Shown: positions 1-64,000 of the stretch, one piece after another
How the letters are laid out: every line of letters begins with the position of its first letter
How positions within the stretch are numbered: the stretch's first letter is position 1
Source: a virus
Lineage: Duplodnaviria; Caudoviricetes
Strand: one strand, 5' to 3'
IMG/VR virus record: IMGVR_UViG_3300011008_000010
Span: 32,001 to 96,000 of that record
Length of the DNA stretch: 64,000 nt
The notes under the pieces: model-generated
The model's input: only the letters and a program-made list of their open reading frames with translations
What the model was told of the DNA's origin: nothing
Database searches by the model: none
Made by a program: the position numbers and the translations under genes

Positions 1-157
1 ACGGAATGCGAAACATATTTCCGTTTTCATACTTCGTCATAATGGGCGTACCGTAGGAAACAAGAACCTGCCTGGATTTCTCCGGCTGAAAGACAATATA
101 AGCCTTTCCATAGAAACTTTTCTGATTTGAGGGTTTCAATTCGATTTTGGGTTCCAT
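1..157 (-). CDS. hypothetical protein, runs off the left window edge
   Basis: ATG at 157-155 on the minus strand preceded by AGGAG (170-166); leader shares 18 nt with the leader of 180..392. Confidence 0.5.
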   Translation of the reverse strand, partial: MEPKIELKPSNQKSFYGKAYIVFQPEKSRQVLVSYGTPIMTKYENGNMFRIP

Positions 158-179
158 TTTTAGATTCTCCTTTCTAAAA

Positions 180-392
180 TCAGACTGCCATTCTCGTTTT
201 TGCGTCACGAACCTCATAAGGGAATTTCGGATTACAACCGTTCATACGATCACAAATTTCCCTTGCTTCTGTCAAATCGGAATACACCGCAGGCTTATAA
301 CAAGGACGTTCAATCCCGTCAACTACGGTAGCCGTAAAGACATACGGCTCCTTATTGTGGTGCGGATTGGTGCTAAAGATTGCGTAACGCAT
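180..392 (-). CDS. small hypothetical phage protein (70 aa)
   Basis: ORF with AGAAAGGAG RBS, in a run of co-oriented small genes. Confidence 0.7.
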   Translation of the reverse strand: MRYAIFSTNPHHNKEPYVFTATVVDGIERPCYKPAVYSDLTEAREICDRMNGCNPKFPYEVRDAKTRMAV

Positions 393-443
393 TTTGGATT
401 CTCCTTTCTAAAATGTGTTGTGGTTTTTGGTTCCAAATTCGGT

Positions 444-659
444 TTACAGTTTCTCACACCAGATATAGCCATTACTTTCAATCATGGCTTCATAGGTTTC
501 TCTGTCTTCTTCGTAGGTGGAAAACGGGTTTAACCAGGATTCATCAAAATCCAGATCATAGTTTCTGTTTGCGGATTCCATTTTATATATCTCCTTTCCG
601 TTATGAAATAGCCGTGCAGAACCAGTCAATTCGTTCGGCTTGTAATTTGCAGTCAACAT
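444..659 (-). CDS. small hypothetical phage protein
   Basis: ORF in the co-oriented cluster; start uncertain because it overlaps the upstream gene. Confidence 0.55.
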   Translation of the reverse strand: MLTANYKPNELTGSARLFHNGKEIYKMESANRNYDLDFDESWLNPFSTYEEDRETYEAMIESNGYIWCEKL

Positions 660-897
660 CTCTCGTTGCTCTTACATAAAGGCTATACAGCAACTCTTTC
701 GCATACTCAAACTGGCTTTCAGAAATCGTTCTTATAATCCGTTTTTCATCACCGTTTCTGAGTTTCTTATTGAATTTCGCTTTGAAAAACCCGTCCTTGT
801 GGTAAATGCATAACGCTCTGTCATCCCACGAACCGTTTTCTAAAGCGGAATTTCTCCAGTCAAAAGCGTCTATTCTCGGATACATTCTGGTTTTCAT
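601..897 (-). CDS. hypothetical phage protein (98 aa)
   Basis: AAAAAGGAG RBS upstream of ATG. Confidence 0.7.
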   Translation of the reverse strand: MKTRMYPRIDAFDWRNSALENGSWDDRALCIYHKDGFFKAKFNKKLRNGDEKRIIRTISESQFEYAKELLYSLYVRATRDVDCKLQAERIDWFCTAIS

Positions 898-916
898 ATA
901 AAGGTCTCCTTTTTAT

Positions 917-979
917 AAATCCGAATATGGATTGCATTTTATATATCGCTTTCCAGTTTCACAATCCATATTCGGATTT
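917..979. repeat. perfect 18-bp inverted repeat
   Basis: AAATCCGAATATGGATTG (917-934) and CAATCCATATTCGGATTT (962-979). Confidence 0.85.
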
Positions 980-1063
980 GGTTTTGGTTCTGATTTTGAA
1001 ATCCGGAATGATAATTCAAATCTGAAATCCGATCTGGACTTGTAATCCGGATTCAGATTCGGT

Positions 1064-2047
1064 TTAAACAAATGCAAACCCGATTTCGTTTTCAGACTTG
1101 GACTTAGAAACCGTTTTGGAAACCTTGCGTGTGCCACGATTTCGAACCTTCTTTGTCTTAGGCTCTTCAAGCAGGACTGCGGTTTCAGAAACCTTTTCCA
1201 AAATCTCTTCGGTCGGCAGATTCTTTAAAGGCTGTTTTTCTTTCGGGCTTTCCGTTGCCGGCTCCTTTTTCTTTTTCGGAACCTCAATCGGATTTACAGC
1301 AATCACATTCTTTTCCTGAAGAATGCTTCTAAAGTTCGCCATAACCGCATCGTAGAATTTGGCTTCCGTATAGGGAATTGCATCTTGATCCATACGGTAT
1401 GCAGCTCTTAAACCCAGAACCTGTTTTCCGATTCCCTTTACCAGTTCCTCCGCCATAAACCGCAGTCCCTTTGTGCCAAATGGAACCCGAATTCCAATTT
1501 TAAGGAAGGTTTCCACTTCTTTTAAATATTTTTCTTTTTCCTCAGAGCCGGAACCAACCGCCATATAAGCCAGATACGATTCAAAAAACGAATTTCCAAA
1601 CAGCGGTTCGTAGATCTTATGCAAGTCTTCCTTGCGTTTCTTTGCGAGTTCACGATACTTATTTCTAATTTTATCCTCTCTCAAGTTGTACTCGACCTGA
1701 TTGTCTTTGTCAAGACAAATCCAGGTTTTGTCAATGAGATTTCCTTTAAAGGCATCTTCGCCCTGAAGCAGAGCCAGATCGTTCTTTCTGTTTTCCTGAT
1801 CTTTAGCCATTTGGTCTCTTAAATTCTTCCAGTCGGATACCTTTTTAAGTACGTCCTTGTGCTTGTCGTCCTTTAAGATACCGAAGTTGACCTTGTTGCT
1901 GGTTATCGATGCCTGTACCTTTTTAACGTTGGTTGCTGTCGTCTTTGTAGTGGCGGTTGCTTTCTTCATGGTTTTGGTCTCCTTTGCTTTGTTGTTAGCG
2001 GTGGTCGTCTTTGTTGCCTTTGTTGCCGTTGTCGTTGTTTTAGCCAT
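1064..2047 (-). CDS. hypothetical protein with T/K/A low-complexity N-terminus and basic C-terminus (327 aa)
   Basis: long ORF with CAACGAAAGGAG leader/RBS. Confidence 0.85.
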   Translation of the reverse strand: MAKTTTTATKATKTTTANNKAKETKTMKKATATTKTTATNVKKVQASITSNKVNFGILKDDKHKDVLKKVSDWKNLRDQMAKDQENRKNDLALLQGEDAFKGNLIDKTWICLDKDNQVEYNLREDKIRNKYRELAKKRKEDLHKIYEPLFGNSFFESYLAYMAVGSGSEEKEKYLKEVETFLKIGIRVPFGTKGLRFMAEELVKGIGKQVLGLRAAYRMDQDAIPYTEAKFYDAVMANFRSILQEKNVIAVNPIEVPKKKKEPATESPKEKQPLKNLPTEEILEKVSETAVLLEEPKTKKVRNRGTRKVSKTVSKSKSENEIGFAFV

Positions 2048-2096
2048 GATGTTGTCTCCTTTCGTTGAGTAAGAGTGGGTGGTGTGTGTGGTATCT

Positions 2097-2336
2097 TTAA
2101 GCCGCCATCAGTTCGCTTGCCTTAGCAAACACATCGGCGACTAAGCAAACCTCGGCAATGCCGTTAAAGCTGTCGGCACAGTACGCTGTCTTATAAGGCA
2201 TGTAAACCTTTGTGGCGTCTGTGGTCTGGTCGATCAGGATGTCCTGAAGAGTGTAAGTACGGTATCTTGCGATAACCTCTTTAAGCGTGTCGGACAGTGC
2301 CTGTCGTCCAATGGTGTAAAGTACTGAGTAATTCAT
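2097..2336 (-). CDS. hypothetical protein (79 aa)
   Basis: CAACGAAAGGAG leader/RBS. Confidence 0.8.
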   Translation of the reverse strand: MNYSVLYTIGRQALSDTLKEVIARYRTYTLQDILIDQTTDATKVYMPYKTAYCADSFNGIAEVCLVADVFAKASELMAA

Positions 2337-2539
2337 GGTGTGCTCCTTTCGTTGTAAGTGTAATGTGTGTGGTTGACAGTTGCTTTAAAGGACGCTGTAG
2401 GTCATAAAGGACGTTGTAGGTTATGCACTACTTCATGGTCGAACCAACGTCCTTGTAAGGGAGGAAGATTAAGCACATGGTTTACAAGCGATCTCAACCG
2501 ACCCGCCATTATCCTTTAATAACGAACCGACCGAGCAGA

Positions 2540-3280
2540 CCTTGTAAGGAAATGGCTGTATAGCTTTGAAACCATACAGCCAGAGTTACTATATTCAGTT
2601 GTACTTTATTCAGTTTTTACAATATTTAGTTTTTTCTTAAAGCCAACAAGTCTCTCGTTTTAGCTTTCACGATAATGGACATGTCAACGCTTGACTTGTA
2701 AGTAGCGTAAGGGAATCCACCTTACATTACCGTGGGGGATTGCTCGCAGAATGTTTTTAAGCGCCCTGTCGCCATTTTATCTGCGGCGATTCACACGAGT
2801 TTCGATTCAGGCCAACCCATAAGGTAATTTGTTTAAGAGTTGATGAAACTCTCTTATGGATTACTTTAAGTGTGTTTCCCCGGATTAAAGGAATTAGACC
2901 TTAGCTGAAAGATAAGATACAAACGAGACGCGATTATATAATAACCGGTACTACCCTTTAATCGTGGTCAATCAGACATTAAACACACTGATCTCTCCCT
3001 TTCAATTCTTTCCCCTTAAAAAGCGCATAGTATTTTAGAGGTTTGCTTAAAGATCGCTGAAAACTCAACTTTTCGCGGTCTAATGTAGCACGGGACAGTT
3101 TAAACAGAAATAAACTGTTTTTGTCCAAAGTGTCGGACTTTATAAAAAGATCCTCTAAAATCTAACCTTCTCCCACTTAATAAAGGACGGGCCTTTTACA
3201 CCCTGGTCTTTATAACGATAAAGTCTACGAACGACTTATATCTGATTGTAAAGTAAAGTACACTACGAACGTGCCTTTAT
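2540..3280 (-). ncRNA. candidate large structured non-coding RNA or leader (strand inferred from flanking genes)
   Basis: no ORF of 60 aa or more; many stems including ATTTTAGAGG 3032-3041/CCTCTAAAAT 3152-3161, CCATAAG/CTTATGG, ACAAGTC/GACTTGT, GTAAGG/CCTTAC, TGGCTGTAT/ATACAGCCA. Confidence 0.4.
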
Positions 3281-3307
3281 TGCATATCACGGAATTGAAC
3301 CGCAATT

Positions 3308-3337
3308 AAAAGAGGCTCTCTTATGAGAGCCCCTTTT
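3308..3337 (-). terminator. intrinsic terminator (possibly bidirectional)
   Basis: AAAAGAGGCTCTC-TTAT-GAGAGCCCCTTTT just downstream of 3367..3792. Confidence 0.7.
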
Positions 3338-3366
3338 AAGCAACCTTGCTATGCAAATCGACGAGA

Positions 3367-3792
3367 TTAGATATTGACAATGCCTTTATATTCTTTCGGC
3401 ATGGTCTTGTGGATAACGTTTCCGCTGTTCTCAAGAGCTTTAATGCCTTCAGGCTTGACGATCGCCCAGCAACCATGACCTTTAAACCAGTACGCCTTAT
3501 AGTTCTTCTTGAGAATCTCACCGACGGTCTTATCATAACCGCCGCCGTTTAAAGCCACAAGAATGATTTTCTCACCGGTTTTAGTATGCTTTGCATACCA
3601 GGCAGAAACGCTTTTTTTCGTCGTTTTCGGCGTTGCAATCGGCGTTTCCGCCATTTGCTGCTGCTTCAAAGCCGTTTCGGCTTTTTCGCGGTTTAAGGCT
3701 TCGATCATGGTATTAAAAGCCTTGAGTTCAGCAGGGGTTAAGTCCATGAAACGATCGACGAGTTGAGAGAGAGTGATTTCCTGTTTTTTCAT
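3367..3792 (-). CDS. hypothetical protein (141 aa)
   Basis: CAACGAAAGGAAGG leader/RBS and a downstream terminator. Confidence 0.8.
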   Translation of the reverse strand: MKKQEITLSQLVDRFMDLTPAELKAFNTMIEALNREKAETALKQQQMAETPIATPKTTKKSVSAWYAKHTKTGEKIILVALNGGGYDKTVGEILKKNYKAYWFKGHGCWAIVKPEGIKALENSGNVIHKTMPKEYKGIVNI

Positions 3793-4934
3793 AATGCCAC
3801 CTTCCTTTCGTTGAGTGTATGAGTGTTAGAAGACCGCGCATCCGTATCGCGCTTGCTTCTCCGTATCCGCGTCCGGCGTCGCCACCGACCACTCATAGCA
3901 TGGCATCGATCACAAATCCTGTCAAATTCGAAAGTTTGTTTGGGACGCAAAAATTGCCCGCAAAGCCGCACGGGTACTACAAAAAAATTTTTTTCGATTG
4001 TGACAAATAACAATTTATTTCAGTCGATCGGGGGAAAAATTTTCCATGCCGGGGGGGTACGGAAAGCCCATAAAATCAACATTTTTTTGTCGGAGGCCCA
4101 ATCACTCACCTTCATACACAGACCAAAAAATACCAATCCAGTCACTCCCAAAATAATATACAAAACAAATGTTCTTTCTCCAAAAAACCTCCTCTCCCAC
4201 ACTCACATCCATCTAATAACTCATATAAAAAAAACAGAAACTATGTTCGATAAAATATCTTCCTGGAACCTCTCTTTTTCAAAACCTCAAACTGCGAAAT
4301 ATGTTCAAAATTACTACGATTTTTTCCAACCCCTTTTAACTATCATAAAATATTCATCAGTGACACATTTTTTATCGTTTTATGATTATCTCACAACTGT
4401 ATTAATTCCATCTTAACAATCCCAATAATTATATCCCGGCACATCCTAACGCTAATCCTTCCCTCACATTTAAACCATATGTTCGATATTTATAAAATTA
4501 TAAAGTTCTAAAAATACTCTAAACACCATTCCACCCGATTTTTTAACAATTATCTGCTTGCATATCTCGCCATTCTGGAGTATTCTATAAGCACATTAAT
4601 CCGCAGAGAGATAAATAAACTTCGGTTTGTCGAGAGCATATGAACAAATCATGAACAAAACCCCAGAAATCCATCAACAGGAACCTTTGAAAATCATTTA
4701 AAAACAAATCAAATTTAAATATTTTTATTTAAAACAGGATGTTTTTTGATAAAACGAAACAAAAACAATTCAAAACCAAAAACAATTAAAATAATTGTCA
4801 GACAACTAATTAATTTAACCAAATCTCGGCTAATGCACAATAAAAAAAATAACAGAAACGTGTCAAGGTAAAAATAGATAAACCAAACACCAGGCAACCA
4901 TCAACCATCATCAAGTTCAAAAAGGGGGAATCTC

Positions 4935-5357
4935 ATGGTATTAAGGGAACAGTTCATTTGCCACATCGACAAGATCAGAGACTACGACAATTTTCAACAA
5001 CAGATTGATTCTCTTACCGGATCTGTCCGGGGAATGAATTCAAATCAAAGCGGTATGGTCGAATTAGACATTTATCCTATAGTCGTAGAAATGCTTCGTA
5101 CACTGGATGATTGTTTAGATACGCCTTATGTTAATATCCTTGACTGGACAATGAGCAGAAAAGTCGATCCTGTTATGCAAAAATCCGGATATGCGGAATA
5201 TACCGTAAGGCTAATTGAAACCTGGGCCACCGAATTTGAATATGGGACTCAGGCAAAAGAAATTTATGATCTGGACGCAGGTGTCAAAATTTATCTGCAA
5301 ACAACTGATGATCTATACGAATATTTGTTCTTGAACCTGCTGCCTCATAAAACCTAA
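4935..5357 (+). CDS. hypothetical protein
   Basis: AAGGGGG RBS; first gene of the rightward cluster. Confidence 0.75.
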   Translation: MVLREQFICHIDKIRDYDNFQQQIDSLTGSVRGMNSNQSGMVELDIYPIVVEMLRTLDDCLDTPYVNILDWTMSRKVDPVMQKSGYAEYTVRLIETWATEFEYGTQAKEIYDLDAGVKIYLQTTDDLYEYLFLNLLPHKT

Positions 5358-5369
5358 AGGAGATAAATA

Positions 5370-5606
5370 ATGGTTACGTTTATCATAGGATCTATCATAA
5401 TACTGTACGCGCTATGGGCAATTACATTTCTTGTATTATGGATTGCCAATTACAGACTGTTAAAAATCATTGCTACTTTGGAAGAGGCTATAGACTATAC
5501 TCTTTTGAAAACAGATCTCCCCGAAACAGACCCGGAAAAAGAAAAAGCAATCAAGACAAAGATGGAAATTATCAAAGAACGTATCAAAAAAGATTTTGAC
5601 GTATAA
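5370..5606 (+). CDS. small membrane protein
   Basis: AAGGAG RBS; hydrophobic N-terminal helix. Confidence 0.75.
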   Translation: MVTFIIGSIIILYALWAITFLVLWIANYRLLKIIATLEEAIDYTLLKTDLPETDPEKEKAIKTKMEIIKERIKKDFDV

Positions 5607-5624
5607 CAACCATAAGGAGAAAAT

Positions 5625-5852
5625 ATGATTAGATCTTGGGAATGTCGTGATACAAGACCATGTTGGTTCCGCAAAAAAGTATATGGAACATATCAATGTG
5701 CAATTCTGGAATCAACCTACGAAGGCAATACTTGTCCTTTTGCGAAACCAAATTTGAATAAGTTATCTTATTCTGTTTTAGAACTGAGAAGACAAAAGAA
5801 ACTTGAAGAAGAAAAGGACAGGAAGGAAAGGAGATTAAAAATCGATGTCTAA
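5625..5852 (+). CDS. small Cys-containing hypothetical protein
   Basis: AAGGAG RBS; four Cys (C-x5-C ... C ... CPF). Confidence 0.75.
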   Translation: MIRSWECRDTRPCWFRKKVYGTYQCAILESTYEGNTCPFAKPNLNKLSYSVLELRRQKKLEEEKDRKERRLKIDV

Positions 5853-6222
5853 AAAAAATAAATACGCAAAGAAGCAGCAAAACTACTTTGCAAAAAAGGG
5901 TATGTTGGAGACTCTGAAAAAAGAGCAATATAATCTTTTGAAACAAAAAACAGAAGATCAGGTTGTAATTGATGATATCTGGAAAACTCAGATTGTATCA
6001 GACAAATATATTTTATTGAATCCGGCATTTCCGATAGAAACAGCATATGCTTTACTTAATGTGCATAATAAAGTTAAAGCAGGTATGTTGATCAAAGGAA
6101 AACCGGAAGATTTTGAAGATAACCCGAATGAAGTATACAGAGTTGTCAAAGAACGCAAAATACTGGATATAAACAAGAAAGATGTTAATAAAGCAATTGA
6201 GAATGGAGTTGATTTTAAATAG
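5845..6222 (+). CDS. hypothetical protein
   Basis: AAGGAG RBS; overlaps the upstream stop. Confidence 0.75.
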   Translation: MSKKNKYAKKQQNYFAKKGMLETLKKEQYNLLKQKTEDQVVIDDIWKTQIVSDKYILLNPAFPIETAYALLNVHNKVKAGMLIKGKPEDFEDNPNEVYRVVKERKILDINKKDVNKAIENGVDFK

Positions 6223-6224
6223 AC

Positions 6225-7595
6225 ATGAGCAAAGAAAATAAGCAAAAAGATAAATACTGGAAAACAGAATTGCCGATTCACATCGAACATCTTGGAGACG
6301 AATATGATCCTTTTATCTCTGCTTTGTTGATTCCGGAAGATCCTGATGATTCGGAACAAAAGGATTTGTCGCTGTCATACAATGAACATTTTAAAGGATT
6401 ACCGTCACCAAAGGTTAATCCCGTTCTTGAAAGAAGGAAACAAAGACAAAAAATTACATTGCAAAGCCAAAAAGAAGACAGGGAAATAGTTAAAAAGTTA
6501 AAAGCTGAGGGTAAACTTTATGAAGATAGAGACAGAATTATGCGTCTTATAAAGGCCACAGACGGAGCATCTCCAACTTTTATAGTTGAACAATCAGAAA
6601 CAGGGAGAGAATTTCTTTGTTGTATTTGTGGAGGAAAACCGATTATTATCCGGGGGAGAAATACTTCTGCCGCAAAAAGAAACAGCGGAGAATCATATAG
6701 TATATATTGTCAAAAATGTCATGTTTCTACCGACTTTCATATGCGTCTGGATTATGCCAGACGAATGTGGAATTCCCATGTAATCTTAGGAGCAATCAAC
6801 AGTGATAAATGGGATGATTATGATAAATATGTTTATGGTTCGGGAAAAGCTACACCGCAGGAAAATGAATATAAGTTAAAGTTAAAAAAAGCCGAACAGT
6901 ATCTGGATACGATGAAATTGTTTTATTCATACGATATGTTATATGCAGAAAAAATAAATGATATGTTAGAAAAAGGAATGGTGTTTAAAAACTATCAGGA
7001 ATTATGTAGTTATCTCGGAGAAATCCCGGAAAGACAAGTAGGAAAAGCACATGGAAGAAATTATTATTTTCACTACAAATGGTGGAAGAGATTTTTTGAT
7101 TTTGAAAAATCGGGACACAAAATTATCATAAAAGAGGTATATGGATCCTATATTCCTTGGAGTGGAGATGAGCAGTATCCAAACAGAGGAAGAAGAATAA
7201 CTACATTCCGGCCAAAACTGATAAATGAGGCTGATGATAGTGGATGGGGCGTAGCAATTAGAGATTATAAACTTTTACCAAATCGAGCCAACACAAGAAA
7301 TATAATAACCACAACCGATATCGCAAAAGCAGCAGAGAATCAAATAAGAATTGAAAAGGAACTGAAAAAAGAAAAGAAAAAGAAAAAAGATATGGTGTTT
7401 GAAGAATATGAAGTCTATGAAGAAGATTGGGATGACATTTACGAAGATGGAGAAAATGATATTGAAAATGATTATGAAATAGATTATGAAACAGACGAAG
7501 AGAACAATCATGAAAATAATCATAGTATCGAAATAGAGACAAATAATTTTGATGATGATGATTTTGATGATGATGAAGATATTGAGGAAGAATAA
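6225..7595 (+). CDS. multidomain protein with Lar-like (restriction alleviation) zinc finger and long acidic tail
   Basis: CCICGGKP...YSIYCQKC...ARRMWN pattern; D/E-rich C-terminus. Confidence 0.6.
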   Translation: MSKENKQKDKYWKTELPIHIEHLGDEYDPFISALLIPEDPDDSEQKDLSLSYNEHFKGLPSPKVNPVLERRKQRQKITLQSQKEDREIVKKLKAEGKLYEDRDRIMRLIKATDGASPTFIVEQSETGREFLCCICGGKPIIIRGRNTSAAKRNSGESYSIYCQKCHVSTDFHMRLDYARRMWNSHVILGAINSDKWDDYDKYVYGSGKATPQENEYKLKLKKAEQYLDTMKLFYSYDMLYAEKINDMLEKGMVFKNYQELCSYLGEIPERQVGKAHGRNYYFHYKWWKRFFDFEKSGHKIIIKEVYGSYIPWSGDEQYPNRGRRITTFRPKLINEADDSGWGVAIRDYKLLPNRANTRNIITTTDIAKAAENQIRIEKELKKEKKKKKDMVFEEYEVYEEDWDDIYEDGENDIENDYEIDYETDEENNHENNHSIEIETNNFDDDDFDDDEDIEEE

Positions 7596-7607
7596 AGGAG
7601 AGGTAAT

Positions 7608-8186
7608 ATGACCATCGATATGTCAAAAAAAGAAGGTCTTAAAACCGGAGAATTATTACTTTTGGAAGACATATTGTATTTAAGCAAAAAGTATGTGAGC
7701 AAAGAATCGGAAAATTTTGAAAATGAAACTAATGATTTTTCTGAAAATTTTGAACAGGAAGAAATACCGACAGGAGATCATTATTGCATAAAATCTAAAA
7801 AAGGATTGGCAAAAGATCTGAATGTATCTCTTAAGACTATATATAACTATCTTCTGACTCTTGAAAAATATGGGTTTATTTATCGTGTAAAAAAGTATCC
7901 GAAAAGAATCTATGTCAACATGAAGGATATTTCTAAATATTTAGGAGGTATTGATGAAGATGGTCATGTTTTAGAAGGGGCTAAAAGATTTTCGGTATAT
8001 CTCGATCATATCAGATTGTTAGAAATGGATCTAAGAACATGGAACAGAGAAAAGAATGATTGTATAAAAACAGAAACGCAAAAAGGGACAGAACAAAATT
8101 CTCAAAATACAAAAATAATTGAGAATAAAAACGGGCATATATACTCTGTTTTAGATGAAGATGATTTTAGTTGGGTTAAAAATTAG
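7608..8186 (+). CDS. winged-HTH protein, possible replication initiator
   Basis: SKKGLAKDLNVSLKTIYNYLLTLEKYGFIYR HTH; iteron-like repeats immediately downstream. Confidence 0.65.
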   Translation: MTIDMSKKEGLKTGELLLLEDILYLSKKYVSKESENFENETNDFSENFEQEEIPTGDHYCIKSKKGLAKDLNVSLKTIYNYLLTLEKYGFIYRVKKYPKRIYVNMKDISKYLGGIDEDGHVLEGAKRFSVYLDHIRLLEMDLRTWNREKNDCIKTETQKGTEQNSQNTKIIENKNGHIYSVLDEDDFSWVKN

Positions 8187-8205
8187 TTAAAGATTAAATG
8201 AAAAA

Positions 8206-8281
8206 TTGTAAGTATTTACCGCTTTGTAAATACTTACCGCTTTTTTTGTAAATACTTACAACGTTTTTTGTAAATACTTAC
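8206..8281. repeat. iteron-like repeats
   Basis: TTGTAAATACTTAC at 8224, 8246 and 8268 (22-bp period) plus the inverted core GTAAGTATTTAC at 8208. Confidence 0.8.
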
Positions 8282-8391
8282 ACACATAGATATATATAAA
8301 AGATTGTTTCGCCCTCTCCGAGCGGGCGATGGTTGAGAACCATATTTTAATTTTTTTATTTATTTCTTTTGTTTATATATATCTTATTGTT

Positions 8392-8517
8392 TGTAATTTA
8401 AATAATATCTGTAACCTAAACAATAATTATAATTTAAACAATATCTGTAATCTAAATAATACTTGTAACTTAAATAATGTTTGTAACTTAAATGATAATT
8501 GTAATTTAAATGATAAT
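8392..8517. repeat. seven tandem imperfect 18-bp AT-rich repeats
   Basis: consensus approximately TGTAAYTTAAAYRATAAT at 8392, 8410, 8428, 8446, 8464, 8482, 8500. Confidence 0.85.
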
Positions 8518-8624
8518 TATATCGCGCGCGCGCGTAATGCGTAAGGAAGGTATATGTCTGATAAAATAAATATGGCTGATAAAATAAAAAATTTTTTTCG
8601 CCCCACATTCTTATAACTTCCCTC

Positions 8625-8653
8625 TTGCAATTCTTTTAAAAGAGATATATAAT
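8625..8653 (+). promoter_or_regulatory. sigmaA-type promoter
   Basis: TTGCAA-17 nt-TATAAT. Confidence 0.65.
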
Positions 8654-8711
8654 CCAATCAGTGAGGCGAACGTTTTCTTAAATTTGCTTAGGTGGCAAGG
8701 AGAAAAATCTT

Positions 8712-8951
8712 ATGGCAGTAATGAGTCAGGAAGAAATCCAAAGAATTGAAACACAGAAAGAATATGACAAAGGGTTTCTGAGACTTGTTAAAGCTAAATA
8801 CTCCTTGAAGTATAAAGCTCCACAAATTGAAATGATGTCTGCTTCAATCTTGAGAGAACTTGAAAAGATTTACAAGTATCTTGAAGAACAGGATCAGGTT
8901 GAATACCGGAAGGATTTAATTGCAAGATTAAAAGCGGCTGATGAAGAATAA
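8712..8951 (+). CDS. hypothetical protein
   Basis: AAGGAG RBS, downstream of the promoter. Confidence 0.75.
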   Translation: MAVMSQEEIQRIETQKEYDKGFLRLVKAKYSLKYKAPQIEMMSASILRELEKIYKYLEEQDQVEYRKDLIARLKAADEE

Positions 8952-9166
8952 AGAGCGAAGAGTGATGGCTTGATGGTTGATGAATGAAGAGTAGAATTTT
9001 AGAGATAGGTGCTGTGAAGCCGTCAGATGCCCTCAGATCGATTTTAAGAGTGGTTTAGGTAAAAAGTATCGAGGAGATATATAAAATTGATTCTGGGGCA
9101 AATGGTAAGACGAGAAGGGTATATTAATTTTTTAGAGAGAGGCAGAAAGAAGGAATTAGTGTTGCT

Positions 9167-9487
9167 ATGAATAAGACAGAGTTGATTAAAGCGGTATCTG
9201 ATAAAACATATTATTCCCAGGCTCTTGTAAAAGAGATTCTTTATGCCGCACAAGACGTTGTTGTTGAGAATATGGCAGATGGAGAAGAAGTAAGAATTTC
9301 CGGGTTTGGAAAGTTTTGCGTGAAGAGGAGGGCTGCAAGAAAGTATAAAGGATTTGACGGAAAGGTACGTCGAAGAAAAGAAACTTATATCCCTTGTTTT
9401 GTTGCTTGGGAAGGGCTCAAGAAAAAAGTAAAGAGGGCTGGAAACATAAGAGAAAATTTTTGGTCCGGTGCGAAATACAATCGTTAA
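9167..9487 (+). CDS. HU/IHF-family DNA-binding protein
   Basis: MNKTELIKAVSDKT...GEEVRISGFGKF...RAARK...P.F signature. Confidence 0.9.
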   Translation: MNKTELIKAVSDKTYYSQALVKEILYAAQDVVVENMADGEEVRISGFGKFCVKRRAARKYKGFDGKVRRRKETYIPCFVAWEGLKKKVKRAGNIRENFWSGAKYNR

Positions 9488-9891
9488 AGCATTTAATAAG
9501 ATTTTTATGGTGCAGAGGTGAGAGGTGAGGATACAAAAAGCCAATCTGTGCGAAAAGAGGATAGAGAATAGAGAGGTCCTGCTTTAGTGGACGATTCAAA
9601 ATAAAGCGGTGCGTCACGTATGACGAACGTGTGTCCGTATAGCATTCAAGAGAACGGCCTTGCTACCGTGAGGATGCGAAAAACTATCTGTAAGAGATAG
9701 ACCATAGACCGTGATAGCAATAGTCGGTGATTTACAGATGTGTGCCGGAGTTGGGCAAGGATGCCACCTTTAAGGTTTAGCAAGTGCATCGAAGCGGTTT
9801 CAAGGCACATAGAAACAAAAAACGCAATTTTTGTATTTATAGACGCTGATTTGTGGAAAAATCACATCTATAGAAACAGAAATGTAAATAA

Positions 9892-9962
9892 TGGGCGTTA
9901 GTTCAGCAGTAGAACGGAAGTCTTATAAACTTCTAAGAGGTGTGCAACTCACCTACGCCCGA
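9892..9962 (+). tRNA. tRNA-Ile (anticodon TAT)
   Basis: acceptor TGGGCGT/ACGCCCG, D-arm GTTC/GAAC, anticodon arm GAAGT-CTTATAA-ACTTC, T-arm AGGTG-TGCAACT-CACCT; no encoded CCA. Confidence 0.8.
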
Positions 9963-10019
9963 TGCGCTCATACTACTACCCTAACTGGTTTTATGAGTTT
10001 CCTTGGATCCGAGGTGGTT

Positions 10020-10090
10020 TGCGTGGTAGCTCAGTTGGCTAGAGAGCACGATATATCGTGAGGTCGCAGGTTCGAGTCCTGCCCATGCTA
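10020..10090 (+). tRNA. tRNA-like element/pseudo-tRNA with collapsed anticodon loop
   Basis: TAGCTCAGTTGG D-region and canonical GCAGG-TTCGAGT-CCTGC T-arm, but the anticodon arm is CACGA-TATA-TCGTG (4-nt loop). Confidence 0.65.
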
Positions 10091-10375
10091 TTTAAATATT
10101 TCATGTTTCGTGGCCGTGCGGTACGGTCAGGAGAATGCATAATAAGGGAATTCCTCACACCTTTCTTTTTCCCCGCGTTCCCGCATAATATACCGCAAAT
10201 GTGCGCATCGGTATTTTGGGTGTTATATCACGTAGGCTCGCGATAAGAGCATGGTAAACGCGCACATGGCGAAATCTGTGAAATTCAGAGCTTCGGATGC
10301 TTATTCTCCTCTTTTAAACCGAAACCGTTAAAGCCGGGGTTATGGAAATTTTATAAAGAGATATATAATTCTTCG

Positions 10376-10405
10376 TTGACTTCTTTTTCTTTTTCGTGAT
10401 ATAAT
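10376..10405 (+). promoter_or_regulatory. sigmaA-type promoter with extended -10
   Basis: TTGACT-18 nt-TATAAT with TG-n upstream of the -10. Confidence 0.65.
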
Positions 10406-11027
10406 TTCCATCGGCGATAAGAGGATTCTTACGTTTTAGAGAAATGGATGTCTCTGTTTCAAACGCAGGTTGTAACCAAAGAGGTCGGCCAGGGTCGATT
10501 CGGAGAGAGACAACCGAAATAAACAGCCTGTATGAGCATTGTTGGAAACAATAATGCGGCTGTAGCCCAAAGCAGTTCTGGCAAGTCCGTCCTTGCAGAC
10601 GGTGAGCAAGGTAAGTCCTGTGTGGGAACGCAGGCGCGGGGAGTTTATCCAGTTTACCATAACAAACTGGCATCATACGGAGTAGCACACGGGTATCCGC
10701 TCGGCGTCGTGAAAGAGCGTATGAAAGAATCATTAAACATGTAGCCATAACCAGGAAAATTGTGAAACTTAAAAACGAAACGCGTTGATATCCTAGGGTT
10801 TTTGATCGGGGACGCAATTTAGATGGTTATGAGGAAGAGCGCGTTCTTCCCCCATATTTCAAAAAATATGGAAGCACAGCTTCTTCTTTTGCACATTGAG
10901 AACAAGGAAAAGGTTTCGAGCGAAAGCTTCCTGCACAATCAAGCTTATGCCTGTTGATGTGAGGAGGCTTATTGGTCGTAAGTGGAATAAAAGGATTAAC
11001 AGTCTGTCGTATAAAGAGGTATTGACA

Positions 11028-13757
11028 ATGGCTCTGTCAACACAGTATTTCTCCTATTCCGTATCGACCGGAGACTTCGACACGCCGGAAGAACGGGAAT
11101 TATACAACAAGATGATGTTGAATAAAAGGAGAAATAAGGGATTAGCGGATATAAAGGACCGGATGATCAAAGAAGGTCGTGCGGTACGAGGATTTAAAGG
11201 GAATAAAAAAGACAAAGAAGAACTTAAGCGGGCTGTCATTGAAAAGTACAAGGCAGTTGCAAAAGAACGAAGTTTTTCAAAACGCGCCGCAGAATACAAA
11301 GAAATGTATTCAGAGGCGTTAAAGGCGTGTACAGAAGTAAGATCTCTTTCTCCCGGTTCAATCTGTGAATATAATCAAATTTCTTTGTTTGAATCAATTC
11401 TTTCAAAGACTCTTGGGATTAAACCTAATGAAACAACAATGGATCTGATTACGGTTCAGGTATATTTCTATACAACAATGGAACAACTTATCAAGAGAGG
11501 TTTTACTTTAAACGGTGAAAAATACCAATACTATACTTCTTCTGCTGCTGCGATTCGTTTGAAAAAGGGTATGTTTATTAAGTCTTCAACTTATGAAAAA
11601 CATAAAATGGCTTTGACTTGTGGCATGCCGGTTGAAGAGATTAATAAACGTGCCCAGATTAACGCCACAAAGTTTTTGGCTTATACTGCTCTTCCGTCTT
11701 CTGCCGTTGATATCTGGCCTACGGATTTTGTTGAAGCTTTAAGGATGGGAATGGGTTCTTTTAATATCCGCAGATGCATTGTTGTTCCGGATTATGAAGT
11801 AACGGTCAGAGGCGTTGTCGATCATCTTGACAACGAAACTTATGCAATCACCCGTCAGGAGATGGATGTTGCTTTTGACAGAGTGGACGGATGTGGGATG
11901 GTTTTGCCCAGAGTGAGTGATAAGAATTTTGTTTTTCGTGCGCCTTGGATGAAGGGGCTTCTTTGCAGTTTTGATTTTTTGAGGTTCATTGAAGAGAACT
12001 ACGCTTCTCCGAAGATTGTTGATTATTGGGGAAAAGAATGGGACGTCATAGAGGATGATATTGAAGTTATCTTTACGGACTCTATGCTGAAGCTTGCAAA
12101 ATGTTACAAGAGCTGGGACGAGTATTGTACAAATTTTGAAAAGTATGGTTGTCTTGCCGGTATTGCAAATATGGAAGGTCCGAAACCGTTAAAGGCCAGA
12201 TATAATTATCAGTATCTGCAATCTCTTACTGATATGACAGATGATGAGATTCGGATTTTGACCATGCAGTCTAATACGACGCTTAGAGAGTTGTCGAGCG
12301 ATAAAGAAACGATGCTTCGTGTTCTTGGTGCGACAGATTATAATATGAACCGGACTCCTTGGCAGAACGCGTTGGCTTTGTATCCGGAACTGTTAAAGGA
12401 TGAATATGCAAAGAAAAAATTGAGAGACGCGAAAAACAGTTTGGTTAAGAAATTTAAAAGCGCAAAGCTTGAATCCAGAGGGTTTTTTACTTTTGTCATT
12501 CCGGATCTTTATGCGTTTTGCGAACATTTGTTCCTTGGAGAAGAAACGCCAAAGGGATTATTACATGCGAACCAATGTTCGTGTAGGCTGCTCTCTCACT
12601 CTGACGAATTGGTTGCTATGAGAAGTCCTGCTCTATATAGAGAACAGGTATTGTTAAAAAATATTTACAGAGACGATCCGAGAATACAGGATTATTTTGA
12701 TACGGACGCAATCTATATTTCCAATCATGATATGTTGGCCAGAGTGGTTCAATTAGATTATGATGGAGACAGGCTTATGGTAACTGCCGATCCAACATTT
12801 AGAGAGGTCGTAAAGCGCAATTGGAGAAACGATGATGTGGTTCCTCTGTATTTTGATTTAAAACACGCAGAGGGCGTCGAATTGAATTCTGAAAACATAT
12901 GGATTGCTTTACAGAGGGCATTTCAGGCAAATAAGATTGGAGTTTATGCGAATCTTATTACTAAAGCATGGAACAGCGCAGAGGATTGGCTTAGTATGTC
13001 TTCTGAAGACAGGCAATTAATTTTAGACGTGGTAAAGTATTTGACACTTGAAGAAAATATCAATATTGACAGTGCAAAGTCCGGATATAATATGACCAGA
13101 ACAAGCGAGGTTGATAAAAAAATAAAAGACTGTATCGGAGGCAAGAAGGTTCCGTATTTCTTTAAATATGCAAAAGACAGGGCTGACGAACAGGTTGAGG
13201 AGTGGAATGCCAGCGTTATCAATCGTATCGGATCTGCAATCATTAACCCTCGTATTAAGTTTACGGCTGAAAATCTTGGGAAATTAGATTGGCGTGTGTT
13301 GGTGAGTAATCCGAACATACGTGTAGAAAATGATGTGGTGAACGTATATTCGAATGCGGTTAGAGGGTCTCATATCAGACTAACTCCACCCAAGTCCGAT
13401 TATGGTAACGCCGAAACTAATTATTATGCTGCTATCAAAAATTTACAGGACGAGATCAAAGAAAGTCTTCCGGAATATTCCTGGCAGGACATATGCGATA
13501 TGGTATTCAAGTATTTATATTACATTCGCAAGAATGTTGTTCGAAAAGATTTTGCCTGGGCTGTATTTGGGGACGTAATCGTAGAAAACATCCGAAAGAA
13601 AGTGCCGAAGGAGTCTGTACAGTGCGAGGTTTGCGGTACAAGATTTATTCCACAGACGGCGAGCTCTCATCAAAAGTATTGCGAGCATTGTGCAAGGGAT
13701 GTTCGACGCGCAAAAAACAGGGAATACAAGAGAAAAATGAGGGCTAAACTTTTGTAG
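11028..13757 (+). CDS. YonO-like single-subunit double-psi-barrel RNA polymerase
   Basis: DGCGM, RAPWMKGLL, MRSP and catalytic DYDGD motifs; C-terminal CxxC..CxxC; ATG 11028 follows GAGGT (track start 10896 probably too long); lies upstream of the virion genes as in SPbeta. Confidence 0.85.
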   Translation: MALSTQYFSYSVSTGDFDTPEERELYNKMMLNKRRNKGLADIKDRMIKEGRAVRGFKGNKKDKEELKRAVIEKYKAVAKERSFSKRAAEYKEMYSEALKACTEVRSLSPGSICEYNQISLFESILSKTLGIKPNETTMDLITVQVYFYTTMEQLIKRGFTLNGEKYQYYTSSAAAIRLKKGMFIKSSTYEKHKMALTCGMPVEEINKRAQINATKFLAYTALPSSAVDIWPTDFVEALRMGMGSFNIRRCIVVPDYEVTVRGVVDHLDNETYAITRQEMDVAFDRVDGCGMVLPRVSDKNFVFRAPWMKGLLCSFDFLRFIEENYASPKIVDYWGKEWDVIEDDIEVIFTDSMLKLAKCYKSWDEYCTNFEKYGCLAGIANMEGPKPLKARYNYQYLQSLTDMTDDEIRILTMQSNTTLRELSSDKETMLRVLGATDYNMNRTPWQNALALYPELLKDEYAKKKLRDAKNSLVKKFKSAKLESRGFFTFVIPDLYAFCEHLFLGEETPKGLLHANQCSCRLLSHSDELVAMRSPALYREQVLLKNIYRDDPRIQDYFDTDAIYISNHDMLARVVQLDYDGDRLMVTADPTFREVVKRNWRNDDVVPLYFDLKHAEGVELNSENIWIALQRAFQANKIGVYANLITKAWNSAEDWLSMSSEDRQLILDVVKYLTLEENINIDSAKSGYNMTRTSEVDKKIKDCIGGKKVPYFFKYAKDRADEQVEEWNASVINRIGSAIINPRIKFTAENLGKLDWRVLVSNPNIRVENDVVNVYSNAVRGSHIRLTPPKSDYGNAETNYYAAIKNLQDEIKESLPEYSWQDICDMVFKYLYYIRKNVVRKDFAWAVFGDVIVENIRKKVPKESVQCEVCGTRFIPQTASSHQKYCEHCARDVRRAKNREYKRKMRAKLL

Positions 13758-13987
13758 CTTTAAAGGCGATATATAAATTAGTAGTGTCAGCATTCGACTT
13801 TATGTTCGATTGTCTTAAAATCCCATAAAATCAAGCATTTCTAAATCTTGTATGATAGAGTTTCTAATACACAACATCTTGAAACCCAATAATTTCAATC
13901 ATTTTGAATGTTTTTTATTTTACGCTTTATGGAGACCTTTTTTTGTCTCCGTGGATTAAAAGGTAAAAAGGTTAGAAAGGATCTTCT

Positions 13988-15457
13988 ATGGCGGTATTAA
14001 TCACGGAAGAAGGGGCGAGAAAAACTCGGAAAACAACTACAAGTGAAAAAGATGTTTACCGATGTTTTTATTGCGATAAAAAGCAACACAAAACTGCTTT
14101 TTATAAACACGAGGTTCATTACAACAAGGCAAGTATTACTCCTATTTGCAAAAAATGTGCAAATGAAATTGCTAACAGGGTTGAATATGGCATATCTCAG
14201 GGCATGACTATGGAAAGCATGCTATTCGCACTCAGGCTTATGGATAAACCGTTTATACGTTCGGTATTTGAAGATGCGGATATGGCAGCTAAAGACCCAA
14301 ATATGGACGCACGACATACAAGAACCACTTTTGGAAACTATATGGCAATTTTGGCAAGGACCAGATATGCAAATGGAACGTGGGATGATACGGAAGCTCG
14401 TACAGTCAGAGATCTCGAAGAGGTTAGAGAAGGTTTCAACGCAAATAAAAATCTCCCTCAAGCGGAATTAGATGAAATAACTGCTGAGATGGATATTAAC
14501 AGAGCAGATTGTATTAGATTAATTGGATACGATCCGTTTGCCAATGAGTCTGAAGAAGACAAACCATTGCTTTATGCGCAGATGATTAAGTATCTTGACT
14601 CCTCTCCGGAATCTAACGAAGACGCCATGAAGGTATCTTCTATCATTCAGATTGTAAAAGCATATCATCAGGCAGGTAAAATTGATGACGTTATTTCTAA
14701 AATCACATCCGATCCTGGTAAATTATTGGATAATGCCGGTACGTTAAAAAATCTTCATGCAACACAGAAGACTTTAATGGATACGGCGTTATCTTTAGCT
14801 AAAGATAATGGGATTTCATTTGCTCACAACACAAATAATTCAAAAGGTGCAAATACATTATCCGGCAAATTGAAGAAAATGAAAGAACTTGATCTTAGAG
14901 AGATTGAAGTAAATGGTTTTGATATCGGTACGGCAGCCGGTATCAAGATGGTTTCAGATATTTCCACTGCTTCCATCCTTGATCAGATAAGAATTAATGA
15001 GAATGACATTCCCGAAATGATCGCAGATCAAAGAGTTTTGATTGAAAAATGGGAGCGCGTTGCTTATAAAGCTTCTGAACAAGCCAGGATTCTTTTAAGA
15101 GAAAACCAAGACCTGAAAGAATATTTACGTTCGATTGGAAAAGAAGATGTTGTAAAGAACAGGGCGTTTCTTCTTGATGACGAAGGAGGAGTAAACGATC
15201 CGGATATTTACGAAAACGAATTCCAACAGTCGATGCGTGAAAATGACCAGGGAGATATTTGGACATTAGAAGAAGATGAAAATGCTGAAGAAGTATTGGG
15301 ACAAGACAGGATTGATGTTGAGTTTATTGAGGAAGATGTTGATGAAGACGATGACTTCGAAGTAGACCCGGAAGACATCGATGATCAAAATGAGGAGGGG
15401 CAGGATGCCGGATCCGAAGAAAATATCGGAACAGAAAAGTCCGGTGTTGATTCCTAA
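13988..15457 (+). CDS. zinc-finger protein upstream of terL, probable terminase small subunit
   Basis: CxxC...FY...PICKKC motif, acidic tail, overlaps terL. Confidence 0.55.
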   Translation: MAVLITEEGARKTRKTTTSEKDVYRCFYCDKKQHKTAFYKHEVHYNKASITPICKKCANEIANRVEYGISQGMTMESMLFALRLMDKPFIRSVFEDADMAAKDPNMDARHTRTTFGNYMAILARTRYANGTWDDTEARTVRDLEEVREGFNANKNLPQAELDEITAEMDINRADCIRLIGYDPFANESEEDKPLLYAQMIKYLDSSPESNEDAMKVSSIIQIVKAYHQAGKIDDVISKITSDPGKLLDNAGTLKNLHATQKTLMDTALSLAKDNGISFAHNTNNSKGANTLSGKLKKMKELDLREIEVNGFDIGTAAGIKMVSDISTASILDQIRINENDIPEMIADQRVLIEKWERVAYKASEQARILLRENQDLKEYLRSIGKEDVVKNRAFLLDDEGGVNDPDIYENEFQQSMRENDQGDIWTLEEDENAEEVLGQDRIDVEFIEEDVDEDDDFEVDPEDIDDQNEEGQDAGSEENIGTEKSGVDS

Positions 15458-17426
15458 AAACTATTACGTCTTCAACAAACCAACCGATCTTGAAATATCC
15501 CAAAAAAAATATGATTCGTACAAAAGGTTCTGTGAGATTATCCAGGCAGGCAGAAAAAATCCTGTTTGGTTTGCAGAAACTTTTTTAGGTGTAACGCTGT
15601 TAGATAATCAGAAATATGTCTTTATGCGTTCGTGGAATACACAGTTTTGCATTTGGCTGGAATCAAGAGCAATTGGTAAAACAACTCTTGGTGCAATTTT
15701 TTTAATGTCCAAATGTTTGCTGTTTAATGACTATAAATCTGTTATCAGTTCCGGTACGGCGGCACAGTCTATTGAAACCTACAAGAAGATTGAGGATATT
15801 GCAAAGAACAATATTACGTCTTTTACGGGCGTGACAGATATTTTTGCAGGCGAAGTAATTAGACATGCCGCGAACTCGGATGGTTTCATTCACAATCCTG
15901 CTTCATTTACGTTTCAATTGTATAACGGTTCAAACGTAAGAACAATCAACAGTTCTGTTGATACGCAACGTGGTAAGAGAGCCAATCTTGTATTTTTTGA
16001 TGAAGCAGGTTGGTTATCAGAAGAAGTGCTAACTGTTATTGGCGCTTATACGACAAACAGCTCAGATTTTAAACTTGGTGGCGCTCTGGATGTTAGAACG
16101 CTTCCAAAGGAAATACCGAATCAGATTATTATCGCTTCTTCTGCGTCCTCTGTTGATACCGAGTTATACATAAGGTATCGGGATTATTCAAAAAAGATGC
16201 TTTTGGGCGACAGCAGATATTTCGTTGCTGATTTAAACTGTGATGTTGCAATTAATGCGACTTATATGGGGAAAAAGTATCCCGTATCTCTTTTGACCCA
16301 AGAAACGGTTGATTCTGAATTAAGAGCAAATCCATATAAGGCAAATCGGGAGTATTATAACCGGTTTACACAGGATGGTGGCGAGAACCAAATCATTAGA
16401 CGTGAATGGGTAACAAGAAATTGTGTTACTGCTCCTCCGATTTTAGAAAGCGATGGAGAAGATAGTGAATTTGTGTTTACTTACGATAGCGCAAGAATGG
16501 TGGACAATTCGTTCATTCTGATCGGAAAGTTTGTTTATGATAAAGCAAAAGGATGGACGATGTTCTTATGCAACGGAATTAACTTTGCTGATGTCGGGTT
16601 AAGAAATAAGTCTCCTATGCGCATGCCTGAGCAGATGGATTTTATCAGAGAATTGCTTTTGGCATATAATGGGAAATCTTTAGACTATGAAAAAATCACA
16701 ATGTATTCTGATGCGGGAGCCGGTGGTGGAGGCACAATTATTCCGGATTATCTGATTGAGCCTTGGAAAGACAAGGTTGGGATCGAACATCCTGGCATCG
16801 TCGATGATGAATATAGCAAAGAACAGTTAGATAAATTCCCAAGTGCAAAGAGAGTTTTGCATGTAATGCCTCCGAGTGCATATAAATCAGAGTTTTATGA
16901 AGCCTTGATTCAATGTGTACAGAATGACTGGTTTGTGTTTACGGAAGAATATAATCAGCATGGGTTTTTAAACATTGTTGATGTTAATCAGGCACATATA
17001 GACAAAGTAAGAACCAAGTTAAAAAAGCAAGGAAAGTCTGACGAATTTATTTCCAAGTATCTTAAGAAATTAAACACCGCAAGTACAAGCATAAGAAAGT
17101 TGACGCCGGAAGAAGAGATTTCTCTTAATCAATTAGATATGTTAAAAGAAGAAATTGTAAATATCTGCCGGTACAAAACAGAAAGTGCAAAAGACAGATT
17201 TGCATTACCTGCGCATAAGAATGCTGATTCTGGAATTAACCACAGCAACAATACTTTGCATGATGACAGAGCTTATTGTGCTGCTATGATGGCATATGCT
17301 CTTTTGCAAAAAAGAAACAGAGATCGTCTAAGCAAGTATGACAAAGAAAAAGATATGACGCCCGTACAACTTCTTAGTTCAACGCTTAAGAAGAAAACGT
17401 TGGCGTCGTTTAAAAGCATTGGCTGA
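15405..17426 (+). CDS. terL: terminase large subunit
   Basis: Walker A SRAIGKTT, Walker B VFFDEAG, motif III IIASSAS, nuclease residues YDSAR and HDDR; ATG 15405 after GAGGAGG. Confidence 0.92.
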   Translation: MPDPKKISEQKSPVLIPKNYYVFNKPTDLEISQKKYDSYKRFCEIIQAGRKNPVWFAETFLGVTLLDNQKYVFMRSWNTQFCIWLESRAIGKTTLGAIFLMSKCLLFNDYKSVISSGTAAQSIETYKKIEDIAKNNITSFTGVTDIFAGEVIRHAANSDGFIHNPASFTFQLYNGSNVRTINSSVDTQRGKRANLVFFDEAGWLSEEVLTVIGAYTTNSSDFKLGGALDVRTLPKEIPNQIIIASSASSVDTELYIRYRDYSKKMLLGDSRYFVADLNCDVAINATYMGKKYPVSLLTQETVDSELRANPYKANREYYNRFTQDGGENQIIRREWVTRNCVTAPPILESDGEDSEFVFTYDSARMVDNSFILIGKFVYDKAKGWTMFLCNGINFADVGLRNKSPMRMPEQMDFIRELLLAYNGKSLDYEKITMYSDAGAGGGGTIIPDYLIEPWKDKVGIEHPGIVDDEYSKEQLDKFPSAKRVLHVMPPSAYKSEFYEALIQCVQNDWFVFTEEYNQHGFLNIVDVNQAHIDKVRTKLKKQGKSDEFISKYLKKLNTASTSIRKLTPEEEISLNQLDMLKEEIVNICRYKTESAKDRFALPAHKNADSGINHSNNTLHDDRAYCAAMMAYALLQKRNRDRLSKYDKEKDMTPVQLLSSTLKKKTLASFKSIG

Positions 17427-17438
17427 TGGAGGAGCGAC

Positions 17439-19055
17439 ATGCCGAAAAAAGTGAATACGGAAGCGTCTGCTCCGGAAAAGAGAAAAAGAAAATATAACAG
17501 AAAGAAAAAGGAACAACTTGATGTCGAGGCAATTGCCGCTGAATTTGCAAAAAGAGAAGTAGAAAGAGAAAGAGAATTTTTTAAAAAAAACAAACCTCTC
17601 GATCAATTGCAGTTTAGAGACTTTACAAAAACACCATCAAGAACATTTCAGATTTTTTCGAAAGAAAGATTGCGCACTTATATGCGCAACCCTGTTTCGC
17701 AGGAAGCGAATATCAGAAATCTTTCAAGGTTTTTGTATCGGGTGTCTTATCCTTACAGAAGAATTGTTCATTATTTTGCAGAGATGTTTGATTCAACTGC
17801 TTACACCGCTGTTCCAAAGGGCGTAAGCATGTTAAAGAAGCCTTCTGATAAAAAGGTTATTAAAGATTATGAGCAGGTGATTGCGGAATTAGAAAAAATG
17901 AATATGCCAATGCAGATATTTAAGATGCTTGTTATAGCATGGAGAGAAGATATTGTATATGGCTATACATATGAAAATGATTCTGCGTTCTTTTTAATGC
18001 CGCTCGATCCGGACTATTGCAGAATATCATCTTACAACTATGATGGTACGATTAATTTTGCATACGATTTTGCTTATTTTGACGCTTATCCGGATGATCT
18101 TGAATGGTGGGATTCCGAGTTTAAAGAGAAATATAATAAGTGGAAAAATGGTACGGAAGAGCAATGGCAACAGTTGGATGCAAATAAAACGTTTTGCTTA
18201 AAGATCAATATGGACGATCTTGGGTTGATTCTGCCCCCATTCGTTGCGTTGTTTGAACCAATTATTGATTTAATTGATTTACAGAGCATTGAGGCTGTTA
18301 AAGAAGCGCTGAGTGCGTACAAGCTTGTTTATATGACGGCAGAAACATTGGAACGCGCAGAAAGACCGAATCAGTTTAAAGTTGATCTGGATATGGCGGT
18401 TGCATATTATAAAAAGTTTAAAGACAGCCTTCCCGATGAGGTTGCTTCCGGCATTTCATTATTGCCAATTGATACAGTTGACTTTAAGGGGACAACGCCA
18501 GAAGACACAAATATGATCTCCAATTCAATGGCAAATCTTTTCCAGAATGGCGGCGTGTCTCAAATTCTTGATCGTAAAAATATGTCCGGTGCAGTTCCGT
18601 TTACTGCCGCAATGATTAGTGACACGATGTATGCTCTTCGCCCGCTTCTTCCTCAGATTGAAGCCTGGGTGAACAGATACATTAACTATTCGTTGAATGG
18701 TGCGAGTACGCGTATTAAGTATTTGATGGTAAGTCCGTATACTAAGCAGACATACAAAGAAAGCGTTGTTAATGCTGCACAGTATGGCGTTCCGGTCAAG
18801 TTACAGATTGCTGCAATGCACAGCACAGATCCATTAGAGTCATATCAAACGCAATATCTTGAGAATGGAATTCTTAAGTGCCACAGCGAATGGATTCCTC
18901 TTCTGTCTTCGTTTACGCAATCTTCTACCGCAAGGACAGACGAGCAGATCAAAAATATTACAGGAGAAGGATCCGAAGAAAAGACTGACGAAAATATTTC
19001 TGAAGAAGACAAATCTGATGACAAGGACGAAGAAGGAGATAATGTTGCTGAATGA
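17439..19055 (+). CDS. portal protein
   Basis: follows terL; 538 aa; LDPDYCRI and C-terminal PLxSSFTQS motifs as recalled for SPbeta-like portals. Confidence 0.8.
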   Translation: MPKKVNTEASAPEKRKRKYNRKKKEQLDVEAIAAEFAKREVEREREFFKKNKPLDQLQFRDFTKTPSRTFQIFSKERLRTYMRNPVSQEANIRNLSRFLYRVSYPYRRIVHYFAEMFDSTAYTAVPKGVSMLKKPSDKKVIKDYEQVIAELEKMNMPMQIFKMLVIAWREDIVYGYTYENDSAFFLMPLDPDYCRISSYNYDGTINFAYDFAYFDAYPDDLEWWDSEFKEKYNKWKNGTEEQWQQLDANKTFCLKINMDDLGLILPPFVALFEPIIDLIDLQSIEAVKEALSAYKLVYMTAETLERAERPNQFKVDLDMAVAYYKKFKDSLPDEVASGISLLPIDTVDFKGTTPEDTNMISNSMANLFQNGGVSQILDRKNMSGAVPFTAAMISDTMYALRPLLPQIEAWVNRYINYSLNGASTRIKYLMVSPYTKQTYKESVVNAAQYGVPVKLQIAAMHSTDPLESYQTQYLENGILKCHSEWIPLLSSFTQSSTARTDEQIKNITGEGSEEKTDENISEEDKSDDKDEEGDNVAE

Positions 19056-19291
19056 AACAATTAATGCTGTTCACAAAAAATGAAACGACTGCAAATCATT
19101 TAATCGAACAAGGCTTTCCTCTTGTAAACAAGACCATTGATGGTTGGACGTTTATGAATTTTACAGACAAAAATGCTTCTATGTCTGAAGAAGATAAAGC
19201 CAATGTTGTTGTTACGGATCGGTTATGCATGTCAGCAACCTCACGCCTAAAGGCAGAGGTTTCCAGAAATGCTAAATCTGATGAGGTCTAG
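19052..19291 (+). CDS. small protein between portal and protease
   Basis: ATGA overlap with the portal stop; 3' end contains an IS605-end-like hairpin. Confidence 0.7.
   Translation: MKQLMLFTKNETTANHLIEQGFPLVNKTIDGWTFMNFTDKNASMSEEDKANVVVTDRLCMSATSRLKAEVSRNAKSDEV
19231..19264 (-). mobile_element. IS200/IS605 end-like palindromic remnant
   Basis: GTCAGCAACCTCACGCC-TAAA-GGCAGAGGTTTCC resembles the reverse complement of an IS605-type end (hairpin with TTTA loop, terminal TGAC). Confidence 0.45.
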
Positions 19292-19296
19292 GAATT

Positions 19297-21024
19297 ATGA
19301 CTAAGATTTTAACAATGGATGCGCTGTGTGAATACTTCGAAAAAAAAGGTAAAGATATTCACTTTAATGCAGAAAGCGCACAAAAAGAGCTTGTTGTTCG
19401 AACAGACGGAAGAATGAAGTTCGAAGAATTAAACGACGAAGAGTTGTTAAAAGTTGTTTTACAATCGTGTCATGTTGGAAAAAATTTGAACGGTTCGTCT
19501 ATCACTTACGAGGCAATGCAAGACGCATTGCCTTCGTTTTATTCAAGACCGATTCTTGGGTATATACATGAAGTTGACGGACAGTACGAATTCAAGAGTC
19601 ATGAAATGTACCAGGACAAAAACGGAGAGATCGTTTATGAAGAAATCCCGGTTGGTGTAATTACTTCGAAAGAAGGCATGATTGAACACGATTACGAAAA
19701 GAATAAAGATTATGCTGTTGTCTCTGGTGTTATTTGGGAGAAATATACAAAAGCGGCAGAAATATTAAAGAGAGATAAGAAGGCGGCTTGTTCTGTAGAA
19801 CTAAAGCTGAACGATCTTTCTTATGATGCGAACGAAAAAACTCTTATTATTAACTCGTTCATTTTTACCGGGGTTACAATTCTTGGTAAAGATGAGTATG
19901 GTAAAGATGTCGAGCCTGGAATGGATGGTGCAAACATTTTTATTGAAGAACAGTTTGCTGTCTCTGATGGTGAGAGCGTACCCACAGAGTTAAGCGATAA
20001 TAAAAATCCGGAAGAAAGGAGGATAACCGAAATGGCGAAGGATTTACCGAAAGGCGCTGAAGAGGCTATGCCGGAGGAAATTGACCAGATGACCAAGTTT
20101 GATGGTGAAGATGGTGCCTCTGATGCTTCCGGCGATGGAGCAGATAGTGGTGCTTCTGATGGGAATAATAACGGCAATGAAGGCGCAGGAGAAGATCAGC
20201 CTGATATGAGCAATCAGGACGATCAAGATGGTGACGGCACTGGAGAGTCTAACGTGTCTGGAGCTGACAGTGAACCTGTCGCAGAAGAACCAGAAGAACC
20301 AGTTGTTGACAATGCCAATGGTGAAGATGGTACTGGCGATGCGTCTGAACCTGTAGCAGAAACATCTGCTGAAGAGTCTCCTTCTGATGGAGCGGACTCT
20401 GGCGATGATGGAGAAAAGAAAAGAAAAATCTTTTCTGTCCAGATTGAAGACAGAACATTTGAACTGTCTTTAACGCAAAAGGCTTGGGCTATTGAAGACC
20501 TTGTGAATGCGACTTATGGCTACGAAGATAACGATTATTATATGTGTGAAGTGTATGAAAGCCATGTTATTATGAAGCCTTGGTGCGGTTCTCAATGTTA
20601 TAAACAGGGTTATGCCGAAACTGAAGAAGGCGTGTTCTCGCTGACAGGCGAACGCGAAAAGGTGTTCGCGGAATATTTAACCGAGGCAGAACGTGATGCG
20701 CTTAATATGATGCGCTCTACATATGCCGAATTGAAACAGTACAAAGAACAGGCCGAGATTCAGAAAATCGAATCTGAAAAAGATGCAGTATTTGCGTCGT
20801 TCGATGAACAACTGAAGGACAATCTGGAGTATGTTGCTCTTAAAGGAGACAGAAATAAATACTCTGCTTCTGAATTAGAGCTTCAGTGTAATGCAATTGT
20901 CGGAAAAGAGACAATGCAATATGCCGTTAAGAAAGAAGAATCTCAGAAAGATATGATTAGAGTGAGTTTTGCTTCTGATAAAGCAAAAGAGAAAGCGAAA
21001 CCTTACGGTTCCTTGTTTGACTAA
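19297..21024 (+). CDS. prohead protease fused to scaffold domain
   Basis: CHVGKNLNGS, RPILG, CSVEL and FTGVTILG...PGM in the N-terminal domain; acidic linker; coiled-coil C-terminus; lies between portal and capsid. Confidence 0.8.
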   Translation: MTKILTMDALCEYFEKKGKDIHFNAESAQKELVVRTDGRMKFEELNDEELLKVVLQSCHVGKNLNGSSITYEAMQDALPSFYSRPILGYIHEVDGQYEFKSHEMYQDKNGEIVYEEIPVGVITSKEGMIEHDYEKNKDYAVVSGVIWEKYTKAAEILKRDKKAACSVELKLNDLSYDANEKTLIINSFIFTGVTILGKDEYGKDVEPGMDGANIFIEEQFAVSDGESVPTELSDNKNPEERRITEMAKDLPKGAEEAMPEEIDQMTKFDGEDGASDASGDGADSGASDGNNNGNEGAGEDQPDMSNQDDQDGDGTGESNVSGADSEPVAEEPEEPVVDNANGEDGTGDASEPVAETSAEESPSDGADSGDDGEKKRKIFSVQIEDRTFELSLTQKAWAIEDLVNATYGYEDNDYYMCEVYESHVIMKPWCGSQCYKQGYAETEEGVFSLTGEREKVFAEYLTEAERDALNMMRSTYAELKQYKEQAEIQKIESEKDAVFASFDEQLKDNLEYVALKGDRNKYSASELELQCNAIVGKETMQYAVKKEESQKDMIRVSFASDKAKEKAKPYGSLFD

Positions 21025-21130
21025 TGCGGGTTGGTCAACAAGAAATCTTTATGCATGCAATCAAAATCGATATTCATAAACAAAACAAAGCTGCTTCATG
21101 GCAGCATTATTTATTTAAAGGAGAAAAGAG

Positions 21131-21619
21131 ATGGCAGTAGGATATCTTGATTTCTCTAAACACCATACTGTGGCATGGTCTAGTGATCTGCTTGGTACGG
21201 AGTACGGAGAACACATTTTTAATGTACAGATGGCCGAAGACCATGACAACGGCGTTGTTTTGGGTCTTGGTGATTTTGTCGAATATAACTATTTTGCGGA
21301 ATCAAAGGCCACTGGATTTGAAGGCGTTATTTTAATGCAGGAAGCTGCCCCGGATATGTGGCAGGTTTTTGTGAAGAAAGCCGCTGATGGCGACGTTCTG
21401 ATTTTAAGTGCGCCGGAAACGAAATATGAGTTCGAGTCTGAGGCTATGGCGGAACGTCAGTTCTATAACGAAGAAGGCTATATTGCAAGAGCATATCAGC
21501 TTCGTTATGGTGACAGATTCTCTCTGTCCAAAGAAGGTTTTACAACCGAGCCTGACGAGAATTCCATTGGCAAAACTGTAACTGTTGACCCGGCCACTGG
21601 CAAGCTGGTCATTGCTTAA
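21131..21619 (+). CDS. capsid decoration/auxiliary head protein
   Basis: DNG and FYNEEG..ARAYQL..GDRFSLS motifs; directly upstream of the capsid gene. Confidence 0.6.
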   Translation: MAVGYLDFSKHHTVAWSSDLLGTEYGEHIFNVQMAEDHDNGVVLGLGDFVEYNYFAESKATGFEGVILMQEAAPDMWQVFVKKAADGDVLILSAPETKYEFESEAMAERQFYNEEGYIARAYQLRYGDRFSLSKEGFTTEPDENSIGKTVTVDPATGKLVIA

Positions 21620-21638
21620 TCGGAAAGGAGGATAAGTC

Positions 21639-22730
21639 ATGTTTTTAACGGATAATAAATCTCATATCAATGCCGTATTTGCAGAAAGCAAGACGACTAT
21701 TGAAGAATTTCAGACGCTCCTTACCGATGTTGCGAAAGGTGATTTGCAGGCGGGCGTTACGAAAAAAGAAGCAGATGATAAGATCTGCATGATGTTTAAC
21801 AAACTGTATGGCTTTGATAAAAAGCCTACTATTTTAGAGGCTGAGAAGGCTTTGCGTATTAATCCGTATATTGCCTTTGAAGTTATCGAAGATGTTGTTC
21901 CGAATCTGATTCAGTCTGGTTGGGATGCAAACCCGTTCTTCCGCGAATATGTCGATGTTCGTAATCTTGCTCGCGGGGACGAGAATGTTTTTTATACGGA
22001 GCAGAACGTCATTTTGAATGTTGCCAGATTAAATGGCGATCATTGGGATATGCCGAGACAGCGCCTTGGGGCCAAAGAGCGTTATCAGGTTAAGACACAG
22101 GAATATGGAGCGGCGGTCTATGCGGAATTTGCACGTCTGATGGCTGGTTATGAAAACTGGTCTGATTTGGTTGGTACTATTGCGAAGGCTTTTACCGAGA
22201 AGATTAATAATGAGTTGTATGCTGCGTTTACCGCTGCCGCTTCTCAGCTTCCGACGCAGTTCCAGGCCACTATTGACACGAGCACTGCCGAGGCAGGTCG
22301 CGAAGCCTTAATGGATCTGATTGCTGATGTTGAACGTTCAACGGGATACGAGCCCATGATTGTTGGTACTCGTTCTGGCCTTGCAAAGCTTCGTAAGTTG
22401 GATGAGATTAACTGGATTTCCAACGGTATGAAAGAAGAGTTGTATCAGACTGGCCGCCTTGGAAACTGGTACGGCGTCGATCTTATTGAACTGAAACAGG
22501 TCAATAAAATCAATACGACAACGAAGATGCTTGATGATACCAAGCTGCTTGTCCTTCCTCGTTCTTCTGAGAACAAGTTCATCAAATTGGTGAACGAAGG
22601 CACTGCTTTGGTTCGTCAGATTGCGGATAATACATCTAATCAGGATATGACGTATGATTATCGCTACATTCAGAGATTTGGTATTATGGTTGTTATCGGT
22701 CTTCTGTTTGGCGCTGTTACACTGGAGTAA
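21639..22730 (+). CDS. major capsid protein
   Basis: 363 aa; position; NPFFREYVDVRNLARGDENVF and RQRL motifs. Confidence 0.85.
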   Translation: MFLTDNKSHINAVFAESKTTIEEFQTLLTDVAKGDLQAGVTKKEADDKICMMFNKLYGFDKKPTILEAEKALRINPYIAFEVIEDVVPNLIQSGWDANPFFREYVDVRNLARGDENVFYTEQNVILNVARLNGDHWDMPRQRLGAKERYQVKTQEYGAAVYAEFARLMAGYENWSDLVGTIAKAFTEKINNELYAAFTAAASQLPTQFQATIDTSTAEAGREALMDLIADVERSTGYEPMIVGTRSGLAKLRKLDEINWISNGMKEELYQTGRLGNWYGVDLIELKQVNKINTTTKMLDDTKLLVLPRSSENKFIKLVNEGTALVRQIADNTSNQDMTYDYRYIQRFGIMVVIGLLFGAVTLE

Positions 22731-22765
22731 TGTGTTTTTTTCATAATGCTACCTCCTTTGTATTA

Positions 22766-22801
22766 CCTCGTACTCTTTCATCGGAGTGCGAGGCTTTCTT
22801 T
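22766..22801 (+). terminator. intrinsic terminator after the capsid gene
   Basis: CCTCGTACTC-loop-GAGTGCGAGG followed by CTTTCTTT. Confidence 0.55.
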
Positions 22802-22830
22802 GTACAGAAGTGCAAAACTTAAAATTACCA

Positions 22831-24430
22831 ACTGAAACTTCCCACACCAAAAGGTGTGTTGCACATTGAAAATTCAATATTTTAGCCGAAAAAGAAAGGC
22901 ATAAACCCGTTTCTTTTGGTATGATTGAATTAGCGAAAAACAAAAATTCCAAAAGGAGGCTTATGCCATGTCAATCATACCACAGAATCAAGACGATTTG
23001 AACCTTGTCAATGCAATTGAATCGTTCATCTCCGAGTTCAGAATCGGCAGGTTGCTCGACCGTTGCAATGCCCGCAAAGAGAAGGGCATACCGGTCATGC
23101 AGGTGTTTCGATACAAGCTCTGCAATGTTTTCAACGGCATGAGCATGTATATGCAGCAACGCACAAATTCGTTCCGCGAGAGTTTTTCAAAAAACACGTA
23201 CTACCGATTCCTAAACGGAACGAAAACAAACTGGCAACGGTTTACAACTTTGCTCTCTGCGGATATCATAAACAAAAAGCTTCGAGACCTCACCGCAGAG
23301 GACAGGGTAAACGCTTTCGTCATTGATGACAGTCTCCATGAGCGTCAGGGCTACAAAAGGACGGAGCTGGCATCATCGGTTTTTGATCACAGCGACATGA
23401 AATACAAAAAAGGCTATCGGCTGATGACGCTTGGGTGGACGGATGGCAACACATTTATGCCAATCAACAGTTGTTTGCTCGCTTCGTCAAAAGACGAAAA
23501 CATTAAGGGCACCACCAAAGTGTTTGATAAGCGTTCCGTTGCCGGTAGGCGCAGGGCACAGGCCAGACGCAAGGGAACGGATGTCATGCTGGAACTTCTC
23601 CGGACAGCGTGTTCTGCCGGACATTCCGCAGAATATGTGCTGTTTGACAGCTGGTTCGCGAATCCACATCAGATTGTCAGCATCAAGGATATGGATCTTG
23701 ATGTTATCGCCATGGTAAAAAAGAGCTCACGAATTCACTATCAGTTTGAAGGAGAGTCTCTCTCCATTAAGCAGATATTCTCTCGCTGTAAGAAGAGACG
23801 CGGTCGTTCCAGATATCTGCTGTCAGTCGATGTTATGGTCGGCAAAAATGACGGTGAAAGCGAGCATCCAATTCCGGCAAAGATTGTATGCGTCCGAAAC
23901 AAGAAGAACCGCAATGACTGGATCGCGTTGATCTGCACGAACACAGATCTTTCCGAAGAGGAGATCATCCGCGTTTATGGAAAGCGCTGGTCGATCGAAG
24001 TGTTCTTCAAAACGTGCAAGTCGCGGTTGAACCTCGTAAAGGAATGTCACTCTTTATCCTATGATGCACTCACGGCCCATGCTGCGATTGTCTTTACCCG
24101 CTACATGATGATTGCTCTTGAACAGCGAAGGAATGAGGATCAGCGGACACTTGGCGAATTGTTCTGTTACTTTGTCGCCGAGTTGTCGGATATTACATTC
24201 AGCAGGTCGCTACAGATCCTGTTTGACGCACTGATGGAAAGCCTTCTGTCAGTACTAAAGCTTACCGAAGAGCAAATATCCGCATTCATGAACGATTTCG
24301 TCGGACGGTTGCCGGATTACATGCAAAAAGCACTTTTACCTGAGCCCTCGGCCGCCTGAATGATAATTGGCACGGCTAAACTATTGATTTTTCAAGGTGC
24401 GTGTCCCATTTACGTATGGGAAGTTTCAGT
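22831..24430 (+). mobile_element. intact DDE insertion sequence (IS4-superfamily-like), 1600 bp
   Basis: terminal IR ACTGAAACTTCCCA/TGGGAAGTTTCAGT, imperfectly extending to about 57 bp; TACCA duplicated at 22826-22830 and 24431-24435; visibly higher GC than the flanks. Confidence 0.92.
22968..24359 (+). CDS. DDE transposase
   Basis: VIDDS, VLFDSWF and YGKRWSIEVFFKTCK catalytic motifs. Confidence 0.93.
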   Translation: MSIIPQNQDDLNLVNAIESFISEFRIGRLLDRCNARKEKGIPVMQVFRYKLCNVFNGMSMYMQQRTNSFRESFSKNTYYRFLNGTKTNWQRFTTLLSADIINKKLRDLTAEDRVNAFVIDDSLHERQGYKRTELASSVFDHSDMKYKKGYRLMTLGWTDGNTFMPINSCLLASSKDENIKGTTKVFDKRSVAGRRRAQARRKGTDVMLELLRTACSAGHSAEYVLFDSWFANPHQIVSIKDMDLDVIAMVKKSSRIHYQFEGESLSIKQIFSRCKKRRGRSRYLLSVDVMVGKNDGESEHPIPAKIVCVRNKKNRNDWIALICTNTDLSEEEIIRVYGKRWSIEVFFKTCKSRLNLVKECHSLSYDALTAHAAIVFTRYMMIALEQRRNEDQRTLGELFCYFVAELSDITFSRSLQILFDALMESLLSVLKLTEEQISAFMNDFVGRLPDYMQKALLPEPSAA

Positions 24431-24463
24431 TACCAAAAATATTACAGAAAGGAGTCCGAGACG

Positions 24464-24835
24464 GTGACACGCGGAGGAGATATTTTCTACACCCTTGTCT
24501 TAAAAAATATTGAACTTGATCAGATTGCAAAGGCAAGAGTTACGATTGAACAGAATCGTGGAAACAGAACTGGTGATGATATTGAAGTCACGAAAAACGG
24601 TGCTGTTACATATGACGAAGATGGTGTTGCCACAGAGGTTGAAGGAAGCGAAGTTCATTTTGATTATGAAAATAATGCTGTTACGTTTTCTTTGGAGCAG
24701 ATTGAAACGTACGCTTTTGATTCCGGAACCGCTGAAGTGCAGCTAAAGCTAACGACGATTTATGGAAACGTGATACCCACGCTGATCAATACAATACGCG
24801 TGAATCCTGTGCTGAATACGGAAGTTTTGAGGTGA
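24464..24835 (+). CDS. putative virion accessory protein
   Basis: GTG after GAAAGGAG; the track start 24401 lies inside the IS end. Confidence 0.65.
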   Translation: MTRGGDIFYTLVLKNIELDQIAKARVTIEQNRGNRTGDDIEVTKNGAVTYDEDGVATEVEGSEVHFDYENNAVTFSLEQIETYAFDSGTAEVQLKLTTIYGNVIPTLINTIRVNPVLNTEVLR

Positions 24836-24841
24836 TGTGTT

Positions 24842-25429
24842 ATGCCTAAACAATCAGGAGCGGAAACGCTCGCAATGAAAAACAAAATATATATGACAGT
24901 GCAGGAATCTGTGATTGGCGCAGGCACGGGGAATTATAATAAATTGCAGAATATTCCTATCGTCAATCTTTTCGGAGAATCTCCATTAAATGCTGTTGAT
25001 CTCTCTGGGTTAAATCCTGGACATTTTATTTTAAACGGATACTACAAAACATCAAGTGTAGGGGAAGTAGAGCACAGAGAAGACCCCATTGATCTTTATT
25101 CTTTGCAAGAGGAATTGGGCGATGGCGGTCAGACCGTAACAAAAAAGGTTTTGTACTATATATATGCCAAGAATGGGCATCTTTACATCAGAATGATGGT
25201 TTATGTTGGTTCTGTATTGGAGACAGATATTGATGTTTGTCTTACAAAACCTTTGATTTATTGGGAAGAGGAAGAAGATGAAGACGAGAGTGTTGTAATT
25301 CCGACTCCCACTCCAGTGGATCCTGTCAATCCAAGCGATCCTTCTGACCCGAATGATCCAAATGATCCTGTTGATCCAAATAATACTGATCCAAATCAGG
25401 ATCCGAACCAGAATGGGGAAGGAGAATAA
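24842..25429 (+). CDS. putative structural protein with Pro/Asp/Asn-rich repetitive tail
   Basis: NYNKLQNIP motif; (DPN/DPS)n C-terminus. Confidence 0.7.
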   Translation: MPKQSGAETLAMKNKIYMTVQESVIGAGTGNYNKLQNIPIVNLFGESPLNAVDLSGLNPGHFILNGYYKTSSVGEVEHREDPIDLYSLQEELGDGGQTVTKKVLYYIYAKNGHLYIRMMVYVGSVLETDIDVCLTKPLIYWEEEEDEDESVVIPTPTPVDPVNPSDPSDPNDPNDPVDPNNTDPNQDPNQNGEGE

Positions 25430-25431
25430 TT

Positions 25432-26016
25432 ATGGCAATAGCAATTAGATTTAAAAAGGTAAACGCTTTGCCAAGTTCTCCTGTTGACACCTCGTTTTAT
25501 TTTGTAAATGATAAGGATTTATATCTTGGCAACAGAAAATTAAATAACGAAGATGATTTGTCTGCGCTTGTGGCGAGAGTCGAAACGATTGAAGGTATTA
25601 TACCCGGTATCGCAACAGAAGCGTCTGACATTATTGTTAATGACAAAGACGGATTAATTGACGCCAATAACGTCGAAGACGCACTTGCAGAACTTGCAAG
25701 AAAAATTGGAGCTGCTGGCGGTGCGTTTGAAGATTTTTCTTTGTTGAGAATCACTCCTGATGATTGGACCGGTTATGTCCGAGAAGGTGGACGTTATTGG
25801 AATACTGCGACATTTAATGTAACGGAAGTCAATGGCAATATTATCCATGCAATACCATGTGGTGGAACATTGGATGTTATGCCTACATTAGAGGAAGAAC
25901 AGCTTGTTTATGGGATGAAGGCATATATCGACCTTGATGATAACAAGGCAACTTTTTATTCTCCTGTTATTCCGGAAATAAGCGTTGTGTTGGCGATTTC
26001 TCAAGTCGCATTTTGA
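25432..26016 (+). CDS. putative head-fibre/structural protein
   Basis: ASDI...NVEDALAELA motif typical of fibre proteins. Confidence 0.6.
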   Translation: MAIAIRFKKVNALPSSPVDTSFYFVNDKDLYLGNRKLNNEDDLSALVARVETIEGIIPGIATEASDIIVNDKDGLIDANNVEDALAELARKIGAAGGAFEDFSLLRITPDDWTGYVREGGRYWNTATFNVTEVNGNIIHAIPCGGTLDVMPTLEEEQLVYGMKAYIDLDDNKATFYSPVIPEISVVLAISQVAF

Positions 26017-26046
26017 TAAAAAGGGATTAAACGGAGGAATGTTAAT

Positions 26047-26409
26047 ATGAGGCTTCTTGAATTTTCTGAGGAAGAAAAGAAAGAGCGCAAGATCAGGATT
26101 CGTATAGCTATTGAGGATAAATACAATACGCTAAAGCATTATAAAAAAAAGACCGGCATGACTTCTTTACAAGGTTTAGATAGTATGATTAACAGCAAGA
26201 CTGTTCAGACGTATTTGAGGCTTTGCAGGGATCTGAGATTGGATCCGTATGATCTTATTTCAATCGATTCTTTTTATGAAAACAGAAAAGAAAACCTTCT
26301 TGAAAATAGACTTCTTTCGTTTTACTGCATGTTAAATCGTGATGGCCGTGAGCGTTTTCTGGATTTATTTGAAGACGTTATCAGCATAGAGAAATACAGG
26401 CGAGTTTAA
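26047..26409 (+). CDS. degenerate XRE-like HTH protein
   Basis: KKTGMT...LRLCRDLRLDPYDLI...ENRLLSFYCMLNRDGR resembles XRE repressors. Confidence 0.45.
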   Translation: MRLLEFSEEEKKERKIRIRIAIEDKYNTLKHYKKKTGMTSLQGLDSMINSKTVQTYLRLCRDLRLDPYDLISIDSFYENRKENLLENRLLSFYCMLNRDGRERFLDLFEDVISIEKYRRV

Positions 26410-26437
26410 AAAGGACAATAAAGAAAGGAAGGAACAA

Positions 26438-27037
26438 ATGGCTTACAGAAAGAGAACAGCGCCGGAAACAGAAATGGAACAGATTGACGGAGACGATTTT
26501 TTACAGAAGGAGGAGCCTGAAATTCAGGTGGTTGAAAAACAGGTACAGAAAGAAAAACCTGTTGTAAAACAATATGCTCCTACAGATTTAATTCCGTGTA
26601 GATCTGTTGTACAAGGAGCGCTGCTCTTCAAGGGAACAAAAACAAATACATCTTACAAATGGGAGGCTGCTAATGATGTAGTTGAAGTAGAATATCAAGA
26701 TCTTCGATCTGCAAAGGCATCAAGGCACGCGTTTTTAATGAGAGGGTATTTTATTATTGAAGACCCAGAGTTACTTGCATTACCGGAATGGGAAGATGTT
26801 AGGAAGAAATATGGAGAAATGTATTCCAGAAAAGATTTGACGTCTATCTTCAAACTGGATGTCGCGGATATGATCAAAGCAATTAATAGTTTGCCTGATG
26901 GCGTAAGAGCCCAGATGGGTAATATTGCAAAAGGTTTAATGGAAGCCGGGTCTCTGGATTCTATTAAAAAGATCACGGCGATTGATACCCTTCTTGGCAC
27001 AGATCTCATGTTATTTGTAGGTGGCGGAGAAAAATAA
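26438..27037 (+). CDS. hypothetical protein of the head-tail module
   Basis: strong RBS; GSLDSIKKITAI...LGTDL C-terminus. Confidence 0.7.
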   Translation: MAYRKRTAPETEMEQIDGDDFLQKEEPEIQVVEKQVQKEKPVVKQYAPTDLIPCRSVVQGALLFKGTKTNTSYKWEAANDVVEVEYQDLRSAKASRHAFLMRGYFIIEDPELLALPEWEDVRKKYGEMYSRKDLTSIFKLDVADMIKAINSLPDGVRAQMGNIAKGLMEAGSLDSIKKITAIDTLLGTDLMLFVGGGEK

Positions 27038-27042
27038 TACGG

Positions 27043-27528
27043 GTGATCTATATGGGAACCGCTTTTACTGAAATATACGCAAGATTCTCTAACAAGGTTA
27101 CTGATTATATCTTGCTTGAATTGTCGGATCAGGATGCTGTGGATATAATGCATGGCTATCTGCTGAGCGCCATTTCGAAACTACGAGAGCTTCGGAATGG
27201 CGCTTTTGACTATACCGAAAATGAAGAAGAAATTGATGATGATGAAGAAGTGTATTTAATTGGGCCTCATTTTATCAATAATCTTATAGAAACGGAAAAA
27301 GAGCTTCTTGCTCTTGGTATGGTTGAAGAATGGATGGAGCCCCAGATTAATAGTGTGTTAAACACAAGACAGTTTATTTCTTCAAAAGAAACAAACTTTT
27401 TTGCCCAACACAATCATTTTAACGGGCTTCTTCATCTCCAAACGGAAACAAAACATGAAAAAGATTATTTATTGACGCAGTATAAAACGCTGCACAATGA
27501 CTATCTCGGAACTACTGAGTTGGTGTAA
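27043..27528 (+). CDS. putative head-tail adaptor
   Basis: TAFTEIYARF..KVTDY N-terminus; size and position. Confidence 0.6.
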   Translation: MIYMGTAFTEIYARFSNKVTDYILLELSDQDAVDIMHGYLLSAISKLRELRNGAFDYTENEEEIDDDEEVYLIGPHFINNLIETEKELLALGMVEEWMEPQINSVLNTRQFISSKETNFFAQHNHFNGLLHLQTETKHEKDYLLTQYKTLHNDYLGTTELV

Positions 27529-27540
27529 AAGGATATTTAT

Positions 27541-27846
27541 ATGGAAACAAAATACTGTACGCTTTCCGAAGATCAGAGGGCCGGTACAATCAAAAGTTTA
27601 CACAGTAGCATTTACTGGTGTCTTTTATACAAGGAACGTAATGATGAATGTCTCGAAAAGTATTTCGAATTCCTGATGTTTAAAATTGGTGGAATTAATA
27701 GTCTGCTTGGTTATCCTGCCAAGATGGTTGAACTTCTTACTCTTTTAGAAGCCGCAAGGCTCGAACTTCAGAAGGGTGAGAACTTTAACTCTAAGCTTTA
27801 TAGAAAAGCAATCCTTGATGCGGAAACTGTGGTAGATAAATTGTAA
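27541..27846 (+). CDS. hypothetical protein
   Basis: ORF with RBS in the neck module. Confidence 0.7.
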   Translation: METKYCTLSEDQRAGTIKSLHSSIYWCLLYKERNDECLEKYFEFLMFKIGGINSLLGYPAKMVELLTLLEAARLELQKGENFNSKLYRKAILDAETVVDKL

Positions 27847-27861
27847 AAGAGGTGCAGCCGC

Positions 27862-29043
27862 ATGACTAAGAATTACTGGGATTTATATAAGACCCGTTTA
27901 AATCAGAATTACGGAAAGATAATTCCCGAAAGAATCAGAGAAGCGGCTGACATGGTGCAATTAAACGGATGGTATAACGATCCGCAGGTTATCATAGGAG
28001 CCGTGTTATATCGTCACTCAGAAAACGGACATGGCTCTAAATACGATATTGTTGCTGTTGAAGATGTCAAGTTCATTCGCAAAGAAGAACAGGCATTTGC
28101 GTCGCAGGCAGTAGAATTTTTTGTGCAATTCAAACCCGGCGTCGAATATGAGTTGGGTACATATATTGATATTCCAAATCATAGAGGAGAATTGCAAAGA
28201 TGGCTCATCGTCGATAAGTCAGAAGAATTGCAGTTTATCAGATTTAATATTTTAAGATGTAATTACGTTGTTAAATGGGTTAAAGATAATTATATCTGGG
28301 AATGTTTGTCTGTAGTTCGAAATGTTAATTCTTATAGTACTGGCATTTACAGAGGACAGACAATTCTTACAACAAATAATATGACGAAACTTATCATGCC
28401 AAGTGATTATGTTAGCAACGCGTTGTATTATGATATGCGAATTGTCGTATCATCCGAAGACAGAGAAATTCCATTTGTATGGAAAACGTCTAAGATTGAA
28501 GAACTTACTCCTGCTGGCATCAGCGCGTTTACAATGATTCAGGATGTTTATAATGAGCATACTGATTACAACGAAAAACATGGTGTAATTGCGGACATTA
28601 ATAAAGAGGTCATTTTCGAAGAGCCTGTTAGCAATGATATCAGACGTGGTACTGTTGATCTTTATATTTTGAAAAGAATCGGTTCTGCAAAAGAATATGT
28701 CAAGGTTTATGACAACGTTGTTAAAATTGGACAAAGAGTAAAGTTTGTTGCCACATTTTACAATTATATGGACGATCCTATTGACATACCTGCTTCATGG
28801 AAAATAGAAGGTCTTGAGATTTATAAGCAAGATGCAAGAGGAAACATTGTGGAAGATGTTTTCGGAGAACCCGTTGTTATCGGACAAAGTTATTCGGAGT
28901 ACGCTTTGGATGATAACGACAGAGAACTCAGCTTAAGGATTAATAAAGATTACTATATTGGCGGAACAAGATTCGTTGTGACAATGCAAGATACGGCTGG
29001 TGATTATGAGCCGGTTGAAATGGAAATTATAGTGGAGGCTTAA
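27862..29043 (+). CDS. putative head closure/neck protein
   Basis: WLIV...ILRCNY.VKW motif; position. Confidence 0.6.
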   Translation: MTKNYWDLYKTRLNQNYGKIIPERIREAADMVQLNGWYNDPQVIIGAVLYRHSENGHGSKYDIVAVEDVKFIRKEEQAFASQAVEFFVQFKPGVEYELGTYIDIPNHRGELQRWLIVDKSEELQFIRFNILRCNYVVKWVKDNYIWECLSVVRNVNSYSTGIYRGQTILTTNNMTKLIMPSDYVSNALYYDMRIVVSSEDREIPFVWKTSKIEELTPAGISAFTMIQDVYNEHTDYNEKHGVIADINKEVIFEEPVSNDIRRGTVDLYILKRIGSAKEYVKVYDNVVKIGQRVKFVATFYNYMDDPIDIPASWKIEGLEIYKQDARGNIVEDVFGEPVVIGQSYSEYALDDNDRELSLRINKDYYIGGTRFVVTMQDTAGDYEPVEMEIIVEA

Positions 29044-29048
29044 CGGTC

Positions 29049-29675
29049 GTGTCGAATTTAATTGCATCGAATACATTTTTAAGAGATTTCGAAAAAGATC
29101 CCATTATCACCCTGAAACGTAAAATAGATGAAATCCTTAGAGCAGACGACGATATTATTAAATTGTTAAAAGATAGGGATGGGGAAACACCGTTATATCA
29201 AGGTGATGAACTTTTTGAATATGACGGTATTTATCCTTTTGTATTTGTTCCGGAAGTACAAGCCCAGGACAAATGTTATATCTGTTATAAGGTAGATTAT
29301 GATGTCGTAGAAACTTCAAAAGCTCTTTCTACAATTACTCATATTATCACATTTGTTACGTTTTGTTCTGTTCAAAAGCAGGACACGGGTATGCATTGTA
29401 ATCGTGTTGATGCGATTGCTTTTTGTATAATGGATCTTTTCCAAAATAATAATCCACATGGATTTTCATGGACATTAATGGAGAACGAGGAGACGATACT
29501 GACAACCGGATATGTTGCCAGAACTTTGCAGTTCAGGTACAAGAATCCGAATCGCGTTCCAAAGACAACGTTTAAAGATAAAGGCGGTTATCTTGCTAAA
29601 ATCGAACATGATGTCAATGATGCGATGTTTACAAACAGGAATGGAGCCGTAGTTTATACGGATCCTGAAGAGTAA
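29049..29675 (+). CDS. putative tail completion/terminator protein
   Basis: position upstream of the tail tube; YPFVFVPEVQ and RVDAIA. Confidence 0.5.
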   Translation: MSNLIASNTFLRDFEKDPIITLKRKIDEILRADDDIIKLLKDRDGETPLYQGDELFEYDGIYPFVFVPEVQAQDKCYICYKVDYDVVETSKALSTITHIITFVTFCSVQKQDTGMHCNRVDAIAFCIMDLFQNNNPHGFSWTLMENEETILTTGYVARTLQFRYKNPNRVPKTTFKDKGGYLAKIEHDVNDAMFTNRNGAVVYTDPEE

Positions 29676-29682
29676 TGAGATT

Positions 29683-30435
29683 ATGGAATTTAAAATTGAT
29701 ACAGATTGGAAGATAGATGAAGTAAAGATGTATCGTGGCGACGATTATCGTATTAACGATGTTATCTATATTCATCAGCCTAAAGTCGGTGAGATTATTG
29801 ACATGGGCGAAAAAGAATATTATGGAATGCTTTCTGCGTTCACTGCTATTCCTTCTGATCTGAAGGCGCAGTTATGGGAAAAACAAATCAATTGGATGGA
29901 TATATCGGATTTTGATTTATTTTGCATGCTGGTTCGTTCGGTTAAACCCGAACAAAGTTCTCTTCTGTTTGGAGAAGAACTTGATTTTACAAAATTTTAC
30001 CCGTATCTGAACACACAAAACAATATGATAATTCTTGAGGATGACAATGGTGTCCGGATAGATGTCAATCTTTATAACGGTATCGCTCAATACCTCAGAA
30101 AGATGCACGGCATTGTTCCCAAGGTTGAGAAAGCGGCCAATAAAGTTACTTGGAAAGTTCTTATACGCGAATCCCAGATGAATCTGGCCGCAAATGCAAA
30201 GAAGCCGTACAAGTCTACTATGCAGCCTATGCTCTCTTCTATGGTTAATTCTCCGGGATATAAATACAACCTCAAAGAAACTATGGATATTGGTATTGTG
30301 GAGTTCATGGACTCTATTAAAAGAGTTCAGACCATTAACTATGCGCGTGACCTTACGCTCGGCATGTACATGGGAAATATCGATTCTACAAAGATCGATA
30401 AAAAGCAGCTTAATTGGCTGCGAAAACTCGATTGA
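29683..30435 (+). CDS. tail-module protein of unknown function
   Basis: long ORF (IHQPKVGEII, FMDSIKRVQ) directly upstream of the tail tube. Confidence 0.65.
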   Translation: MEFKIDTDWKIDEVKMYRGDDYRINDVIYIHQPKVGEIIDMGEKEYYGMLSAFTAIPSDLKAQLWEKQINWMDISDFDLFCMLVRSVKPEQSSLLFGEELDFTKFYPYLNTQNNMIILEDDNGVRIDVNLYNGIAQYLRKMHGIVPKVEKAANKVTWKVLIRESQMNLAANAKKPYKSTMQPMLSSMVNSPGYKYNLKETMDIGIVEFMDSIKRVQTINYARDLTLGMYMGNIDSTKIDKKQLNWLRKLD

Positions 30436-30463
30436 CTCATTATTCTAAAGGAGATAAATAATC

Positions 30464-31285
30464 ATGTTTGATGTAAATAATTTCATCATTGATCGTGTTC
30501 TTAGAGGTGTTGCCTTTAAGACAAATACGTGGGATATGATTTGGTCCGTCAATCAGCTTACGGATGTCACGCTCTCCTGTTCTAGCGAAGAGACGACTGC
30601 GACCGACGCGCTTGGCACGACCATCATGACTTTCGAACGTGCAAAAACTGCACAGCTTACGGCTACAAATGCTATGTTTGATTTAGGCCTGCTTGCTCAT
30701 ACATTTGGCACAGAGAAAGAAATTGCTTCTTCGTCCAATAAGATTGCTACGCCCAAGTTCGAAGTAATCACGGTTGAGGATGGCGTGTCTGAATACACGC
30801 TGAGTCAGATGCCGAAAGAAGATGTCACGAAGATCTATTCTTTGAATGGAGATGATACGGTTGGTACGGCTTATGATGCGGCAACCGCTGCCTCTGCCAC
30901 CGAGTTCGTGTATAGTGCAGGCAAGATCACGGTTCCGACCGGCGCCGTTGCTGGCCAGGAATTTATTGTAATGTATGAATATGATGCGGAAGAGGCTGTT
31001 TCCGTTATTAACAGCGCGACGAAGTTCCCGACTGCTTTCAAGTTTATCCTTGAGGTTGTTGGTGCGGACGTTTGCGATCCTTCCACGCTGATCTATGCTT
31101 ACATTATCTTCCCGGCTGCGAAGCTGTCTTCGACGGTCGACATCAACATCGCAACCGATGGCGGTGTTCCGATTACGATTAACTGCTATCAGGAATACTG
31201 TGATCGCGAGAAGAAACTGTTCCAGATTATTGTTGTTGGCGATGAAAATGATGGCAGCGTAACTCCGGTCGTTCCGACGCCGTAA
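30464..31285 (+). CDS. major tail (tube) protein
   Basis: 273 aa, T/A/S-rich and beta-rich; strong RBS; position. Confidence 0.75.
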   Translation: MFDVNNFIIDRVLRGVAFKTNTWDMIWSVNQLTDVTLSCSSEETTATDALGTTIMTFERAKTAQLTATNAMFDLGLLAHTFGTEKEIASSSNKIATPKFEVITVEDGVSEYTLSQMPKEDVTKIYSLNGDDTVGTAYDAATAASATEFVYSAGKITVPTGAVAGQEFIVMYEYDAEEAVSVINSATKFPTAFKFILEVVGADVCDPSTLIYAYIIFPAAKLSSTVDINIATDGGVPITINCYQEYCDREKKLFQIIVVGDENDGSVTPVVPTP

Positions 31286-31340
31286 TGGTTATTAGAAAAT
31301 AAACAGACTTTTTCGTTTGTCATGTTTTCCTCTTATTTTG

Positions 31341-31370
31341 GGAGAGATGGGGTCAAACCCATCTCTCCTA
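31341..31370 (+). promoter_or_regulatory. GC-rich hairpin, related to the one at 50176-50207
   Basis: GGAGAGATGGG-GTCAAA-CCCATCTCTCC. Confidence 0.5.
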
Positions 31371-31423
31371 TTCTGGCAATCAATACGCCGGAAACAAATC
31401 ATTCAGAAGGAAAGGATTAAATT

Positions 31424-31960
31424 ATGTCTAAACTTATTTGCAAGGTTTGTGGGTCTGCGTATTCGTATTGCCCAGGGTGCGTTAAAGACATGTATAAACC
31501 TAGGTGGATGGTCAGTTTTGACAGACGTGAATGCAAAGACGTGTTTGACGCACTGGTGATGGCATCTTCTGGGGAGTTGTTGCCCAGTGAGGCGCTTGAT
31601 ATTGTTGATAATTCTGGTGTAGAAGTTAAATCAGAAAGCATTCTAAAGCATATCGCACAGCTTCGTGGAGAAGGTGGTAATAAAGATGTTGCTGCTATAT
31701 CCAAAGAAGTTGTTGAAGAGAAGAAGGAAGAGATAAAAGAAGAGGTCGTAGAAGAAAAACCTCATTCTTTATTCAAAGAAGAAAAGAAGGAAGACGTAAA
31801 AGAAGAATCTAAACAGGAAAAGGGTTTAGGTTCTTTGTTTGGCAAAAATAATAATTTCTCTTCCAATAGTAGAAACAAAGAAAAAACAAAACAGGATGCT
31901 GTGTCAATTGGTTCTGCCATTGAGCAGCTCGACGAAAAACAAGGATACAAAGAGCTCTAA
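31424..31960 (+). CDS. zinc-finger protein with K/E-rich tail
   Basis: CKVCG..YSYCPGC...C. Confidence 0.75.
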   Translation: MSKLICKVCGSAYSYCPGCVKDMYKPRWMVSFDRRECKDVFDALVMASSGELLPSEALDIVDNSGVEVKSESILKHIAQLRGEGGNKDVAAISKEVVEEKKEEIKEEVVEEKPHSLFKEEKKEDVKEESKQEKGLGSLFGKNNNFSSNSRNKEKTKQDAVSIGSAIEQLDEKQGYKEL

Positions 31961-32017
31961 AAGAAATGTCGTTACCTTACGCTGATAGGTTTTAAAACGA
32001 AGTAGGATTTGAGTGCG

Positions 32018-32055
32018 TAGGGTGTTAGGCATTATTGCTCGACACCCTATTTTTT
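32018..32055 (+). terminator. intrinsic terminator
   Basis: TAGGGTGT...ACACCCTA followed by T6. Confidence 0.6.
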
Positions 32056-32073
32056 CCGGAAAGAAAGGACATT

Positions 32074-32289
32074 ATGGTTTCAACAATTACTGGGAAATAT
32101 TATAACGAAGATCAGGCCGTGCCATTTTCAAATATGAAACAGGCATATGCCTATATGGAAAGAGGGGTTATACCTCTCGATGTATTTGCAGGAAAAGATA
32201 AGATTGTATTTGTGTTCTCAAGAGAAGACCATGATAAATGGAAAATGCATTGGAGGAAACCTTTTGACCGCGAAAATATTGAGGCTTAG
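32074..32289 (+). CDS. small phage protein
   Basis: ATG after GAAAGGA; STITGKYY..N.KQ...Y...G..PLD...VFVF. Confidence 0.7.
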   Translation: MVSTITGKYYNEDQAVPFSNMKQAYAYMERGVIPLDVFAGKDKIVFVFSREDHDKWKMHWRKPFDRENIEA

Positions 32290-32719
32290 TATTACTCAAA
32301 AAGACGTAGACGCCTACAATGCAAAGTATTTTGAAGAACATCCAAAAAGAAAGAAGGCTCCTATAGACAGACCGATACATCCAAGCATGAACAAATGGAT
32401 GACGATCAACAATCGTATGACAATGAATAATCTGAAGCAGAATTGGAAAGACTTTGCCGTGTTTTGGTGTGAACGGCATAAGGTTGCTGGGATGATGTTA
32501 GATGATTATGCGATTGAATATACGGTCTATATGCCTTCTAAGCGCAGAGCGGATCCGGATAATTATACTTGCAAATTTTTGTTAGATGGATTCGTAGAAG
32601 CCGGATTTCTTGTGGATGATGATGGCCAACATATGAGAGCACTTATACTAAGAACAGGTTACAGTAAAGACGATCCAAGAACGGACATAAGTGTTAAGAT
32701 TTTTGAAAAGGAGAAATAA
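32264..32719 (+). CDS. rusA: RusA-like Holliday junction resolvase
   Basis: RRADPDNY.CKFLLDGFVEAGFLVDDD and PRTDI; TTG after GGAGG. Confidence 0.8.
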   Translation: MTAKILRLSITQKDVDAYNAKYFEEHPKRKKAPIDRPIHPSMNKWMTINNRMTMNNLKQNWKDFAVFWCERHKVAGMMLDDYAIEYTVYMPSKRRADPDNYTCKFLLDGFVEAGFLVDDDGQHMRALILRTGYSKDDPRTDISVKIFEKEK

Positions 32720-32720
32720 A

Positions 32721-33200
32721 ATGAGACTTAGCGAGTTATATGAAAAATGGAGTGAGGCACTCCAGGATGCAAAAACAAAAGAGGACGAATTAAATAAGAA
32801 GTATGCATTGTTTGATGAACATATTAAAATTGTGCATTTATCTGCAAGTGACAAACTTGCATTGATCAGGACGACGCTTAGTGAATGTATCAAAAATGAT
32901 AATGGCTATGATTATGTTGATCATGGCCTGTTTAAAATTGTAAGTTTGCTGATGATTGTATCACGTATGACAAATATTGAATTCGAACGCAACATCGAGA
33001 AGAAGGACGACGAAGAAGAATCTCCTAAATCGGTTTCAAATTACGATATGTTGACAAGCATGGGCGTTGACGATTATTTGTGGGATAGAGACATGAAAGA
33101 ACGCGAAGAGTATCAGGACTTTATCATCGCAGAAATGGATACTATTAAAGAAAAGAATAGTGTTGCTGCCGTGCTTGCAAAGAAGTTTAAGACGGAATAA
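32721..33200 (+). CDS. hypothetical protein, possible tail assembly chaperone
   Basis: AAGGAG RBS; N-terminus MRLSELYEK similar to the next gene. Confidence 0.65.
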   Translation: MRLSELYEKWSEALQDAKTKEDELNKKYALFDEHIKIVHLSASDKLALIRTTLSECIKNDNGYDYVDHGLFKIVSLLMIVSRMTNIEFERNIEKKDDEEESPKSVSNYDMLTSMGVDDYLWDRDMKEREEYQDFIIAEMDTIKEKNSVAAVLAKKFKTE

Positions 33201-33221
33201 AAGGAATGAAGGAGATATATA

Positions 33222-33791
33222 ATGAAGGTGTCTGAATTATATGAAAAATATACGGCGTTAGAGGATAAGTCTTCTGCCGATGCTCTCTTTTCTGAAAGCT
33301 TTGGTTTTATCAGAAGAAGCACAGATGAAGTTCTCTATTATTTAGAAAGCATGTTGTCTGCATGTATAGATGAAGCAGATGGGTTGAGATATCTTAACGA
33401 ATTGTCTTGGGAGATCGGAACGTTTGTATTGAAGTTCTCTTTGTTTACAGATCTAGTTATGAATGATTCTAAAGGCAACGAAGAATCTGATTATGACATG
33501 TTGTTTGACATGGGCATAGACAAGTATTTCGTTAAACATTTTAGTGAATGCGCAAACAGATACGATAAGTTAAAAAGTCTTATGAAGAAGAACTTTGTAT
33601 ATACGACTTCTGTAGATTTTGTTTTAAAGAGTAGCATTCAAAAGATAACTGAAGGCGTTGTGACTGCTGCCGGTAAATTTGCAGATGCTGTTGAGAATTT
33701 TGATCCGTCTCAGATCGATAAAATTCAGGAACTGCTCGTTCATATGAATGATAGTGTAAATGCAGTTCAAAATATTCGTGGTATCAACTAA
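33222..33791 (+). CDS. hypothetical protein, paralog of the upstream gene
   Basis: MKVSELYEK...YDMLFDMGID vs MRLSELYEK...YDMLTSMGVD. Confidence 0.65.
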   Translation: MKVSELYEKYTALEDKSSADALFSESFGFIRRSTDEVLYYLESMLSACIDEADGLRYLNELSWEIGTFVLKFSLFTDLVMNDSKGNEESDYDMLFDMGIDKYFVKHFSECANRYDKLKSLMKKNFVYTTSVDFVLKSSIQKITEGVVTAAGKFADAVENFDPSQIDKIQELLVHMNDSVNAVQNIRGIN

Positions 33792-33843
33792 TACAAATAA
33801 TTCTTTATTTTAATAGATTTTTTGTGGAAAGGAGGTAATCATT

Positions 33844-34497
33844 ATGCCGCAACAAGATCTAGATCGTGATGTGCTGTTGATATTCAGAGACGCTACGAGA
33901 GTTGCTTCAAAAGAAGTAAAAGAGCTTATGGAACGAAGCGCGAAAATAGCGATGACTAAATTTTATAATGATTATACTCCTAAGTATTACAAGAGAACTG
34001 ATAATCTCAGAAATGCTTATAAAGGTTACATCGACTCAGAGTATGGTCATGCAACAAAGAACGAAATTAAAAGACGTAACAGAAACCAATCAATTGAGCA
34101 TTCGGCATATTTGAAGGTATCTACAGCATATATGCCACATAGTCATCATAAGGCTGCTAATGGCGGCGGTATTTATAATAAACCGGCTGTGATGACATAT
34201 AGCTATTTCTTAGGTTTCCACGGTGCTCCTTTTATTACAATGAGGCAAAATCGTAAGGAAGGTGTTTTGGAAAGGCAAATCAAATGGTTTGGTTCAGTGC
34301 CGAGATTATTAACAAGCGGAGAGTCCCAAATAGCCGTAAGAACATCTCCCACTCCGGACGAAATTATCGAAAGGCGTGTTGACGCTATTGCTAAAAATCC
34401 AGACAGACTGAATGCGATTATGAACGAAGCTTTCGAGCAAGCGTTTGTAAAGGTTTCGAACAACTTAGATGAAATTATATCTAAGGCGAGGTTGTAA
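33844..34497 (+). CDS. putative neck/tail protein
   Basis: FYNDYTPKYYKRT.NL and GFHG motifs; directly upstream of the tape measure gene. Confidence 0.6.
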   Translation: MPQQDLDRDVLLIFRDATRVASKEVKELMERSAKIAMTKFYNDYTPKYYKRTDNLRNAYKGYIDSEYGHATKNEIKRRNRNQSIEHSAYLKVSTAYMPHSHHKAANGGGIYNKPAVMTYSYFLGFHGAPFITMRQNRKEGVLERQIKWFGSVPRLLTSGESQIAVRTSPTPDEIIERRVDAIAKNPDRLNAIMNEAFEQAFVKVSNNLDEIISKARL

Positions 34498-34499
34498 GT

Positions 34500-37400
34500 A
34501 TGGCCAGTAATCAAGTAGAAAAAGTATTTAAATTCAGGGTTGATGTAGAGAATCCCTCGCAACAGTTTAAAAAGCTGTCACAAGAGGTTAAAAAACAAGT
34601 CGAACTATCAGCCACAGAAATAAAGATTCGCCCTGATGAAAATACAATTCCTGCTATCGCAAAAATACTTAGAGAAATTGAAGATAAGACAGGAATTACA
34701 ATTGACGTTGAAGCAAATTTGCAAAACGTTGAAAATCAGATTGCGAATTTAAAGAAACAGCTCAAAGATTTGAAATCTCCTTCTGAAATTGTTCCTAATA
34801 TGCGCAATATAGACAAGACGAATTATCTTAACGATCTTGCCAAAGACGCAAAGACGGCGAAGAAGGATGTTGAAGAACTTGGCAAAAAAGCGGAAGAAGC
34901 ATTTGCATCATTTGAGAGAAATAAAAATCGTAGAACTTATAGCGAATCATACAAAGAAGATTTGAAGAAGTTTCAGGAAGAATTTGTTCTTGAAACGAAA
35001 CTGTCTGATGTAAGAGATAAAGCTTTAGAGCAATTACAGGCTATTTCCAGTACGCCTGGTTGGGCTAACGAAGCTACAGAAGTGGCCAAGGTCATTGAAC
35101 TATTAAAGCAAGTTCAGTTGATTAACGAGAGAATCGTTGAACAACGGAAGAAAATGACTGAAGATCAGAAGCAGTTTTATAATGATAACGGTGTCACTAC
35201 AAATACAAAGATGCCTTCTGGTATAGATGCCAGTGCCGTATCTAAAAAGGTCGAACAAATTGCCAAAAGTTCCGATGGTCTTGTCGCATCTATTCAGGAG
35301 AATTTAAAGTCTCTACAAGCTGAAAAGAGAATGTTGGATGATCTTACAAAGTCCATGCAGGAATTTACAGCAGCGACAGATCAATCTGTTCAGACCGGTG
35401 GCAAAGGTGGTAGTGATACCGGGCTTGAGATATCTCCTACCGGATCAATTGATATCAGAGCGAATGCAAAGATTGAAATAACAGGACATGATGTAACGGT
35501 TATTCCGGAAAGTCCTGTTACTATTACCGGATCTAATGTCAGCATCGATATTGAAGCCGGTGCGTTCAATGGATTGAAAACTAAATCTTTGCAGAACGCA
35601 ATCGATATGATCAAGCAGATTGACGCTGCTATTAAGAACCATCAGACAATGACTCCTGAGATTAAAGAGGGGTCGTTAAAAATCGAGAGCGTAATACCTA
35701 AGAAGGTCAGCACGCTTACTATACCGGTTAAATTAGGTAAGTTGTCAGCAGAGAAGGTTAATAATTTTGTTGCAACTGCAAGTACAGAAGTTGCCGGTAT
35801 GGGAGCTGCCGTATTGATGAATACGGGGCTTAGAGATATAGCAAAAAAGGAAATTAATCGAGTAATTTCCGATACTAATAAAAAGGCAAAAACCGCTACA
35901 ACCAAGGTTAAGTTGGAAGCAGAACTTGTACTTGGCAAAGGAACGAGTGAAAAGGTTTCTGGAATTGAAGAAAAGGTCGGCTCTCTAACCGAGTCATTTG
36001 CTAATCTTCCAAGTACAATAACCGGTTCTGCCACAGAGAGTGTTCGTGCACTTGAAGAACTTAGAAAAATTATCGCCGATATTGACGAGAAGGTAAAAGA
36101 TATATCTAATGTCAAAATTACGCTTAGACATACCTCTCAGAAAGATGGCGGTAGTAGTAGTAGAAGTTCTTCTGGTAGTGGCACATCTTCTATTTCTGGC
36201 GGTCAGATGTCGAAGTTGTCTTCTTATGTAAAAGGAGTTTCAATTCCTAATACATCGGAACTTGATATAAAAGAATTAAGGCTTATATATCTTGAGCTCA
36301 TGAAGATATACGGACTTGCTGAAAAGATTCCGAAGGCAATGTTCGGCGAAGGCGAGAACTATATTAATTTTTCGAAAGAGCGTCTTGTTGCAGAAATAGA
36401 GGCTCTTCAACAGAGAGATGCTGTTCTAAAGGAAGAACAGAAAGTCGAAAAGGCGGTAAATGATTATCTCAAAAAGCAGATTTCGCTTCGTAACGAATTA
36501 GGAAAGAAGCAACAGGATCTTCGAGAGAAAATGGCCGAGATGTATAACGGCCTTTTCTATGGAGATGAGAATGCTAGAGACAGTCTAAACAATCTGCTTG
36601 AATCAATTGATCTCGATAAAATGATGTCGGATGGGAATCTTGACGTTGCCAAGAAAGTTCTTGGCGATGTTGCTTCTATTGTAAAGGAGATCCAGGATTC
36701 TAACAAAAAAGGTGCCACGGAAGCCAATAAAGCCCTCGAAGAAGCCGTCGAGAAAAGCAAACAGCAGCTTGAACTTGCCAAGCAGAGACGCGAACTCGAA
36801 GAAAAGATAACAAACATGAAGTCTGCGGTAGGATCTAATGACGATGAGTTCTATTCGAAGACCATAAACGAAATAGAGTCCGCGTTTAAGAAAATTGACG
36901 ATCACGGTCTTGCCGATAACATTGGCATCGAAAAGAGTAAACTTGATGAGATTAGTGAAGGATATAAGAATGTCACTAATATGATTAATTCTGCTTATGA
37001 CGCAGAGTTAAAAAGAGAAAAGGCGGCAGATGAGTCCTTTAAATTCCAACAGCAAATAATCAATCAACAAAATAATCTTCTAAAAGAAAAAGCAGAGCTT
37101 GAGCAGAAAATCCAGAAGATGTATGAGGATGGAATTGTTCGGGCAGAGAAGCTAAGAGACGTTGAAGAAGAACTTGCTAAGATTGATATTTCAAGCCCTT
37201 ATGATACTAATGGCAAAGCAAATCCTCTTGGCGGGGATGTTTTAAATAATTATGGGCAATCGCTTGACAACATAAGAAAGAATCTCGTAAATCTTGAAGC
37301 GCAAGAAAAGAAGGAGCTTGATGGCAGAAAGAAATTAGCCGGTTTCCTGCTAAACGAAAAAGAACTTCGTGAAAAGATTGCAGAGTTAAGAACTTATGGC

Positions 37401-40400
37401 AGTACGGATAAAGAACAGCTTGATAAGTTAGAGCAAGAGCTGAATACTTTTAATCTTGATAAGCTTGCAGAAAAAGCAGAGGCTCCTGCCAGAAAAGCAA
37501 TTGACGAGATTACTGTCGGACTTGGCAAGGTTAGAAAAGAACTTTTTGAAATTGAAAAAGCTACTATCAAACCGGCCAGTGCCTTAAAAGATCTTGGTAA
37601 GAAACTAAGAAGTTTTACCGGAACGCAAGAATGGCGCGACACATCTGATGCAAATATTGGCCTTAATTATATTGGATCAGAAGAGCAGCTTGCCAAAATA
37701 AGAGCTGCACGTCAGGAAATTGCACAGCTTGTTGAAACTGTCGGCAATATCAGCAAAGAATTCACCAAAGAAGAAGCCGAGAAGTTTACAAAGCAATATG
37801 AGAATGCAATCAGTAAGTTTGAAAATGCCGTAAGAAATGTTCAGAGAAAGACGGCTAAGAGCGGGAATGTTACTGTTCTTGGTACGGACACGTTGCATCA
37901 AGTTCAGGAAGTTGAAGATGCTATTAAACGCATTAATGAAATAGGTGCAAATGCTAATATTCAATGGACCACAAAAACAACCGGCGACATTACAAGGCTT
38001 ACCGGTGTTCTTACTGAAAATGATGGTACGGTAAAGACTCTTGTATATGATTACAATAATCTTACTACAGAGTTGTCTGAAGTAAGCGTCACAGAAAAGC
38101 AAACTGAAACATTTATGCAGCGCATAACAAAGTTGCTTCGCCAGAGAAGCGATGCTTTGATTGCGTACATTGGTACGTTCGCAAGTTTCTATCAAGTTAT
38201 GGGGAAACTTCGTGAAGGTGCTACTATTATCAAACAATTAGATACAAACATGACGGAGCTTCGTCGTGTTAGCGGTGCGACCAGAGGAGAATTGGAAGCT
38301 TTTAAGAGCACCGTTTTTGATATCGGTAGAGAAATTGGTTCTGCCGGAGATACAATTATAAAGCTTGCAGCAGATTATGCAAGACTTGGTTATTCATTAA
38401 GTGAAGCAAGCGAACTCGCTAAAGCATCTGCAATGTATATGAATGTAGGTTTTATTGATGATGCGACTTTTGCTATGGAAAGTTTAACATCGACGATGAA
38501 AGCTTACGGGATGCAAGCGAGTGAAGTTGCAGATATTGTTGATTAGAGTCGTTATCATATTGAAATAGATAACGATATATAGTTAGTCTATAGAGAAATC
38601 CGTAGATAGCGCGTTAAACGCCAACAAAGAAACTGAATTGCTGGGATACCGTAAAACTAATAGAACTACAACATAGGGATGAAACAAACTCAAGTGTGAA
38701 TGTGGCGAAAGCAGAAAAAATCTATTAGATGGCACATGGTTAAATCCTAAATGCTTCTACAAGAAATTGGTAATCAGCAGCCAAGCTCCGAACAGGAGAA
38801 GGTTCAACGACTATCCCTCGTGAGGGGAGTACACGCAAGCGCGTGGAAGTGGTTTCGCCTAAACGTATCGTAAGGTACGCATGGATAAGATATAGTCTGT
38901 GCCTTACTGAAAGGTAAGGAAGTTCATAAGAGAACTGCATGAGAAGTAGCGAGCTTATGTGAACGACGCCTCTAAAACGGCTAAAGTTGTGTGGTAATTA
39001 ACAAGTGGTTGTTACCGCTATGCATATGTAAAATTTTTAATATGTTTTTTTGCTTGACTTATTAGGGATAAATGCAGCATAATATTTATCGTGTAGTGGA
39101 TATATAATTTATTTATAGGTTTTGCGCATATGATTAAATCATATAGATTTAGACTTTATCCCAATAAAAGTCAAAGAGAACTTATGGCTCAAACATTTGG
39201 TAATTGCAGATTTGTCTATAATTATTATTTGGATAAAAGAATAAAATACTATGAAGAAACCAAAGAAACGTTTGGGTTTTATCAATGTTGCAAAGATTTA
39301 ACAGAATTAAAGAAGAAGTATGAATGGCTTCAAATATCCGATAAATGGGCTTTGCAAAACACATTGAAAGATTTGGACTTTGCGTTTAAAAATTTCTTTA
39401 GAAATAATGGTTATGGATATCCTCGGTTTAAATCAAAGAAAACACATAGATATTCTTATAAAACTACTTTTACAAATAATAATATAAAATGGTCGAAATC
39501 TGCAATTAGACTCCCAAAATTAGGTTGGGTTAAAGTAAGAGACAAACAAATACCACAAGGCAGAATTCTTAATGCTACGGTAAAACATGAACCATCTGGA
39601 AAATATTATTGTTGTATTTGTTGTACGGATGTTGAAATATCTCAACTTCCAAAAACGGGTTTAAACATTGGAATGGATTTAGGCCTTAAAGAATTTGCAG
39701 TTACCAATGACGGAACGAAGATAAATAATCCTAAGCACCTAGATAAGTCACTAAAGAAGCTTGTTAAATTGCAGCGAGAACTAGACCGAAAGACAAGGAA
39801 TAGCAATCGTTGGAATAAGCAAAGAATTAAAGTGGCTAGAATGTACGAGCGGATTACGAATCAAAGAAAAGATTTCTTGCAAAAATTATCCACGCAGATA
39901 ATATCAGACTATGACATTGTATGTCTTGAAAAATTAGACATACAAGAAATGATTGAACGTGCTGATTTTTCAAGAAGTATATTTGACGTATCATGGAACA
40001 TGTTTGTTCGAATGCTCGGATATAAAGCCGAATGGTACGGTAAAAAGGTGGTTAGGGTTGATAGATGGTACGCCAGTTCGCAAATTTGTTCGTGTTGTGG
40101 GCATGTTTACAAAAAGACAAAAAGTTTGTTAGTTCGGGAATGGACGTGTCTTAAATGTAAAACTCATCACGACAGAGATGTGAACGCTGCAAAAAACATA
40201 TTAAAAGAAGGGCTTCGAATAGCCTAATGTATGTATAGCGGTAGGAACTACCGTGTTAGCTCGTGGAGAAAGTAGGTAACGAAATCTGTGAAACGAGAAT
40301 CCGCAACTTTAGTTGTGTGAGGTTCAGAAGTTTAATGAAGTGGGTAAATTGTTGCCCTTGAATGGCTATATCGGTCAAAGGGTGGGGACACCAGAGACCG

Positions 40401-43400
40401 AGCAAAGACTTAATATATTGCCGAAATGTGCTTAAAGAAAATGCGTTGAGGATAAACAATATGTTATGGATGCGTAACGACTGCGATATGGTATGTGGCA
40501 ACACATATTGTTAAGCCTATCCATGCGTAATAAGCTATCGCATGTAATATACAGTCTGAACTACCGCTATAATCCAAATAATTATGAAACGGTAGAGTAA
40601 GGCCGAAAGACCTTGCCGCCACAGAAATGTGGTCATAAAAGCAACAGTTAAATTTGAACAATTTTGCAATTAGCTCTGAAGGCATCGGTGAAGCCTTACA
40701 GAGATCTGCTGCTGCGCTTGCACAAGCAAACAATGATTTAGACAAGAGCATCGCTCTTGTTGTGGCTGCTAATGACGTTGTGCAGAATCCTGAAACAGTT
40801 GGTACTGCACTGCGCACGGTGGCTCTTCGCATAAGGGGTAACACATGTTATTTTATTTTGTGCCCATCCAGAGAGAAATCCTGGTCTGCGTTGCGAATAA
40901 TAAATTACGCAGCATGATCGCTATATCGGTCAAAGGGATAACGGTATCCAGAGACCGACGTAACCCATAGTGGGGTACGCTACAGACTGCCAGATCTATA
41001 TGGCAACATATAGGTTTAAGCGATCTCGCTCTCCTATTCTGGAAACGATGATATACAGTCGGAACTCACGCTATAACCGTAATTAATGAAACGTGAGAGA
41101 TAGCCAGAAATGACTATCCGCCCGCAAGGGTCAGTAGCTTTAATCCAGGCGAAAGTAACAGAGTGGCAAAAGCGGATTTAGAAGAGTTAGGTGAAGACAC
41201 GGATGGATTAGCTAGCTCTGTATCGTCTTTAAGAGCAGAGGTTCTGGCACTTTCTGGTGTTGACATCATGATTGATGACAACACATTTAAAGATACTTAC
41301 AACATTCTAAAAGAACTTGCCTACGTATGGCATGATTTGACGGATGTTTCCCAAGCAGCTCTCTTAGAAAAGCTTGGTGGCAAACGTGGTGCTAACGTAA
41401 TCGCATCTATCCTTAGTAATGTAAACGATCTTGAGGCGGCTTATGCAGCCGCTGCTAATGCTGCCGGTTCTGCATCGGCAGAAAATTTAAAGTATCTAGA
41501 AAGTATCGAAGGTAAATTATCTCAACTCTCTGCTTCCTGGCAGGAGTTTTGGGATTCTTCATTTTTAAACAGCGTATTTAAAACCGGAATAAATTTATTA
41601 AATGGATTTGTTCAGATCTTAAATGATGCTGGCGGCATAGATTTTGCCATCACGCTCGCTGGCGTTGTTGGTTTGACACAGGCTATTAAACGGCTTGGTG
41701 GTTTTACCGGCAAGATAACAGAATTATATAACTCCTTTAAAGATTTCAGGGCGCTCATGAAAGATAATAATCTGAATTGGGCCGGTCTTTTTAAAGGGAG
41801 TTTCGTCAACGAGAAAGATATTAAAAAGAATGTAGAAAAAGTTGTTGGCAGTGCTTTCTCAACATACAATCAGGTATTTAATGCCGGTGGTGGTACTCAG
41901 GAAGCTGCTGCAAAAGCAAGTAGTGCGGCTTTAGCAGATCTCGTAAAAAATCAGGATCTATTGGCAAAATCATCCAGCGATTTAACTAAGTCTATGATTG
42001 AACGGGCTGCTCAAGAAGGTACGAACATAACGCTTGAACAGCAAGAAGCGAAGACAGTAGAAGTTCTGAACAATGAACTTGAGACTGGCGGAAAGAACAG
42101 TGCTCAATTTGCTAAAGGTCAAGCGGCAATGAAGAGTGCTATTGCTGCTATTGCTGTTATTGGCGTTTCTCTTGCCATTAATGCTATCAGCGCCTACATT
42201 CGAAAACAGGACGAATTAAGAGAGAAAATTATTGAGAACGGTAAAACGCAAGTAAAGCAAGCACGTAGTTTGCGTGATGCCGTTAATAGTTTTGATAAGA
42301 TCAATGCCGACTATAAGACCGGTGCGGCGACATCAGACGAATTAAGAAATGCTATTGAAGGCGTAAACGAAGCTCTCGGAGATCAAAAAGAATTATTAGC
42401 CGGTGTTTCGTCTGGCAGTGATACTTGGAGAAAGCGTCTCGATGAATTAATCGAGAAACAGAATGAGGTTGCTAAGAACGCGGCTCGTTCTGCGTTGTAC
42501 AATGCATCTAAGAAAAGTGCGACAGATACGGTCAAAGGTATTGGCTGGAGCATTGCCAAATACTGGACTTCTTCTTGGGGAGGTATGTTGCCGATTGGCA
42601 ACCTCCTTAAAGACGTAAATCCGATCTCTAAATTTTTTGGAAATAAGAAGGATCTTACCAATCGATCTTCTCAAATTAAGGCATTAAAGGAATGGCAGGA
42701 TGAGTTAAAAGAACTCGAAGAAGAATATAAAGAACTTGAAAAAGCCCAAGAAGAGGCTATGTCGGAAAATAATGGTGCTGCACTAAAGACCAATCCGATA
42801 AAGGTTCTTCTTGGTTGGCAAACGGATTATGCGAAAGAACTTGATAAGAATCAGAAGAAACAAGACGAGTTAATCAAGAATATTGCTCAATATAATGATT
42901 CTGTTCAAGAGACGGCTCAGGCAGCAGCATATCTTGTTTGGGAAGACAGTATTAAAGATATAGATAATGCGGCTGACAAATACAAAAAATTAGATAAAGC
43001 CGTAGAGGATGTAATTAGGACATTTGGACTTGCCGATGACGAAGAAGGCATCAAAGCCGCCAAAGAAATGATTCTGAGTTTCATGGAAATGGATTCGGAA
43101 TCTGCTGGGTTTATGGCTCTTAAAAAGGGAGCCGAGGATGCATCTAAAGCAATTGGTGCTGCAAGCGTTTCCGTAGAAGGACTGTTAGAAGCGTTTGATA
43201 AAGGAGATCTGACCGAACAAGACATTTTTGATCTTAGCGATGAAAGATTTAAGAATTATGTAGAGCAGAACCAACTTTATATTAAGAGTGTAGAGCAAGC
43301 TATCGAAACGCTTCATGCTTGGAAAGATGAAGTCAGAGCCGAGGCGAAAGAAACCAATACGCTTGTTGGTGTTATTAGGGACTCTAAAGATGCCATAGAT

Positions 43401-46400
43401 GATTTCCAGTCTGCTATATCGAAACTTGGTGCTATAATGAAAGCCGATTATTCGAATAACGCTTCTGGTATGATCGATGATCTGCAAGATCTAATCGACG
43501 TTATCAGTGGGATGGATACCAAAGTATCCGAGCAATTATTCGATAAGTTAAATAGTGCGTATAGCGTAGAAGCTCTTTCGTCTGCAATGAAGAAGGCCTC
43601 CGAAGAGGCAATGAAATTTAAATTAGATGGCTTAATTGATTCGTTAAATCTTGCAAATCCTGCATTGGAAAAGATGCTTCGTCTTCTTGTTGAACAGGAA
43701 AAACAAGTAGAAGCAATTACATCTGATTTAGATTCGTTTAAATCTGCTTATCAGAACCTTATTGGGGTGGTAAAAGAATACAATGAAAACGGATTTTTAA
43801 CGGCGGATAATATTAACACCATTCTGTCGATGAGTCCGGAGTATTTGGCTGCTCTTGATTATGAAGGTAATAAGCTAAAGTTAAATGAAGAAGCGTTAAA
43901 GAAAATTGTCCTTGTTCGATTGGAAGAAGCAAAGAGGCAAATTGAGTCTAATAGACATACTCAATTGTCTGCAATATATGCAGAACAAGAAGCGAGGGCA
44001 AAGCAAAAGTCTGCCGAATTAACATATGAACATGCGACAGCATTGTTACAAGAAGCAATTGCAGCAGGAAAATCTGAAACAGAAATACTGAAACTTGAGA
44101 AGCAAGTTTATAAACTGTATGAAGCACAACAAAAATTACAGGGTGTAGAGTTTTCGGGTACGCTAGATTCAGATTTGCAAGAGCAAGCAGATGCAGTAAA
44201 TGAAACTGCCGATGCTGCGATTGATAGTATTGATCATGTCATAGACGAGTTTGAAAACGGATCTATGGATGCGCTCAATACATTTCTCGGTGTTACAGAT
44301 GACATTGAAAAAGATGCCGAGGATGCCGCAGAAGAACTTAAATCTCAGATAGACTCCGTTCTTTCTAAGTGGAAATCTGCGCTGGATTCCGGTGCGATTA
44401 ACTATAAGCAATATCTGGACAAAATGAAGTCCATGCGCAATCAGTATGCAGATCAGTTAAATACCGAAGATTTGCTGCAAATGGATGTAGATATTGCCCA
44501 GGAAGAACAGAATATGTGGAAGGAGGCTATGGACGCTGCCGGTAGATATATTGACCGGGAGATGAAGAAGCCTATTGAAGATCGTATCACCGCATTAAAT
44601 TCTGAGAAAGATGCATTAGAAAGAAATAAGGATGCCATCAGTGATTACTATGATGGTATCATTGATGGTTTTGAGAAACAAAAGGAAGCTGTTGAAAATC
44701 AGATTGACGCTGTTGAGAAAGCGTATGAAGCTCAGATTAAGCCTCTTGAGAATCAGCAGAAGGCAATCAATAAGCAAATTAAGGCTATTGAAAAGCAGAA
44801 GCAAGTTATTGAGGATGAGATAAAGGTTCTTGAAAGATCTAAACGGCCTTATGAAAAACAACAAAAGGCTATTGATAAAGAAATTAAAGCGATTGAGCGT
44901 GAAATTTCTGTTATTGAAAAATCCAAGAAACCTTATGAGCAGAAACAAAAGGCATTAGAAAAGGAAATCAAGGCAATTGAAAAGCAGATTGATATCCTTG
45001 AACGCTCCAAGCGTCCTTATGAAGATCAACAGAAGGCGATAAACAAGGAAATCAAGGCGATTGAAAAAGAGATCAACGCTCTTGAAAAGACTAAAAAGCC
45101 TTATGAGAAGCAACAGAAGGCTATTGCAAAGCAAGTTAAGGCAATACAACGGCAGATCGATGCGCTTGAAGATACAAAACGTCCTTACGAAGATCAGCAA
45201 AAGGCAATTGACAAGCAAGTCAAGGCAATTAATAAACAGATTAAGGCTTTAGAGAAATCCAAAAAGCCTTATGAAGATCAGCAAAAGGCTATTGACAAGC
45301 AATCAAAGGCAATTCAGAAGCAGATAAATGCTTTGGAAAAGTCTAAAAAGCCCTACGAAGATCAACAGAAGGCGATAAGCAAAGAAATCAAGTCTATCGA
45401 AAAGCAGATTAAGGCGATACAGGATACTGAAAAGCCCTATAAAGAAGAACAAGAATCAATCGAGAAGTCTATTCGTGCGATTGAGCAGAAAATTAAAGCG
45501 TTTGAAAAACTGCAACAGCCATATAAAGAACAGCTTGATCTTGTTAATAAGGAAGTTGCCGCTCTTGAGAGAGAAATTGAACTTATGGAGCGGTCAAAAC
45601 GATCTTATGAACAACGACGTGATGCAGTTCAAAATGAAATTGATGCTCTGGAATATCAGATGTCTGTTATTGGCAGACAGGAAACTGCGTATAAGCGCGA
45701 ACAAGACGCTCTGAATAAAGACATTGAACTTCTTGAGCGCCAGGTTTCTATCCTTGAATATAGGAAGAAGCCTTATGAAATTGCACAAAGACAAATTGAA
45801 AGACAGATTGGTCTTTTGCAGCAAGAGCAGAAAGAACTTGAGAAATTAAAAGAGCCTTACGAAGAAGAGATTAAAGCCTTAGAGAAAGAGCTTGAGGCTA
45901 TGCAGGAAGCCAATGAAGAACGGCAAGCTGCACTTGATCTTCAACAGGCAGAATATAATCTCAGGAGAGCACAGCAGCAAAGAACCAATTATGTTTATCA
46001 GGATGGACAGTTCCAGTATATTGCAGATCAGACAGCTATTAAAGATGCTCAAAAGACGATAGATGATCTCAAATACGAGGAATCTGTAAAACGCGTTGAA
46101 AAGGCAATTGATAGGTTACAGGATAAGATTGACGAGATTACCGCTCAGAGCGATGCTATCCAAAAAGATATCGATGAACTGACAGATAAAAACGATCAAC
46201 TTGCCGAAAGCATTCAGCGCATACAGGATGAAATAGATCCTATTCAGGACGATATAGATGAGCTGACGTTTAAAGCAGAAGAATTACAGTGGTCTATAAA
46301 TGACATTGAGTATTCGATGACAAGTATCCAGTATGCCATCGAAGACTTAGAGGCTGCAAACGAAGATTTGGAAGAATCAATCCGACAGATTGACGAAGCT

Positions 46401-49400
46401 ATTCAGCCTTTACAGTATAGGCTTGATTCATTAAAAGATACTGCTTCTGACTTGCAATGGGAAATCGACAAGATACAGCAATACATCGATCCGTTAAATA
46501 CAGAGATCGAAGGGTTGAATGATACGATTTCTGAACTTCAGCTTATTATTGATGAAATCGAAGAATCAATTGATCCGCTTAATGAAAAGATCGACGAGCT
46601 GAATGAGCACAATGATTTATTACAGGAATCTATCGATGCTATAACAGACGCGATTGAACCGTTAAACGAACAAATTGACGAGTTAGCGGAACAGTCAGAT
46701 TTAATACAGGAAAAGATTGACGAAATTAATGATGCGATTGATCCTCTTAATGATCAGATTGATGATCTGAATGAACAAGGGGATGAATTGCAAGAAATGA
46801 TCGATTCTATCGGCGAATCTATTGATGAGCTAAGTCGTCAAATAGATGATCTGAATAGGCAGAGCGATTTTATACAGGATATTATCGATGAAATCGATGA
46901 GGCTATTGAGCCTCTCGAAGAACATTTAGACGAACTGAATGAAAAGAGCGAAGAGCTTCAAGAGCAAATAGATGCAATTGATGAAGCAATCGAACCTTTG
47001 CAGAGAACAATCGACGAGTTAAACGATCAGATTAGTGATTTGCAGGATGTTATCGATGCTATCGATGAATCTATGGAGCCGCTTCAGGAAAGAATCGAAG
47101 CACTTAATGAAGAGAGCGAAGAACTTCAGCAGACTATCGATGAAATCGATGAGGCCATTGAAGAACTGAACTATCAGCTCGAACCGTTAAACGACGAGAT
47201 TGATCTTCTTAACAGGCAGAACGATGAACTTAGCGAATCAATAGAAGAACTCAGAGAACAACAGGAGTTGGAAGTTGAAGCGTTACAGGCTCAGAGCGAC
47301 GCTATAAGCGAACAGATTGATTATTATCAGCAGTTAAAAGAACAGGCAGAAGAATCGATCCAGGCTCAGATAGATAAAATCGATGAACATATCGATGCGT
47401 TGGATAAGGAAATCGAAGGTATCGAAGCATATAAAGATCAGCTCACGAGCATCTTTGATGAAATTGATGCAAGAAAAGACGAAGATCTTCTTACTACGTT
47501 ATTCGGTGAAGGATGGCAAGAGAAACTACAATCATTAGATCCTCAGATTATAGCTGATTTTGCTGCTGGATATGAAGATTCTACGGAAAGATTAAAGGAA
47601 GCGAATCAGGTAGTCATTGATTCGTTAGAAGGACCAGATGGTCTTGGACAGGCAGCGGAAGAAACCGAACAAGACGTGTCTGAATTAAAAGATACGATGG
47701 CCAATGCCGATGAAGCAATAGGCGAAGGATCGATTAAGGATGCTATGGATCAGACTGCTGTATCTGCTGAAGATATGGCAGAAAGTTTTGTTAAAGTTAG
47801 AGACAACATTGACGAAGTAATTGATGCTATTGGAAGGCTTTGGGAACAGCGTGGGACTTTTAATGAAATTGGAGGCATGATAGATGTCTACCTGATTCAA
47901 AAGTTCCATGAAACCAAAGAAGCTATTGATCCTACTTTAATTGATACAATTGGTTTGCTGTGGGATGCCGTTCGTGTCAACAGCGTGATGATTGGCGATG
48001 CCATCGAGAATAACATATTAGGTGCTCTAAAGGATATTGAGGAATTCTTGAATAAGAATATTCCCGAAGCATCTGATTATGCAAAACAAGAGGTGATCAA
48101 AGATATTGAAGAGATCGTCTCTTTTATGACTGATCGTGCGCAGCCTGGTTTATTAACTGCAATCGATACGATCAAAGAAGAGGCAATCAACGCTTCCGAT
48201 GAAATTGTTCGTGAAGTTGAAGACGATATAGATCAGATCGTTAGTTATGCGGAAGATCCTGGTAAAGCACAGCTTGTTGCTACGGCAGAGCAGACAAGGA
48301 TTGATATTTCTGAGATTTCAGATGATCTTGTGGATGATATCGAAGATGATGTTAGAGAAATCTGTGAGGTTATTGTTCCTAATGGTCTTAGAGAATGCGA
48401 AAAAGAGATACAAGATTCCGTTGATAATGTAATTATTCCTAAATTAAGGGATATAAAAGACGAGATCGACGAAATTGTTAGTGCTGCTTTAGAAGCAATG
48501 CAAACTGTTTCTGAAATGGGTATGACAATTGCCAATGCAATTAATGAGGTTGCACAAAATATTAGCAATGTTATTAGTGGTATTGAGGAATCAATTAATA
48601 ATACCTATGAAAATCTCACAAAAGAAGGCGGTCTAATACAAAAGCTACATGAGGCGGCAGAAGCTGCTGCTCAGATCCCTGGATATGGTGTTGCTCAACC
48701 AGATCAAACTCAGGATGATGGCGGTGGCGGTGATCAGAATAACAATTATGATAATAACAACGGTGGTGGTGACAATAATTATGATGTTCAGTCTGCCGAA
48801 GTTCAAACAGATCAGTTTGTTGTTCAGAATGCCAATATTGAAATGACAACATCTGAAGGTAAGCGAGATGGATATCAAACTTACCGGATGGGCGAAAAGA
48901 GCATTTCTTATCAAAGATATAAGACCGAGGCTGGAAAAGAAGAAATTGAAAAATGGAGAGCGCAAGGTTACGACATCAGAGTAACATCTGGAGTTGGTGG
49001 TCGAACACTCTTCACTGTTGATCGCTATGGCAAAGGTGGGTATGTTGCAACTGAAAAGTTAAAGACGCCACTTACCAATTTGGCCAATGCTGTTGGCGAA
49101 GATAAGATGGTCGCCGTACAAGAAGGCGAACGCATCCTTACTCCTACTCAAAATAGGGATTTTGAAGAATTTGTCAGATTAACACCTGAGTTAATTAGTG
49201 CAACTGAAAGTCTTGCAAAATATGCAAAATTATTCGAAGACATTTCCACTATGGATTCGATGGCGTCAGAAGCAGGCATGATGCGTGGTGTCAATGGTGT
49301 TGTGGACAGAGCAAATGCTGCTCCTGTTACGAATAATACTATGTCGCTTAATATCGGTGATATCCATGTGCATGAAGCTAAGAATGCTGACGACCTTGCA

Positions 49401-49460
49401 AGACAGATTAAGAACAATTTGCCTAACTCTTTGATTCAGGCGTTAGGTAGAGCAAGTTAA
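34500..49460 (+). CDS. tail tape measure protein, spliced: join(34500..38543,40328..40345,40657..40839,41166..49460), 4179 aa
   Basis: the TMP core (LDTNMTELRRVS...ADYARLGYSL...DIVD-KFNEVG-NNFAISSEGIGEALQRS...RIRG-AKADLEELGED...LLEKLGGKR) is contiguous only when three inserts are removed; each insert follows a U and ends in G. Confidence 0.9.
39054..39083 (+). promoter_or_regulatory. possible internal promoter for tnpB
   Basis: TTGACT-18 nt-CATAAT. Confidence 0.4.
39130..40227 (+). CDS. tnpB: RNA-guided endonuclease TnpB (IS200/IS605 family)
   Basis: YRFRLYPN N-terminus, RuvC-I GMDLGL, RuvC-II CLEKL, zinc finger CSCCG..CLKC, RuvC-III DRDVNAAKNI; catalytic D/E/D all present. Confidence 0.95.
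   Translation: MIKSYRFRLYPNKSQRELMAQTFGNCRFVYNYYLDKRIKYYEETKETFGFYQCCKDLTELKKKYEWLQISDKWALQNTLKDLDFAFKNFFRNNGYGYPRFKSKKTHRYSYKTTFTNNNIKWSKSAIRLPKLGWVKVRDKQIPQGRILNATVKHEPSGKYYCCICCTDVEISQLPKTGLNIGMDLGLKEFAVTNDGTKINNPKHLDKSLKKLVKLQRELDRKTRNSNRWNKQRIKVARMYERITNQRKDFLQKLSTQIISDYDIVCLEKLDIQEMIERADFSRSIFDVSWNMFVRMLGYKAEWYGKKVVRVDRWYASSQICSCCGHVYKKTKSLLVREWTCLKCKTHHDRDVNAAKNILKEGLRIA
40238..40327 (+). ncRNA. omegaRNA scaffold/IS605 right end (5' boundary approximate)
   Basis: CGGTAG-GAA-CTACCG hairpin, GCTCGTGGA...GAAACGAGAATCC, subterminal hairpin, terminal TTCAG. Confidence 0.8.
40346..40656 (+). ncRNA. group I intron 2 of the tape measure gene (311 nt, no ORF)
   Basis: P1 GGGU|AA/UUGCCC with U-G at the splice site; AAAUUGUU pairs with 3' exon AACAAUUU (P10); P7 GACTG 40479/CAGTC 40552; terminal G. 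Confidence 0.88.
40840..41165 (+). ncRNA. group I intron 3 of the tape measure gene (326 nt, no ORF)
   Basis: P1 GGGU/GCCC; UUUUGU pairs with 3' exon GCAAAA; P7 GACTG 40985/CAGTC 41056; terminal G; core similar to intron 2. Confidence 0.88.
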
Positions 49461-49475
49461 AGGAAAGGGCAGGTA

Positions 49476-49751
49476 ATGAAGAAAGAACAGAAAGAGGCAA
49501 TAGATGTTATCGCTGATTCGATCATCGATACTTGCCGAAGGATTATTAATGGGGCAGCATATGATAAAACATATGCTGCCACCATTTTAAAAGCAAATGA
49601 TATGAAGAATGATTTTTATGAAGTTATTGTTGAAGGAGAGCCGCGTAACGTAAAAAACGCAACTCCTATGACATTTGACCCAAGTTGTCCCGTATGGTGT
49701 ACTGCGCCTATGGGAGACTTAACGAAGATGTTTATATCTGGAAGACGATAG
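49476..49751 (+). CDS. small protein downstream of the tape measure gene
   Basis: YDKTYAATI...VWCTAPMGD; position. Confidence 0.7.
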   Translation: MKKEQKEAIDVIADSIIDTCRRIINGAAYDKTYAATILKANDMKNDFYEVIVEGEPRNVKNATPMTFDPSCPVWCTAPMGDLTKMFISGRR

Positions 49752-49777
49752 GATTATTTGGATAAGAGGATAAAAAA

Positions 49778-50125
49778 ATGACCATTACATTATTTGTAAC
49801 ATTGTTTACGGTTGGAGCTACTATTGCAGGATTATTTACGGAAGCAATTAAAAAAGCATACCAAAACGCAGGGAAGCAATATTCAGCAAATATCATTGCT
49901 TTGATTGATTCTGTAGTCGTCGGTGGTCTTGGTACCGCAGCGGCTTATATGCTAATGGGAATTCCGTGGACTGTAAACAACGTGATATGTTTACTGCTTA
50001 TGATGGTTGTTGTTTGGTTGGCTTCGATGTTAGGTTACGATAAGATCGCACAGATGTTAGAACAAATCAAAAACGTGTCCAGCACCTCTGTTTCTGAATC
50101 TTCTCAAAACAACCCTTCTAAATAA
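49778..50125 (+). CDS. putative holin
   Basis: three hydrophobic segments; TEAIKK and GYDK motifs. Confidence 0.65.
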   Translation: MTITLFVTLFTVGATIAGLFTEAIKKAYQNAGKQYSANIIALIDSVVVGGLGTAAAYMLMGIPWTVNNVICLLLMMVVVWLASMLGYDKIAQMLEQIKNVSSTSVSESSQNNPSK

Positions 50126-50175
50126 AGTACAACTCAAGCAAAGCACATAATAATACACACAACAGTCGGGCACTT

Positions 50176-50207
50176 TAGGAGAGTGGGAGTCACAGCCCAC
50201 TCTCCTA
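50176..50207 (+). promoter_or_regulatory. GC-rich hairpin, related to the one at 31341-31370
   Basis: TAGGAGAGTGGG-AGTCACAG-CCCACTCTCCTA. Confidence 0.5.
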
Positions 50208-50272
50208 CCACTCTATCCTATTACAACAAATGTAGATTTGTTTTACTAAAACATATGTAAAATTGATGAAAG

Positions 50273-51526
50273 GTGAAGACTATGGCAAAACCTGTAATTA
50301 ACAATATAAACGCTATGGAGAGTTCGCGTGGCGCGGTTATTACGTTCTCTTTGATGGGCGAACAATCTTATGGTAATAAAATTTGGGTTTACGATACTCT
50401 TGACCTGTCATTAGTTTATGAGTATCCGAAGCAATTTAAATATTCAAAAGATTCTGTCGAACTTAGCTGTGCAATACCGGCAAATGTTCTAAACAACGGT
50501 TCGAAATATTATTGCCAGATACAATGTCTAAACAAAGACGGTAATCCTGGAAGCATATCTGAAAAAAGCGTGTTCTATTGTTTGGCGTCTCCGGAACTCC
50601 GTTTTGCAGATGTTGTCGATGGACAAAAAGTAGAAACATCTTATTTGAATGTTAGACTAACATATTATCAGGCGAACGGGGAAAAATTACAAAGTTATAG
50701 ATTCGGAATTTATGATAAGAATAAGTTATTGATGAATGAAAGCGAATTGTTCTTTTATGCTTCAAATGATTCTATGACTTATCGTTTCAAGGGTTTGGCA
50801 ACAGGGCATACATATTATATTCGTGCTACCGGATATACGGCAAAGGGTTTGCAATGTGATACTGGTCTTATCGAAATTAAACCTGAATATACTTTGAAAA
50901 AAGATTTTTCACAACTTAATCTTGAGAACAAATATTATCAAGGTATTATCCTTGTAAGGACGAGTATCGTGCTTATTGGATATGAATTAAATAACAAAGA
51001 TTATTTGTTCGTCCGCAACGAAGCCGTCGATCTTACAGGCCGTAATTTAGATTATCTCGATGTACTTGAATATAAAAGTGGTTTTGTAATTGACGGGGAT
51101 TGGACCATGTGGCTCAAATTATATGGTTCGAATATAAACACCGAGCTCTTGAGATTTTCTAACGAATTAGGACAGATGATTAGAATCACTGTGCACAGAT
51201 ATGATAATATGATGCGTTATAAGTTAGAAGTGAGCGATGGTATCACTAAATATATTAGATATACGAATGCTATTGCTTATTCTAAGACAAAGTATCATAC
51301 GTTGTTTGTTCGTCGGGAGGAACATCTTTTTGATTTCAGAGTATTCGATGGAACTCAAACAGAACAGGGAGATTATACATTATATCAGACATCAAATGGA
51401 GAATTGTTTGTTTCATATACAGGTCCAATGCCTGCGTTTAGGTATGTATCTCCTAGTTTATACTATGCAGGCGATGATGAGTTGCGATATGACGCCAACA
51501 CCGGTAGTTTATACCGCAGAGTTTGA
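50273..51526 (+). CDS. tail/baseplate protein with FN3-like beta domains
   Basis: FKGLATGHTYYIRATG pattern; position after the tape measure gene. Confidence 0.65.
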   Translation: MKTMAKPVINNINAMESSRGAVITFSLMGEQSYGNKIWVYDTLDLSLVYEYPKQFKYSKDSVELSCAIPANVLNNGSKYYCQIQCLNKDGNPGSISEKSVFYCLASPELRFADVVDGQKVETSYLNVRLTYYQANGEKLQSYRFGIYDKNKLLMNESELFFYASNDSMTYRFKGLATGHTYYIRATGYTAKGLQCDTGLIEIKPEYTLKKDFSQLNLENKYYQGIILVRTSIVLIGYELNNKDYLFVRNEAVDLTGRNLDYLDVLEYKSGFVIDGDWTMWLKLYGSNINTELLRFSNELGQMIRITVHRYDNMMRYKLEVSDGITKYIRYTNAIAYSKTKYHTLFVRREEHLFDFRVFDGTQTEQGDYTLYQTSNGELFVSYTGPMPAFRYVSPSLYYAGDDELRYDANTGSLYRRV

Positions 51527-51546
51527 TTTTAGGAGGGGCATGTGCA

Positions 51547-52839
51547 ATGGCCGAGAGAAAGATAGCAGAAAACATAAAAGGCGCTGATGCAGAACCAACA
51601 AGTTGGTCGTTTGTTACCCCAGATACTTTGACTCCAGGCGCACAGGCAACAGTACAGAATTTGGGGACACCAACTCGACCAATCATAAAGTTTGGAATTC
51701 CATCTGGTTTGCAAGGCGCTCCAGGCTCGGCAGGTCGAAATGGGATCGACGGTCAAGATGGTGAATCTATTGTTGGCCCAAGGGGTAGAGCCGCAACATT
51801 GAAAATTAATTCTGTTGAGATGTTAGATTCAGATGCAGAACCAGAGGTTGAGAACATCGGTAATGAAACCGATGCAGAATATATTATAAGACTACCTCGT
51901 GCAGTTGGATCTATCCCAGATGAAGAACTTATAGAGAACAGTGATAATACGGTTCAATCAAAAGTAATACAAGAAGCTCTCAACCTTAAAGCAGATTCCT
52001 CTTCTATCCCTACAAAGTTATCGGATTTGGAAAATGATAGAAATTTTCTTTCAGAATCTTCTGTAGAAATTATGATAGAAGATGCGGTACAAGAAGCAAC
52101 AATGGCTGTAAATCCTGTAGACACAGAGATGTCGAATATTTCTCAAAACGCAGTACAAAATAAAGTTATCAACGCTGCTATTCAAGAAAAAGTCGGTATG
52201 ACAATTGAACCTGCTTTGGACGATAATGATGTAATGTATGGCGAAAGAGTTACATTTAATAACAGCGAAAGAGCAATATCTATGGTGCTTACCGGAGAAG
52301 ATATTGAGTCGGTTATTATTTATCAAAATCTTGCAGAACGCATTCCTACAATTGTGTCTGAATTGCCGACAGAAGGGAACACAGAGAAGTTGTATCTGGT
52401 TCCATCTGGAGACAACAATTATTCTATGCATATTTGGATGGAAGTTGACGAGGTTGAGAAATGGGTAAATATTAATAGCGGCGGAAGCGCAAAACCAACG
52501 TTTTTAAGAAAAAGAAAAGAGTTTAACTTGCCCGCTGCTTCCAGTACAATGATCGGGTCGATGTGTTCATATAGCTGGGATATTGAAGATACCAGTCTTA
52601 TACAGGAATTTTACGAAGACGGATTCAGTATAGTCGATGTATTGCCCGGTTTTGTAACCGTTACAAGATCTGAGAACGGAGTCGATTCTTACGATGGTCT
52701 TATTGTTTATACAGACTTTAAGAATGCCGAAGACGATGGCGTGTCTTCTATAAGTGTTTTTAATTGTAGTCAAAAAGACATTTATGTTGATTCCGACAGT
52801 AGTGTTTATTTGAACATTCTTTATATAAAAAATGATTAG
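51547..52839 (+). CDS. collagen-repeat tail-fibre-like protein
   Basis: GLQGAPGSAGRNGIDGQDG, FGIPSG, S.N.VQ.KVI twice, IVSELPTEG; ATG after AGGAGG. Confidence 0.75.
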   Translation: MAERKIAENIKGADAEPTSWSFVTPDTLTPGAQATVQNLGTPTRPIIKFGIPSGLQGAPGSAGRNGIDGQDGESIVGPRGRAATLKINSVEMLDSDAEPEVENIGNETDAEYIIRLPRAVGSIPDEELIENSDNTVQSKVIQEALNLKADSSSIPTKLSDLENDRNFLSESSVEIMIEDAVQEATMAVNPVDTEMSNISQNAVQNKVINAAIQEKVGMTIEPALDDNDVMYGERVTFNNSERAISMVLTGEDIESVIIYQNLAERIPTIVSELPTEGNTEKLYLVPSGDNNYSMHIWMEVDEVEKWVNINSGGSAKPTFLRKRKEFNLPAASSTMIGSMCSYSWDIEDTSLIQEFYEDGFSIVDVLPGFVTVTRSENGVDSYDGLIVYTDFKNAEDDGVSSISVFNCSQKDIYVDSDSSVYLNILYIKND

Positions 52840-53784
52840 GTGCTTAATATGTTTTTCCTAAACTCTCAATTCATCGGAGATGTTCATTCGATATGTCATA
52901 CTCCGATCGAATCAGACAATTTTAAAAATATTAAATTGCAGAATGCCATCTTCGACGCTTTCTCAATGACACATGATATATTTTCTACTCCGTCTTCGAA
53001 CTATAATAAGATTTGGGATATAGATACGATTCTTTATGCAGAATTTCAGAATTCTGTATCTGCCGGTTCTGTTGATTGGCAGAAATCTGATACCCCAATG
53101 TATCTGATCAAACGTAGGGAATCTGGCGGAGACGAAAATTCATGGATCACAATTGCAAAATACGATATTATAGATGGCGATTCTGTAAACGAAGCAGGCG
53201 TTGATTTCCTGAATGCTTCTAAAATTACATATGATTATGCCTTTGTCCCGATCAGGAACGGTTCAGAGGGCGAGTATATTATGAATACTGTATACTCAGA
53301 ATTTGATGGAATCGCAATCATGGAACAAGGAGAATACTGGTGGTCTCCTATTACCGATGCATTCGTGAATACAACAAGGAATGTCGAGAAAAACTTTAAT
53401 ACTATGCTTAACAACAGATATCCTATTTCTGTGACAAGAGCAATTACCAATTATGATTCTGGAGATGGTCATGGTATGTTCTTGCCGTTCAACGAAGAGG
53501 ATTGCAAGTTTGTTTCCGAAGATAGTGCAAGAGTTAAACACCAGAGAAAATTTATGGATTTTCTTACAAACTATCAGCCGAAAATTCTCAAGACATTGGA
53601 TGGCAGAATTTGGTTGGTCGATGTTGCACCAAGCCCTTCAGACCAAGCCAATGGGTATTATGATGAACGTTACGTCGATTTCACATGGCATGAAATTGGA
53701 AGATATGATTCAGAAAAGGATCTGTACCGCTCAAACTTGTTGAATGTAGAAGAAGAATTCTGGTCGCAGAACTATGCGGACTGA
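52840..53784 (+). CDS. putative distal tail/baseplate protein
   Basis: IKRR...W.TI, NYDSG, PKILKTLDGRIWLV, FTWHEIG. Confidence 0.6.
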   Translation: MLNMFFLNSQFIGDVHSICHTPIESDNFKNIKLQNAIFDAFSMTHDIFSTPSSNYNKIWDIDTILYAEFQNSVSAGSVDWQKSDTPMYLIKRRESGGDENSWITIAKYDIIDGDSVNEAGVDFLNASKITYDYAFVPIRNGSEGEYIMNTVYSEFDGIAIMEQGEYWWSPITDAFVNTTRNVEKNFNTMLNNRYPISVTRAITNYDSGDGHGMFLPFNEEDCKFVSEDSARVKHQRKFMDFLTNYQPKILKTLDGRIWLVDVAPSPSDQANGYYDERYVDFTWHEIGRYDSEKDLYRSNLLNVEEEFWSQNYAD

Positions 53785-53946
53785 AGATGCGGAGTTCACA
53801 GCTTTAATTGTGAAAATGAGAGGTTGGCAATACCGTAGGGCATACGGAAATTTACGCTTGTGGACTCTGTGTAAGACTAAAGGTGTGAGCCAATGCAGTA
53901 GAGGTTGAAGCAAGAATCCAGCTATTTTAATTGTGGGGAGTGTCAT
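53785..53946 (+). mobile_element. non-autonomous IS605-type mini-element: left hairpin plus omegaRNA-like right end (boundaries approximate)
   Basis: TTCACAGCTTTAATTGTGAA; CCGTAGGGCATACGG; GCTTGTGGA...GAAGCAAGAATCC; TTTAATTGTGGGGAGTGTCA. Confidence 0.7.
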
Positions 53947-55939
53947 GGCTACTTATTTTATTACTGACAAAGACATCGAACTTATTACGATGCAGAATCC
54001 AATTAAATATGTTGCACGTTTTGAAGTCTATGATTCAAACGAACAGATCATAGACGAAGTGGACGGCATTATCGAGGCTGGTGATTACTCTATCAGTTCC
54101 GATTCGGATGTGCGGAGAACGGTGTCTTTGACGATTGCACCCAGCCAGTTACATCCACATAATATGATCTTTGAAGAAGGCGGCAATATTTGGCTTGATA
54201 AAACCGTCCATTTAAAGATTGGCATTATTGATATCAAAACTGGAGATATAACATATTATTCTTCTGGATATTATGAGTATACGGATGTTAGTGGACACTA
54301 TGATGTGGCTACCAATAATTTAACAGTATCTTTGAATGATTTCATGGTTCTTTTAGACGGTACAAAGAACGGACAGATAGGTGCTTTATCTACTATTATT
54401 CCTGCTTACCAAGAAGATCCTACGACCGGAGAAGTAATCGAGTATAACTATATTAGAGATGCTATGGTTGCTGCGGTTAGTCAATTGGGAAAAGTCAAGG
54501 AATGCTATGTAGAGGATATTGGAGAAGCCTTTGGTACTGAGAGATTTAATCAGAATTTTGAGGAGTACAGACGCATTCATCCTTTGTGGGCAAGCGTACC
54601 GTATGATCTTGAGTTTGGAACAGGAACATCTGTTCTTGAAATTGTAACGAGTCTAAGAGATTTGTACCCAAATTATGAGGCGTTTTTCGATCCGATTTAT
54701 TATAACTCTTTTGTTTGCCAGCAGATACCAAGTTGTTTGGATGATAAACCTACATTTACAGATGATTTTATGCAATATGTTGTTATTTCTGAGGATACAA
54801 GCGTAGATTTAACGACAGTCAAGAACGTGTGCGAAGTGTGGGGGCAAATTATCGAAACAGATTTCTACACAGAAGACTGCGATATGTTTAATGACGTTGA
54901 AATCAGATGTAATGTGGCTGCTTACGATGAAGACTATAAGAACAATGATAAAATTGCCGTTATGATGCCGGAAGACAGCGAATCAGAGTTATATATCAAC
55001 GTCAATGAACTTGGCAGAGTTCCTATTTATGACAGAAATACCGATAAATTTTATGAAGCAGGAACGTTTTCTAAGAATTACGTATATGTATTTCAGATTG
55101 ATCGGTCTCGCATTGAGGGTGTAACTATTACCAAAGCATATTATATTGGCTCCTGGCAGGTTCATGCTATTGATGCGTTAGTAGATGGGTCTCATAATTC
55201 AGGAACACATACTTGTTCTGACGGCAGAATTGTACAGAAGTATAGCGAAGAATATTTTCAGGATGTTTACAATTGTAAAACGGTTCATTTAACGATCTAT
55301 CCTGATTCTCCGTATACGGTGCAAAAACTCGGAGAGTTATTGGATGTCAAAAGTGGTGATGAATATGACAATATTACGAGCGACTATCTTGCAGAGCAAA
55401 GAGCGATCTTTGAAAATTGGAGAAATTGCAGGCTTACAGATCATATTACTATTACCACTCTTTTGGTCCCATATTACGATGTAAATGTTAAGGTGAACTA
55501 CAGGCCGATAAGAGATGAAGAAGCGCATGACTATATCATTTCTCAAATTAGTCACAACTTTGATTCTCTCACTTCTACGGTCCAGATGTATCGTTTTTAT
55601 CCTTTGTACAACGAAGAAGAAAAGACTACATATGGTTATAAGGGATTGGATGAAAACTTCGTTTGTCTTGGATATCAATATGCTGTTGGCAGTATCTTTG
55701 TGCATGATGGTGAATTTGAAATGTGTGAAGAAGGCTTCCATTTCTGCTTGGATATGAACGATGCGTTTAAGTATTATCCTCCTGAACTTGGGAGTAGGTA
55801 TGCATATGTAAAAGCGTATGGACCGGTTGATGTATCTTTAGATGATACAAAAACGGTATGTAGAAAAATCGAAGTTATTAGAGAGATCCCTTTAGCGGAA
55901 GCAAAATATATTGCAAGACAGACAAAGGGGTTGGCTTAG
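53945..55939 (+). CDS. baseplate hub-like tail protein with an extra C-terminal domain
   Basis: SDSDVRRT, LDGTKNG, LRDLYPNYEAFFD, VKNVCEVWG; C-terminal GYKG..C.GYQY.VG..CEEGFHFC domain. Confidence 0.7.
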   Translation: MATYFITDKDIELITMQNPIKYVARFEVYDSNEQIIDEVDGIIEAGDYSISSDSDVRRTVSLTIAPSQLHPHNMIFEEGGNIWLDKTVHLKIGIIDIKTGDITYYSSGYYEYTDVSGHYDVATNNLTVSLNDFMVLLDGTKNGQIGALSTIIPAYQEDPTTGEVIEYNYIRDAMVAAVSQLGKVKECYVEDIGEAFGTERFNQNFEEYRRIHPLWASVPYDLEFGTGTSVLEIVTSLRDLYPNYEAFFDPIYYNSFVCQQIPSCLDDKPTFTDDFMQYVVISEDTSVDLTTVKNVCEVWGQIIETDFYTEDCDMFNDVEIRCNVAAYDEDYKNNDKIAVMMPEDSESELYINVNELGRVPIYDRNTDKFYEAGTFSKNYVYVFQIDRSRIEGVTITKAYYIGSWQVHAIDALVDGSHNSGTHTCSDGRIVQKYSEEYFQDVYNCKTVHLTIYPDSPYTVQKLGELLDVKSGDEYDNITSDYLAEQRAIFENWRNCRLTDHITITTLLVPYYDVNVKVNYRPIRDEEAHDYIISQISHNFDSLTSTVQMYRFYPLYNEEEKTTYGYKGLDENFVCLGYQYAVGSIFVHDGEFEMCEEGFHFCLDMNDAFKYYPPELGSRYAYVKAYGPVDVSLDDTKTVCRKIEVIREIPLAEAKYIARQTKGLA

Positions 55940-55948
55940 GAGGACGAT

Positions 55949-56278
55949 ATGAGTTATACCCACGAGTTGTCTAATTTTCCCAATACGCCTATTAATCTGC
56001 CAGAATTTAAAGATGTAGATAATACGGTCCGAACATTAGTGGAACAAGTTAGACAATACAGGATGGCAGGAAATTATACTGCTGCGGCAAATTTAATTCA
56101 ACAAAACAATGACACTCTTAGACAGTATAATTTTACTGCTGAAGATGTAAACAGGATTGTTGAAGACATCAGAAACACGCAGTTATATGTGCAATCGAAG
56201 AAACAGCAACTGTATTATACTGCAAGCGAAAACAATTTTGTCGGGTCAGACCAAGATATTTGGATTGGCCCGAATTAA
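55949..56278 (+). CDS. small tail protein
   Basis: SNFP..., GNY.AA and terminal DIWIG; similar to the N-terminus of the next gene. Confidence 0.7.
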   Translation: MSYTHELSNFPNTPINLPEFKDVDNTVRTLVEQVRQYRMAGNYTAAANLIQQNNDTLRQYNFTAEDVNRIVEDIRNTQLYVQSKKQQLYYTASENNFVGSDQDIWIGPN

Positions 56279-56292
56279 TGGAGGAGGCGGAT

Positions 56293-57207
56293 ATGCCGAG
56301 TTACAATAAAAATAGCGTATTCGCGGTGAGCAGCGCAGGAACCATTCCTAATAAGGTTGATGATCTTATCTTCTTTGAAGACATCAATAAAAATGAGATT
56401 GCTATTTGGAATGAGTTTGAGCGAATTATGTCTACGGGGGATTATGAAGCTGCTCACACTTATATAAAAGGATATGCGGAAGTACATGGATACTTTGGGG
56501 ATTTATATAATTTGATGGTGAACAGAATCAAGGCCGTTCAAAACTTTTTAGTTTTGAATGAAACAAATATAAATAATGCTACCGGAGTATTTGATTCTTT
56601 TAAAAAGCCTGAGATTTTTGTTTATCAACAAGAACCTGACACGCCAAAGGATATTATTAAAGACCAGGTATGGATTGGACCAAAAGGATATTTCGATGAA
56701 GACGAAGCAAAAGAAAGCATTAATAAATTAAAAATGACGTTGGGCAATTATCCTCCGACAACATTATCTATGACCTCGATATGGGGTACAGATATGAGTG
56801 TAGTAATTGATGAAGATGGATATGTTACAATAAATGGCGGCTCTGATTCGTTGACAAGTGCTCTTAATCTTAGGATTGGTCTTGTTCCAAAAGGAGTTCT
56901 TTCTAACGGAGAAATATGGTCATATTGGAATTATTATGTTTCTGGTAGTGTAGAGAATTATAAAAGCGGGAGTTTTGAATTTGATTGGTTTACGCCAGAC
57001 AACAAATCGAAGTCTATCACGCTGCCGACATCAAGAACTGCAAATATGCATGCCAATTTAATTTCTGTTGATGGCGACGACATGGTTGAATTATTCTTTC
57101 GTAAAAAACCGACCGAAATATATCATAATTTAAAAGTTGGTTTTATGATATGTAAGACTTCGGATACGTCGCCGAATCAAAAGTATGTAAAGTATGAAGG
57201 TGCATAG
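56293..57207 (+). CDS. tail protein
   Basis: ATG after GGAGG; GDY.AA and QVWIG shared with the upstream gene. Confidence 0.7.
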   Translation: MPSYNKNSVFAVSSAGTIPNKVDDLIFFEDINKNEIAIWNEFERIMSTGDYEAAHTYIKGYAEVHGYFGDLYNLMVNRIKAVQNFLVLNETNINNATGVFDSFKKPEIFVYQQEPDTPKDIIKDQVWIGPKGYFDEDEAKESINKLKMTLGNYPPTTLSMTSIWGTDMSVVIDEDGYVTINGGSDSLTSALNLRIGLVPKGVLSNGEIWSYWNYYVSGSVENYKSGSFEFDWFTPDNKSKSITLPTSRTANMHANLISVDGDDMVELFFRKKPTEIYHNLKVGFMICKTSDTSPNQKYVKYEGA

Positions 57208-57216
57208 GGAGGCAAC

Positions 57217-58320
57217 ATGGAACAAAAAACAATAACAGGACAGGCATTCCGTGTGCTTACCGATGCAGCCAACGGAGTGTTTCATAAAATTTCTTTGTGG
57301 ACGCATGCCAATGATGTCGAAATGGAAAATGGCGATACGCTTACCGTTGCTATGGAAGACAAATATAATCTTTCTAAAAATGCATTGGTAATAACATCTT
57401 TAAATGATCTCGAAGATGATACATTTGGACAGTTTGAAGTAGATCAGGATATGGGAAGTATTGTTGTAGGCGATGTTACTCTTACGTATAATTCAACACC
57501 ATACGGATATTTTTCTTACTCGTTTGGCAAAAGCGGAGTTGACAAGACAATATTCGTATTTGATTTAAGAAGGACAACTGCTTCATATATAACGCTTGGT
57601 ACGCCATTCTATGTGTTTACGAGGACTGCTGCAAGTGGTGGTTGGATGGGTCATTTGATGACATCTAAAAGAGAATTGAATGAACTTCAATATTATCTTG
57701 AACAGCAGATTGCAAGACTTGAAAGAATTAAACTTGGCTACTCCAGTAAAAGGATTGGCATTGCATCTCTTGATGACATTCCGATGAATGAAGTTGGTAA
57801 GGCGCTTATTACTCAAAGTAAAACAATTGGTTATTATGAGAAAGTATCCAATATTACGACTTACATTCTTGCTGGTGAGTATATGTATATGTCTCACGAG
57901 GACGAGAGACAGCATAAAACAATTGTAATGTTTTCCAATTCAAAAGGCGAAAGTGATCTTTTGATTGGTGGCGGCTATATTTGCACCAATACTGGCATGA
58001 CAGGTGCGCCCTGGATCATAACAAGGATTATCAGTCCTACCGACTTTTCTACAGACGAAACCGGTTTAAGAGAACAAATTGTTGCTTCTCTTACTGGACA
58101 GCTTTGGCCGGTAGGTGCTATTTATATCAATCTTACAAGAGAAAATCCTGGAAATTTCCTCGGAGGTACATGGAATCTTATTACGGAAGGCATTCTTACG
58201 GCAATTAAAGGAAGTCCGGAGCAAACAGGATATCATCAAAGAGACTTATACAAAGCCGTTCAAGATGAAGACCGGGGCGAACATTTGTATGGCGTATTTG
58301 CATGGCAACGCATTGCATGA
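57217..58320 (+). CDS. tail fibre/baseplate protein with gp10-like C-terminal domain
   Basis: WPVGAIYI...NPGNFLGGTW...WQRIA. Confidence 0.7.
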   Translation: MEQKTITGQAFRVLTDAANGVFHKISLWTHANDVEMENGDTLTVAMEDKYNLSKNALVITSLNDLEDDTFGQFEVDQDMGSIVVGDVTLTYNSTPYGYFSYSFGKSGVDKTIFVFDLRRTTASYITLGTPFYVFTRTAASGGWMGHLMTSKRELNELQYYLEQQIARLERIKLGYSSKRIGIASLDDIPMNEVGKALITQSKTIGYYEKVSNITTYILAGEYMYMSHEDERQHKTIVMFSNSKGESDLLIGGGYICTNTGMTGAPWIITRIISPTDFSTDETGLREQIVASLTGQLWPVGAIYINLTRENPGNFLGGTWNLITEGILTAIKGSPEQTGYHQRDLYKAVQDEDRGEHLYGVFAWQRIA

Positions 58321-58353
58321 GTAAACTACTCGGCTGTAAATAGTCGAGAATTC
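58321..58353 (-). mobile_element. IS200/IS605 end-like palindromic remnant
   Basis: GTAAACTACTCGGCT-GTAAAT-AGTCGAGAATTC; the reverse complement reads GAAT-hairpin-TAGTTTAC. Confidence 0.4.
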
Positions 58354-58383
58354 CCGCCCGATTAATTAAAGGAGACATATAAA

Positions 58384-59739
58384 ATGGCGACAGAAAGAAT
58401 AGTTATCGGTCAGGCACAAAGAATTCTGGTCGATGCTACAAATAAAATTTGGCATAAAATATCTACTTGGACTCATGCAAGCGACGTTGAAATGCCAAAT
58501 GGGGATCCGTTGAATGTGTTTTTGACGGATATGAATGACGATTTAAATGATAAACTGGACGGAAAATATAATAGTTACAACATTGGAACAACTGGGATCG
58601 CCAGTTTAGATGCTATTCCGGAAATCGGTTACAGCAGAATTCAAACGCTTAATGCAATTACGGCTGGGGAATACACATTGCCAGCAAATCATTACTGCTA
58701 TTGCTATTCGGGCAAAGATTCAAACAGTATTGAAAAAATGGCAGTAATGATTGATACGACTGATCTCACTTCCATTGTAATGTATATTGCTCATTATAGC
58801 ATTGAGGCAAGGTGGACTCTTACAAAAATCGCAACTCAGAAACAAATCGATAACTTACAAATGCAGATCGACAATCTGAATCAAGAGTTTAATGAATTAA
58901 ACCTGTTTGTCCAAACTTCTATGGGGACCATGAACGCATGGATTCAGGTGTTGCAAAATCAGATGGATTGGCTTGAAGCAGAGCTTGCAGAATTGCAGGA
59001 GCAGTTGAATGATTTGTTAAATGAGTTGAGAGATTTTAAAAATACAGTTAATGCAAAATTTGGGGAAATAGATAAGATTTTCAAGGGGCTTTATGGTGAA
59101 GTTGGTTCTATTTATCTTACAACAACCCCAACGATAAATGGGCAAATGGTATATGAGTTTTTAGAAGAACATTTTGGTGGAAAATGGGTTTTGGTACAAG
59201 ACGCTTATCTTTATGCTGGTCATTTTACCGGTCACGACGATGTGCCGGATGATTATATCGGAAATTCAGCAATGATAACTAAACCCGCAGAAGACAATTA
59301 TACAAAAATGCGAAATTGGAAAAATGTATTTTCGCCAGAATCGTCTGCTTCTTTTAAAGCAACAATGACAGATCGTATGGCAAGAAATTATTCCCAGATA
59401 TATCAGGGCGTTGATGAATTTAAAATTAATTTTTCAAATCTACCGCAACATACGCACAATTTTGACACGGATGATTTGAGGACTAGAATAAGTTCTTTTA
59501 GAGTAAAAGATGTAAATGATTTTAGCAGCTATTTTATTAATGAGCGATATATAAAGAAGGATGCGATCGGTGGAAAAGACGATGGGTATAGATTTGGTAC
59601 TTATGAAGAAGAAAAATTAATTGTGCCTGGTCAGTGGCTTACTACTACGGGATATATGTATAAAGGAAAAGACAATCCGGATTCGATTAAATTGAATCCA
59701 ACAAGATTCAAAGTTTATGTTTGGTGTAAGATTTCATAA
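58384..59739 (+). CDS. tail fibre/baseplate protein, paralog of 57217..58320
   Basis: shared N-terminus (GQA.R.L.DA.N...HKIS.WTHA.DVEM.NGD); coiled coil; VGSIY...FGGKW...VYVWCKIS. Confidence 0.7.
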   Translation: MATERIVIGQAQRILVDATNKIWHKISTWTHASDVEMPNGDPLNVFLTDMNDDLNDKLDGKYNSYNIGTTGIASLDAIPEIGYSRIQTLNAITAGEYTLPANHYCYCYSGKDSNSIEKMAVMIDTTDLTSIVMYIAHYSIEARWTLTKIATQKQIDNLQMQIDNLNQEFNELNLFVQTSMGTMNAWIQVLQNQMDWLEAELAELQEQLNDLLNELRDFKNTVNAKFGEIDKIFKGLYGEVGSIYLTTTPTINGQMVYEFLEEHFGGKWVLVQDAYLYAGHFTGHDDVPDDYIGNSAMITKPAEDNYTKMRNWKNVFSPESSASFKATMTDRMARNYSQIYQGVDEFKINFSNLPQHTHNFDTDDLRTRISSFRVKDVNDFSSYFINERYIKKDAIGGKDDGYRFGTYEEEKLIVPGQWLTTTGYMYKGKDNPDSIKLNPTRFKVYVWCKIS

Positions 59740-59766
59740 TAACATTATATTTTAGGAGCAGACCTC

Positions 59767-62700
59767 ATGGCAAAAGTAGGAAAAGTACAACAGAAAAGAT
59801 GGCATTTAGATGGCGGCATTGAGGTCACTTCTATTCAAGAAGACGGAGATCAGAAGCCGTCGATTTATTTAGGTAATTATAACGTAGACAACTCGCCCAG
59901 CCTCGCACTCGTTGCTTATACGGGAAGTTATTATGATCTTGTTGATTATCCGGATCTTAGCAATTTTGTTGTAGATGGGAATTATGTCCATACAGATAAT
60001 AATTTTACAGATGAAGATAAGGCAAAGCTTGGCAATATGTTTAATTATACGTTGCCAATTGCGACAGAGAAATTATTGGGTGGTGTAAAAGTTGGCGATC
60101 ATCTTGAGATGAGAAAAGATCCGAAAGATGATTCTAATAACCCGATAAAAGATAGGTTATCTGTAATAGAATCTGATTTTATTCAAGTTTTGAATCCTAA
60201 AAGCATCGTCACAAAGTTTAGCGACATCCCGTTAGATGCTGCTGGACAATTGGGCATTTCTCCAATATATGCGCCTATCGAAACAGACAAAGATGTTAAT
60301 GGATATTATATTCGTTATAACAACATGGCGTTTTTTTCTCAAGATCCGCAAACAGATACAAAGACTCTCAATGGTAAAACCATTAAAATTGAGCAGGAAT
60401 ATCTTTTGAAAGGTGGTCTTTGGTGGACAACAAAGAATGCCGGACAATGGATAAAAGTTCTTGACCAGTTCAACATCATATCTTTTAACGACCGCGTTGG
60501 AAAAGTTTATCCTGTTGGTATGGATGATTATCTCAATGAATCAGAAGACTATGATGCAAATATGGTCGGCGCTATGGCAAGAAGTGGCCATCCTGGTGTC
60601 TGGACGGTAATAAAAGATGAAGGACGTATTGTTCGTCAGTTTTGGAACGGTCAAACAATAGATTCTCTTAGAACCACTGATTCTGGCTGGGCAAGAATAG
60701 GTTGTCTAAAATGGGATTCGGAAAATAAAAGATTTAAGCCGGATCCCGTTAATTCTCCCACCGGAGGCATTATAAATGGTACATTTTGGAAGTTAGATGG
60801 ACTACCTACGCTACCAACATATTGTGCAAATCCATATTATCCTGATACATATCGCGGCAATGGAAAGGGTTCTTTTTTCTTTATGCCAGATGATCAGGAT
60901 CGTATCTGGGTAAAAAGAGGGAAAAATTGGGAGGATAACGGCTGGTTCTATCTTGAACAACTTCCAATTGCTACCAGAACAAGACTCGGCGGTATTATGG
61001 TCGGCGCAGGTCTTGATATAACAGAGACGGGCGTATTGTCTGTTTCCGGTATTGTTACATCGTGGACTGGCAAGCAAGGTGCAAGACGAGTCAATGAAGT
61101 AGTTGCCATGAATGGCGATTATGATGCAACAATGATTACATTCGGGAGCGAATGGTCAAATACTGCAAATGTAGATTACGAGTTAAAAAGGCTGTTATCT
61201 CTTATTAATACAAAGGCTCCGATTAATTCTCCGGCTTTTTCAGGCAGACCTACGACACCTACGCCGGGTCCCAATGATAATGGTACGCAAATAGTAAATA
61301 TTGCTTGGGTACGAAATCATGTTGCAACAGAGTTGCAAAATGTAGTTGGGTATACGCTGCCTGTTGCTACGACATCCACTCTTGGCGGTATTATCGTAGG
61401 AAACGGATTGTCAATAAATGCGAGTGGAGTGCTCAGTGTTAATTTACCAAGCGGAAGTGGTAATGTTGTTGTAGATACATCTCCTAACACATCCAGTCAG
61501 AATCCTATAGCAAATAGTGCTATTACGCAATATGTCAACAATGTTGATAATAAATTCGATGATTATGTATTAAAATTAAACGGAACCGCTCAAAATCTTA
61601 CTCTTACCGGAAATGCAAAATATGTAACTCTTGCAAAAGGTACGTCAAATGACTATTTAGCTACAACCAAGTTTGTAATGGAGGCCATTGACGAAAAAAT
61701 TTCTATTATAAATGATGGTAGTGGAGGTAGTAGTGTCGTCATTAACCAATATACTCTCCCTCCAGCAAGTGCAAGTACAAGAGGTGGTGTTAGGGTTAAT
61801 GGCGATGGAATTATTCTAAAGAATACGGATCAAATTACTGTTGATGTAGATTATTTAAACAATGGCAAGTTAAAATACATTCGTTCTGAAGAAAATTTAA
61901 ATATTGGTACGCTTAATAGCATTCCAATGAATTCCTCCGGCGTTACAAAATTATCTGCGGCATATGGTCCTACGTCTAAAGATATGACCGGGTATTATTT
62001 AAAATATAATGCTGGTAACAATGTTAGTTCCTATATTTTATGGTTTTGCGATTTTGAAACAAATGATAGTTATTATTTCGTGCATAAATCAGATAATGAA
62101 TATGCATGGAACAAAACGTTTTCTGTCGAGGGAAGTAGTAATTTTGAAGATTTTGATATAACAAAATATGCAAAATTGGACTCTCCTTCCTTTACAGGAA
62201 CTCCTACTATTATATCTGATTATTTAAATGATCCCGGATATAACGGATCTGGCATAGCAACTGCCACATTTGTTCAAACGGCTATCAGTTACAGACTTGG
62301 GCAACAAGATAAAGCATCGGAGTCCAAATACGGCATCGTAAGAATTAAACCAAATGGAGGGATTAAAGTTGATAATGGCGTCATAGAAATGGATGGCGTT
62401 GTATCTTTTAATGGTAGAAATGGCGATGTCGTCCCTGGATCTGATGATTATAATTCTACTCAAATTAAATATAGCGGTAACGTTTCCGGTTCTACTGTAA
62501 AAGCAGCGATTGATAATTTATGGTCAACAAAAGCTGCATCTAATAATACTAAACTGACCGGAGTTGCTACTTTAAATAATATACCAATTGCGACCCAAAG
62601 TTGGGTACAGGCATGGCAACCTATTGCAAGTACATCCAGTCTTGGCATGATTAAAATTGGAAATGGCTTAGAAATAGAATCTGATGGAACTTTGAAAACA

Positions 62701-64000
62701 TCTGGAGCTGTTACTGGATGGACTGGCAATCAAGGCACAAGACAATCTGGAGAAGCAATTGCCGCAGATGGTGATTATAATTCTAATATGATCTGGTATG
62801 ATCCGCAGGATAGCAGTAAAACTGTGAGATCTGAGTTGGATTTTAAGGCGTATGATGATCAGGTTTGGCATAGAGCCGATCCTTCTTTAACATGGAAAAA
62901 TGCGCCGAACTATTCTGCTGGGAACATTACAAATACGACCGATACCGAAATAGATAATCCAGCGTATATGGGCGTTATCAAACTTGGGAACATTGCTCTG
63001 ATTGCGAATTCATATTCGGCTGGTTTGTCTACTCCAACTAATTTATTCCCGTATAAAACAAAAATATATACTTCGAGATACAGATCTTATGAACAAGGTG
63101 CTCAATGGACATGGAAATGGACGACACCAATAAGACTGTTGGACACAGAGGATTTTGAATCACCGGCTTTTACCGGAGCACCAACCATTAATGGAAGTCG
63201 GATTGCAGTGGAATCTGTTGCAGGAGATAATTTAGGCCTTGTTAAAAATGGTGGCAACATTCTTATTGATTCAGAAGGAAAAATGAATTATTCATTGCCA
63301 ATTGCTACCTCTTCTATTTTGGGTGGAATAAAGGTTGGAAACGGTTTATCTATTTCTTCCGACGGAACATTATCAATATCTGGTGCTGTAACAAGTTTTA
63401 ATGGAAGAACCGGAAATATCGTTTCTGTTGACGGTGATTATAGTGCTACGCAAGTAACATATAATACGACAAAAAGCGTCAAGGATAAGTTTGATGAGAT
63501 AGATTCTGGTTTAGAATCGTTTTCAGATGGATCTGGCTTGCCAATGGCATCTGAAACACAAATAGGTGTGGTTAAGATTGGTGAAGGTATAAATATCGAT
63601 TCTGACGGGAAAATATCAATATCGGGATCAGTGACGACGTTCAATACTCGCACAGGGGACATCGTTCCTCAATACGGCGATTATGATGCATCATTGATAG
63701 AATATGGAACCAATAGTAACGTTAAAGATGAGTTAGATGGTATTTTAGATGGAACAAGGCTCCCAATAGCAGGACTTTCCAAGCTTGGAGCCGTCAAGTT
63801 AAATTCAGAAAGCTCTGTGACGATTGATGCAAATGGTAATATAGATGCCTTTGGTAAAAGAGCAAATTTATCTGTTTCTTCTTTGGATGACATACCTATA
63901 AACTCTGCTGGATTTGTTACTTATACTGGTTCTTCTCCAAGTTCTAAAACTGGTGCCTATATATGTTTGGCCATAAAAGGAACAAACCTAAATAGAGCTG
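59767..64000 (+). CDS. large repetitive tail fibre protein, runs off the right edge (>1400 aa); absent from the ORF track
   Basis: ATG after AGGAG; frame open in all segments read; repeats LPxAxxxxLGGxxVGxGLxI, VTSFNGRTG..GDY.A, SPxFxGxPT. Confidence 0.85.
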   Translation, partial: MAKVGKVQQKRWHLDGGIEVTSIQEDGDQKPSIYLGNYNVDNSPSLALVAYTGSYYDLVDYPDLSNFVVDGNYVHTDNNFTDEDKAKLGNMFNYTLPIATEKLLGGVKVGDHLEMRKDPKDDSNNPIKDRLSVIESDFIQVLNPKSIVTKFSDIPLDAAGQLGISPIYAPIETDKDVNGYYIRYNNMAFFSQDPQTDTKTLNGKTIKIEQEYLLKGGLWWTTKNAGQWIKVLDQFNIISFNDRVGKVYPVGMDDYLNESEDYDANMVGAMARSGHPGVWTVIKDEGRIVRQFWNGQTIDSLRTTDSGWARIGCLKWDSENKRFKPDPVNSPTGGIINGTFWKLDGLPTLPTYCANPYYPDTYRGNGKGSFFFMPDDQDRIWVKRGKNWEDNGWFYLEQLPIATRTRLGGIMVGAGLDITETGVLSVSGIVTSWTGKQGARRVNEVVAMNGDYDATMITFGSEWSNTANVDYELKRLLSLINTKAPINSPAFSGRPTTPTPGPNDNGTQIVNIAWVRNHVATELQNVVGYTLPVATTSTLGGIIVGNGLSINASGVLSVNLPSGSGNVVVDTSPNTSSQNPIANSAITQYVNNVDNKFDDYVLKLNGTAQNLTLTGNAKYVTLAKGTSNDYLATTKFVMEAIDEKISIINDGSGGSSVVINQYTLPPASASTRGGVRVNGDGIILKNTDQITVDVDYLNNGKLKYIRSEENLNIGTLNSIPMNSSGVTKLSAAYGPTSKDMTGYYLKYNAGNNVSSYILWFCDFETNDSYYFVHKSDNEYAWNKTFSVEGSSNFEDFDITKYAKLDSPSFTGTPTIISDYLNDPGYNGSGIATATFVQTAISYRLGQQDKASESKYGIVRIKPNGGIKVDNGVIEMDGVVSFNGRNGDVVPGSDDYNSTQIKYSGNVSGSTVKAAIDNLWSTKAASNNTKLTGVATLNNIPIATQSWVQAWQPIASTSSLGMIKIGNGLEIESDGTLKTSGAVTGWTGNQGTRQSGEAIAADGDYNSNMIWYDPQDSSKTVRSELDFKAYDDQVWHRADPSLTWKNAPNYSAGNITNTTDTEIDNPAYMGVIKLGNIALIANSYSAGLSTPTNLFPYKTKIYTSRYRSYEQGAQWTWKWTTPIRLLDTEDFESPAFTGAPTINGSRIAVESVAGDNLGLVKNGGNILIDSEGKMNYSLPIATSSILGGIKVGNGLSISSDGTLSISGAVTSFNGRTGNIVSVDGDYSATQVTYNTTKSVKDKFDEIDSGLESFSDGSGLPMASETQIGVVKIGEGINIDSDGKISISGSVTTFNTRTGDIVPQYGDYDASLIEYGTNSNVKDELDGILDGTRLPIAGLSKLGAVKLNSESSVTIDANGNIDAFGKRANLSVSSLDDIPINSAGFVTYTGSSPSSKTGAYICLAIKGTNLNRA

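Follow-up and report, generated by a model that had tools for sequence, protein, structure and literature searches.

The locus studied here raises the question of whether three open reading frames (ORFs) at 34500-38546 (1348 aa), 39130-40227 (365 aa), and 41163-49460 (2765 aa) are separate genes or belong to a single tape measure protein (TMP) gene interrupted by group I introns, as a first-pass annotation of the DNA had proposed. They lie in a stretch of 64,000 nt, hereafter called the window, of an SPbeta/Sundance-like 138-kb contig that CheckV estimates to be 77% complete. We recomputed the proposed removal of three introns, and the four exons listed in Table 1 were joined into one frame of 12,540 nt encoding 4179 aa, with zero internal stops. 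The letters at all six intron boundaries were also as claimed: each 5' exon ends in U (T at 38543, 40345, and 40839) and each intron in G (40327, 40656, and 41165), giving the spliced junctions GTTGAT-AAGTTT, GTGGGT-AACAAT, and AGGGGT-GCAAAA (a hyphen marks the joint), with exons 2 and 3 together spanning 201 nt (18 + 183). We consider it very probable that 34500-49460 is one tape measure gene, the conserved core of which is split by three group I introns; the splicing of all three is predicted from the DNA sequence.

Table 1. Coordinates of the features of the interrupted tape measure gene (positions in the window).
Feature	Position	Strand	Description and basis
TMP exon 1	34500..38543	+	1348 codons, ends ...ATT GTT GAT; ORF and PF10145 match to last 74 residues
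Intron 1 (IStron)	38544..40327	+	1784 nt; empty sites, end motifs
Group I ribozyme core of the IStron (P1/P2 to P9)	38569..38919	+	IA2-like; RF00028, 65.9 bits
5' strands of two nested long-range helices	38977..39028 (38977-38991, 39012-39028)	+	Can loop out tnpB
Sigma-70-like promoter match	39054..39083	+	TTGACT, 18-nt spacer, CATAAT; upstream of tnpB
tnpB	39130..40227	+	365 aa; predicted IS200/IS605 ORF B RNA-guided nuclease
IStron right end and predicted omega-RNA scaffold	40150..40327	+	Last G is the omega-G of the intron
TMP exon 2 (micro-exon)	40328..40345	+	18 nt, encodes KFNEVG; identical or nearly so in IStron-less relatives
Intron 2	40346..40656	+	311 nt, ORF-less, group IA-like; at conserved ...EVG-NNF... 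TMP site
TMP exon 3	40657..40839	+	61 codons, 183 nt; PF10145 positions 87-145
Intron 3	40840..41165	+	326 nt, ORF-less, group IA-like, with P2 and P2.1; kin to intron 2
TMP exon 4	41166..49460	+	2764 codons and stop; ORF, Sundance alignment, Pfam

The spliced translation was aligned with an intron-less homologue, the uninterrupted TMP of Brevibacillus phage Sundance, and no gap was found over the three junctions (BLASTP; 391 residues, 37% identity, E = 5e-70). Across the joints, IVDKFNEVGNNFAISSEGIGEAL is aligned with IVDMFNEVGNNFAVSSEGIGEAL and RIRGAK with RLRGVD, so that exon 4 aligns to the Sundance protein immediately past RIRG; the junction peptide predicted from the spliced TMP is FNEVGNNFAISSEGIGEALQR. 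Besides, the end of exon 1 covers positions 7-80 of the PF10145 profile and exon 3 resumes at position 87. These coordinates are continuous only when the six residues of the micro-exon are included, and thus the micro-exon, which reads as the first-pass annotation had it, supplies the missing positions 81-86. The single exons score below the Pfam cut-off for PF10145 because each holds only part of the domain, and exon 4 has coiled-coil-type Pfam matches. In the relatives at loci L003, L004, and L006, exon 1 and the micro-exon are joined directly.

A truly split gene would mean that the 1348-aa and 2765-aa ORFs are separate proteins and that the pieces between them are unexpressed debris, mobile DNA never removed from the RNA. 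Deposited annotations do give two or three coding sequences (for example, in Thomasclavelia phage TR-TP1), as do the gene calls in L003-L006, and the ORF at 41163-49460 opens with a GTG start codon. The PF10145 core would then fall into four pieces, however, and the 61-codon and 6-codon exons are conserved at 85-100% (exon 3 is 85-89% identical to the matching exon of L003 and L004) although neither has a start codon. Furthermore, the split points vary among close relatives whereas the joined protein is colinear, and the intervening RNAs show covarying ribozyme structure. We therefore regard a split gene as very improbable.

Rather than a simple intron, intron 1 is an IStron of group A (CdISt1 type), in which an IA2 ribozyme is combined with an IS605-type TnpB. 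The ribozyme exceeded the gathering score of RF00028 (50 bits), matching model positions 1-253, and contains two extra hairpins between P7 and P3'. Group A IStrons are defined by insertion after TTGAT (or ATTAT/TTTAT) and by the 3' terminus TCAG (PMC4227781); the element in the window has the ends ...GTTGAT-TAGAG... and ...GGTTCAG-AAGTTT, being inserted after TTGAT and terminating in TCAG. It is absent from L003, L004, and L006. The exact empty site, GTTGAT-AAGTTTAATGA(A/G)GTGGGT, was found in L003 and L004/L005, and L006 reads through the site at the protein level; the empty site GTTGAT-AAGTTT of the relatives shows that there is no target duplication. No ORF was found at 38920-39130 and tnpA is missing, implying that the IStron is nonautonomous but still a member, as many published group A copies are delta-ORF A (PMC4227781). 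In the phage collection, the element closest to it is an IStron of Clostridioides phage ES-S-0173-01, which has the same ends and is 77% identical in the ribozyme and 58.6% in TnpB.

The 365-aa product of tnpB has the Pfam domains HTH_OrfB_IS605, OrfB_IS605, and Cas12f1-like_TNB, and residues 3-362 were aligned with ISDra2 TnpB (8BF8/8EXA) at an E value of 1e-94. The RuvC D-E-D triad is intact, the motifs GMDLG, CLEKL, and HDRDVN being aligned to D191, E278, and D361 of ISDra2 TnpB, and the zinc-finger cysteines (CxxC...CxxC) are present. A TTGAT beside the element is likewise common to both systems (8EXA/8BF8/8H1J), whereas the TnpB in the window is encoded inside an intron and its omega-RNA is a prediction. 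By analogy with studied elements, this TnpB may be active, use a guide, and support homing. The promoter-like sequence upstream of tnpB is a consensus match in a region that overall is not enriched in such matches relative to shuffles.

The right end of the IStron, which is of the IS605 type, is conserved with the Clostridioides phage element up to ...GAGGTTCAG, and the similarity falls directly past the boundary. Two hairpins in this end show compensatory changes between the two elements (CGGUAG/CUACCG versus CCGUAG/CUACGG and CAAC/GUUG versus UGAC/GUCA). No Rfam family matched the right end; published IStrons suggest that it may serve as an omega-RNA. Besides, two stretches upstream of tnpB are complementary to stretches downstream of it, 38977-38991 to 40302-40316 (15 bp) and 39012-39028 to 40228-40244 (17 bp), G-U pairs being counted in both; by our estimate, about 0.01 such long-range matches are expected by chance. 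The 3' splice site lies 1.4 kb from the ribozyme core, and in our model these nested helices may bring it to the core.

The placement of the IStron might alternatively be a chimera of metagenome assembly, in which a repeat-mediated join brought in DNA from the host or another phage. Among the sequencing runs listed with the sequence none was RNA, and the DNA runs come from one gut metagenome. The contig evidence is of low depth (3-6x) and from a single sample, and loose ends at 38772 and 38816-38817 correspond to other group I introns with a shared core in the sample. Among the contigs of this one DNA sample no intron-less joint was found, and contigs covering 38084-38819 and 40194-40383 bridge both ends of the IStron. 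The gut metagenome may be the source sample of the window itself, and hence the bridged junctions are not an independent confirmation of the assembly. The insertion at TTGAT is exact, however, with no exon bases lost or gained and the frame kept, and a chimera would not give both transposon ends at one empty site. We consider a chimera hardly credible.

Introns 2 and 3 are related to each other (nhmmer, E = 2e-8), and the P1 and P10 pairings that the first-pass annotation had reported for them were found. In both introns, exon GGGU pairs with GCCC to form P1, with a U-G wobble at the splice site, and P1 covaries with the exon across relatives (GGGU/GCCC, AGGU/GCCU, UGGU/GCCA, and GGAU/GUCC). 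For P10, nucleotides 1-8 of intron 2 (AAAUUGUU) pair with the first 8 nt of exon 3 (AACAAUUU), and UUUUGU of intron 3 pairs with GCAAAA of exon 4 (6 bp). Among the site-2 introns, P10 follows the changes of the 3' exon in L013 and L010 and is weak in some relatives.

In eight introns of the family, P1, P3, P4, P5, P7, P7.1, P8, P9, and P9.1 follow one another as is canonical for group I; P3 and P7 make up the pseudoknot, and J4/5 and J8/7 are A-rich. In these eight, 96% of the pair cells are canonical, and compensatory changes (in P3, P5, P7, P7.1, P8, and P9) were found at 29/43 positions, compared with 4-10 when the partner strand was slid, a control that is biased towards the model, as the model was derived from the same sequences. 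In 25 family members, which come from public phage contigs and mostly interrupt TMP cores, 93.2% of the cells are paired versus 72.5% in shuffles (0/500 shuffles as high), with a covariation score of 0.56 versus 0.17. The guanosine pocket in P7 has a G-C pair that is invariant in 24/25 members; next to the bulged nucleotide (C in intron 2, A in intron 3), the closing pair is A-U in 12, G-C in 8, and C-G in 3 members, with zero one-sided changes. Furthermore, the fold z-scores of introns 2 and 3 are -4.55 and -4.30, and the minimum free energy fold of intron 3 recovers P2, P2.1, P3-P6, P7.1, and P9-P9.2. The anatomy of all three introns thus fits the group I assignment at the proposed boundaries with the TMP core intact, which is supported, and the exact empty sites together with the covarying structure place the observation well beyond chance.

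RF00028 gave no match to introns 2 and 3 even at E <= 10, and it scored none of the family members in 15 related loci; permissive Rfam thresholds returned chance-level matches of the two introns to unrelated families only. We attribute this to RF00028 being one model that draws largely on other subgroups. With RF00028 silent, the group I assignment of introns 2 and 3 rests on our hand-built model and covariation. Two earlier candidates were rejected. A helix "Px" around a GCAA hairpin (CGAUA/UAUCG in intron 2 and CCAGA/UCUGG in intron 3) is not kept in the site-2 relatives, which support instead P8 (CAUGCG/CGCAUG, with compensatory changes) and a P3' between P7.1 and P8. Introns 2 and 3 were also considered as ORF-less derivatives of group B IStrons. 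Such elements are inserted after ..GGG with the U retained in the element and terminate in CGG (PMC4227781), but introns 2 and 3 terminate in UG, and in their covarying P1 the guide G has the U as its partner.

Both introns also occur in relatives. A homologue of intron 2 is present at the same site in L003, L004, L006, L010, L013, L025, and L030, including every close relative, and a homologue of intron 3 is present in L003 and L004 and absent from L006, where RIRG-AKSEMEELGED is contiguous. A single 26-nt pattern retrieved 17 distinct IMG/VR contigs, as well as one binned contig, with the family in the TMP core. Across the relatives, this core has at least seven different intron sites and micro-exons of 18-21 nt, with up to four introns in one gene. 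Other searches were negative: megablast of the region gave no match in the phage collection, related-locus searches with the exon 1 tail (viral contigs) and TnpB (genome contigs) gave no confirmed relative, and the first intron pattern, TCGGTCAAAGGG...AGAGACCGA, had 0 matches in viral contigs. No further copy of either intron type was found in the 138-kb genome, in which the only other RF00028 candidate scored 14.5 bits and lies outside the window.

The introns might be real in origin while at least one of them no longer self-splices efficiently, being either a decayed ribozyme that needs a host or phage factor or an IStron that has inactivated the TMP of a defective variant. In favor of this are the lack of ORFs and of an RF00028 score in introns 2 and 3, the weak P3 of intron 2 (4-5 good pairs only), and the distance from the core to the 3' splice site of the IStron, as well as a published competition between omega-RNA folding and splicing that could cut the yield (bioRxiv 10.1101/2023.11.20.567912). 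Besides, the site-2 intron of L003 is without G at the expected 3' end, and so not every family member need be functional. On the other hand, the core helices and the G-binding pocket are kept with compensatory changes in the 25 members, and in every relative, regardless of which introns it has, the exons are in frame and highly conserved. The ribozyme of the IStron exceeds the Rfam cut-off, the nested helices may place the 3' end near the core, and IStrons of such architecture splice experimentally (PMC4227781; bioRxiv 10.1101/2023.11.20.567912). Inefficient splicing is therefore unlikely in our judgment.

Under the preferred reading, that of one gene with three group I introns, each ribozyme would fold in the late transcript, and its internal guide would bind the final four nucleotides of the exon before it, so that the splice site is marked by the U-G wobble. 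Attack by an external guanosine after the exon U would then free the exon end, which in turn would attack past the terminal G of the intron; three such events would yield the 12,540-nt frame and the 4179-aa TMP. It is a sound inference that tail assembly would depend on these three splicing events.

The first-pass annotation called three introns in so short a stretch of a structural gene unusual. The arrangement itself is unusual, but the statement is somewhat overstated: TMP introns at three sites have been published (PMC2504315), a Twort gene has three introns, and in relatives this core contains as many as four introns. There are published precedents for multi-intron TMP genes, for IStrons, and for TnpB homing; only their arrangement here is unusual. 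The closest parallel is the group I introns TMP-IVS1, -IVS2, and -IVS3 in the tape measure genes of Bacillus cereus-group prophages (Tourasse & Kolsto 2008, PMC2504315). These are alike in that they occupy the same host gene, at up to three sites per TMP and in its most conserved part, that related IA-class introns fit different sites by changes in P1 and P10, and that most copies are without a homing endonuclease gene. Compared with their published description, the three introns in the window differ in lying so close together and in including an IStron, and the site-2/3 family differs in having only one P7.1 hairpin and no RF00028 score.

Three group I introns with exon skipping are described in orf142 of Staphylococcus phage Twort (Landthaler & Shub 1999, as cited in PMC11878797), and the polymerase and terminase genes of Bastillevirinae have 2-3 introns (PMC11878797). 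In these phages too, several self-splicing group I introns in one gene make its expression dependent on multiple splicing events; the host genes differ from ours and, as described there, have no transposon-type intron. CdISt1 and other group A IStrons (Braun 2000; Tourasse 2014, PMC4227781; Zedaveinyte 2023) share with the window element a 5' IA2 ribozyme with TnpB downstream, the position after TTGAT, the TCAG end, the lack of target duplication, the length of ~1.8 kb, and, in many copies, the missing tnpA. Unlike CdISt1, the window IStron is single-copy in its genome and interrupts a virion gene that is essential to a large phage, and a second group I intron follows it after only 18 nt. Its predicted guide therefore spans the whole micro-exon and runs into the start of intron 2.

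Many large phages thus have, in their TMP core, members of a group I intron family to which the single model of Rfam gives no score, and many TMP genes that are annotated as "split" or duplicated are probably single genes with introns. Where the introns are unrecognized, the length of the TMP, from which tail length is predicted, is misread. The TMP core is an intron hot spot and a natural system for the retargeting of ribozymes by changes in P1 and P10.

As for origin, in our reading the IStron inserted at TTGAT 18 nt upstream of the site-2 intron, which is much older and widely conserved, and the micro-exon arose as a by-product. Introns 2 and 3 have lost any homing endonuclease gene still found in relatives and may persist as splicing-competent passengers. 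In phage T4, intron homing is driven by protein homing endonucleases. The IStron, with an intact TnpB in an essential late gene, provides a test case for homing driven by an RNA-guided nuclease during phage coinfection. By analogy with studied IS605 elements and IStrons, the TnpB guide would be transcribed from the flank past the right end, that is, from the micro-exon, and in coinfecting relatives it would lead the nuclease to cut TMP alleles that lack the IStron (TTGAT, then AAGTTTAATGAAGTGGGT); recombinational repair might then copy the IStron into the cut allele.

It is possible, although we hold this only tentatively and with more doubt than confidence, that the micro-exon has a triple role, encoding KFNEVG, providing the P1 substrate strand of intron 2, and serving as the TnpB guide. 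The IStron would then be an RNA-guided homing intron in an essential structural gene that cuts IStron-less TMP alleles; at its right end, the omega-RNA hairpins and the helices that loop out tnpB would exclude each other, so that nuclease loading would come at the cost of TMP yield and vice versa. The published TAM is TTGAT (bioRxiv 10.1101/2023.11.20.567912), and L004 has a perfect 18-nt match to the micro-exon directly after TTGAT.

The tape measure protein (TMP) gene lies in a window contained in a single virus contig of 137,795 bp (CheckV completeness estimate, 77%). The first-pass annotation had described this gene as split by three group I introns, with an 18-nt micro-exon between the first two. 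Indeed, removing these introns from a region that holds three separate ORFs joined the four exons into one open frame of 12,540 nt (4179 codons, free of internal stops), and each 5' exon ended in U and each intron in G at all three sites, as had been stated. The proposed alignment with an intron-less homologue also bore the claim out: the TMP of Brevibacillus phage Sundance, 2528 aa long and uninterrupted, matched the spliced product (37% identity over 391 residues, E = 5e-70) without a gap at any junction (IVDKFNEVGNNFAISSEGIGEAL versus IVDMFNEVGNNFAVSSEGIGEAL; RIRGAK versus RLRGVD). Besides, the end of exon 1 covers positions 7-80 of the Pfam TMP core profile PF10145 and exon 3 covers positions 87-145, and the six missing positions are exactly those supplied by the micro-exon (KFNEVG). 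No RNA run was found to contain the sequence, and DNA contigs bridging the junctions came from one animal-gut metagenome, possibly the source sample of the window itself. We regard the TMP gene split by three introns as a real finding, and its group I interpretation is supported by empty sites, ribozyme fold, and covariation.

Coordinates of features in the window, its contig, and related loci (L003, L016, and L019)
Feature	Location	Strand	Remark
TMP-region ORFs	window, within 34500-49460	+	1348, 365, and 2765 aa
Exons 1 to 4	window 34500-38543, 40328-40345, 40657-40839, 41166-49460		exon 2 is the micro-exon
Introns 1 to 3	window 38544-40327, 40346-40656, 40840-41165		intron 1 is the IStron
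Intron 1 ribozyme	window 38569-38919		RF00028 match
Outer complementarity	window 38977-38991 with 40302-40316		flanks tnpB
Inner complementarity	window 39012-39028 with 40228-40244		flanks tnpB
Adjacent tRNA genes	window 9892-9962, 10019-10091
Weak RF00028 candidate	G000:C1:5898-6073 (whole virus contig)	-	26 kb before window start
Four-intron TMP core	L003:13908-15932		contig ERZ27317956 k141_503217
3' end of site-2 intron	L003:13700-13730		no G at omega-G position
Second micro-exon	L003:14668-14688		21 nt, GCAAAAGCTGAACTTGAGGAT (AKAELED)
TMP-core introns	L016:2286-2621, 2679-3069, 3265-3744		oriented coordinates; none at site 2
Different group I intron	L019:4194-4537		RF00028, 71.9 bits

Intron 1 is an IStron. 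Its ribozyme scored 65.9 bits against the Rfam group I intron model RF00028, covering the whole model, and, like those of subgroup IA2, has two additional hairpins separating P7 from P3'. The TnpB encoded on the 3' side of the ribozyme (365 aa, three Pfam domains) matched ISDra2 TnpB (E = 1e-94) and keeps the zinc-finger cysteines and the equivalents of D191, E278, and D361. No tnpA was found in the element, and the IStron is non-autonomous for transposition. Intron 1 directly adjoins TTGAT at its 5' side and ends in GGTTCAG. Group A IStrons insert after TTGAT, ATTAT, or TTTAT, terminate in TCAG, measure 1.76 to 2.2 kb, and have often lost ORF A (Tourasse et al., PMC4227781), and in C. difficile IStrons the TAM is TTGAT and the omega-RNA spans the intron-exon junction (Zedaveinyte et al., bioRxiv 10.1101/2023.11.20.567912). 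The closest element in the phage collection was an unannotated IStron of Clostridioides phage ES-S-0173-01 (ribozyme, 77%; TnpB, 58.6%) with the ends CTTGAT↓TAAAA... and ...GGAGGTTCAG↓AAGG (arrows mark boundaries). The right ends of the two IStrons can be aligned, with compensated hairpins, as far as the boundary and part directly beyond it. Two nested long-range helices could loop out tnpB and draw the 3' splice site to the ribozyme core; they overlap the local right-end hairpins, from which we infer, by analogy, a fold competition of the kind described for IStrons. Metagenome contigs of the same gut sample diverge within the conserved P7 of this ribozyme (window 38772 and 38816-38817), implying that other group I introns or IStrons with this core are present in the sample.

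An nhmmer comparison (E = 2e-8) showed introns 2 and 3 to be related. Neither has a further copy elsewhere in the genome, and neither matched RF00028 even at E <= 10. In a hand model, all of their elements fall in the canonical group I order: P1 (GGGU/GCCC with a U-G wobble) and P10, both of which had been noted previously; P2 and P2.1, in intron 3 only; P3; P4 (UCGGUC/GACCGA); J4/5 (AAA), P5, and J5/4 (AGA); P6, the position of the ORFs in relatives; P7 (C-bulge-GACUG with CAGUC-G); a single P7.1 hairpin, lying between P7 and P3' and capped by a GYAA loop; P8 and J8/7 (UAAUAUA or UGAUAUA); P9; P9.1 and P9.2 with GNRA loops; and omega-G. Most of this model was recovered independently by the MFE fold of intron 3, and both introns folded far better than shuffles (z-scores of -4.55 and -4.30 for introns 2 and 3). 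Among eight introns from the window and close relatives, every helix was found in the same order, with canonical pairs in 96% of pair cells and compensatory changes at 29 of 43 positions versus 4 to 10 with a slid partner. The pseudoknot helix P3 reads GAUCGC/GCGAUC, AACAAC/GUUGUU, AAUCGC/GCGAUU, and GUUGGC/GCCAAC in four of them. As modeled, introns 2 and 3 belong to group I and are missed by RF00028. Apart from the three TMP introns, the genome showed a single group I-like signal, a weak candidate for RF00028 (14.5 bits, E = 0.02).

A protein search with the tail of exon 1 found metagenomic relatives at 57 to 71% identity, and the spliced protein was mapped onto the contigs of three (loci L003, L004/L005, and L006). 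The IStron site is empty in all of them. The DNA of L003 and L004/L005 runs straight through as GTTGAT↓AAGTTTAATGA(A/G)GTGGGT, and both ends of intron 1 are thereby placed to single-base precision. All of these relatives have the site-2 intron, with the same start (AAATTGTTGCCC), and in L004 it encodes a 306-aa ORF with a DUF2726 domain. This explains the micro-exon historically: to judge from the compared loci, the IStron inserted at TTGAT, 18 nt before an intron that was already there. At site 3, L003 and L004 have the intron and L006 lacks it, its RIRG↓AKSEMEELGED running contiguously. L003 carries four introns in its TMP core, with a second micro-exon that follows the site-3 intron (760 nt) and precedes a fourth intron (1244 nt) encoding a 315-aa ORF with CapR and treble-clef zinc-finger matches. 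The site-2 intron of L003 ends in ...AACAGCGCA↓AAT, lacking the G that relatives have as omega-G; this copy is either defective or spliced 2 nt farther upstream, in which case the exon gains a CAA codon.

A 26-nt pattern from J8/7-P7-P9 matched 24 IMG/VR contigs (17 distinct) and one MAG contig (Candidatus Absconditabacterales). Across the 15 loci scanned, no family member reached the gathering threshold of RF00028. TMP cores house most copies. Site 2, before NNF(A/S)I, is occupied in L010, L011, L013, L014, L025, and L030; the 5' side in L012 also fits, and its contig ends before the 3' exon. Elsewhere in the TMP core, the introns number three in L016, two in L020, and one each in L023, L026, and L028. 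In other IMG/VR phages, at least four further positions of the core are taken by this family or other introns. On 25 3' halves, RNAalifold predicted P7.1, P9, and P9.1 unaided; with P7 added, 93.2% of cells were paired versus 72.5% after shuffling, and none of 500 shuffles came as high. Covariation scored 0.56 versus 0.17, and slid controls paired at 23 to 38%. The P7 closing pair beside the bulge was A-U in 12, G-C in 8, and C-G in 3, with no one-sided change. Furthermore, P1 covaries with the exon (GGGU/GCCC, AGGU/GCCU, UGGU/GCCA, and GGAU/GUCC), and P10 tracks 3'-exon changes in L013 and L010. Together, these results support both the fold and the precise splice sites.

The MAG contig L010 (JAZQNA010000029.1; 125 kb, binned as Candidatus Absconditabacterales), whose TMP has the 3' exon AATAATTATGCC (NNYA) after the site-2 intron, is probably a phage contig or a prophage in a CPR-bacterium bin. 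Two IMG/VR members, L017 and L018, lie outside TMP genes and carry an HNH-like ORF (translated DNA CE.CH...IH) between P7 and P7'. Locus L019 holds a different, Rfam-visible group I intron together with a family member that Rfam missed.

The sequence is best explained by a late TMP transcript that depends on three independent group I splicing reactions, which would yield the 4179-aa TMP. Introns 2 and 3 would be passengers whose homing genes were lost here and kept in relatives. By analogy, TnpB with a guide predicted from the micro-exon could drive homing of the IStron into IStron-less alleles; the 18-nt match after TTGAT is perfect in L004 and has one mismatch in L003. The target in its own genome is preceded by TTCAG, not TTGAT, so self-cutting by TnpB is not expected.

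Like the window, B. cereus-group prophages have group I introns at three sites in TMP genes (Tourasse & Kolsto 2008, PMC2504315); similar introns there are directed to different sites by their P1/P10, and most are without homing genes (PMC2504315). Two or three introns occur in one phage gene in Twort orf142, according to a secondary account (PMC11878797), and in Bastillevirinae polymerase and terminase genes (PMC11878797). In vivo splicing is established for mycobacteriophage capsid and tail introns, as are IStrons, some of them in C. botulinum phages (Tourasse et al., PMC4227781), and TnpB-driven retention and homing (Zedaveinyte et al., bioRxiv 10.1101/2023.11.20.567912). Thus, each component of the arrangement belongs to an already known kind. 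As far as we searched, the cited papers do not describe an IStron plus two classical introns within 201 nt of exon, a micro-exon doubling as predicted guide and P1 strand, the density of intron sites in this TMP clade, or a TMP-core intron family invisible to the standard Rfam model.

In Thomasclavelia phage TR-TP1 (L002; PQ571309.1:23364-28534), two CDSs annotated as "tail length tape measure protein" flank an "HNH endonuclease" (DUF2726-type) CDS; here, too, a TMP gene split by an intron has probably been annotated as if it were several genes. The window also contains two adjacent genes that Rfam scores as tRNA, one of which is a tRNA-Ile (anticodon TAT); ARAGORN could assign no normal anticodon to the other and gave a 2-base one, "at".

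Follow-up and report, generated by a model that had tools for sequence, protein, structure and literature searches.

TnpA-less IStrons, phage IStrons and the idea of TnpB-driven intron homing are already in the literature: the first two were catalogued in 2014 (PMC4227781), activity of TnpB and omegaRNA in IStrons was shown in 2023 (10.1101/2023.11.20.567912), and a review from 2026 puts forward intron homing as a way in which TnpA-less IStrons could spread (PMC13565253). The group A IStrons, including CdISt1 and the CdiIStrons of C. difficile (PMC4227781; 10.1101/2023.11.20.567912), resemble the element described here in having a ribozyme at the 5′ end, insertion after TTGAT, a TCAG 3′ end, a stem-enclosed IS part after GAACGA, and an IS200/IS605 TnpB with a right-end omegaRNA, and tnpA is missing from most of their copies. 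Our element differs from them in residing in a large uncultured phage and in its tape-measure gene, in being a single copy, in sitting 18 nt upstream of another intron, and in the deletion of its left-end subterminal palindrome, which all group A IStrons are reported to conserve. CbISt3 and CbISt4 (C. botulinum phages c-st and D-1873) and CboIStron (group B, IS607-type) are also phage-genome IStrons; their TnpB and omegaRNA were shown to be active, with splicing competing with guide-RNA formation, but they belong to another transposon family, with a serine TnpA, a target ending in GG, the TAM TGGG and a CGG 3′ end. The ISDra2 TnpB-omegaRNA complex (PDB 8bf8, 8exa, 8h1j) offers a parallel for the nuclease, since it uses TTGAT as target and TAM (PMC4227781; 10.1101/2023.11.20.567912), as predicted here, and draws its guide from the right-end flank; ISDra2 itself differs in having no ribozyme, carrying TnpA and being a bacterial chromosomal element. 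Finally, classical phage group I introns (T4 td with I-TevI, Twort, SPO1/SP82) are likewise self-splicing introns with a nuclease ORF in an essential gene, the intron-less allele of co-infecting relatives being the predicted target and the introns clustering in one conserved segment. Unlike theirs, the nuclease here is RNA-guided and not a protein homing endonuclease, so target recognition would be set by the 3′ exon sequence and not by a protein-DNA interface.

We analyzed a 64-kb window (the whole stretch of phage DNA under study, 64,000 nt) within a 137,795-bp record. Positions 38544-40327 almost certainly constitute a group A (CdISt1-like, IS200/IS605-type) IStron, a further member of the known IStron class, carried by an uncultured large phage in its tape-measure gene (Table 1). 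The original prediction had placed a group I ribozyme directly after TTGAT, and this was borne out by an Rfam match over the full RF00028 model (model positions 1-253; E 1.7e-14; gathering score 50). The ribozyme is 87.8% identical to that of the closest IStron, L016, and 77% to that of L002, within a range of 77-88% among TnpB-bearing elements; assignment of IStron group I ribozymes to subclass IA2 is taken over from the literature. Exon 1 ends ...ATTGTTGAT, and its next codon, TAG, is the first three intron bases. The last five bases of the exon (TTGAT, 38539-38543), which also precede the element in all five phage IStrons examined, serve as the IS605 target, form the 5′ strand of P1 and are predicted to be the TAM of TnpB. 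In P1, exon TTGAT plus TA is base-paired to the internal guide strand TAGTTAG (38580-38586), and a U.G pair lies at the splice site; this P1 recurs in the folds of all five IStron 5′ ends compared. The P1 extension stem CGTTATC/GATAACG (38550-38556 / 38568-38574) carries a plain 11-nt loop in the place that the left-end TnpA palindrome occupies in relatives. On the other side, the element ends in GAGGTTCAG at 40327, and AAGTTTAATGAAGTGGGT then occupies 40328-40345. The right end is of the anticipated IS605 type, its terminal TCAG supplying in its last G the omega-G and 3′ splice site, at which the joined frame and a conserved motif are restored. In IStrons, a GAACGA-type motif after P9.2 signals where the IS component begins (PMC4227781), and this motif, the TCAG end and a stem around the ORF (ACCGCTATGCATA versus TATGTATAGCGGT, 12 of 13 positions complementary, kept in L016) match the group A IStron definition. 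The whole IStron is 76% identical to that of L016 over 1,769 nt, and the record contains just one copy of it; a megablast search of 50,697 phage records with the locus gave zero matches. A 16-nt inverted repeat (39035-39050 / 40191-40206) is AT-rich, with an E of 0.2, and was treated as chance.

Table 1. Features of the tape-measure locus (window coordinates)
Feature	Position	Strand	Basis or remark
Tape-measure exon 1	34500..38543	+	ORF; PhageMin_Tail N-terminal part at aa 1275-1348
IStron (intron 1)	38544..40327	+	1,784 nt; bounds from TTGAT/TAG and TTCAG/AAG
P1 and extension	38544..38586	+	Minimum-energy folds of five IStron 5′ ends; same P1 in all
Group I ribozyme core	38569..38919	+	Rfam RF00028, 65.9 bits
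GAACGA motif	38961..38966	+	Start of IS component after P9.2
ORF-enclosing stem, 5′ arm	39014..39026	+	Pairs with 40230-40242
Promoter-like site (TTGACT, 18 nt, CATAAT)	39054..39083	+	Consensus scan, 10/12 matches; 47 nt before tnpB
tnpB	39130..40227	+	365 aa, intact
Stem 3′ arm and omegaRNA scaffold	40230..40327	+	RNAalifold; sequence conserved with phage IS605 elements
Predicted guide/target	40328..40347	+	Right-end flank by the IS605 TnpB rule
Intron 2	40346..40656	+	ORF-less; P1 GGGU/GCCC; ends in G
Tape-measure exon 3	40657..40839	+	
Intron 3	40840..41165	+	Paralogue of intron 2
Tape-measure exon 4	41166..49460	+	

The element very probably splices, with a GAT/AAG junction, as suggested by the in-frame junction, the P1 with its U.G pair and a gapless homologue alignment. 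With introns 1-3 removed, the product aligns without gaps to the uninterrupted tape-measure protein of Brevibacillus phage Sundance, and the joined exons give IVDKFNEVGNNFAISSEGIGEAL versus IVDMFNEVGNNFAVSSEGIGEAL in the uninterrupted homologue. An IStron-free junction in the background of this phage would join ...ATTGTTGAT directly to AAGTTTAATG. Introns 2 and 3 matched nothing in Rfam, even at E up to 10. Since the introns at this locus differ among these phages in presence and in nuclease-like ORF content, intron exchange occurs here. The in-frame GAT followed by an in-frame stop at the start of five IStrons was rejected as a signal because 46 of the 50 TTGAT sites of the tape-measure gene already have GAT in frame.

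The tnpB gene proved to be intact, as the original prediction had read it. Its product has the Pfam domains HTH_OrfB_IS605, OrfB_IS605 and Cas12f1-like_TNB (E 4e-19 to 2e-27), matches the ISDra2 TnpB structures over its full length (E 1e-94), retains the RuvC motifs GMDLG, VCLEKL and DRDVNAA (D-E-D triad) in alignment with ISDra2-type TnpB, and holds two CxxC pairs (zinc-finger cysteines) at 320 and 340. The closest C. difficile proteins are 55-57% identical. Across five independent tnpA-less phage IStrons, 44-71% diverged, tnpB is intact and keeps its catalytic residues, and dN/dS between the window tnpB and other phage IStron TnpBs is ~0.1, a rough value that may reflect selection in earlier contexts because dS is near saturation. 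Together these comparisons indicate that tnpB is under purifying selection in the five tnpA-less phage IStrons. No clear Shine-Dalgarno sequence was seen upstream of tnpB, and the promoter-like site carries little weight since it is not above shuffle expectation and is missing in L016.

Downstream of tnpB, RNAalifold on eight elements yielded an omegaRNA scaffold of 19 pairs, 10 with compensatory changes, to which the window conforms. It consists of a hairpin at 40239-40253, a stem formed by 40259-40266 and 40292-40299, and, at 40301-40327, the TCAG-bearing hairpin of the right end, whose last G (40327) is both omega-G and the final scaffold base. The scaffold matched no family in an Rfam search, and phages Unity and SW27 have TnpA-bearing IS605 elements in which its sequence is conserved. 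In agreement with the original prediction, the guide would be the 3′ flank of the right end, a region comprising the 18-nt exon 2 (40328-40345, KFNEVG) plus an AA common to intron 2 and exon 3. The predicted TAM is TTGAT, judging from five of five left flanks and homology to ISDra2, and a TnpB-omegaRNA complex is probably active on a TTGAT-plus-guide target. A scan of the 64-kb window for the 23-nt TAM plus guide, at ≤3 mismatches, returned only the right-end junction (2 mismatches, both in the TAM; shuffle expectation 0), and the guide has no off-targets in its own phage genome, the best site having 5/16 mismatches.

We then considered which phages carry the site. The element occupies it in a single phage, which recurs at 100% identity in three samples (JGI metagenomes 3300010998 and 3300011005 and the record's own sample); six other alleles are empty, namely those of four relatives identified at the protein level (P0122-P0125; DNA for three of them, L139-L141) and the distant phages L006 and L007. 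The search for related phages with an empty site, suggested along with the original prediction, thus succeeded for L140, L139 and L006. The L140 allele reads TTGAT followed by at least 70 identical nt, a perfect TAM and guide target; L139 has TTGAT and one guide mismatch; L141 has a mutated TAM (TGGAC) and four guide mismatches; and L007 has the TAM variant TAGAT. L006 combines a perfect TAM and 21-nt match with just 9 identical nt upstream of the site and undetectable exon 1 similarity. L140 and L006 therefore recreate the predicted nuclease target, the intron-less allele, exactly, and L139 does so with a single mismatch; flanks in the empty-allele relatives with TAM and guide are 74-81% identical. 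No TnpB was found in the records carrying L006 and L007. Relatives were found only through exact-DNA scans and a large protein database, and peptide-pattern scans of IMG/VR, for TnpB and for the exon 1 tail, returned none. Searches with the 20-nt guide gave four matches in bacterial and archaeal genomes, all chance and in unrelated contexts, and four in metagenomes, three of them chance and the fourth (L010) being the L006 contig.

The IStron family has transposed, since five distinct TTGAT sites carry related IStrons, including unrelated sites in other phages, and L016 (TnpB 72% identical) occupies a different site in the homologous tape-measure gene; the corresponding site here, in exon 4 near 47016, is empty and reads ATCGAC, not ATTGAT. 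Copies at many unrelated loci, which the original prediction had said would point to ordinary transposition, are partly matched by what is seen at the level of the family. The homing it had proposed against related phages is matched by the existence of empty targets, but spread is not: the same intron at the same site in diverged genomes, or co-conversion tracts, were not found among the alleles compared, and with six other alleles empty, the perfect target of L140 included, nothing points to a sweep. In L122 and L046, two near-identical carriers of a different IStron, the mismatch distribution showed no tract centred on the IStron, a comparison that was uninformative. The window and the distant L006 share an identical 30-nt island (nine consecutive identical codons against a 43% background), which was rejected as a co-conversion tract; constraint on it is not absolute, because the close relative L141 has six synonymous changes there. 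We also note that one phage group A IStron lies unannotated within a published Clostridioides phage genome.

Transposition of IS608 and ISDra2 needs TnpA bound to the hairpins at both ends. In group A IStrons, subterminal palindromes at both ends are the TnpA binding sites (PMC4227781). The predicted absence of tnpA was upheld over the whole 137,795-bp record, in which a Y1_Tnp profile gave no match and tblastn with two phage TnpA proteins no credible one (best E 1.4), and every phage IStron copy examined is without tnpA. In addition, the left-end palindrome is missing here: when aligned with L016 and L002, the window has a 17-nt gap, and the similarity between left and right ends seen in four phage IStrons is not seen in the window copy. 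The palindrome is kept in those four, in an autonomous IS605 of phage Unity and in a TnpB-only IS605 element (L018). The both-ends palindrome that characterizes group A IStrons thus holds at the right, where the hairpin (40301-40327) is intact, and fails at the left, which we read as a secondary loss within the IStron family and not as exclusion from it. Among the relatives examined this loss appears only in the present copy and is new; it was observed just once and might reflect neutral decay. It was unforeseen in the original prediction, whose reading it also favors.

Taken as a whole, we give a probability of roughly 60% to the explanation that this is a tnpA-less group A IStron without its left-end hairpin that combines splicing with TnpB-guided homing. 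The strongest alternative, which we consider fairly unlikely, is that a host TnpA acting in trans dropped the IStron into a tape-measure TTGAT, where TnpB and omegaRNA are useless to the phage; the element would persist because splicing makes it harmless and imprecise deletion kills the phage, with tnpB intact because the insertion is young. Such a neutral passenger fits the single copy and single occupied allele, the family members at unrelated TTGAT sites, the weak translation start of tnpB, and the absence of tnpA from all phage copies and most C. difficile copies (10.1101/2023.11.20.567912). It sits poorly with the retention of tnpB and its catalytic residues in five independent tnpA-less phage copies at a dN/dS of ~0.1, with the compensatory changes that preserve the omegaRNA helices, and with the note in the literature that IStrons never lose TnpB alone (PMC13565253). 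Moreover, the IStrons of the window and L016 have diverged (76% identity) about as much as their tape-measure genes (72.7%), and this speaks for long residence and not for a young insertion.

A second possibility, that TnpB is a weapon cutting the tape-measure gene of competitors too divergent for gene conversion, with the intron not spread, seems improbable to us. L006, where a full target faces an unrecognizable exon 1, would be such a competitor, and phage homing nucleases that kill competitors are in the literature summarized by PMC13565253; however, closer relatives with about 77-81% identical flanks carry the target too, making gene conversion feasible in them. Least probable of all is an ordinary non-autonomous transposon moved by host TnpA, with TnpB re-cutting the donor site after excision: although that is a demonstrated TnpB role in IS605 and IS607 (PMC10055086; 10.1101/2023.11.20.567912), the family clearly moved between TTGAT sites and the right-end hairpin is intact, the phage record lacks tnpA, TnpA of the IS608/ISDra2 type must bind both ends (for IStrons, PMC4227781), and the left-end palindrome deleted here is conserved in every other relative examined, TnpA-bearing IS605 included.

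The RNA-guided intron homing that we favor is plausible here and would proceed as follows. In tape-measure (late) transcripts, the ribozyme would pair exon TTGAT with its internal guide TAGTTAG and splice at GAT/AAG, removing the element so that the tail protein is made. TnpB would bind a fraction of the unspliced RNA as omegaRNA, guided by the 16-20 nt that follow the right end, AAGTTTAATGAAGTGG(GTAA). The complex would cut DNA reading TTGAT plus guide, a target present only in element-free alleles such as those of the sister phages L140 and L139, and the phage's own copy, which has TTCAG in place of the TAM, would be spared. During mixed infection, repair with the IStron-bearing genome as template could copy the element into the broken allele, or the rival genome might simply be destroyed. 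That such homing or exclusion between phages maintains tnpB we hold only tentatively, at somewhat under even odds. With the left-end hairpin gone, TnpA in trans probably cannot move this copy, which would leave vertical descent and TnpB-driven homing as its sole remaining routes.

A bolder version, which we regard as speculative and rather unlikely, is that this copy has completed a shift from transposon to pure RNA-guided homing intron, with two introns coupled as one homing device. Having lost both tnpA and the left-end hairpin, it would have TnpB-omegaRNA as its only means of spread, aimed at the most conserved stretch of the tape-measure gene. Because guide and 18-nt micro-exon coincide exactly, the cut that starts the splicing of intron 2 (40345/40346) could trim the omegaRNA to a functional guide length.

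TnpB has been shown to retain transposons by re-cutting the emptied donor site, and its replacement of a protein homing endonuclease in spreading an intron between viruses has so far only been proposed in the literature. Large Firmicute-type phages harbor group A IStrons in their structural and packaging genes. Within this setting, the locus constitutes a compact natural test set, with one occupied allele whose transposase route appears closed and a graded series of natural empty alleles: one matches perfectly, one has a single mismatch in the guide, one has a variant TAM, and one combines a changed TAM with four mismatches.

The source record is an IMG/VR virus of 137,795 bp (completeness estimate, 77%), from which the window takes bases 32001-96000. 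Rfam identified a single group I intron in the window, on the + strand and matching the full model (score 65.9 bits, threshold 50), beginning 25 nt past the end of a 1,348-aa ORF. The C-terminus of this ORF matches the N-terminal part of PhageMin_Tail, a tape-measure domain (Pfam), and its 3' end reads ...ATTGTTGAT followed by an in-frame TAG. Downstream of the ribozyme, a 365-aa ORF carries three Pfam domains of IS200/IS605 TnpB, aligns end to end with the solved structures of ISDra2 TnpB (E 1e-94), and contains the RuvC motifs GMDLG, VCLEKL, and DRDVNAA along with two CxxC pairs. The right-end junction lies 100 bases past the tnpB stop, with GAGGTTCAG ending at 40327 and AAGTTTAATGAAGTGGGT starting at 40328. 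No Y1 transposase (tnpA) was found in the whole record, either with a profile or with two phage TnpA proteins as tblastn queries, and the IStron is present in one copy. The architecture originally noted, a group I ribozyme after TTGAT with an intact tnpB and no tnpA, was confirmed.

Features of the IStron and the surrounding tape-measure gene (window coordinates)
Feature	Coordinates	Remarks
Tape-measure exon 1	34500-38543	1,348-aa ORF
IStron (intron 1)	38544-40327	1,784 nt, + strand
Group I ribozyme match	38569-38919	+ strand
GAACGA motif	38961-38966	start of IS part
ORF-enclosing stem	39014-39026 with 40230-40242	
tnpB	39130-40227	365 aa
Tape-measure exon 2	40328-40345	
Intron 2	40346-40656	311 nt, ORF-less, paralogue of intron 3
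Tape-measure exon 3	40657-40839	
Intron 3	40840-41165	326 nt, ORF-less, paralogue of intron 2
Tape-measure exon 4	41166 onward	

Group A IStrons have an IA2 ribozyme, insert after TTGAT, ATTAT, or TTTAT, and end in TCAG; their IS part begins past a GAACGA-type motif with a short stem around it, and they carry IS200/IS605 ORFs, with ORF A frequently missing (Tourasse et al., PMC4227781). All five features were found in the window element, the IA2 subclass being taken from the IStron literature, and its assignment to group A is secure.

Joining the exons gives an open frame whose product aligns gaplessly across all three junctions to its uninterrupted counterpart in Brevibacillus phage Sundance (window IVDKFNEVGNNFAISSEGIGEAL...RIRGAK; Sundance IVDMFNEVGNNFAVSSEGIGEAL...RLRGV), which makes the IStron the first of three introns. 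An 18-nt exon separates introns 1 and 2. Introns 2 and 3 were missed by Rfam even at E up to 10, and each follows GGGU, where P1 pairing with a nearby GCCC is possible, and has a terminal G. They occupy the same positions in relatives, and their excision restores the tape-measure frame. At the sequence level, we infer that the IStron would be spliced, a reading that is well supported.

The 3' 100 nt of the IStron align with the post-tnpB regions of seven further elements, two of which are TnpA-bearing IS605 copies from phages Unity and SW27. RNAalifold placed 19 pairs on this alignment, 10 of them with compensatory changes, and the conserved structure is, as judged from this comparison, the omegaRNA scaffold. 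As TnpB of IS605 elements and IStrons takes its guide from the right-end flank (10.1101/2023.11.20.567912; PMC13565253), the predicted guide is AAGTTTAATGAAGTGG(GTAA). At 40230-40253, four bases (CGGT) belong both to the ORF-enclosing stem, in its 3' arm, and to the first omegaRNA hairpin, in its 5' arm, so that the two folds would be mutually exclusive; this fits the competition between ribozyme and guide-RNA folds already reported for IStrons. The conserved parts predict that TnpB and its omegaRNA form an active complex directed at the empty allele. Within the phage's own genome, every TTGAT site has at least 5 of 16 mismatches to the guide, and the right-end junction departs from the TAM in two bases.

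Alleles lacking intron 1 were indeed found. Exact-DNA scans recovered TTGAT plus guide in one other viral contig, the distant phage L006 (30 identical nt), whose tape-measure gene is otherwise very different; in another distant contig, L007, the guide is preceded by TAGAT. Both have an intron at the intron 2 position. The remaining exact guide matches were set aside as chance occurrences in unrelated contexts, except for L010, the same contig as L006. When the end of exon 1 was used as a protein query, four relatives emerged whose ORFs run uninterrupted through IVDKFNEVG into intron 2, and which therefore lack intron 1. DNA was compared for three of these. In L140, GTTGAT precedes a stretch of at least 70 nt that matches the window exactly; L139 retains TTGAT with one mismatch at guide position 12, and L141 reads GTGGAC with four guide mismatches, all synonymous. 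Compared with window 38536-40347, L141:5644-5672 encodes the same VDKFNEVG with six synonymous changes and the TAM gone, which could reflect drift or nuclease escape; codon identity there (2/8, against a background of about 40%) is not significantly reduced. The roughly 380 nt of exon sequence around introns 2 and 3 contain a single + strand TTGAT, the one used by the IStron, and a + strand TTGAT taken at random would be that one with a chance of about 1 in 359; this could point to selection for a conserved target or only to selection for a tolerated site.

Identity between the relatives and the window is 68-81% in the flanking exons and 83-93% in introns 2 and 3; intron 3 is missing from L141. 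Intron 2 contains ORFs in L140 (7105-8025) and L007 (5908-6774), both with weak DUF2726 matches (288-306 aa), and intron 3 of L139 contains one of 315 aa (7831-8778; weak DUF723/CapR); these are probably homing nucleases. Because intron content and nuclease-like ORFs differ among relatives, introns evidently do move here, marking the segment as an intron exchange hot spot.

Thousands of TnpB relatives at 57-72% identity were present in the protein database. The closest (72%) belongs to an IStron on a metagenome contig (L016/L017) with a ribozyme scoring 69.3 bits in Rfam. This IStron (L016:3406-5210) follows ...CGCATTGAT, ends in GAGGTTCAG, and interrupts a tape-measure gene homologous to that of the window (72.7% nt identity over 2.7 kb). 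This second site falls in the coiled-coil repeats, some 6 kb of coding sequence further downstream than the window site, and corresponds to approximately window 47016, which is empty and reads ATCGAC. The ribozymes are 88% identical, and the elements (76% identical) and host genes (72.7%) have diverged about equally. A scan for a conserved 22-nt ribozyme motif, GAAGTTCATAAGAGAACTGCAT, found it in >116 IMG/VR viral contigs (L021-L136), mostly large (100-300 kb). TnpB lay downstream in only 5/123 matches, and the lineage of this ribozyme is therefore mostly one of conventional phage introns. Clostridioides phage ES-S-0173-01 (CP067352.1, about 63166-65067; L002:3320-5221) carries a 1,902-nt group A IStron in its large terminase gene, unannotated in the published genome, with a ribozyme under the Rfam gathering score; it keeps a tnpA remnant of 15 aa, and both its TnpB (59% identical) and its left-end palindrome are intact. 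Altogether, five independent phage IStrons follow TTGAT, end in GAGGTTCAG, and, that remnant aside, have no tnpA. Their hosts are tail, terminase, or unknown large genes, and tnpB is intact in all five, with dN/dS near 0.1, a rough ratio as dS is saturated.

In the other four phage IStrons, the exon TTGAT and first intron bases pair with TAGTYAG ~50 nt downstream, and the P1 helix runs on into a covarying stem topped by a palindrome (roughly ACTCGYGAYTTTAGTCRTGAGT) that bears a close resemblance to the hairpin at the right end. Phage Unity's autonomous IS605 has this left-end structure after its TTGAT, and the TnpB-only element L018 has it too. This subterminal palindrome is reported to be conserved in all group A IStrons and is recognised by TnpA (Tourasse et al., PMC4227781). 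The window copy differs: the P1 helix and covarying stem (CGTTATC/GATAACG) are kept, but an 11-nt loop replaces the palindrome, and no similarity between its left and right ends remains. From this single copy, and by analogy with IS608/ISDra2 biochemistry, the left end appears to have preserved its RNA role and lost its role in DNA transposition.

With perfect natural targets in homologous flanks, a transposase route apparently closed, and tnpB maintained, TnpB would have opportunity and motive as a homing nuclease between co-infecting phages. The prediction that the guide matches intron-less alleles held for L140 and L006, but homing itself has left no direct trace: one phage alone is occupied, and L140, a perfect target, is empty. 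The occupied allele was met again, 100% identical, in two further metagenomes. Dispersal over many unrelated loci had been named as the mark of ordinary transposition, and the family's spread over unrelated TTGAT sites does, by sequence, record transposition; the window IStron itself is single copy.

IStrons without tnpA, phage IStrons (C. botulinum phages c-st and D-1873), and IStron TnpB and omegaRNA activity have been published (PMC4227781; 10.1101/2023.11.20.567912; PMC13565253). A 2026 review proposed that IStrons without TnpA could propagate via intron homing and listed co-infecting phages among possible transposon-homing targets (PMC13565253). We found no paper on a group A IStron within the tape-measure gene of a phage, nor a phage test of the homing idea. 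To that idea, the present case brings the loss of the left-end hairpin, a guide supplied by a micro-exon, and natural target alleles that form a graded series.

Follow-up and report, generated by a model that had tools for sequence, protein, structure and literature searches.

An 18-nucleotide micro-exon between an IStron and a second group I intron in a phage tape-measure gene is also a predicted TnpB guide

IStrons are a known case of one RNA choosing between intron and guide RNA. Those of group A insert directly 3' of TTGAT or of a T-rich pentamer and have TCAG as their 3' terminus (PMC4227781), and the 3' exon influences the efficiency of their splicing, not the choice of site (PMC13521648). 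In the IStrons of Clostridioides difficile the guide is the 3' exon itself, so that splicing and guide use are mutually exclusive. For the related transposon ISDra2, the native TnpB guide is ∼16 nt long, the cut falls 15-21 bp from the TAM, and 16-nt guides ended by an HDV ribozyme are active (PMC8612924). Collaborative homing, in which ORF-less introns rely on free-standing endonucleases, has been documented in phages (PMC3984707). Here, we describe a phage locus in which these themes meet within a few kilobases.

The DNA analyzed (the window) is a 64,000-nucleotide stretch of the 137.8-kb Caudoviricetes record IMGVR_UViG_3300011008_000010 in IMG/VR; all features below lie on its plus strand. 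On the basis of the ORF list, Pfam matches, and alignment to homologues, its tape-measure gene encodes 4179 aa and is split by three introns. Exon 1 (34500-38543, 1348 codons) was delimited by the ORF list and the homologue alignment, and its terminal codons, ATT GTT GAT, are the source of a TTGAT motif. Exon 3 (40657-40839, 61 codons) covers positions 87-145 of PF10145, and exon 4 (41166-49460, 2764 codons plus the stop) was taken from the ORF list. Positions 6-80 of PF10145 match the end of exon 1 and position 87 the start of exon 3, so that the break between 80 and 87 leaves a gap of six residues, which is filled by KFNEVG, encoded by 18 nt at 40328-40345. The string I[VL]D-KFNEVG-NNFAISS is uninterrupted in all five of the intronless tape-measure homologues (L003-L007). 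When exon 1 is joined to the 18-nt exon, the product reads IVD|KFNEVG as in these proteins, and excision of intron 1 keeps the host frame; exact removal of intron 2 gives KFNEVG|NNFAISS, which is continuous in the same five homologues and has contiguous Pfam positions. The junction of exons 3 and 4, RIRG|AKA, is likewise unbroken in homologues. Skipping of the 18-nt exon as the normal route was ruled out because KFNEVG is conserved in the homologues. Together with the comparison of intron 1 right ends described below, these alignments indicate that 40328-40345 is a genuine micro-exon of the tape-measure gene.

Intron 1 (38544-40327, 1784 nt) was identified from its RF00028 match, Pfam domains, the rule for its ends, and related elements as a group A (CdISt1-type) IStron without tnpA. 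It directly follows TTGAT (38539-38543), which the sequence and the related IStrons mark as the IS605/CdISt1 insertion motif, the end of the IStron 5' exon, and the predicted TnpB TAM. The group I ribozyme core (38569-38919) matches the full RF00028 model (1-253) at 65.9 bits (gathering score, 50). The left junction reads ...ATTGTTGAT|TAGAG... at 38543|38544 and the right junction ...GGTTCAG|AAG at 40327|40328, where the final G doubles as omega-G. Three other elements have the same right end (...GAGGTTCAG), namely an IStron 72% related to this one, one from C. difficile, and a plain element of the IS605 type, and the likeness to the first two ends exactly at 40327. Elements L054, L055, L056, and L057 all terminate in GAG(G/A)(T/C)TCAG and then diverge; the related IStrons L054 and L057 are also inserted after TTGAT and have the TCAG 3' end. 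Elements of this group have subterminal hairpins at both ends that the Y1 transposase TnpA recognizes. Here, the right-end hairpin is present and covaries among four homologues. The left-end hairpin motif GAYTTTAGTY of L054, L056, and L057 is missing from the IStron, which has a different hairpin, GTTATC...GATAAC, in its place, and neither tnpA nor a tnpA remnant was found in the element. The missing tnpA and left-end motif weigh against an active element, and the IStron may have become immobile, a relic whose TnpB is idle. It occurs as one copy in the record, and the insertion is known from one phage lineage only (the window and two short contigs identical to it, L052 and L053). This phage is present in JGI samples 3300010998 and 3300011005. 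Megablast of positions 38000-41800 against the phage collection gave no match, and the 33 matches of a right-end 15-mer in viral contigs included none related to the IStron by blastn or tblastn. No convincing P10 pairing of the IStron with the micro-exon was found, in agreement with the efficiency-only effect published for the 3' exon (PMC13521648).

The tnpB gene (39130-40227, 365 aa) within the IStron was recognized by PF12323, PF01385, and PF07282 and by its match to ISDra2 TnpB (8bf8, E = 1.2e-94). The catalytic motifs D (GMDLG), E (CLEKLD), and D (HDRDVNAA) and the CxxC...CxxC cysteines are present; the RuvC residues D/E/D and the cysteines of the zinc finger were read from an alignment to 9yyg, a 408-aa AI-designed TnpB whose alignment spans the same residues as that of ISDra2 TnpB. 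As judged from this alignment, tnpB is open over its full length and its RuvC active site is intact. A search of genome contigs with TnpB returned no confirmed relative. Upstream of tnpB, a consensus scan located a tentative promoter-like site, TTGACT-18-CATAAT (39054-39083, 10/12 matches), which may be a source of tnpB-omegaRNA transcripts without the ribozyme; such sites are no more numerous there than in shuffled sequence. The predicted omegaRNA scaffold extends from the 3' end of tnpB to the right end (40190-40327), with a hairpin around 40301-40318. No Rfam family matched the scaffold; the consensus fold of four homologues contains 19 pairs, nine of them with compensatory changes. The similarity among IStrons ends at 40327, and therefore the TnpB guide begins at 40328, which makes the micro-exon the first 18 nt of the predicted guide.

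Intron 2 (40346-40656), a group I intron without an ORF here, was defined by its internal guide pairing and by a structure test of its family. The internal guide, AUUGUUGCCC at 40348-40357, forms 10/10 pairs with the ligated exons GGGU|AACAAU. P1 joins GGGU (40342-40345) and the adjoining AA of the intron to UUGCCC (40352-40357), the splice-site pair being a U.G wobble, and this hairpin appears in both the MFE and centroid folds (-6.9 kcal/mol); P10 is formed between AACAAU, the first 6 nt of exon 3, and AUUGUU (40348-40353). Two orthologues retain 9/10 pairs via compensatory changes, their internal guides covarying with the 3' exon. P7 is formed by 40479-40483 and 40552-40556, and omega-G is at 40656. 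Among 15 family members, 89% of cells were paired compared with 28-38% in slid controls, compensatory change was found in 32 of 55 pairs, and none of 500 shuffles reached the observed values. The supported core comprises P3-P8, the P3/P7 pseudoknot (P3 and P7 each being supported), J8/7, and P9. A family-wide test of P10 gave a modest excess (3.65 versus 3.18 pairs of 6, sd 0.16) with 3' splice sites placed approximately by regular expression, so that the case for P10 rests on three orthologues and intron 3. RF00028 gave no match at E ≤ 1 to introns 2 and 3 or to their relatives in L012-L014. Because the 15 members pass the structure test, this miss is best read as a gap in the coverage of RF00028; the subfamily of group I introns to which intron 2 belongs is widespread in phages and escapes Rfam.

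Intron 3 (40840-41165, 326 nt) is an ORF-less paralogue of intron 2 that follows GGGU, and its internal guide, UUUUGUGCCC, forms 10/10 pairs with GGGU|GCAAAA. The two introns share the P1 GGGU/GCCC, which makes exon skipping conceivable. Intron 3 is missing from the L014 allele, and intron 2 is a single copy in its own record. Thomasclavelia phage TR-TP1 has an intron 2 relative with a nuclease ORF in its own tape-measure gene; this relative and the L014 orthologue have nuclease-like ORFs in P6, whereas introns 2 and 3 of the window have none. A core pattern, GGTCAAAGGG..CAGAGACC, that was also tried on viral contigs gave only chance matches in coding DNA.

The 18 nt at 40328-40345 thus encode part of the tape-measure protein, supply with their last 4 nt one strand of the intron 2 P1, and form the predicted TnpB guide; they are additionally the 3' exon of the IStron. 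An earlier note on this DNA had proposed the first three roles, and each is borne out: the exon by the six-residue PF10145 gap and the five homologues that read through it, the P1 strand by the P1/P10 complementarity, the compensatory changes in orthologues, and both folds, and the guide by four homologues that share the scaffold up to TCAG and diverge directly after it. The note had also remarked that intron 2 and exon 3 both begin with AA, which is read directly from the sequence (AAA and AAC, respectively). One and the same UU of the internal guide is the partner of both AAs, in the P1 extension and in P10, respectively, and their identity is therefore not due to chance. With AA supplied by either flank, the match of a 20-nt guide is independent of intron 2, as had been suggested and as the comparison of alleles supports.

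Candidate targets for such a guide exist in other phages. In L013, which has intron 2 and no IStron, ATTGTTGAT is followed by 20/20 target bases, giving TTGAT plus a perfect target; in L014 the 20/20 target bases follow TAGAT, and 14 contigs have TTGAT and a target with two mismatches. A metagenome scan with the 20-mer found L013 again (as L017), and the other three matches were unrelated genes. An allele that lacks intron 2 and has TTGAT plus the matching target was not found; the intronless homologues differ from the target at four or more positions, and two of them (L006 and L007) lack TTGAT. At the window's own locus TTCAG occupies the TAM position, so that its own copy has no TAM, an arrangement that may be read as self-protection. 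The micro-exon is identical at 18/18 positions in the window, L013, and L014, and the flanks are 52-66% identical. For the L013 allele with the perfect target, flanks of only 52-66% identity mean that recombination with the window's phage would be poor. The notion of an island of identity, with intron 2 holding the target sequence constant, was dropped, since intron-2-bearing alleles show 2-6 mismatches; given this spread in the wider set, conservation of the micro-exon is limited to a sub-lineage.

The same set of alleles reveals the order of arrival. At least 28 further phage contigs, all without the IStron, have intron 2 at the KFNEVG site (L013, L014, and 26 viral contigs). We conclude that intron 2 came first and that the IStron arrived second. 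The plus strand of the window contains 180 TTGAT motifs, so that an insertion just 18 nt ahead of an intron is an unlikely single event, with an a priori chance of roughly 1 in a few hundred.

The reading that we consider likely is that a CdISt1-type IStron inserted beside a resident intron 2 created the micro-exon, and that the rules of the two elements account for the three roles of this exon. An IStron with a group I ribozyme, tnpB, and omegaRNA and without tnpA would have inserted after the TTGAT of the conserved Ile-Val-Asp codons, 18 nt upstream of the already resident and widespread intron 2. By the IS605-type rule the first 16-20 nt of the right flank would then serve as the TnpB guide, and by the group I rule the last bases of the 5' exon (GGGU) would form the 5' strand of P1. 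A functional tape-measure mRNA would require removal of all three introns, and omegaRNA would be supplied by transcripts that retain the IStron 3' end. The guide (micro-exon plus AA) would send TnpB to IStron-free alleles with TTGAT and the target, intron 2 being present or not. By analogy with ISDra2, the staggered cut 15-21 bp from the TAM is predicted to straddle position 18|19, the intron 2 insertion site, and repair templated by a genome with the IStron would transfer the IStron, along with intron 2 where the recipient lacks it.

One addition, compatible with this explanation and possible though rather unlikely, is that the ORF-less introns 2 and 3 use TnpB in trans, a break at the intron 2 site co-converting intron 2 and the IStron and perhaps also intron 3, which is 201 nt of exon away. 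It would account for a cut that spans the intron 2 site, although that position is borrowed from ISDra2, and for the contrast between the ORF-less introns 2 and 3 and their nuclease-bearing relatives in L014 and TR-TP1, and it has a precedent in the phage introns served by free-standing endonucleases (PMC3984707). The independence of the 20-nt target from intron 2 fits as well. On the other side, intron 2 leaves the target unprotected, unlike in classical collaborative pairs. Moreover, intron 2 spreads without the IStron, as its presence in at least 28 contigs attests, and the intron-2-less recipient that this addition calls for, with TTGAT and a matching target, is the allele that our searches did not find.

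We think it doubtful that the IStron is an inert relic that came to lie next to intron 2 by chance, does not transpose, carries an idle TnpB and omegaRNA, and lends the overlap no role beyond the splicing of all introns. The absence of tnpA, its remnants, and the left-end motif would be expected of such a relic, as would a single copy in the record and a single lineage. Against it stand a full-length tnpB with every catalytic motif, omegaRNA helices maintained by compensatory changes relative to the homologues, a right end intact to the last base, and a natural TAM plus target in L013; in C. difficile, too, IStrons without tnpA are the norm and yet are expressed and spliced.

The earlier note had further proposed that splicing order may control arming of the nuclease. 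Its premise that splicing of intron 1 parts the scaffold from the guide is correct and already published for IStrons (bioRxiv 10.1101/2023.11.20.567912). We regard as improbable its extension to intron 2, in which the first step of splicing (guanosine attack at 40345|40346) would free an RNA made of the scaffold and an 18-nt guide that has a defined 3'-OH, so that intron 2 would process the omegaRNA 3' end and the order of splicing would set TnpB arming. Such trimming is chemically possible, the 5' splice site being exactly 18 nt past the right end; the ∼16-nt guides of ISDra2 and the activity of 16-nt guides with HDV-defined ends (PMC8612924) are in line with such a length; release is possible because the cleaved exon is held by only 4 bp (GGGU/GCCC); and the internal promoter-like site could give an intron 2-containing tnpB-omegaRNA that is unable to splice the IStron. 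However, a free 5' exon is normally short-lived and proceeds to exon ligation, and other TnpB and IStron systems produce guides without an adjacent ribozyme, the closest IStrons (L054 and L057) having ordinary exon or intergenic DNA past the right end. Processing would also be unneeded, since a guide running into intron 2 or exon 3 still matches the respective allele, and a single instance, with intron 2 in at least 28 IStron-free contigs, gives no sign of co-adaptation. A three-way selfish partnership, in which intron 2 trims the omegaRNA to an 18-nt guide and TnpB is the homing nuclease of introns 2 and 3, is very improbable; if it were true, the relative rates of splicing would set the balance of tape-measure mRNA versus armed nuclease.

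New here are the occurrence of intron 2 in IStron-free contigs, the natural target in L013, and the predicted cut that straddles the intron 2 site. The predicted guide makes up an entire exon flanked by two ribozymes and contributes to the substrate helix of the second, and a single 18-nt sequence would thus be constrained by protein coding, two splicing reactions, and DNA targeting. The locus is compact (∼2.7 kb) and clonable, and it is suited to asking whether a neighboring ribozyme defines a guide 3' end, how TnpB binding affects splicing of the adjacent intron, and whether an RNA-guided nuclease drives homing of its own and neighboring ORF-less introns in co-infecting phages. Natural recipient alleles are at hand in the form of one with perfect TAM and target and the 14 contigs that combine TTGAT with two mismatches. 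The analysis also brings to light a widespread phage group I subfamily missed by the Rfam model.

The putative self-splicing introns are clustered where an essential phage gene is conserved, and in this and in its very short exon the locus resembles orf142 of Staphylococcus phage Twort, in which Landthaler and Shub in 1999 reportedly described three group I introns and exon skipping; that account is not known to describe an exon as the guide of an RNA-guided nuclease as well. The closest counterparts are the CdISt1/CdiIStrons of C. difficile (Tourasse et al. 2014, PMC4227781; Zedaveinyte et al., bioRxiv 10.1101/2023.11.20.567912), which likewise combine a 5' Twort-like IA2 group I ribozyme, tnpB, and a right-end omegaRNA, insert at TTGAT, end in TCAG, have splice sites that coincide with the transposon ends, and often lack tnpA; their TnpBs are 57% identical to that of the window. 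The IStron described here differs in residing in a phage structural gene, in missing the consensus left-end hairpin, and in having a 3' exon of only 18 nt that runs directly into another intron. TTGAT is the TAM of both CdiIStron and ISDra2 and the predicted TAM here. Collaborative homing (PMC3984707) is similar in that a nuclease is encoded beside an ORF-less intron with its predicted cut at the intron site of naive alleles, but the nuclease here is RNA-guided and intron-borne, and its target is not disrupted by intron 2. The ISDra2 TnpB-reRNA (Karvelis et al. 2021, PMC8612924) is a close homologue with TTGAT and a right-flank guide of ∼16 nt. In its engineered form the guide 3' end is set by an HDV ribozyme that immediately follows it, an arrangement that the earlier note proposed to occur here naturally; ISDra2 itself is intron-free, however, and HDV self-cleavage is irreversible, whereas a group I intron normally ligates its exon.

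The window covers bases 32001-96000 of a 137.8 kb IMG/VR virus record. The 18 nt at 40328-40345 lie in a very large tape-measure gene, one that appears as three pieces in the ORF list and whose conserved core, PF10145, has three interruptions and is an intron hot spot. In the PF10145 profile, exon 1 (34500-38543) reaches position 80 and exon 3 (40657-40839, 61 codons) begins at position 87; the six positions missing between them correspond exactly to the codons for KFNEVG at 40328-40345. Five viral contigs (L003-L007) have uninterrupted homologues (∼42% identity) that align unbroken over all three junctions and read I[VL]D-KFNEVG-NNFAISS...RIRG-AKA. On the basis of the profile gap and these homologues, the micro-exon proposed in the earlier note and the six boundaries (38543/38544, 40327/40328, 40345/40346, 40656/40657, 40839/40840, and 41165/41166) are confirmed at the protein level; the predicted spliced product comprises 4179 aa. 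Further introns were noted in other phages: the IStron-free contig L013 has a fourth tape-measure-core intron (L013:2734-3207, between ...ELVAG and KRQGN...) whose group I type differs (36.9 bits with RF00028, under the gathering score), and in the contig L109 a group I intron of canonical type (93.9 bits) follows ∼800 nt past intron 2.

Intron 1 (38544-40327, + strand) is a group A IStron. It starts directly after TTGAT, the TAM of Clostridioides difficile IStrons and of ISDra2, and ends in TCAG; TTGAT and TCAG are the diagnostic pair of CdISt1-type IStrons (PMC4227781). Its 5' part is a full-length Rfam group I match (65.9 bits), and its 365-aa TnpB contains all three Pfam domains and matches ISDra2 TnpB at E = 1.2e-94. 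An alignment to a 408-aa AI-designed TnpB, which covers the same residues as the ISDra2 match, shows the RuvC Asp/Glu/Asp motifs and the zinc-finger cysteines. No tnpA or tnpA remnant was found in the IStron, and its left end (38544-38610) carries GTTATC...GATAAC in place of the hairpin motif ..ACTCGYGAYTTTAGTCRTGAG.. of the related elements L054, L056, and L057. Since both tnpA and this motif are absent, the element is probably not movable by a Y1 transposase and would depend on TnpB-driven homing. Identical sequence of the same phage was found in two additional samples. Between ribozyme and tnpB lies the region's best sigma-70-like match, TTGACT-18-CATAAT (39054-39083), from which, if it is active, tnpB-omegaRNA transcripts without the IStron ribozyme would start.

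A related IStron (L054/L055; TnpB 72% identical; Rfam group I 69.3 bits, L054:2400-4230) splits another very large coiled-coil gene after ATTGAT, and its putative guide in L054 would start GAACTTGGTTATCAGAGCGA. The omegaRNA scaffold is common to the window IStron, L054/L055, the C. difficile IStron L057, and the intron-less IS605-type element L056, with a common fold of the four comprising 19 pairs, 9 of which show compensatory changes. The scaffolds of L054/L055, L057, and L056 end in GAG(G/A)(T/C)TCAG, and divergence is complete beyond this point, which places the right end at 40327 and the start of the predicted guide at 40328, in agreement with the guide role claimed for 40328-40345. At the phage's own locus, TTCAG instead of TTGAT stands before the sequence that matches the guide, so the element is predicted not to target itself. 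By eye, an intergenic stretch at 53785-53945 has the layout of the IStron scaffold without tnpB (a ACCGTAGGGCATACGG hairpin, GCTTGTGGA...GAAGCAAGAATCC, an end hairpin, and ...GGGGAGTGTCA right before an ATG). It was not picked up by blast of the IStron against the whole record, and it may represent a further, orphan guide RNA that the same TnpB would use. In another phage contig (L087:8426-9719), ∼2.6 kb downstream of an intron-2-family intron, lies a distant TnpB gene (26% identity) with an Rfam RAGATH-18 RNA (71.5 bits) after it, and distant TnpB genes also lie near such introns in the contigs L139 and L116.

Introns 2 (40346-40656) and 3 (40840-41165) gave no Rfam match even at E ≤ 1, so the fold was tested directly. 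GGGU (40342-40345) and the first two bases of intron 2 pair with UUGCCC (40352-40357), leaving a U.G wobble at the splice site, and this P1 hairpin is present in both the MFE and centroid folds (-6.9 kcal/mol). Just 5' of the UUGCCC strand, AUUGUU can pair with all of the six bases that open exon 3, and the complete internal guide, AUUGUUGCCC, makes 10 of 10 pairs with the ligated exons; the orthologous introns of two other phages keep 9 of 10, with matching changes in 3' exon and internal guide. These data bear out the assignment of GGGU as a P1 strand. They also account for the earlier observation that intron 2 and exon 3 both begin with AA, as the two dinucleotides pair alternately with the same UU, in the P1 extension and in P10. 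The intron 3 internal guide, UUUUGUGCCC, pairs likewise with GGGU/GCAAAA. Because the two introns share the 5' exon end GGGU and the P1 part GCCC of the internal guide (40342-40357, 40836-40865), intron 3 could accept the 3'-OH of exon 2, in which case exon 3 would be skipped and 61 codons lost in frame.

A pattern made from the 5' part of intron 2 identified 101 stretches in IMG/VR viral contigs (L058-L157 among our loci), always after GGGT and with the internal guide UUGCCC throughout; recurrent insertion sites follow ...DAAEAG, ...EVTAMG, and ...KFNEVG. RF00028 matched none of the tested members. Aligning 15 members without an ORF gave support for P1, P3, P4, P5, P7, P7.1, P8, P9, P9.1, and P9.2 and the P3/P7 pseudoknot: 89% of cells were paired, versus 28-38% with partners slid, 32 of 55 pairs showed compensatory change, and none of 500 shuffles reached the observed values. 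Some relatives carry a nuclease-like ORF in P6, namely those in L014 and in the Thomasclavelia phage TR-TP1 tape-measure gene. We conclude that intron 2 is a true group I intron and that it belongs, together with intron 3, to a large and widespread phage subfamily missed by the Rfam model.

Searches of the viral and metagenome collections found the exact 20-mer (the micro-exon and AA) in the tape-measure genes of only two other phages. L013 combines ATTGTTGAT and the 20-mer with orthologues of intron 2, at the same site, and of intron 3, and with its fourth intron; L014 combines TAGAT and the 20-mer with an intron 2 that bears an ORF and has no intron 3. Both lack the IStron. Another 26 contigs from the family search have intron 2 at the KFNEVG site, none with an IStron, and 14 of these have TTGAT and two mismatches to the guide. 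Natural alleles thus exist that lack the IStron and have a TAM and a predicted target matching the guide perfectly or nearly so, and from the presence of intron 2 without the IStron it follows that intron 2 was resident first and the IStron came later. Intron-less homologues differ from the guide at at least 4 positions, and some lack TTGAT. The earlier note has a 20-nt guide matching alleles with or without intron 2; matching alleles of the latter kind remain hypothetical. The IStron/intron 2 juxtaposition was seen in one lineage only, intron 2 being common without the IStron. With 180 TTGAT sites on the + strand of the window, the IStron seems to have inserted here by a rare chance and to have survived through its own predicted splicing.

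The anatomy described in the earlier note holds, and its interpretation as a whole is partly supported. That IStron splicing severs scaffold from guide, with guide maturation competing with splicing, is already in the literature (PMC13521648); only the proposal that step 1 of intron 2 splicing would leave the omegaRNA with a guide of 18 nt, and that the order of splicing would thereby arm the nuclease, is new. It is chemically sound, reRNAs terminated by an HDV ribozyme are an engineered precedent (PMC8612924), and the promoter-like site inside the IStron could yield transcripts in which only intron 2 is active. However, other TnpB and IStron guides mature without a ribozyme, a free 5' exon is normally a transient splicing intermediate, a guide prolonged by intron 2 or exon 3 would still match the corresponding allele, and the adjacency is confined to that single lineage.

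Both the IStron and the intron family are new members of kinds already described. What is new is the configuration: one micro-exon serves as code, P1 strand, and predicted guide, with the predicted cut on the insertion site of the neighboring intron. ISDra2 TnpB has a native guide of ∼16 nt and cuts 15-21 bp from the TAM (PMC8612924). If these figures transfer to the close homologue here, an 18-nt guide would suffice and the staggered cut would straddle positions 18/19, the intron 2 insertion site, and repair at the break could copy in both intron 2 and the IStron, 18 bp away. We infer that a TnpB break would permit co-conversion of the two. ORF-less introns are known to undergo collaborative homing (PMC3984707); the arrangement here would resemble this, except that an RNA-guided nuclease replaces the protein homing endonuclease.

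Follow-up and report, generated by a model that had tools for sequence, protein, structure and literature searches.

A gene-less IS605-type remnant with a predicted omegaRNA appears to provide the Shine-Dalgarno sequence and the first start-codon base of a phage baseplate-region gene

The 160-base gap between two structural genes of a large tailed phage (from the TGA at 53784 to the ATG at 53945) is, as judged from comparative sequence analysis, occupied by a protein-less, omegaRNA-bearing IS605 remnant, the last bases of which seem to act as Shine-Dalgarno sequence and as the A of the start codon of the following gene. In the explanation that we regard as probable, a non-autonomous derivative of the IS200/IS605 family became inserted at a stop/start junction and is now retained as a fixed provider of the ribosome-binding site and start.

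Genomic context

The locus is part of a 137.8-kb IMG/VR virus record with an estimated completeness of 77%, of which bases 32001-96000 were analysed (64,000 nucleotides, referred to as the window; all positions are counted from its first base). The proteins of the phage are distantly akin to those of Enterocloster bolteae phages and of Lachnospiraceae (Kineothrix) prophages. The gap is gene-less: no credible open reading frame was found in its 160 bases, the sole frames (44 aa on the plus strand and 71 aa on the minus strand) being at chance level and without Pfam match. The element points in the direction of the late operon, and nothing in its region stood out as a promoter or terminator; it is therefore expected to be read through within the mRNA. 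The relevant features of the window are the following:

38544-40327, plus strand: IStron within the tape-measure gene; group I intron at 38569-38919 (Rfam)
39130-40326, plus strand: TnpB and own omegaRNA of the IStron (TnpB 39130-40227, Pfam; omegaRNA 40236-40326, covariance model R1)
52840-53784, plus strand: upstream structural-region gene of unknown function (phrog_27355, PHROG match); stop codon TGA at 53782-53784
53781-53784, plus strand: CTGA, candidate transposon-adjacent motif, directly followed by the favoured left boundary (tentative assignment)
53785-53829, plus strand: left end with short subterminal segment (ATGCGG), hairpin, and linker ending ATGAGAGGTTGGCA
53830-53919, plus strand: predicted omegaRNA scaffold core (R1 match, identity to the L115 element)
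53918-53938, plus strand: eroded guide-adjacent right hairpin, CC AGCTAT TTTA ATTGTG GGG
53935-53940, plus strand: GGGGAG, putatively used as Shine-Dalgarno sequence
53943-53946, plus strand: TCAT at the position of the right-end cleavage motif; A 53945 is the A of the ATG
53945-55939, plus strand: downstream baseplate-region gene (Pfam DUF5048 and DUF7666), beginning MATYF
53946-53965, plus strand: would-be guide segment, covering the initial codons of the downstream gene (position deduced from homologous TnpB-linked omegaRNAs)

Identification of the omegaRNA scaffold

The 3' flanks of tnpB genes were taken from 13 phage records (tblastn, with the TnpB of the window as query). They have a layout in common, which consists of a hairpin (ACCGTAGG..CTACGG), AGCYTG..., a variable centre, ...CAAGAAKCYC and a terminal hairpin, and they end with G(R)GTNGTTCA or GGAGTGTCA. 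The covariance model R1, built on an alignment of seven tnpB 3' ends (A4) from which the gap stretch was left out, matched the gap end to end at 53830-53945 (model positions 1-107) with 59.1 bits and an E-value of 3.8e-12, a value to be read as rough because of short calibration; the only other real match in the window was the omegaRNA of the IStron (40236-40326, 80.4 bits). An earlier note on this DNA, made from the sequence alone, had described the gap as an orphan omegaRNA mini-element that has a left hairpin but encodes no protein, and had proposed a comparison with omegaRNA covariance models: this comparison returned a strong match to IS605 right ends and, together with the folding of the left hairpin (see below) and the lack of a credible reading frame, bears the description out.

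An IMG/VR pattern scan added 25 loci of the closest omegaRNA subfamily. One of these loci is an intact IS605 with tnpA and tnpB (L115, IMG/VR contig 3300011005_000089): 89 of 90 bases at 53830-53919 are identical to its omegaRNA, with a single mismatch at 53887. The element of the Enterocloster phage CB473P3 shares 79-80% identity with the gap element over 118 bases. Four helices of the scaffold are backed by covariation in 15 TnpB-linked copies. Three of them are intact in the gap element: hairpin 1 (CCGTA/TACGG, 53833-53847), the internal stem and the long-range stem (GCUU/AAGC in the RNA; GCTT/AAGC, 53856-53859 with 53908-53911). The fourth, the terminal hairpin adjacent to the guide, is lost, and the segment which in full elements extends over the tnpB stop codon is missing as well. 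Based on the R1 match, the identity to L115 and the covarying helices, the assignment as an omegaRNA scaffold is secure. No Rfam family reached its gathering threshold on the gap, and a search by E-value yielded nothing better than a weak match to HPnc0580 (E 1.9); Rfam seems to be without a model for this omegaRNA clade.

Within the window, GCTYGTGGA and GAARCRAGAATCC occur together at exactly two places, the 3' end of the IStron (40290) and the gap (53907). All motifs cited in the earlier note lie where it placed them, and the IStron-like layout that it claimed holds with regard to them, but its "end hairpin" no longer folds.

The left end

The left end possesses a top-strand hairpin (TTCACAG-CTTTAA-TTGTGAA, 53795-53814) with a calculated stability of −3.5 kcal/mol as single-stranded DNA, which is homologous to the hairpins of autonomous relatives. 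Left ends were compared by eye: the left hairpin of L115 (CCCACGG TTTCAA CCGTGAGG) differs at nine positions in this alignment, all of them transitions and including three compensatory pairs, and ATGCGG and ATGA-AG beside the hairpin are common to both elements. The 10-mer TTTAATTGTG, the repetition of which had been pointed out before, is present at 53803-53812 in the left hairpin and again at 53926-53935 at the right end; altogether, the left and right hairpin regions share 15 bases (CAGCT..TTTAATTGTG). A left end joined to an omegaRNA right end by internal deletion corresponds to the layout of a PATE. The parent would have been an IS605-type transposon with Y1 TnpA and TnpB, an internal deletion of which may have left the shortened left end and the omegaRNA right end.

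Insertion at a stop/start junction

In IMG/VR, 80 distant relatives of the upstream gene were found, 79 of them with a called downstream reading frame. The next long frame begins −8 to +20 bases from the stop codon in 73 of these 79, and in the remaining six a small frame begins at the stop codon; an omegaRNA was present at the junction in none of the 79. Several of them read TAATGGCT, the type of overlap that matches the reconstructed CTGATGGCT. Homologues at 72-88% identity have kept the upstream C-terminus (...WSQNYAD) and the downstream N-terminus (M-S/A-T-Y-F); relatives begin with MSTYF, MSTYS or MSTYN, which indicates that the position of the downstream start is ancestral. Since both gene ends are native, the element lies strictly between the genes, and the comparison with spacer-free relatives identifies it as a presumed insertion. 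For the locus itself, megablast against phage records gave no match, peptide-pattern searches with single proteins gave no close relatives in IMG/VR or GTDB genomes, and two degenerate-pattern scans of JGI metagenomes for close relatives or the empty site found nothing.

In IS608, a four-base DNA guide 5' of each subterminal hairpin pairs with the cleavage motif. In the gap element, CTGA fits such a pairing with AGTT (53793-53796), the 4 bases 5' of the left hairpin; the pairs in five relatives are TTAT with AAAA or TTAC with AAAG. At the right end of the family, GAAT pairs with TCAA. Covariation of motif and DNA guide has been documented, as has a flexible spacing between them (Meers et al. 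2023, PMC10055086). The spacing is 12 bases instead of 16-21; with a left subterminal segment of 12 bases, versus 20-21 in the relatives, the CTGA/AGTT pairing could be coincidental.

The favoured element thus extends, by our assignment, from 53785 to 53945, with a putative empty site in which ...GACTGA is directly followed by TGGCT; the left boundary may lie anywhere from 53785 up to 53789 and the right one at 53945 or 53946. Deletion of 53785-53945 leaves CTGA+TGGCT and therewith TGATG, the coupled stop/start predicted earlier. Alternatively, the boundary could be placed by means of the ATG that is repeated at both junctions, which results in the empty site ...TGAAGATGGCT. The predicted spacer-free junctions are accordingly ...GACTGATGGCT or ...TGAAGATGGCT, and both boundary readings restore a start codon beside the stop. 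At the right end, either the last A of the element was lost (element A 53945 plus target TG) or this A was changed to T. A left boundary at 53776 after CTAT, as would follow from the 21-base spacing of the family, is disfavoured: the ..AD-stop codons are common to the homologues at 75-88% identity. Entry would have taken place at the tight stop/start junction of the two structural genes, most likely after CTGA, with TGATG as the ancestral overlap.

Erosion of the right end

The last 26 bases of the right end (after GAATCC) contain 7 mismatches to L115 versus 1 in the preceding 90 bases (Fisher p ~1e-4), and all 7 lie within the hairpin at 53920-53936. As RNA, the hairpin is absent from the minimum free energy structure, whereas those of the CB473P3 element and L115 reach −12.2 kcal/mol and that of the IStron −9.5 kcal/mol; as DNA, it has two internal mismatches and a value of 0 kcal/mol versus −7.0 kcal/mol in the CB473P3 element. 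The motif TCAA (...GTCAA) terminates 27 of 27 related right ends; the gap element reads GTCAT-GG. In consequence, the gap element has a right-hairpin region that is recognisable by homology but neither the folded hairpin nor the TCAA motif, which marks it as a decayed member of the PATE-like elements.

The right hairpin was lost in this copy. In the relatives, the terminal stem pairs the GGA of a GGAG that is conserved in every right end of the family; in the gap element, GGAG is unpaired. Erosion of the hairpin, which is needed by the TnpA transposase and probably by TnpB as well, would thereby have released GGAG from sequestration, and we infer that its loss was selected in favour of the translation of an essential gene over transposon function.

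Shine-Dalgarno sequence and start codon

The element end presents GGGGAG at 53935-53940, followed by TGTC and the ATG at 53945, and no other Shine-Dalgarno-like motif was found near this ATG. Elsewhere in the operon, GGAGG-type sites precede the genes at a spacing of about 5-9 bases, so that the spacing of 4 bases is at the short end of what is usual in this phage. The claim of the earlier note that the element end provides a Shine-Dalgarno sequence and overlaps the ATG agrees with this arrangement, and its idea of a domesticated translation signal is reasonable; the signal, though, did not evolve at this place, as GGAG is conserved in all right ends of the family. Indeed, every family right end finishes with ...GGGGAGTGTCA(A), so that the insertion would have carried a ready-made Shine-Dalgarno sequence and an A ahead of the target TG: With these supplied, the essential downstream gene would have retained its start codon, its translational coupling being replaced by a newly acquired ribosome-binding site.

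A fusion to the start of a reading frame was seen in none of the 27 related right ends, which makes the arrangement of the gap element unusual. The features from which this unusual start fusion is built are present in every family member. A different history, in which ATG 53774 was the old start and the present ATG arose when an A at 53946 mutated to T, was rejected: the relatives begin with M-S/A-T-Y at the same position.

Guide function and mobility

In TnpB-linked omegaRNAs, the guide comes after the right end (Meers et al. 2023, PMC10055086). By homology, the predicted guide of the gap element would read GGCTACTTATT... or TGGCTAC..., i.e. the start of the baseplate gene, in agreement with the earlier proposal. 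We consider it unlikely, albeit with some arguments in its favour, that the element is an active stand-alone guide that is transcribed with the late operon and the omegaRNA of which is loaded in trans by the TnpB of the IStron or of the host; insertion-free sister phages would then be cut at the junction (GGCTACTTATT... next to ..CTGAT), with the result that the element is copied in or the rival is damaged. The nearly identical core compared with that of the autonomous element, the orientation shared with the operon and a TnpB encoded 14 kb upstream speak for such a function. TnpB works with omegaRNA in trans (Zedaveinyte et al. 2023), and the omegaRNAs of PATEs, which often encode them, are expected to require use in trans (Meers et al. 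2023, PMC10055086). Moreover, the CTGAT that precedes GGCTAC once the empty site is reconstructed agrees in 4 of 5 positions with TTGAT, the motif beside the left end of the IStron, the boundary having been set by eye.

Against it, the stem next to the guide, for which covariation is seen throughout the family, fails to form. The resident TnpB is just 44-46% identical to the TnpBs that carry the scaffold subtype of the gap, and a 25-base indel separates its own scaffold from that of the gap element, which has the longer centre (the ends are GTGTCA in the gap versus GGTTCA in the IStron). The flank at the position of the transposon-adjacent motif, ACTGA, matches neither the TTGAT of the IStron left end nor the TTAT/TTAC of the cognate subfamily, and a TnpB bound at this place would cover the start of an essential gene together with its Shine-Dalgarno sequence. 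The suggestion that the gap RNA is a trans-acting guide for the TnpB at 39130 is thus not upheld: scaffold subfamily, cognate TnpB, eroded stem and adjacent motif all argue otherwise. According to these sequence features, the gap omegaRNA is probably idle and, as we infer, no longer a working guide. With 1 change in 90 core bases the element is nevertheless young, and TnpB may still bind. A guide-only selfish element, in which the read-through omegaRNA arms the IStron TnpB against insertion-free sister phages while a single RNA is contested by nuclease loading and baseplate translation, appears improbable to us.

With respect to mobility, no Y1 transposase was found in the whole 77%-complete record, its only TnpB is that of the IStron, and the gap element is present as a single copy. 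An end motif without its last A and the lack of a transposase in the record would have left the copy stuck in place, and the element appears to be fixed and immobile at present. We give little credence to the alternative of a still-mobile PATE from an unsampled IS lineage, in which the matching hairpins and AGTT/CTGA are working ends and TnpA is encoded by the host or by the missing 23% of the phage. It would account for the left-hairpin pairing kept through compensatory transitions and for the 15 bases common to both ends; CTGA/AGTT follows the pairing pattern of TTAT/AAAA and TCAA/GAAT in the relatives, and the spacing from motif to DNA guide is reported to be flexible (Meers et al. 2023, PMC10055086). 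This reading conflicts with the mismatched right hairpin at 0 kcal/mol, with TCAT, which disrupts the fourth pairing position, and with the one copy in the record; an exact search of 2.9 million viral contigs (IMG/VR) and 185,579 genomes (GTDB) for siblings of the left hairpin gave chance hits only, with no omegaRNA nearby. As the completeness of the record is 77%, another TnpB or a transposase could be encoded by the host or by the absent portion. The shared CAGCT..TTTAATTGTG is more easily reconciled with gene conversion, or with ends that co-evolved in an unsampled IS lineage, than with random erosion, and given these shared end sequences the element may be less decayed than its folding implies.

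A chance resemblance, i.e. an ordinary structured intergenic region without any tie to a transposon, can practically be dismissed: the whole gap region has nothing beyond modest folding z-scores to set against the R1 E-value, the 89/90 identity to a TnpB-linked omegaRNA and the relatives that have no spacer at the junction.

Comparison with known elements

The preferred reading, a fixed derivative of an IS605-type element, places the gap element beside several known systems. The PATE-like elements of Geobacillus stearothermophilus (Meers et al. 2023, PMC10055086) are likewise gene-less and have a left hairpin and an omegaRNA right end, their guide is likewise set by flanking DNA, and TnpA or TnpB could act on them in trans only; Zedaveinyte et al. 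showed a PATE whose ends are those of an IStron. Unlike the Geobacillus PATEs, the gap element lies in a phage structural operon at a stop/start junction, where it doubles, by prediction, as Shine-Dalgarno sequence and start base, and it has a degenerate right hairpin and end motif, a single copy and no transposase in the record.

The nearest autonomous elements, L115 and that of CB473P3 (OP172757.1, L011), have the same omegaRNA length and helices, the ...GGAGTGTCA end and a homologous left hairpin. They carry tnpA and tnpB, perfect end hairpins, TTAT, TCAA and a left subterminal segment of 20-21 bases, in contrast to the gap element with no genes, an eroded right hairpin, CTGA, TCAT and 12 bases. 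The GAAT/TCAA pair of the family is also that of the right end of IS608. This Y1 TnpA paradigm from Helicobacter pylori also has top-strand subterminal hairpins, with another target motif; compared with IS608, the right-end pairing of the gap element is broken at position 4. The IStron of the window, which is located in the same genome, and the CdISt1-type IStrons exhibit the same omegaRNA layout (hairpin, GCTYGTGGA ... GAARCRAGAATCC, end hairpin, TCA). The omegaRNA of the window IStron differs from the gap element in belonging to another subfamily, with a centre about 25 bases shorter, a TTCA+G end, a tie to an intron and TnpB, and an intact hairpin.

TnpB-less members of the same omegaRNA family are present in phage CB457P1 (OP172753.1, 2741-2859) and at six IMG/VR loci (L096, L097, L104, L105, L106 and L113). 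They reside in phages of the same broad group and have arisen independently by internal or 5' deletions; they keep the terminal hairpin and TCAA, lie in ordinary intergenic DNA, and none is fused to a start codon. Gene-less omegaRNA elements are thus already known, and the particular points of the gap element are the start-codon fusion and the selectively eroded hairpin. The locus suggests that an IS605-type end can enter an essential phage operon at its tightest spot and do no harm: With GGAG and a final A in every family right end, insertion before ..TG would rebuild a ribosome-binding site and a start codon. The loss of the hairpin beside a nearly untouched guide-RNA core may be regarded as a small natural experiment on transposon function versus host-gene translation. 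The gap copy alone raises no new question, and adds to the increasing number of guide-RNA cassettes without TnpB in gut phages; should any of these cassettes work in trans, they would represent a form of guide-only selfish DNA. One more right-end remnant, of 55 bases, is present in the record outside the window.

Relatives of the omegaRNA

Six copies of a sister subfamily of the omegaRNA lie on a single 220-kb viral contig, IMGVR_UViG_3300037502_002993 (loci L096, L101, L104, L110 and L113): Three of these copies were accompanied by TnpB and three were devoid of it, and the TnpB elements have therefore multiplied inside a single phage genome. On further viral loci, the following sequences were recorded:

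L105 (IMGVR_UViG_3300031760_000128), about 4412-4590, minus strand: orphan omegaRNA
L118:5849-6013, plus strand: second, partial right end on its contig

Of tnpB, the orphan copy of L105 retained no more than the final 8 codons; this copy immediately adjoins a sequence resembling a tRNA 3' end (GGTTCAAATCCTTACCC). In the partial right end of L118, the 5' half of the scaffold is replaced by an inverted duplication of unusual form (..CTCCACAAGCGTTAATTCGGGCAG / CTGCCCGAATTAACGCTTGTGGAG..).

In Rfam, the best near-match of window 53819-53920, within the gene-less element, was the Helicobacter pylori small RNA HPnc0580 (17.7 bits, E 1.9). Since the hairpin and the ..AAAUCC end are common to both, the similarity hints that the family HPnc0580 is itself a piece of an IS605/IS608 omegaRNA.

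Borders of the element and other insertions in the phage

The GTG start listed for the upstream ORF (phrog_27355; window 52840-52851) probably precedes the true start by 9 bases; all homologues begin at the residue that corresponds to ATG 52849 (MFFLNSQF). At the junction of this gene and the element, and elsewhere in the phage, the following features were present:

Window 53774-53793: direct repeat ATGCGGA (7 bases), copies 13 bases apart
L123:1614-1667 (whole-record position about 114614-114681, outside the window): IS605-type right-end remnant, the third in this phage
Window 40340-40640 and 40845-41150: a pair of similar inserts devoid of ORFs, downstream of the IStron within the tape-measure gene

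One ATGCGGA copy falls within the final codons of the upstream gene, the other in the left end of the element; the repeat may be due to chance or represent microhomology active in insertion or later rearrangement. The remnant of about 55 bases, reading ..GTAGCAAGAATCC CTCTGCCTTTAGGCATGGGG AGTGTCAA, is positioned directly 3' of an ORF stop; its hairpin is intact and its end is TCAA, the scaffold core being absent. The two inserts interrupting the tape-measure gene have ..CTATATCGGTCAAAGGG..CCAGAGACCGA..TATACAGTC in common and obtained no Rfam call, even at a relaxed E-value.

The transposase gene of Enterocloster phage CB473P3

The element locus of Enterocloster phage CB473P3 contains one further gene:

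L011:790-1192 (OP172757.1): IS200-type tnpA that lacks an annotation and lies upstream of tnpB, which is annotated

This tnpA appears to be frameshifted within an A-run (AGGAGAAAAAATATTC); its counterpart in the intact tnpA- and tnpB-containing IS605 of IMG/VR contig 3300011005_000089 (L115) is in frame.
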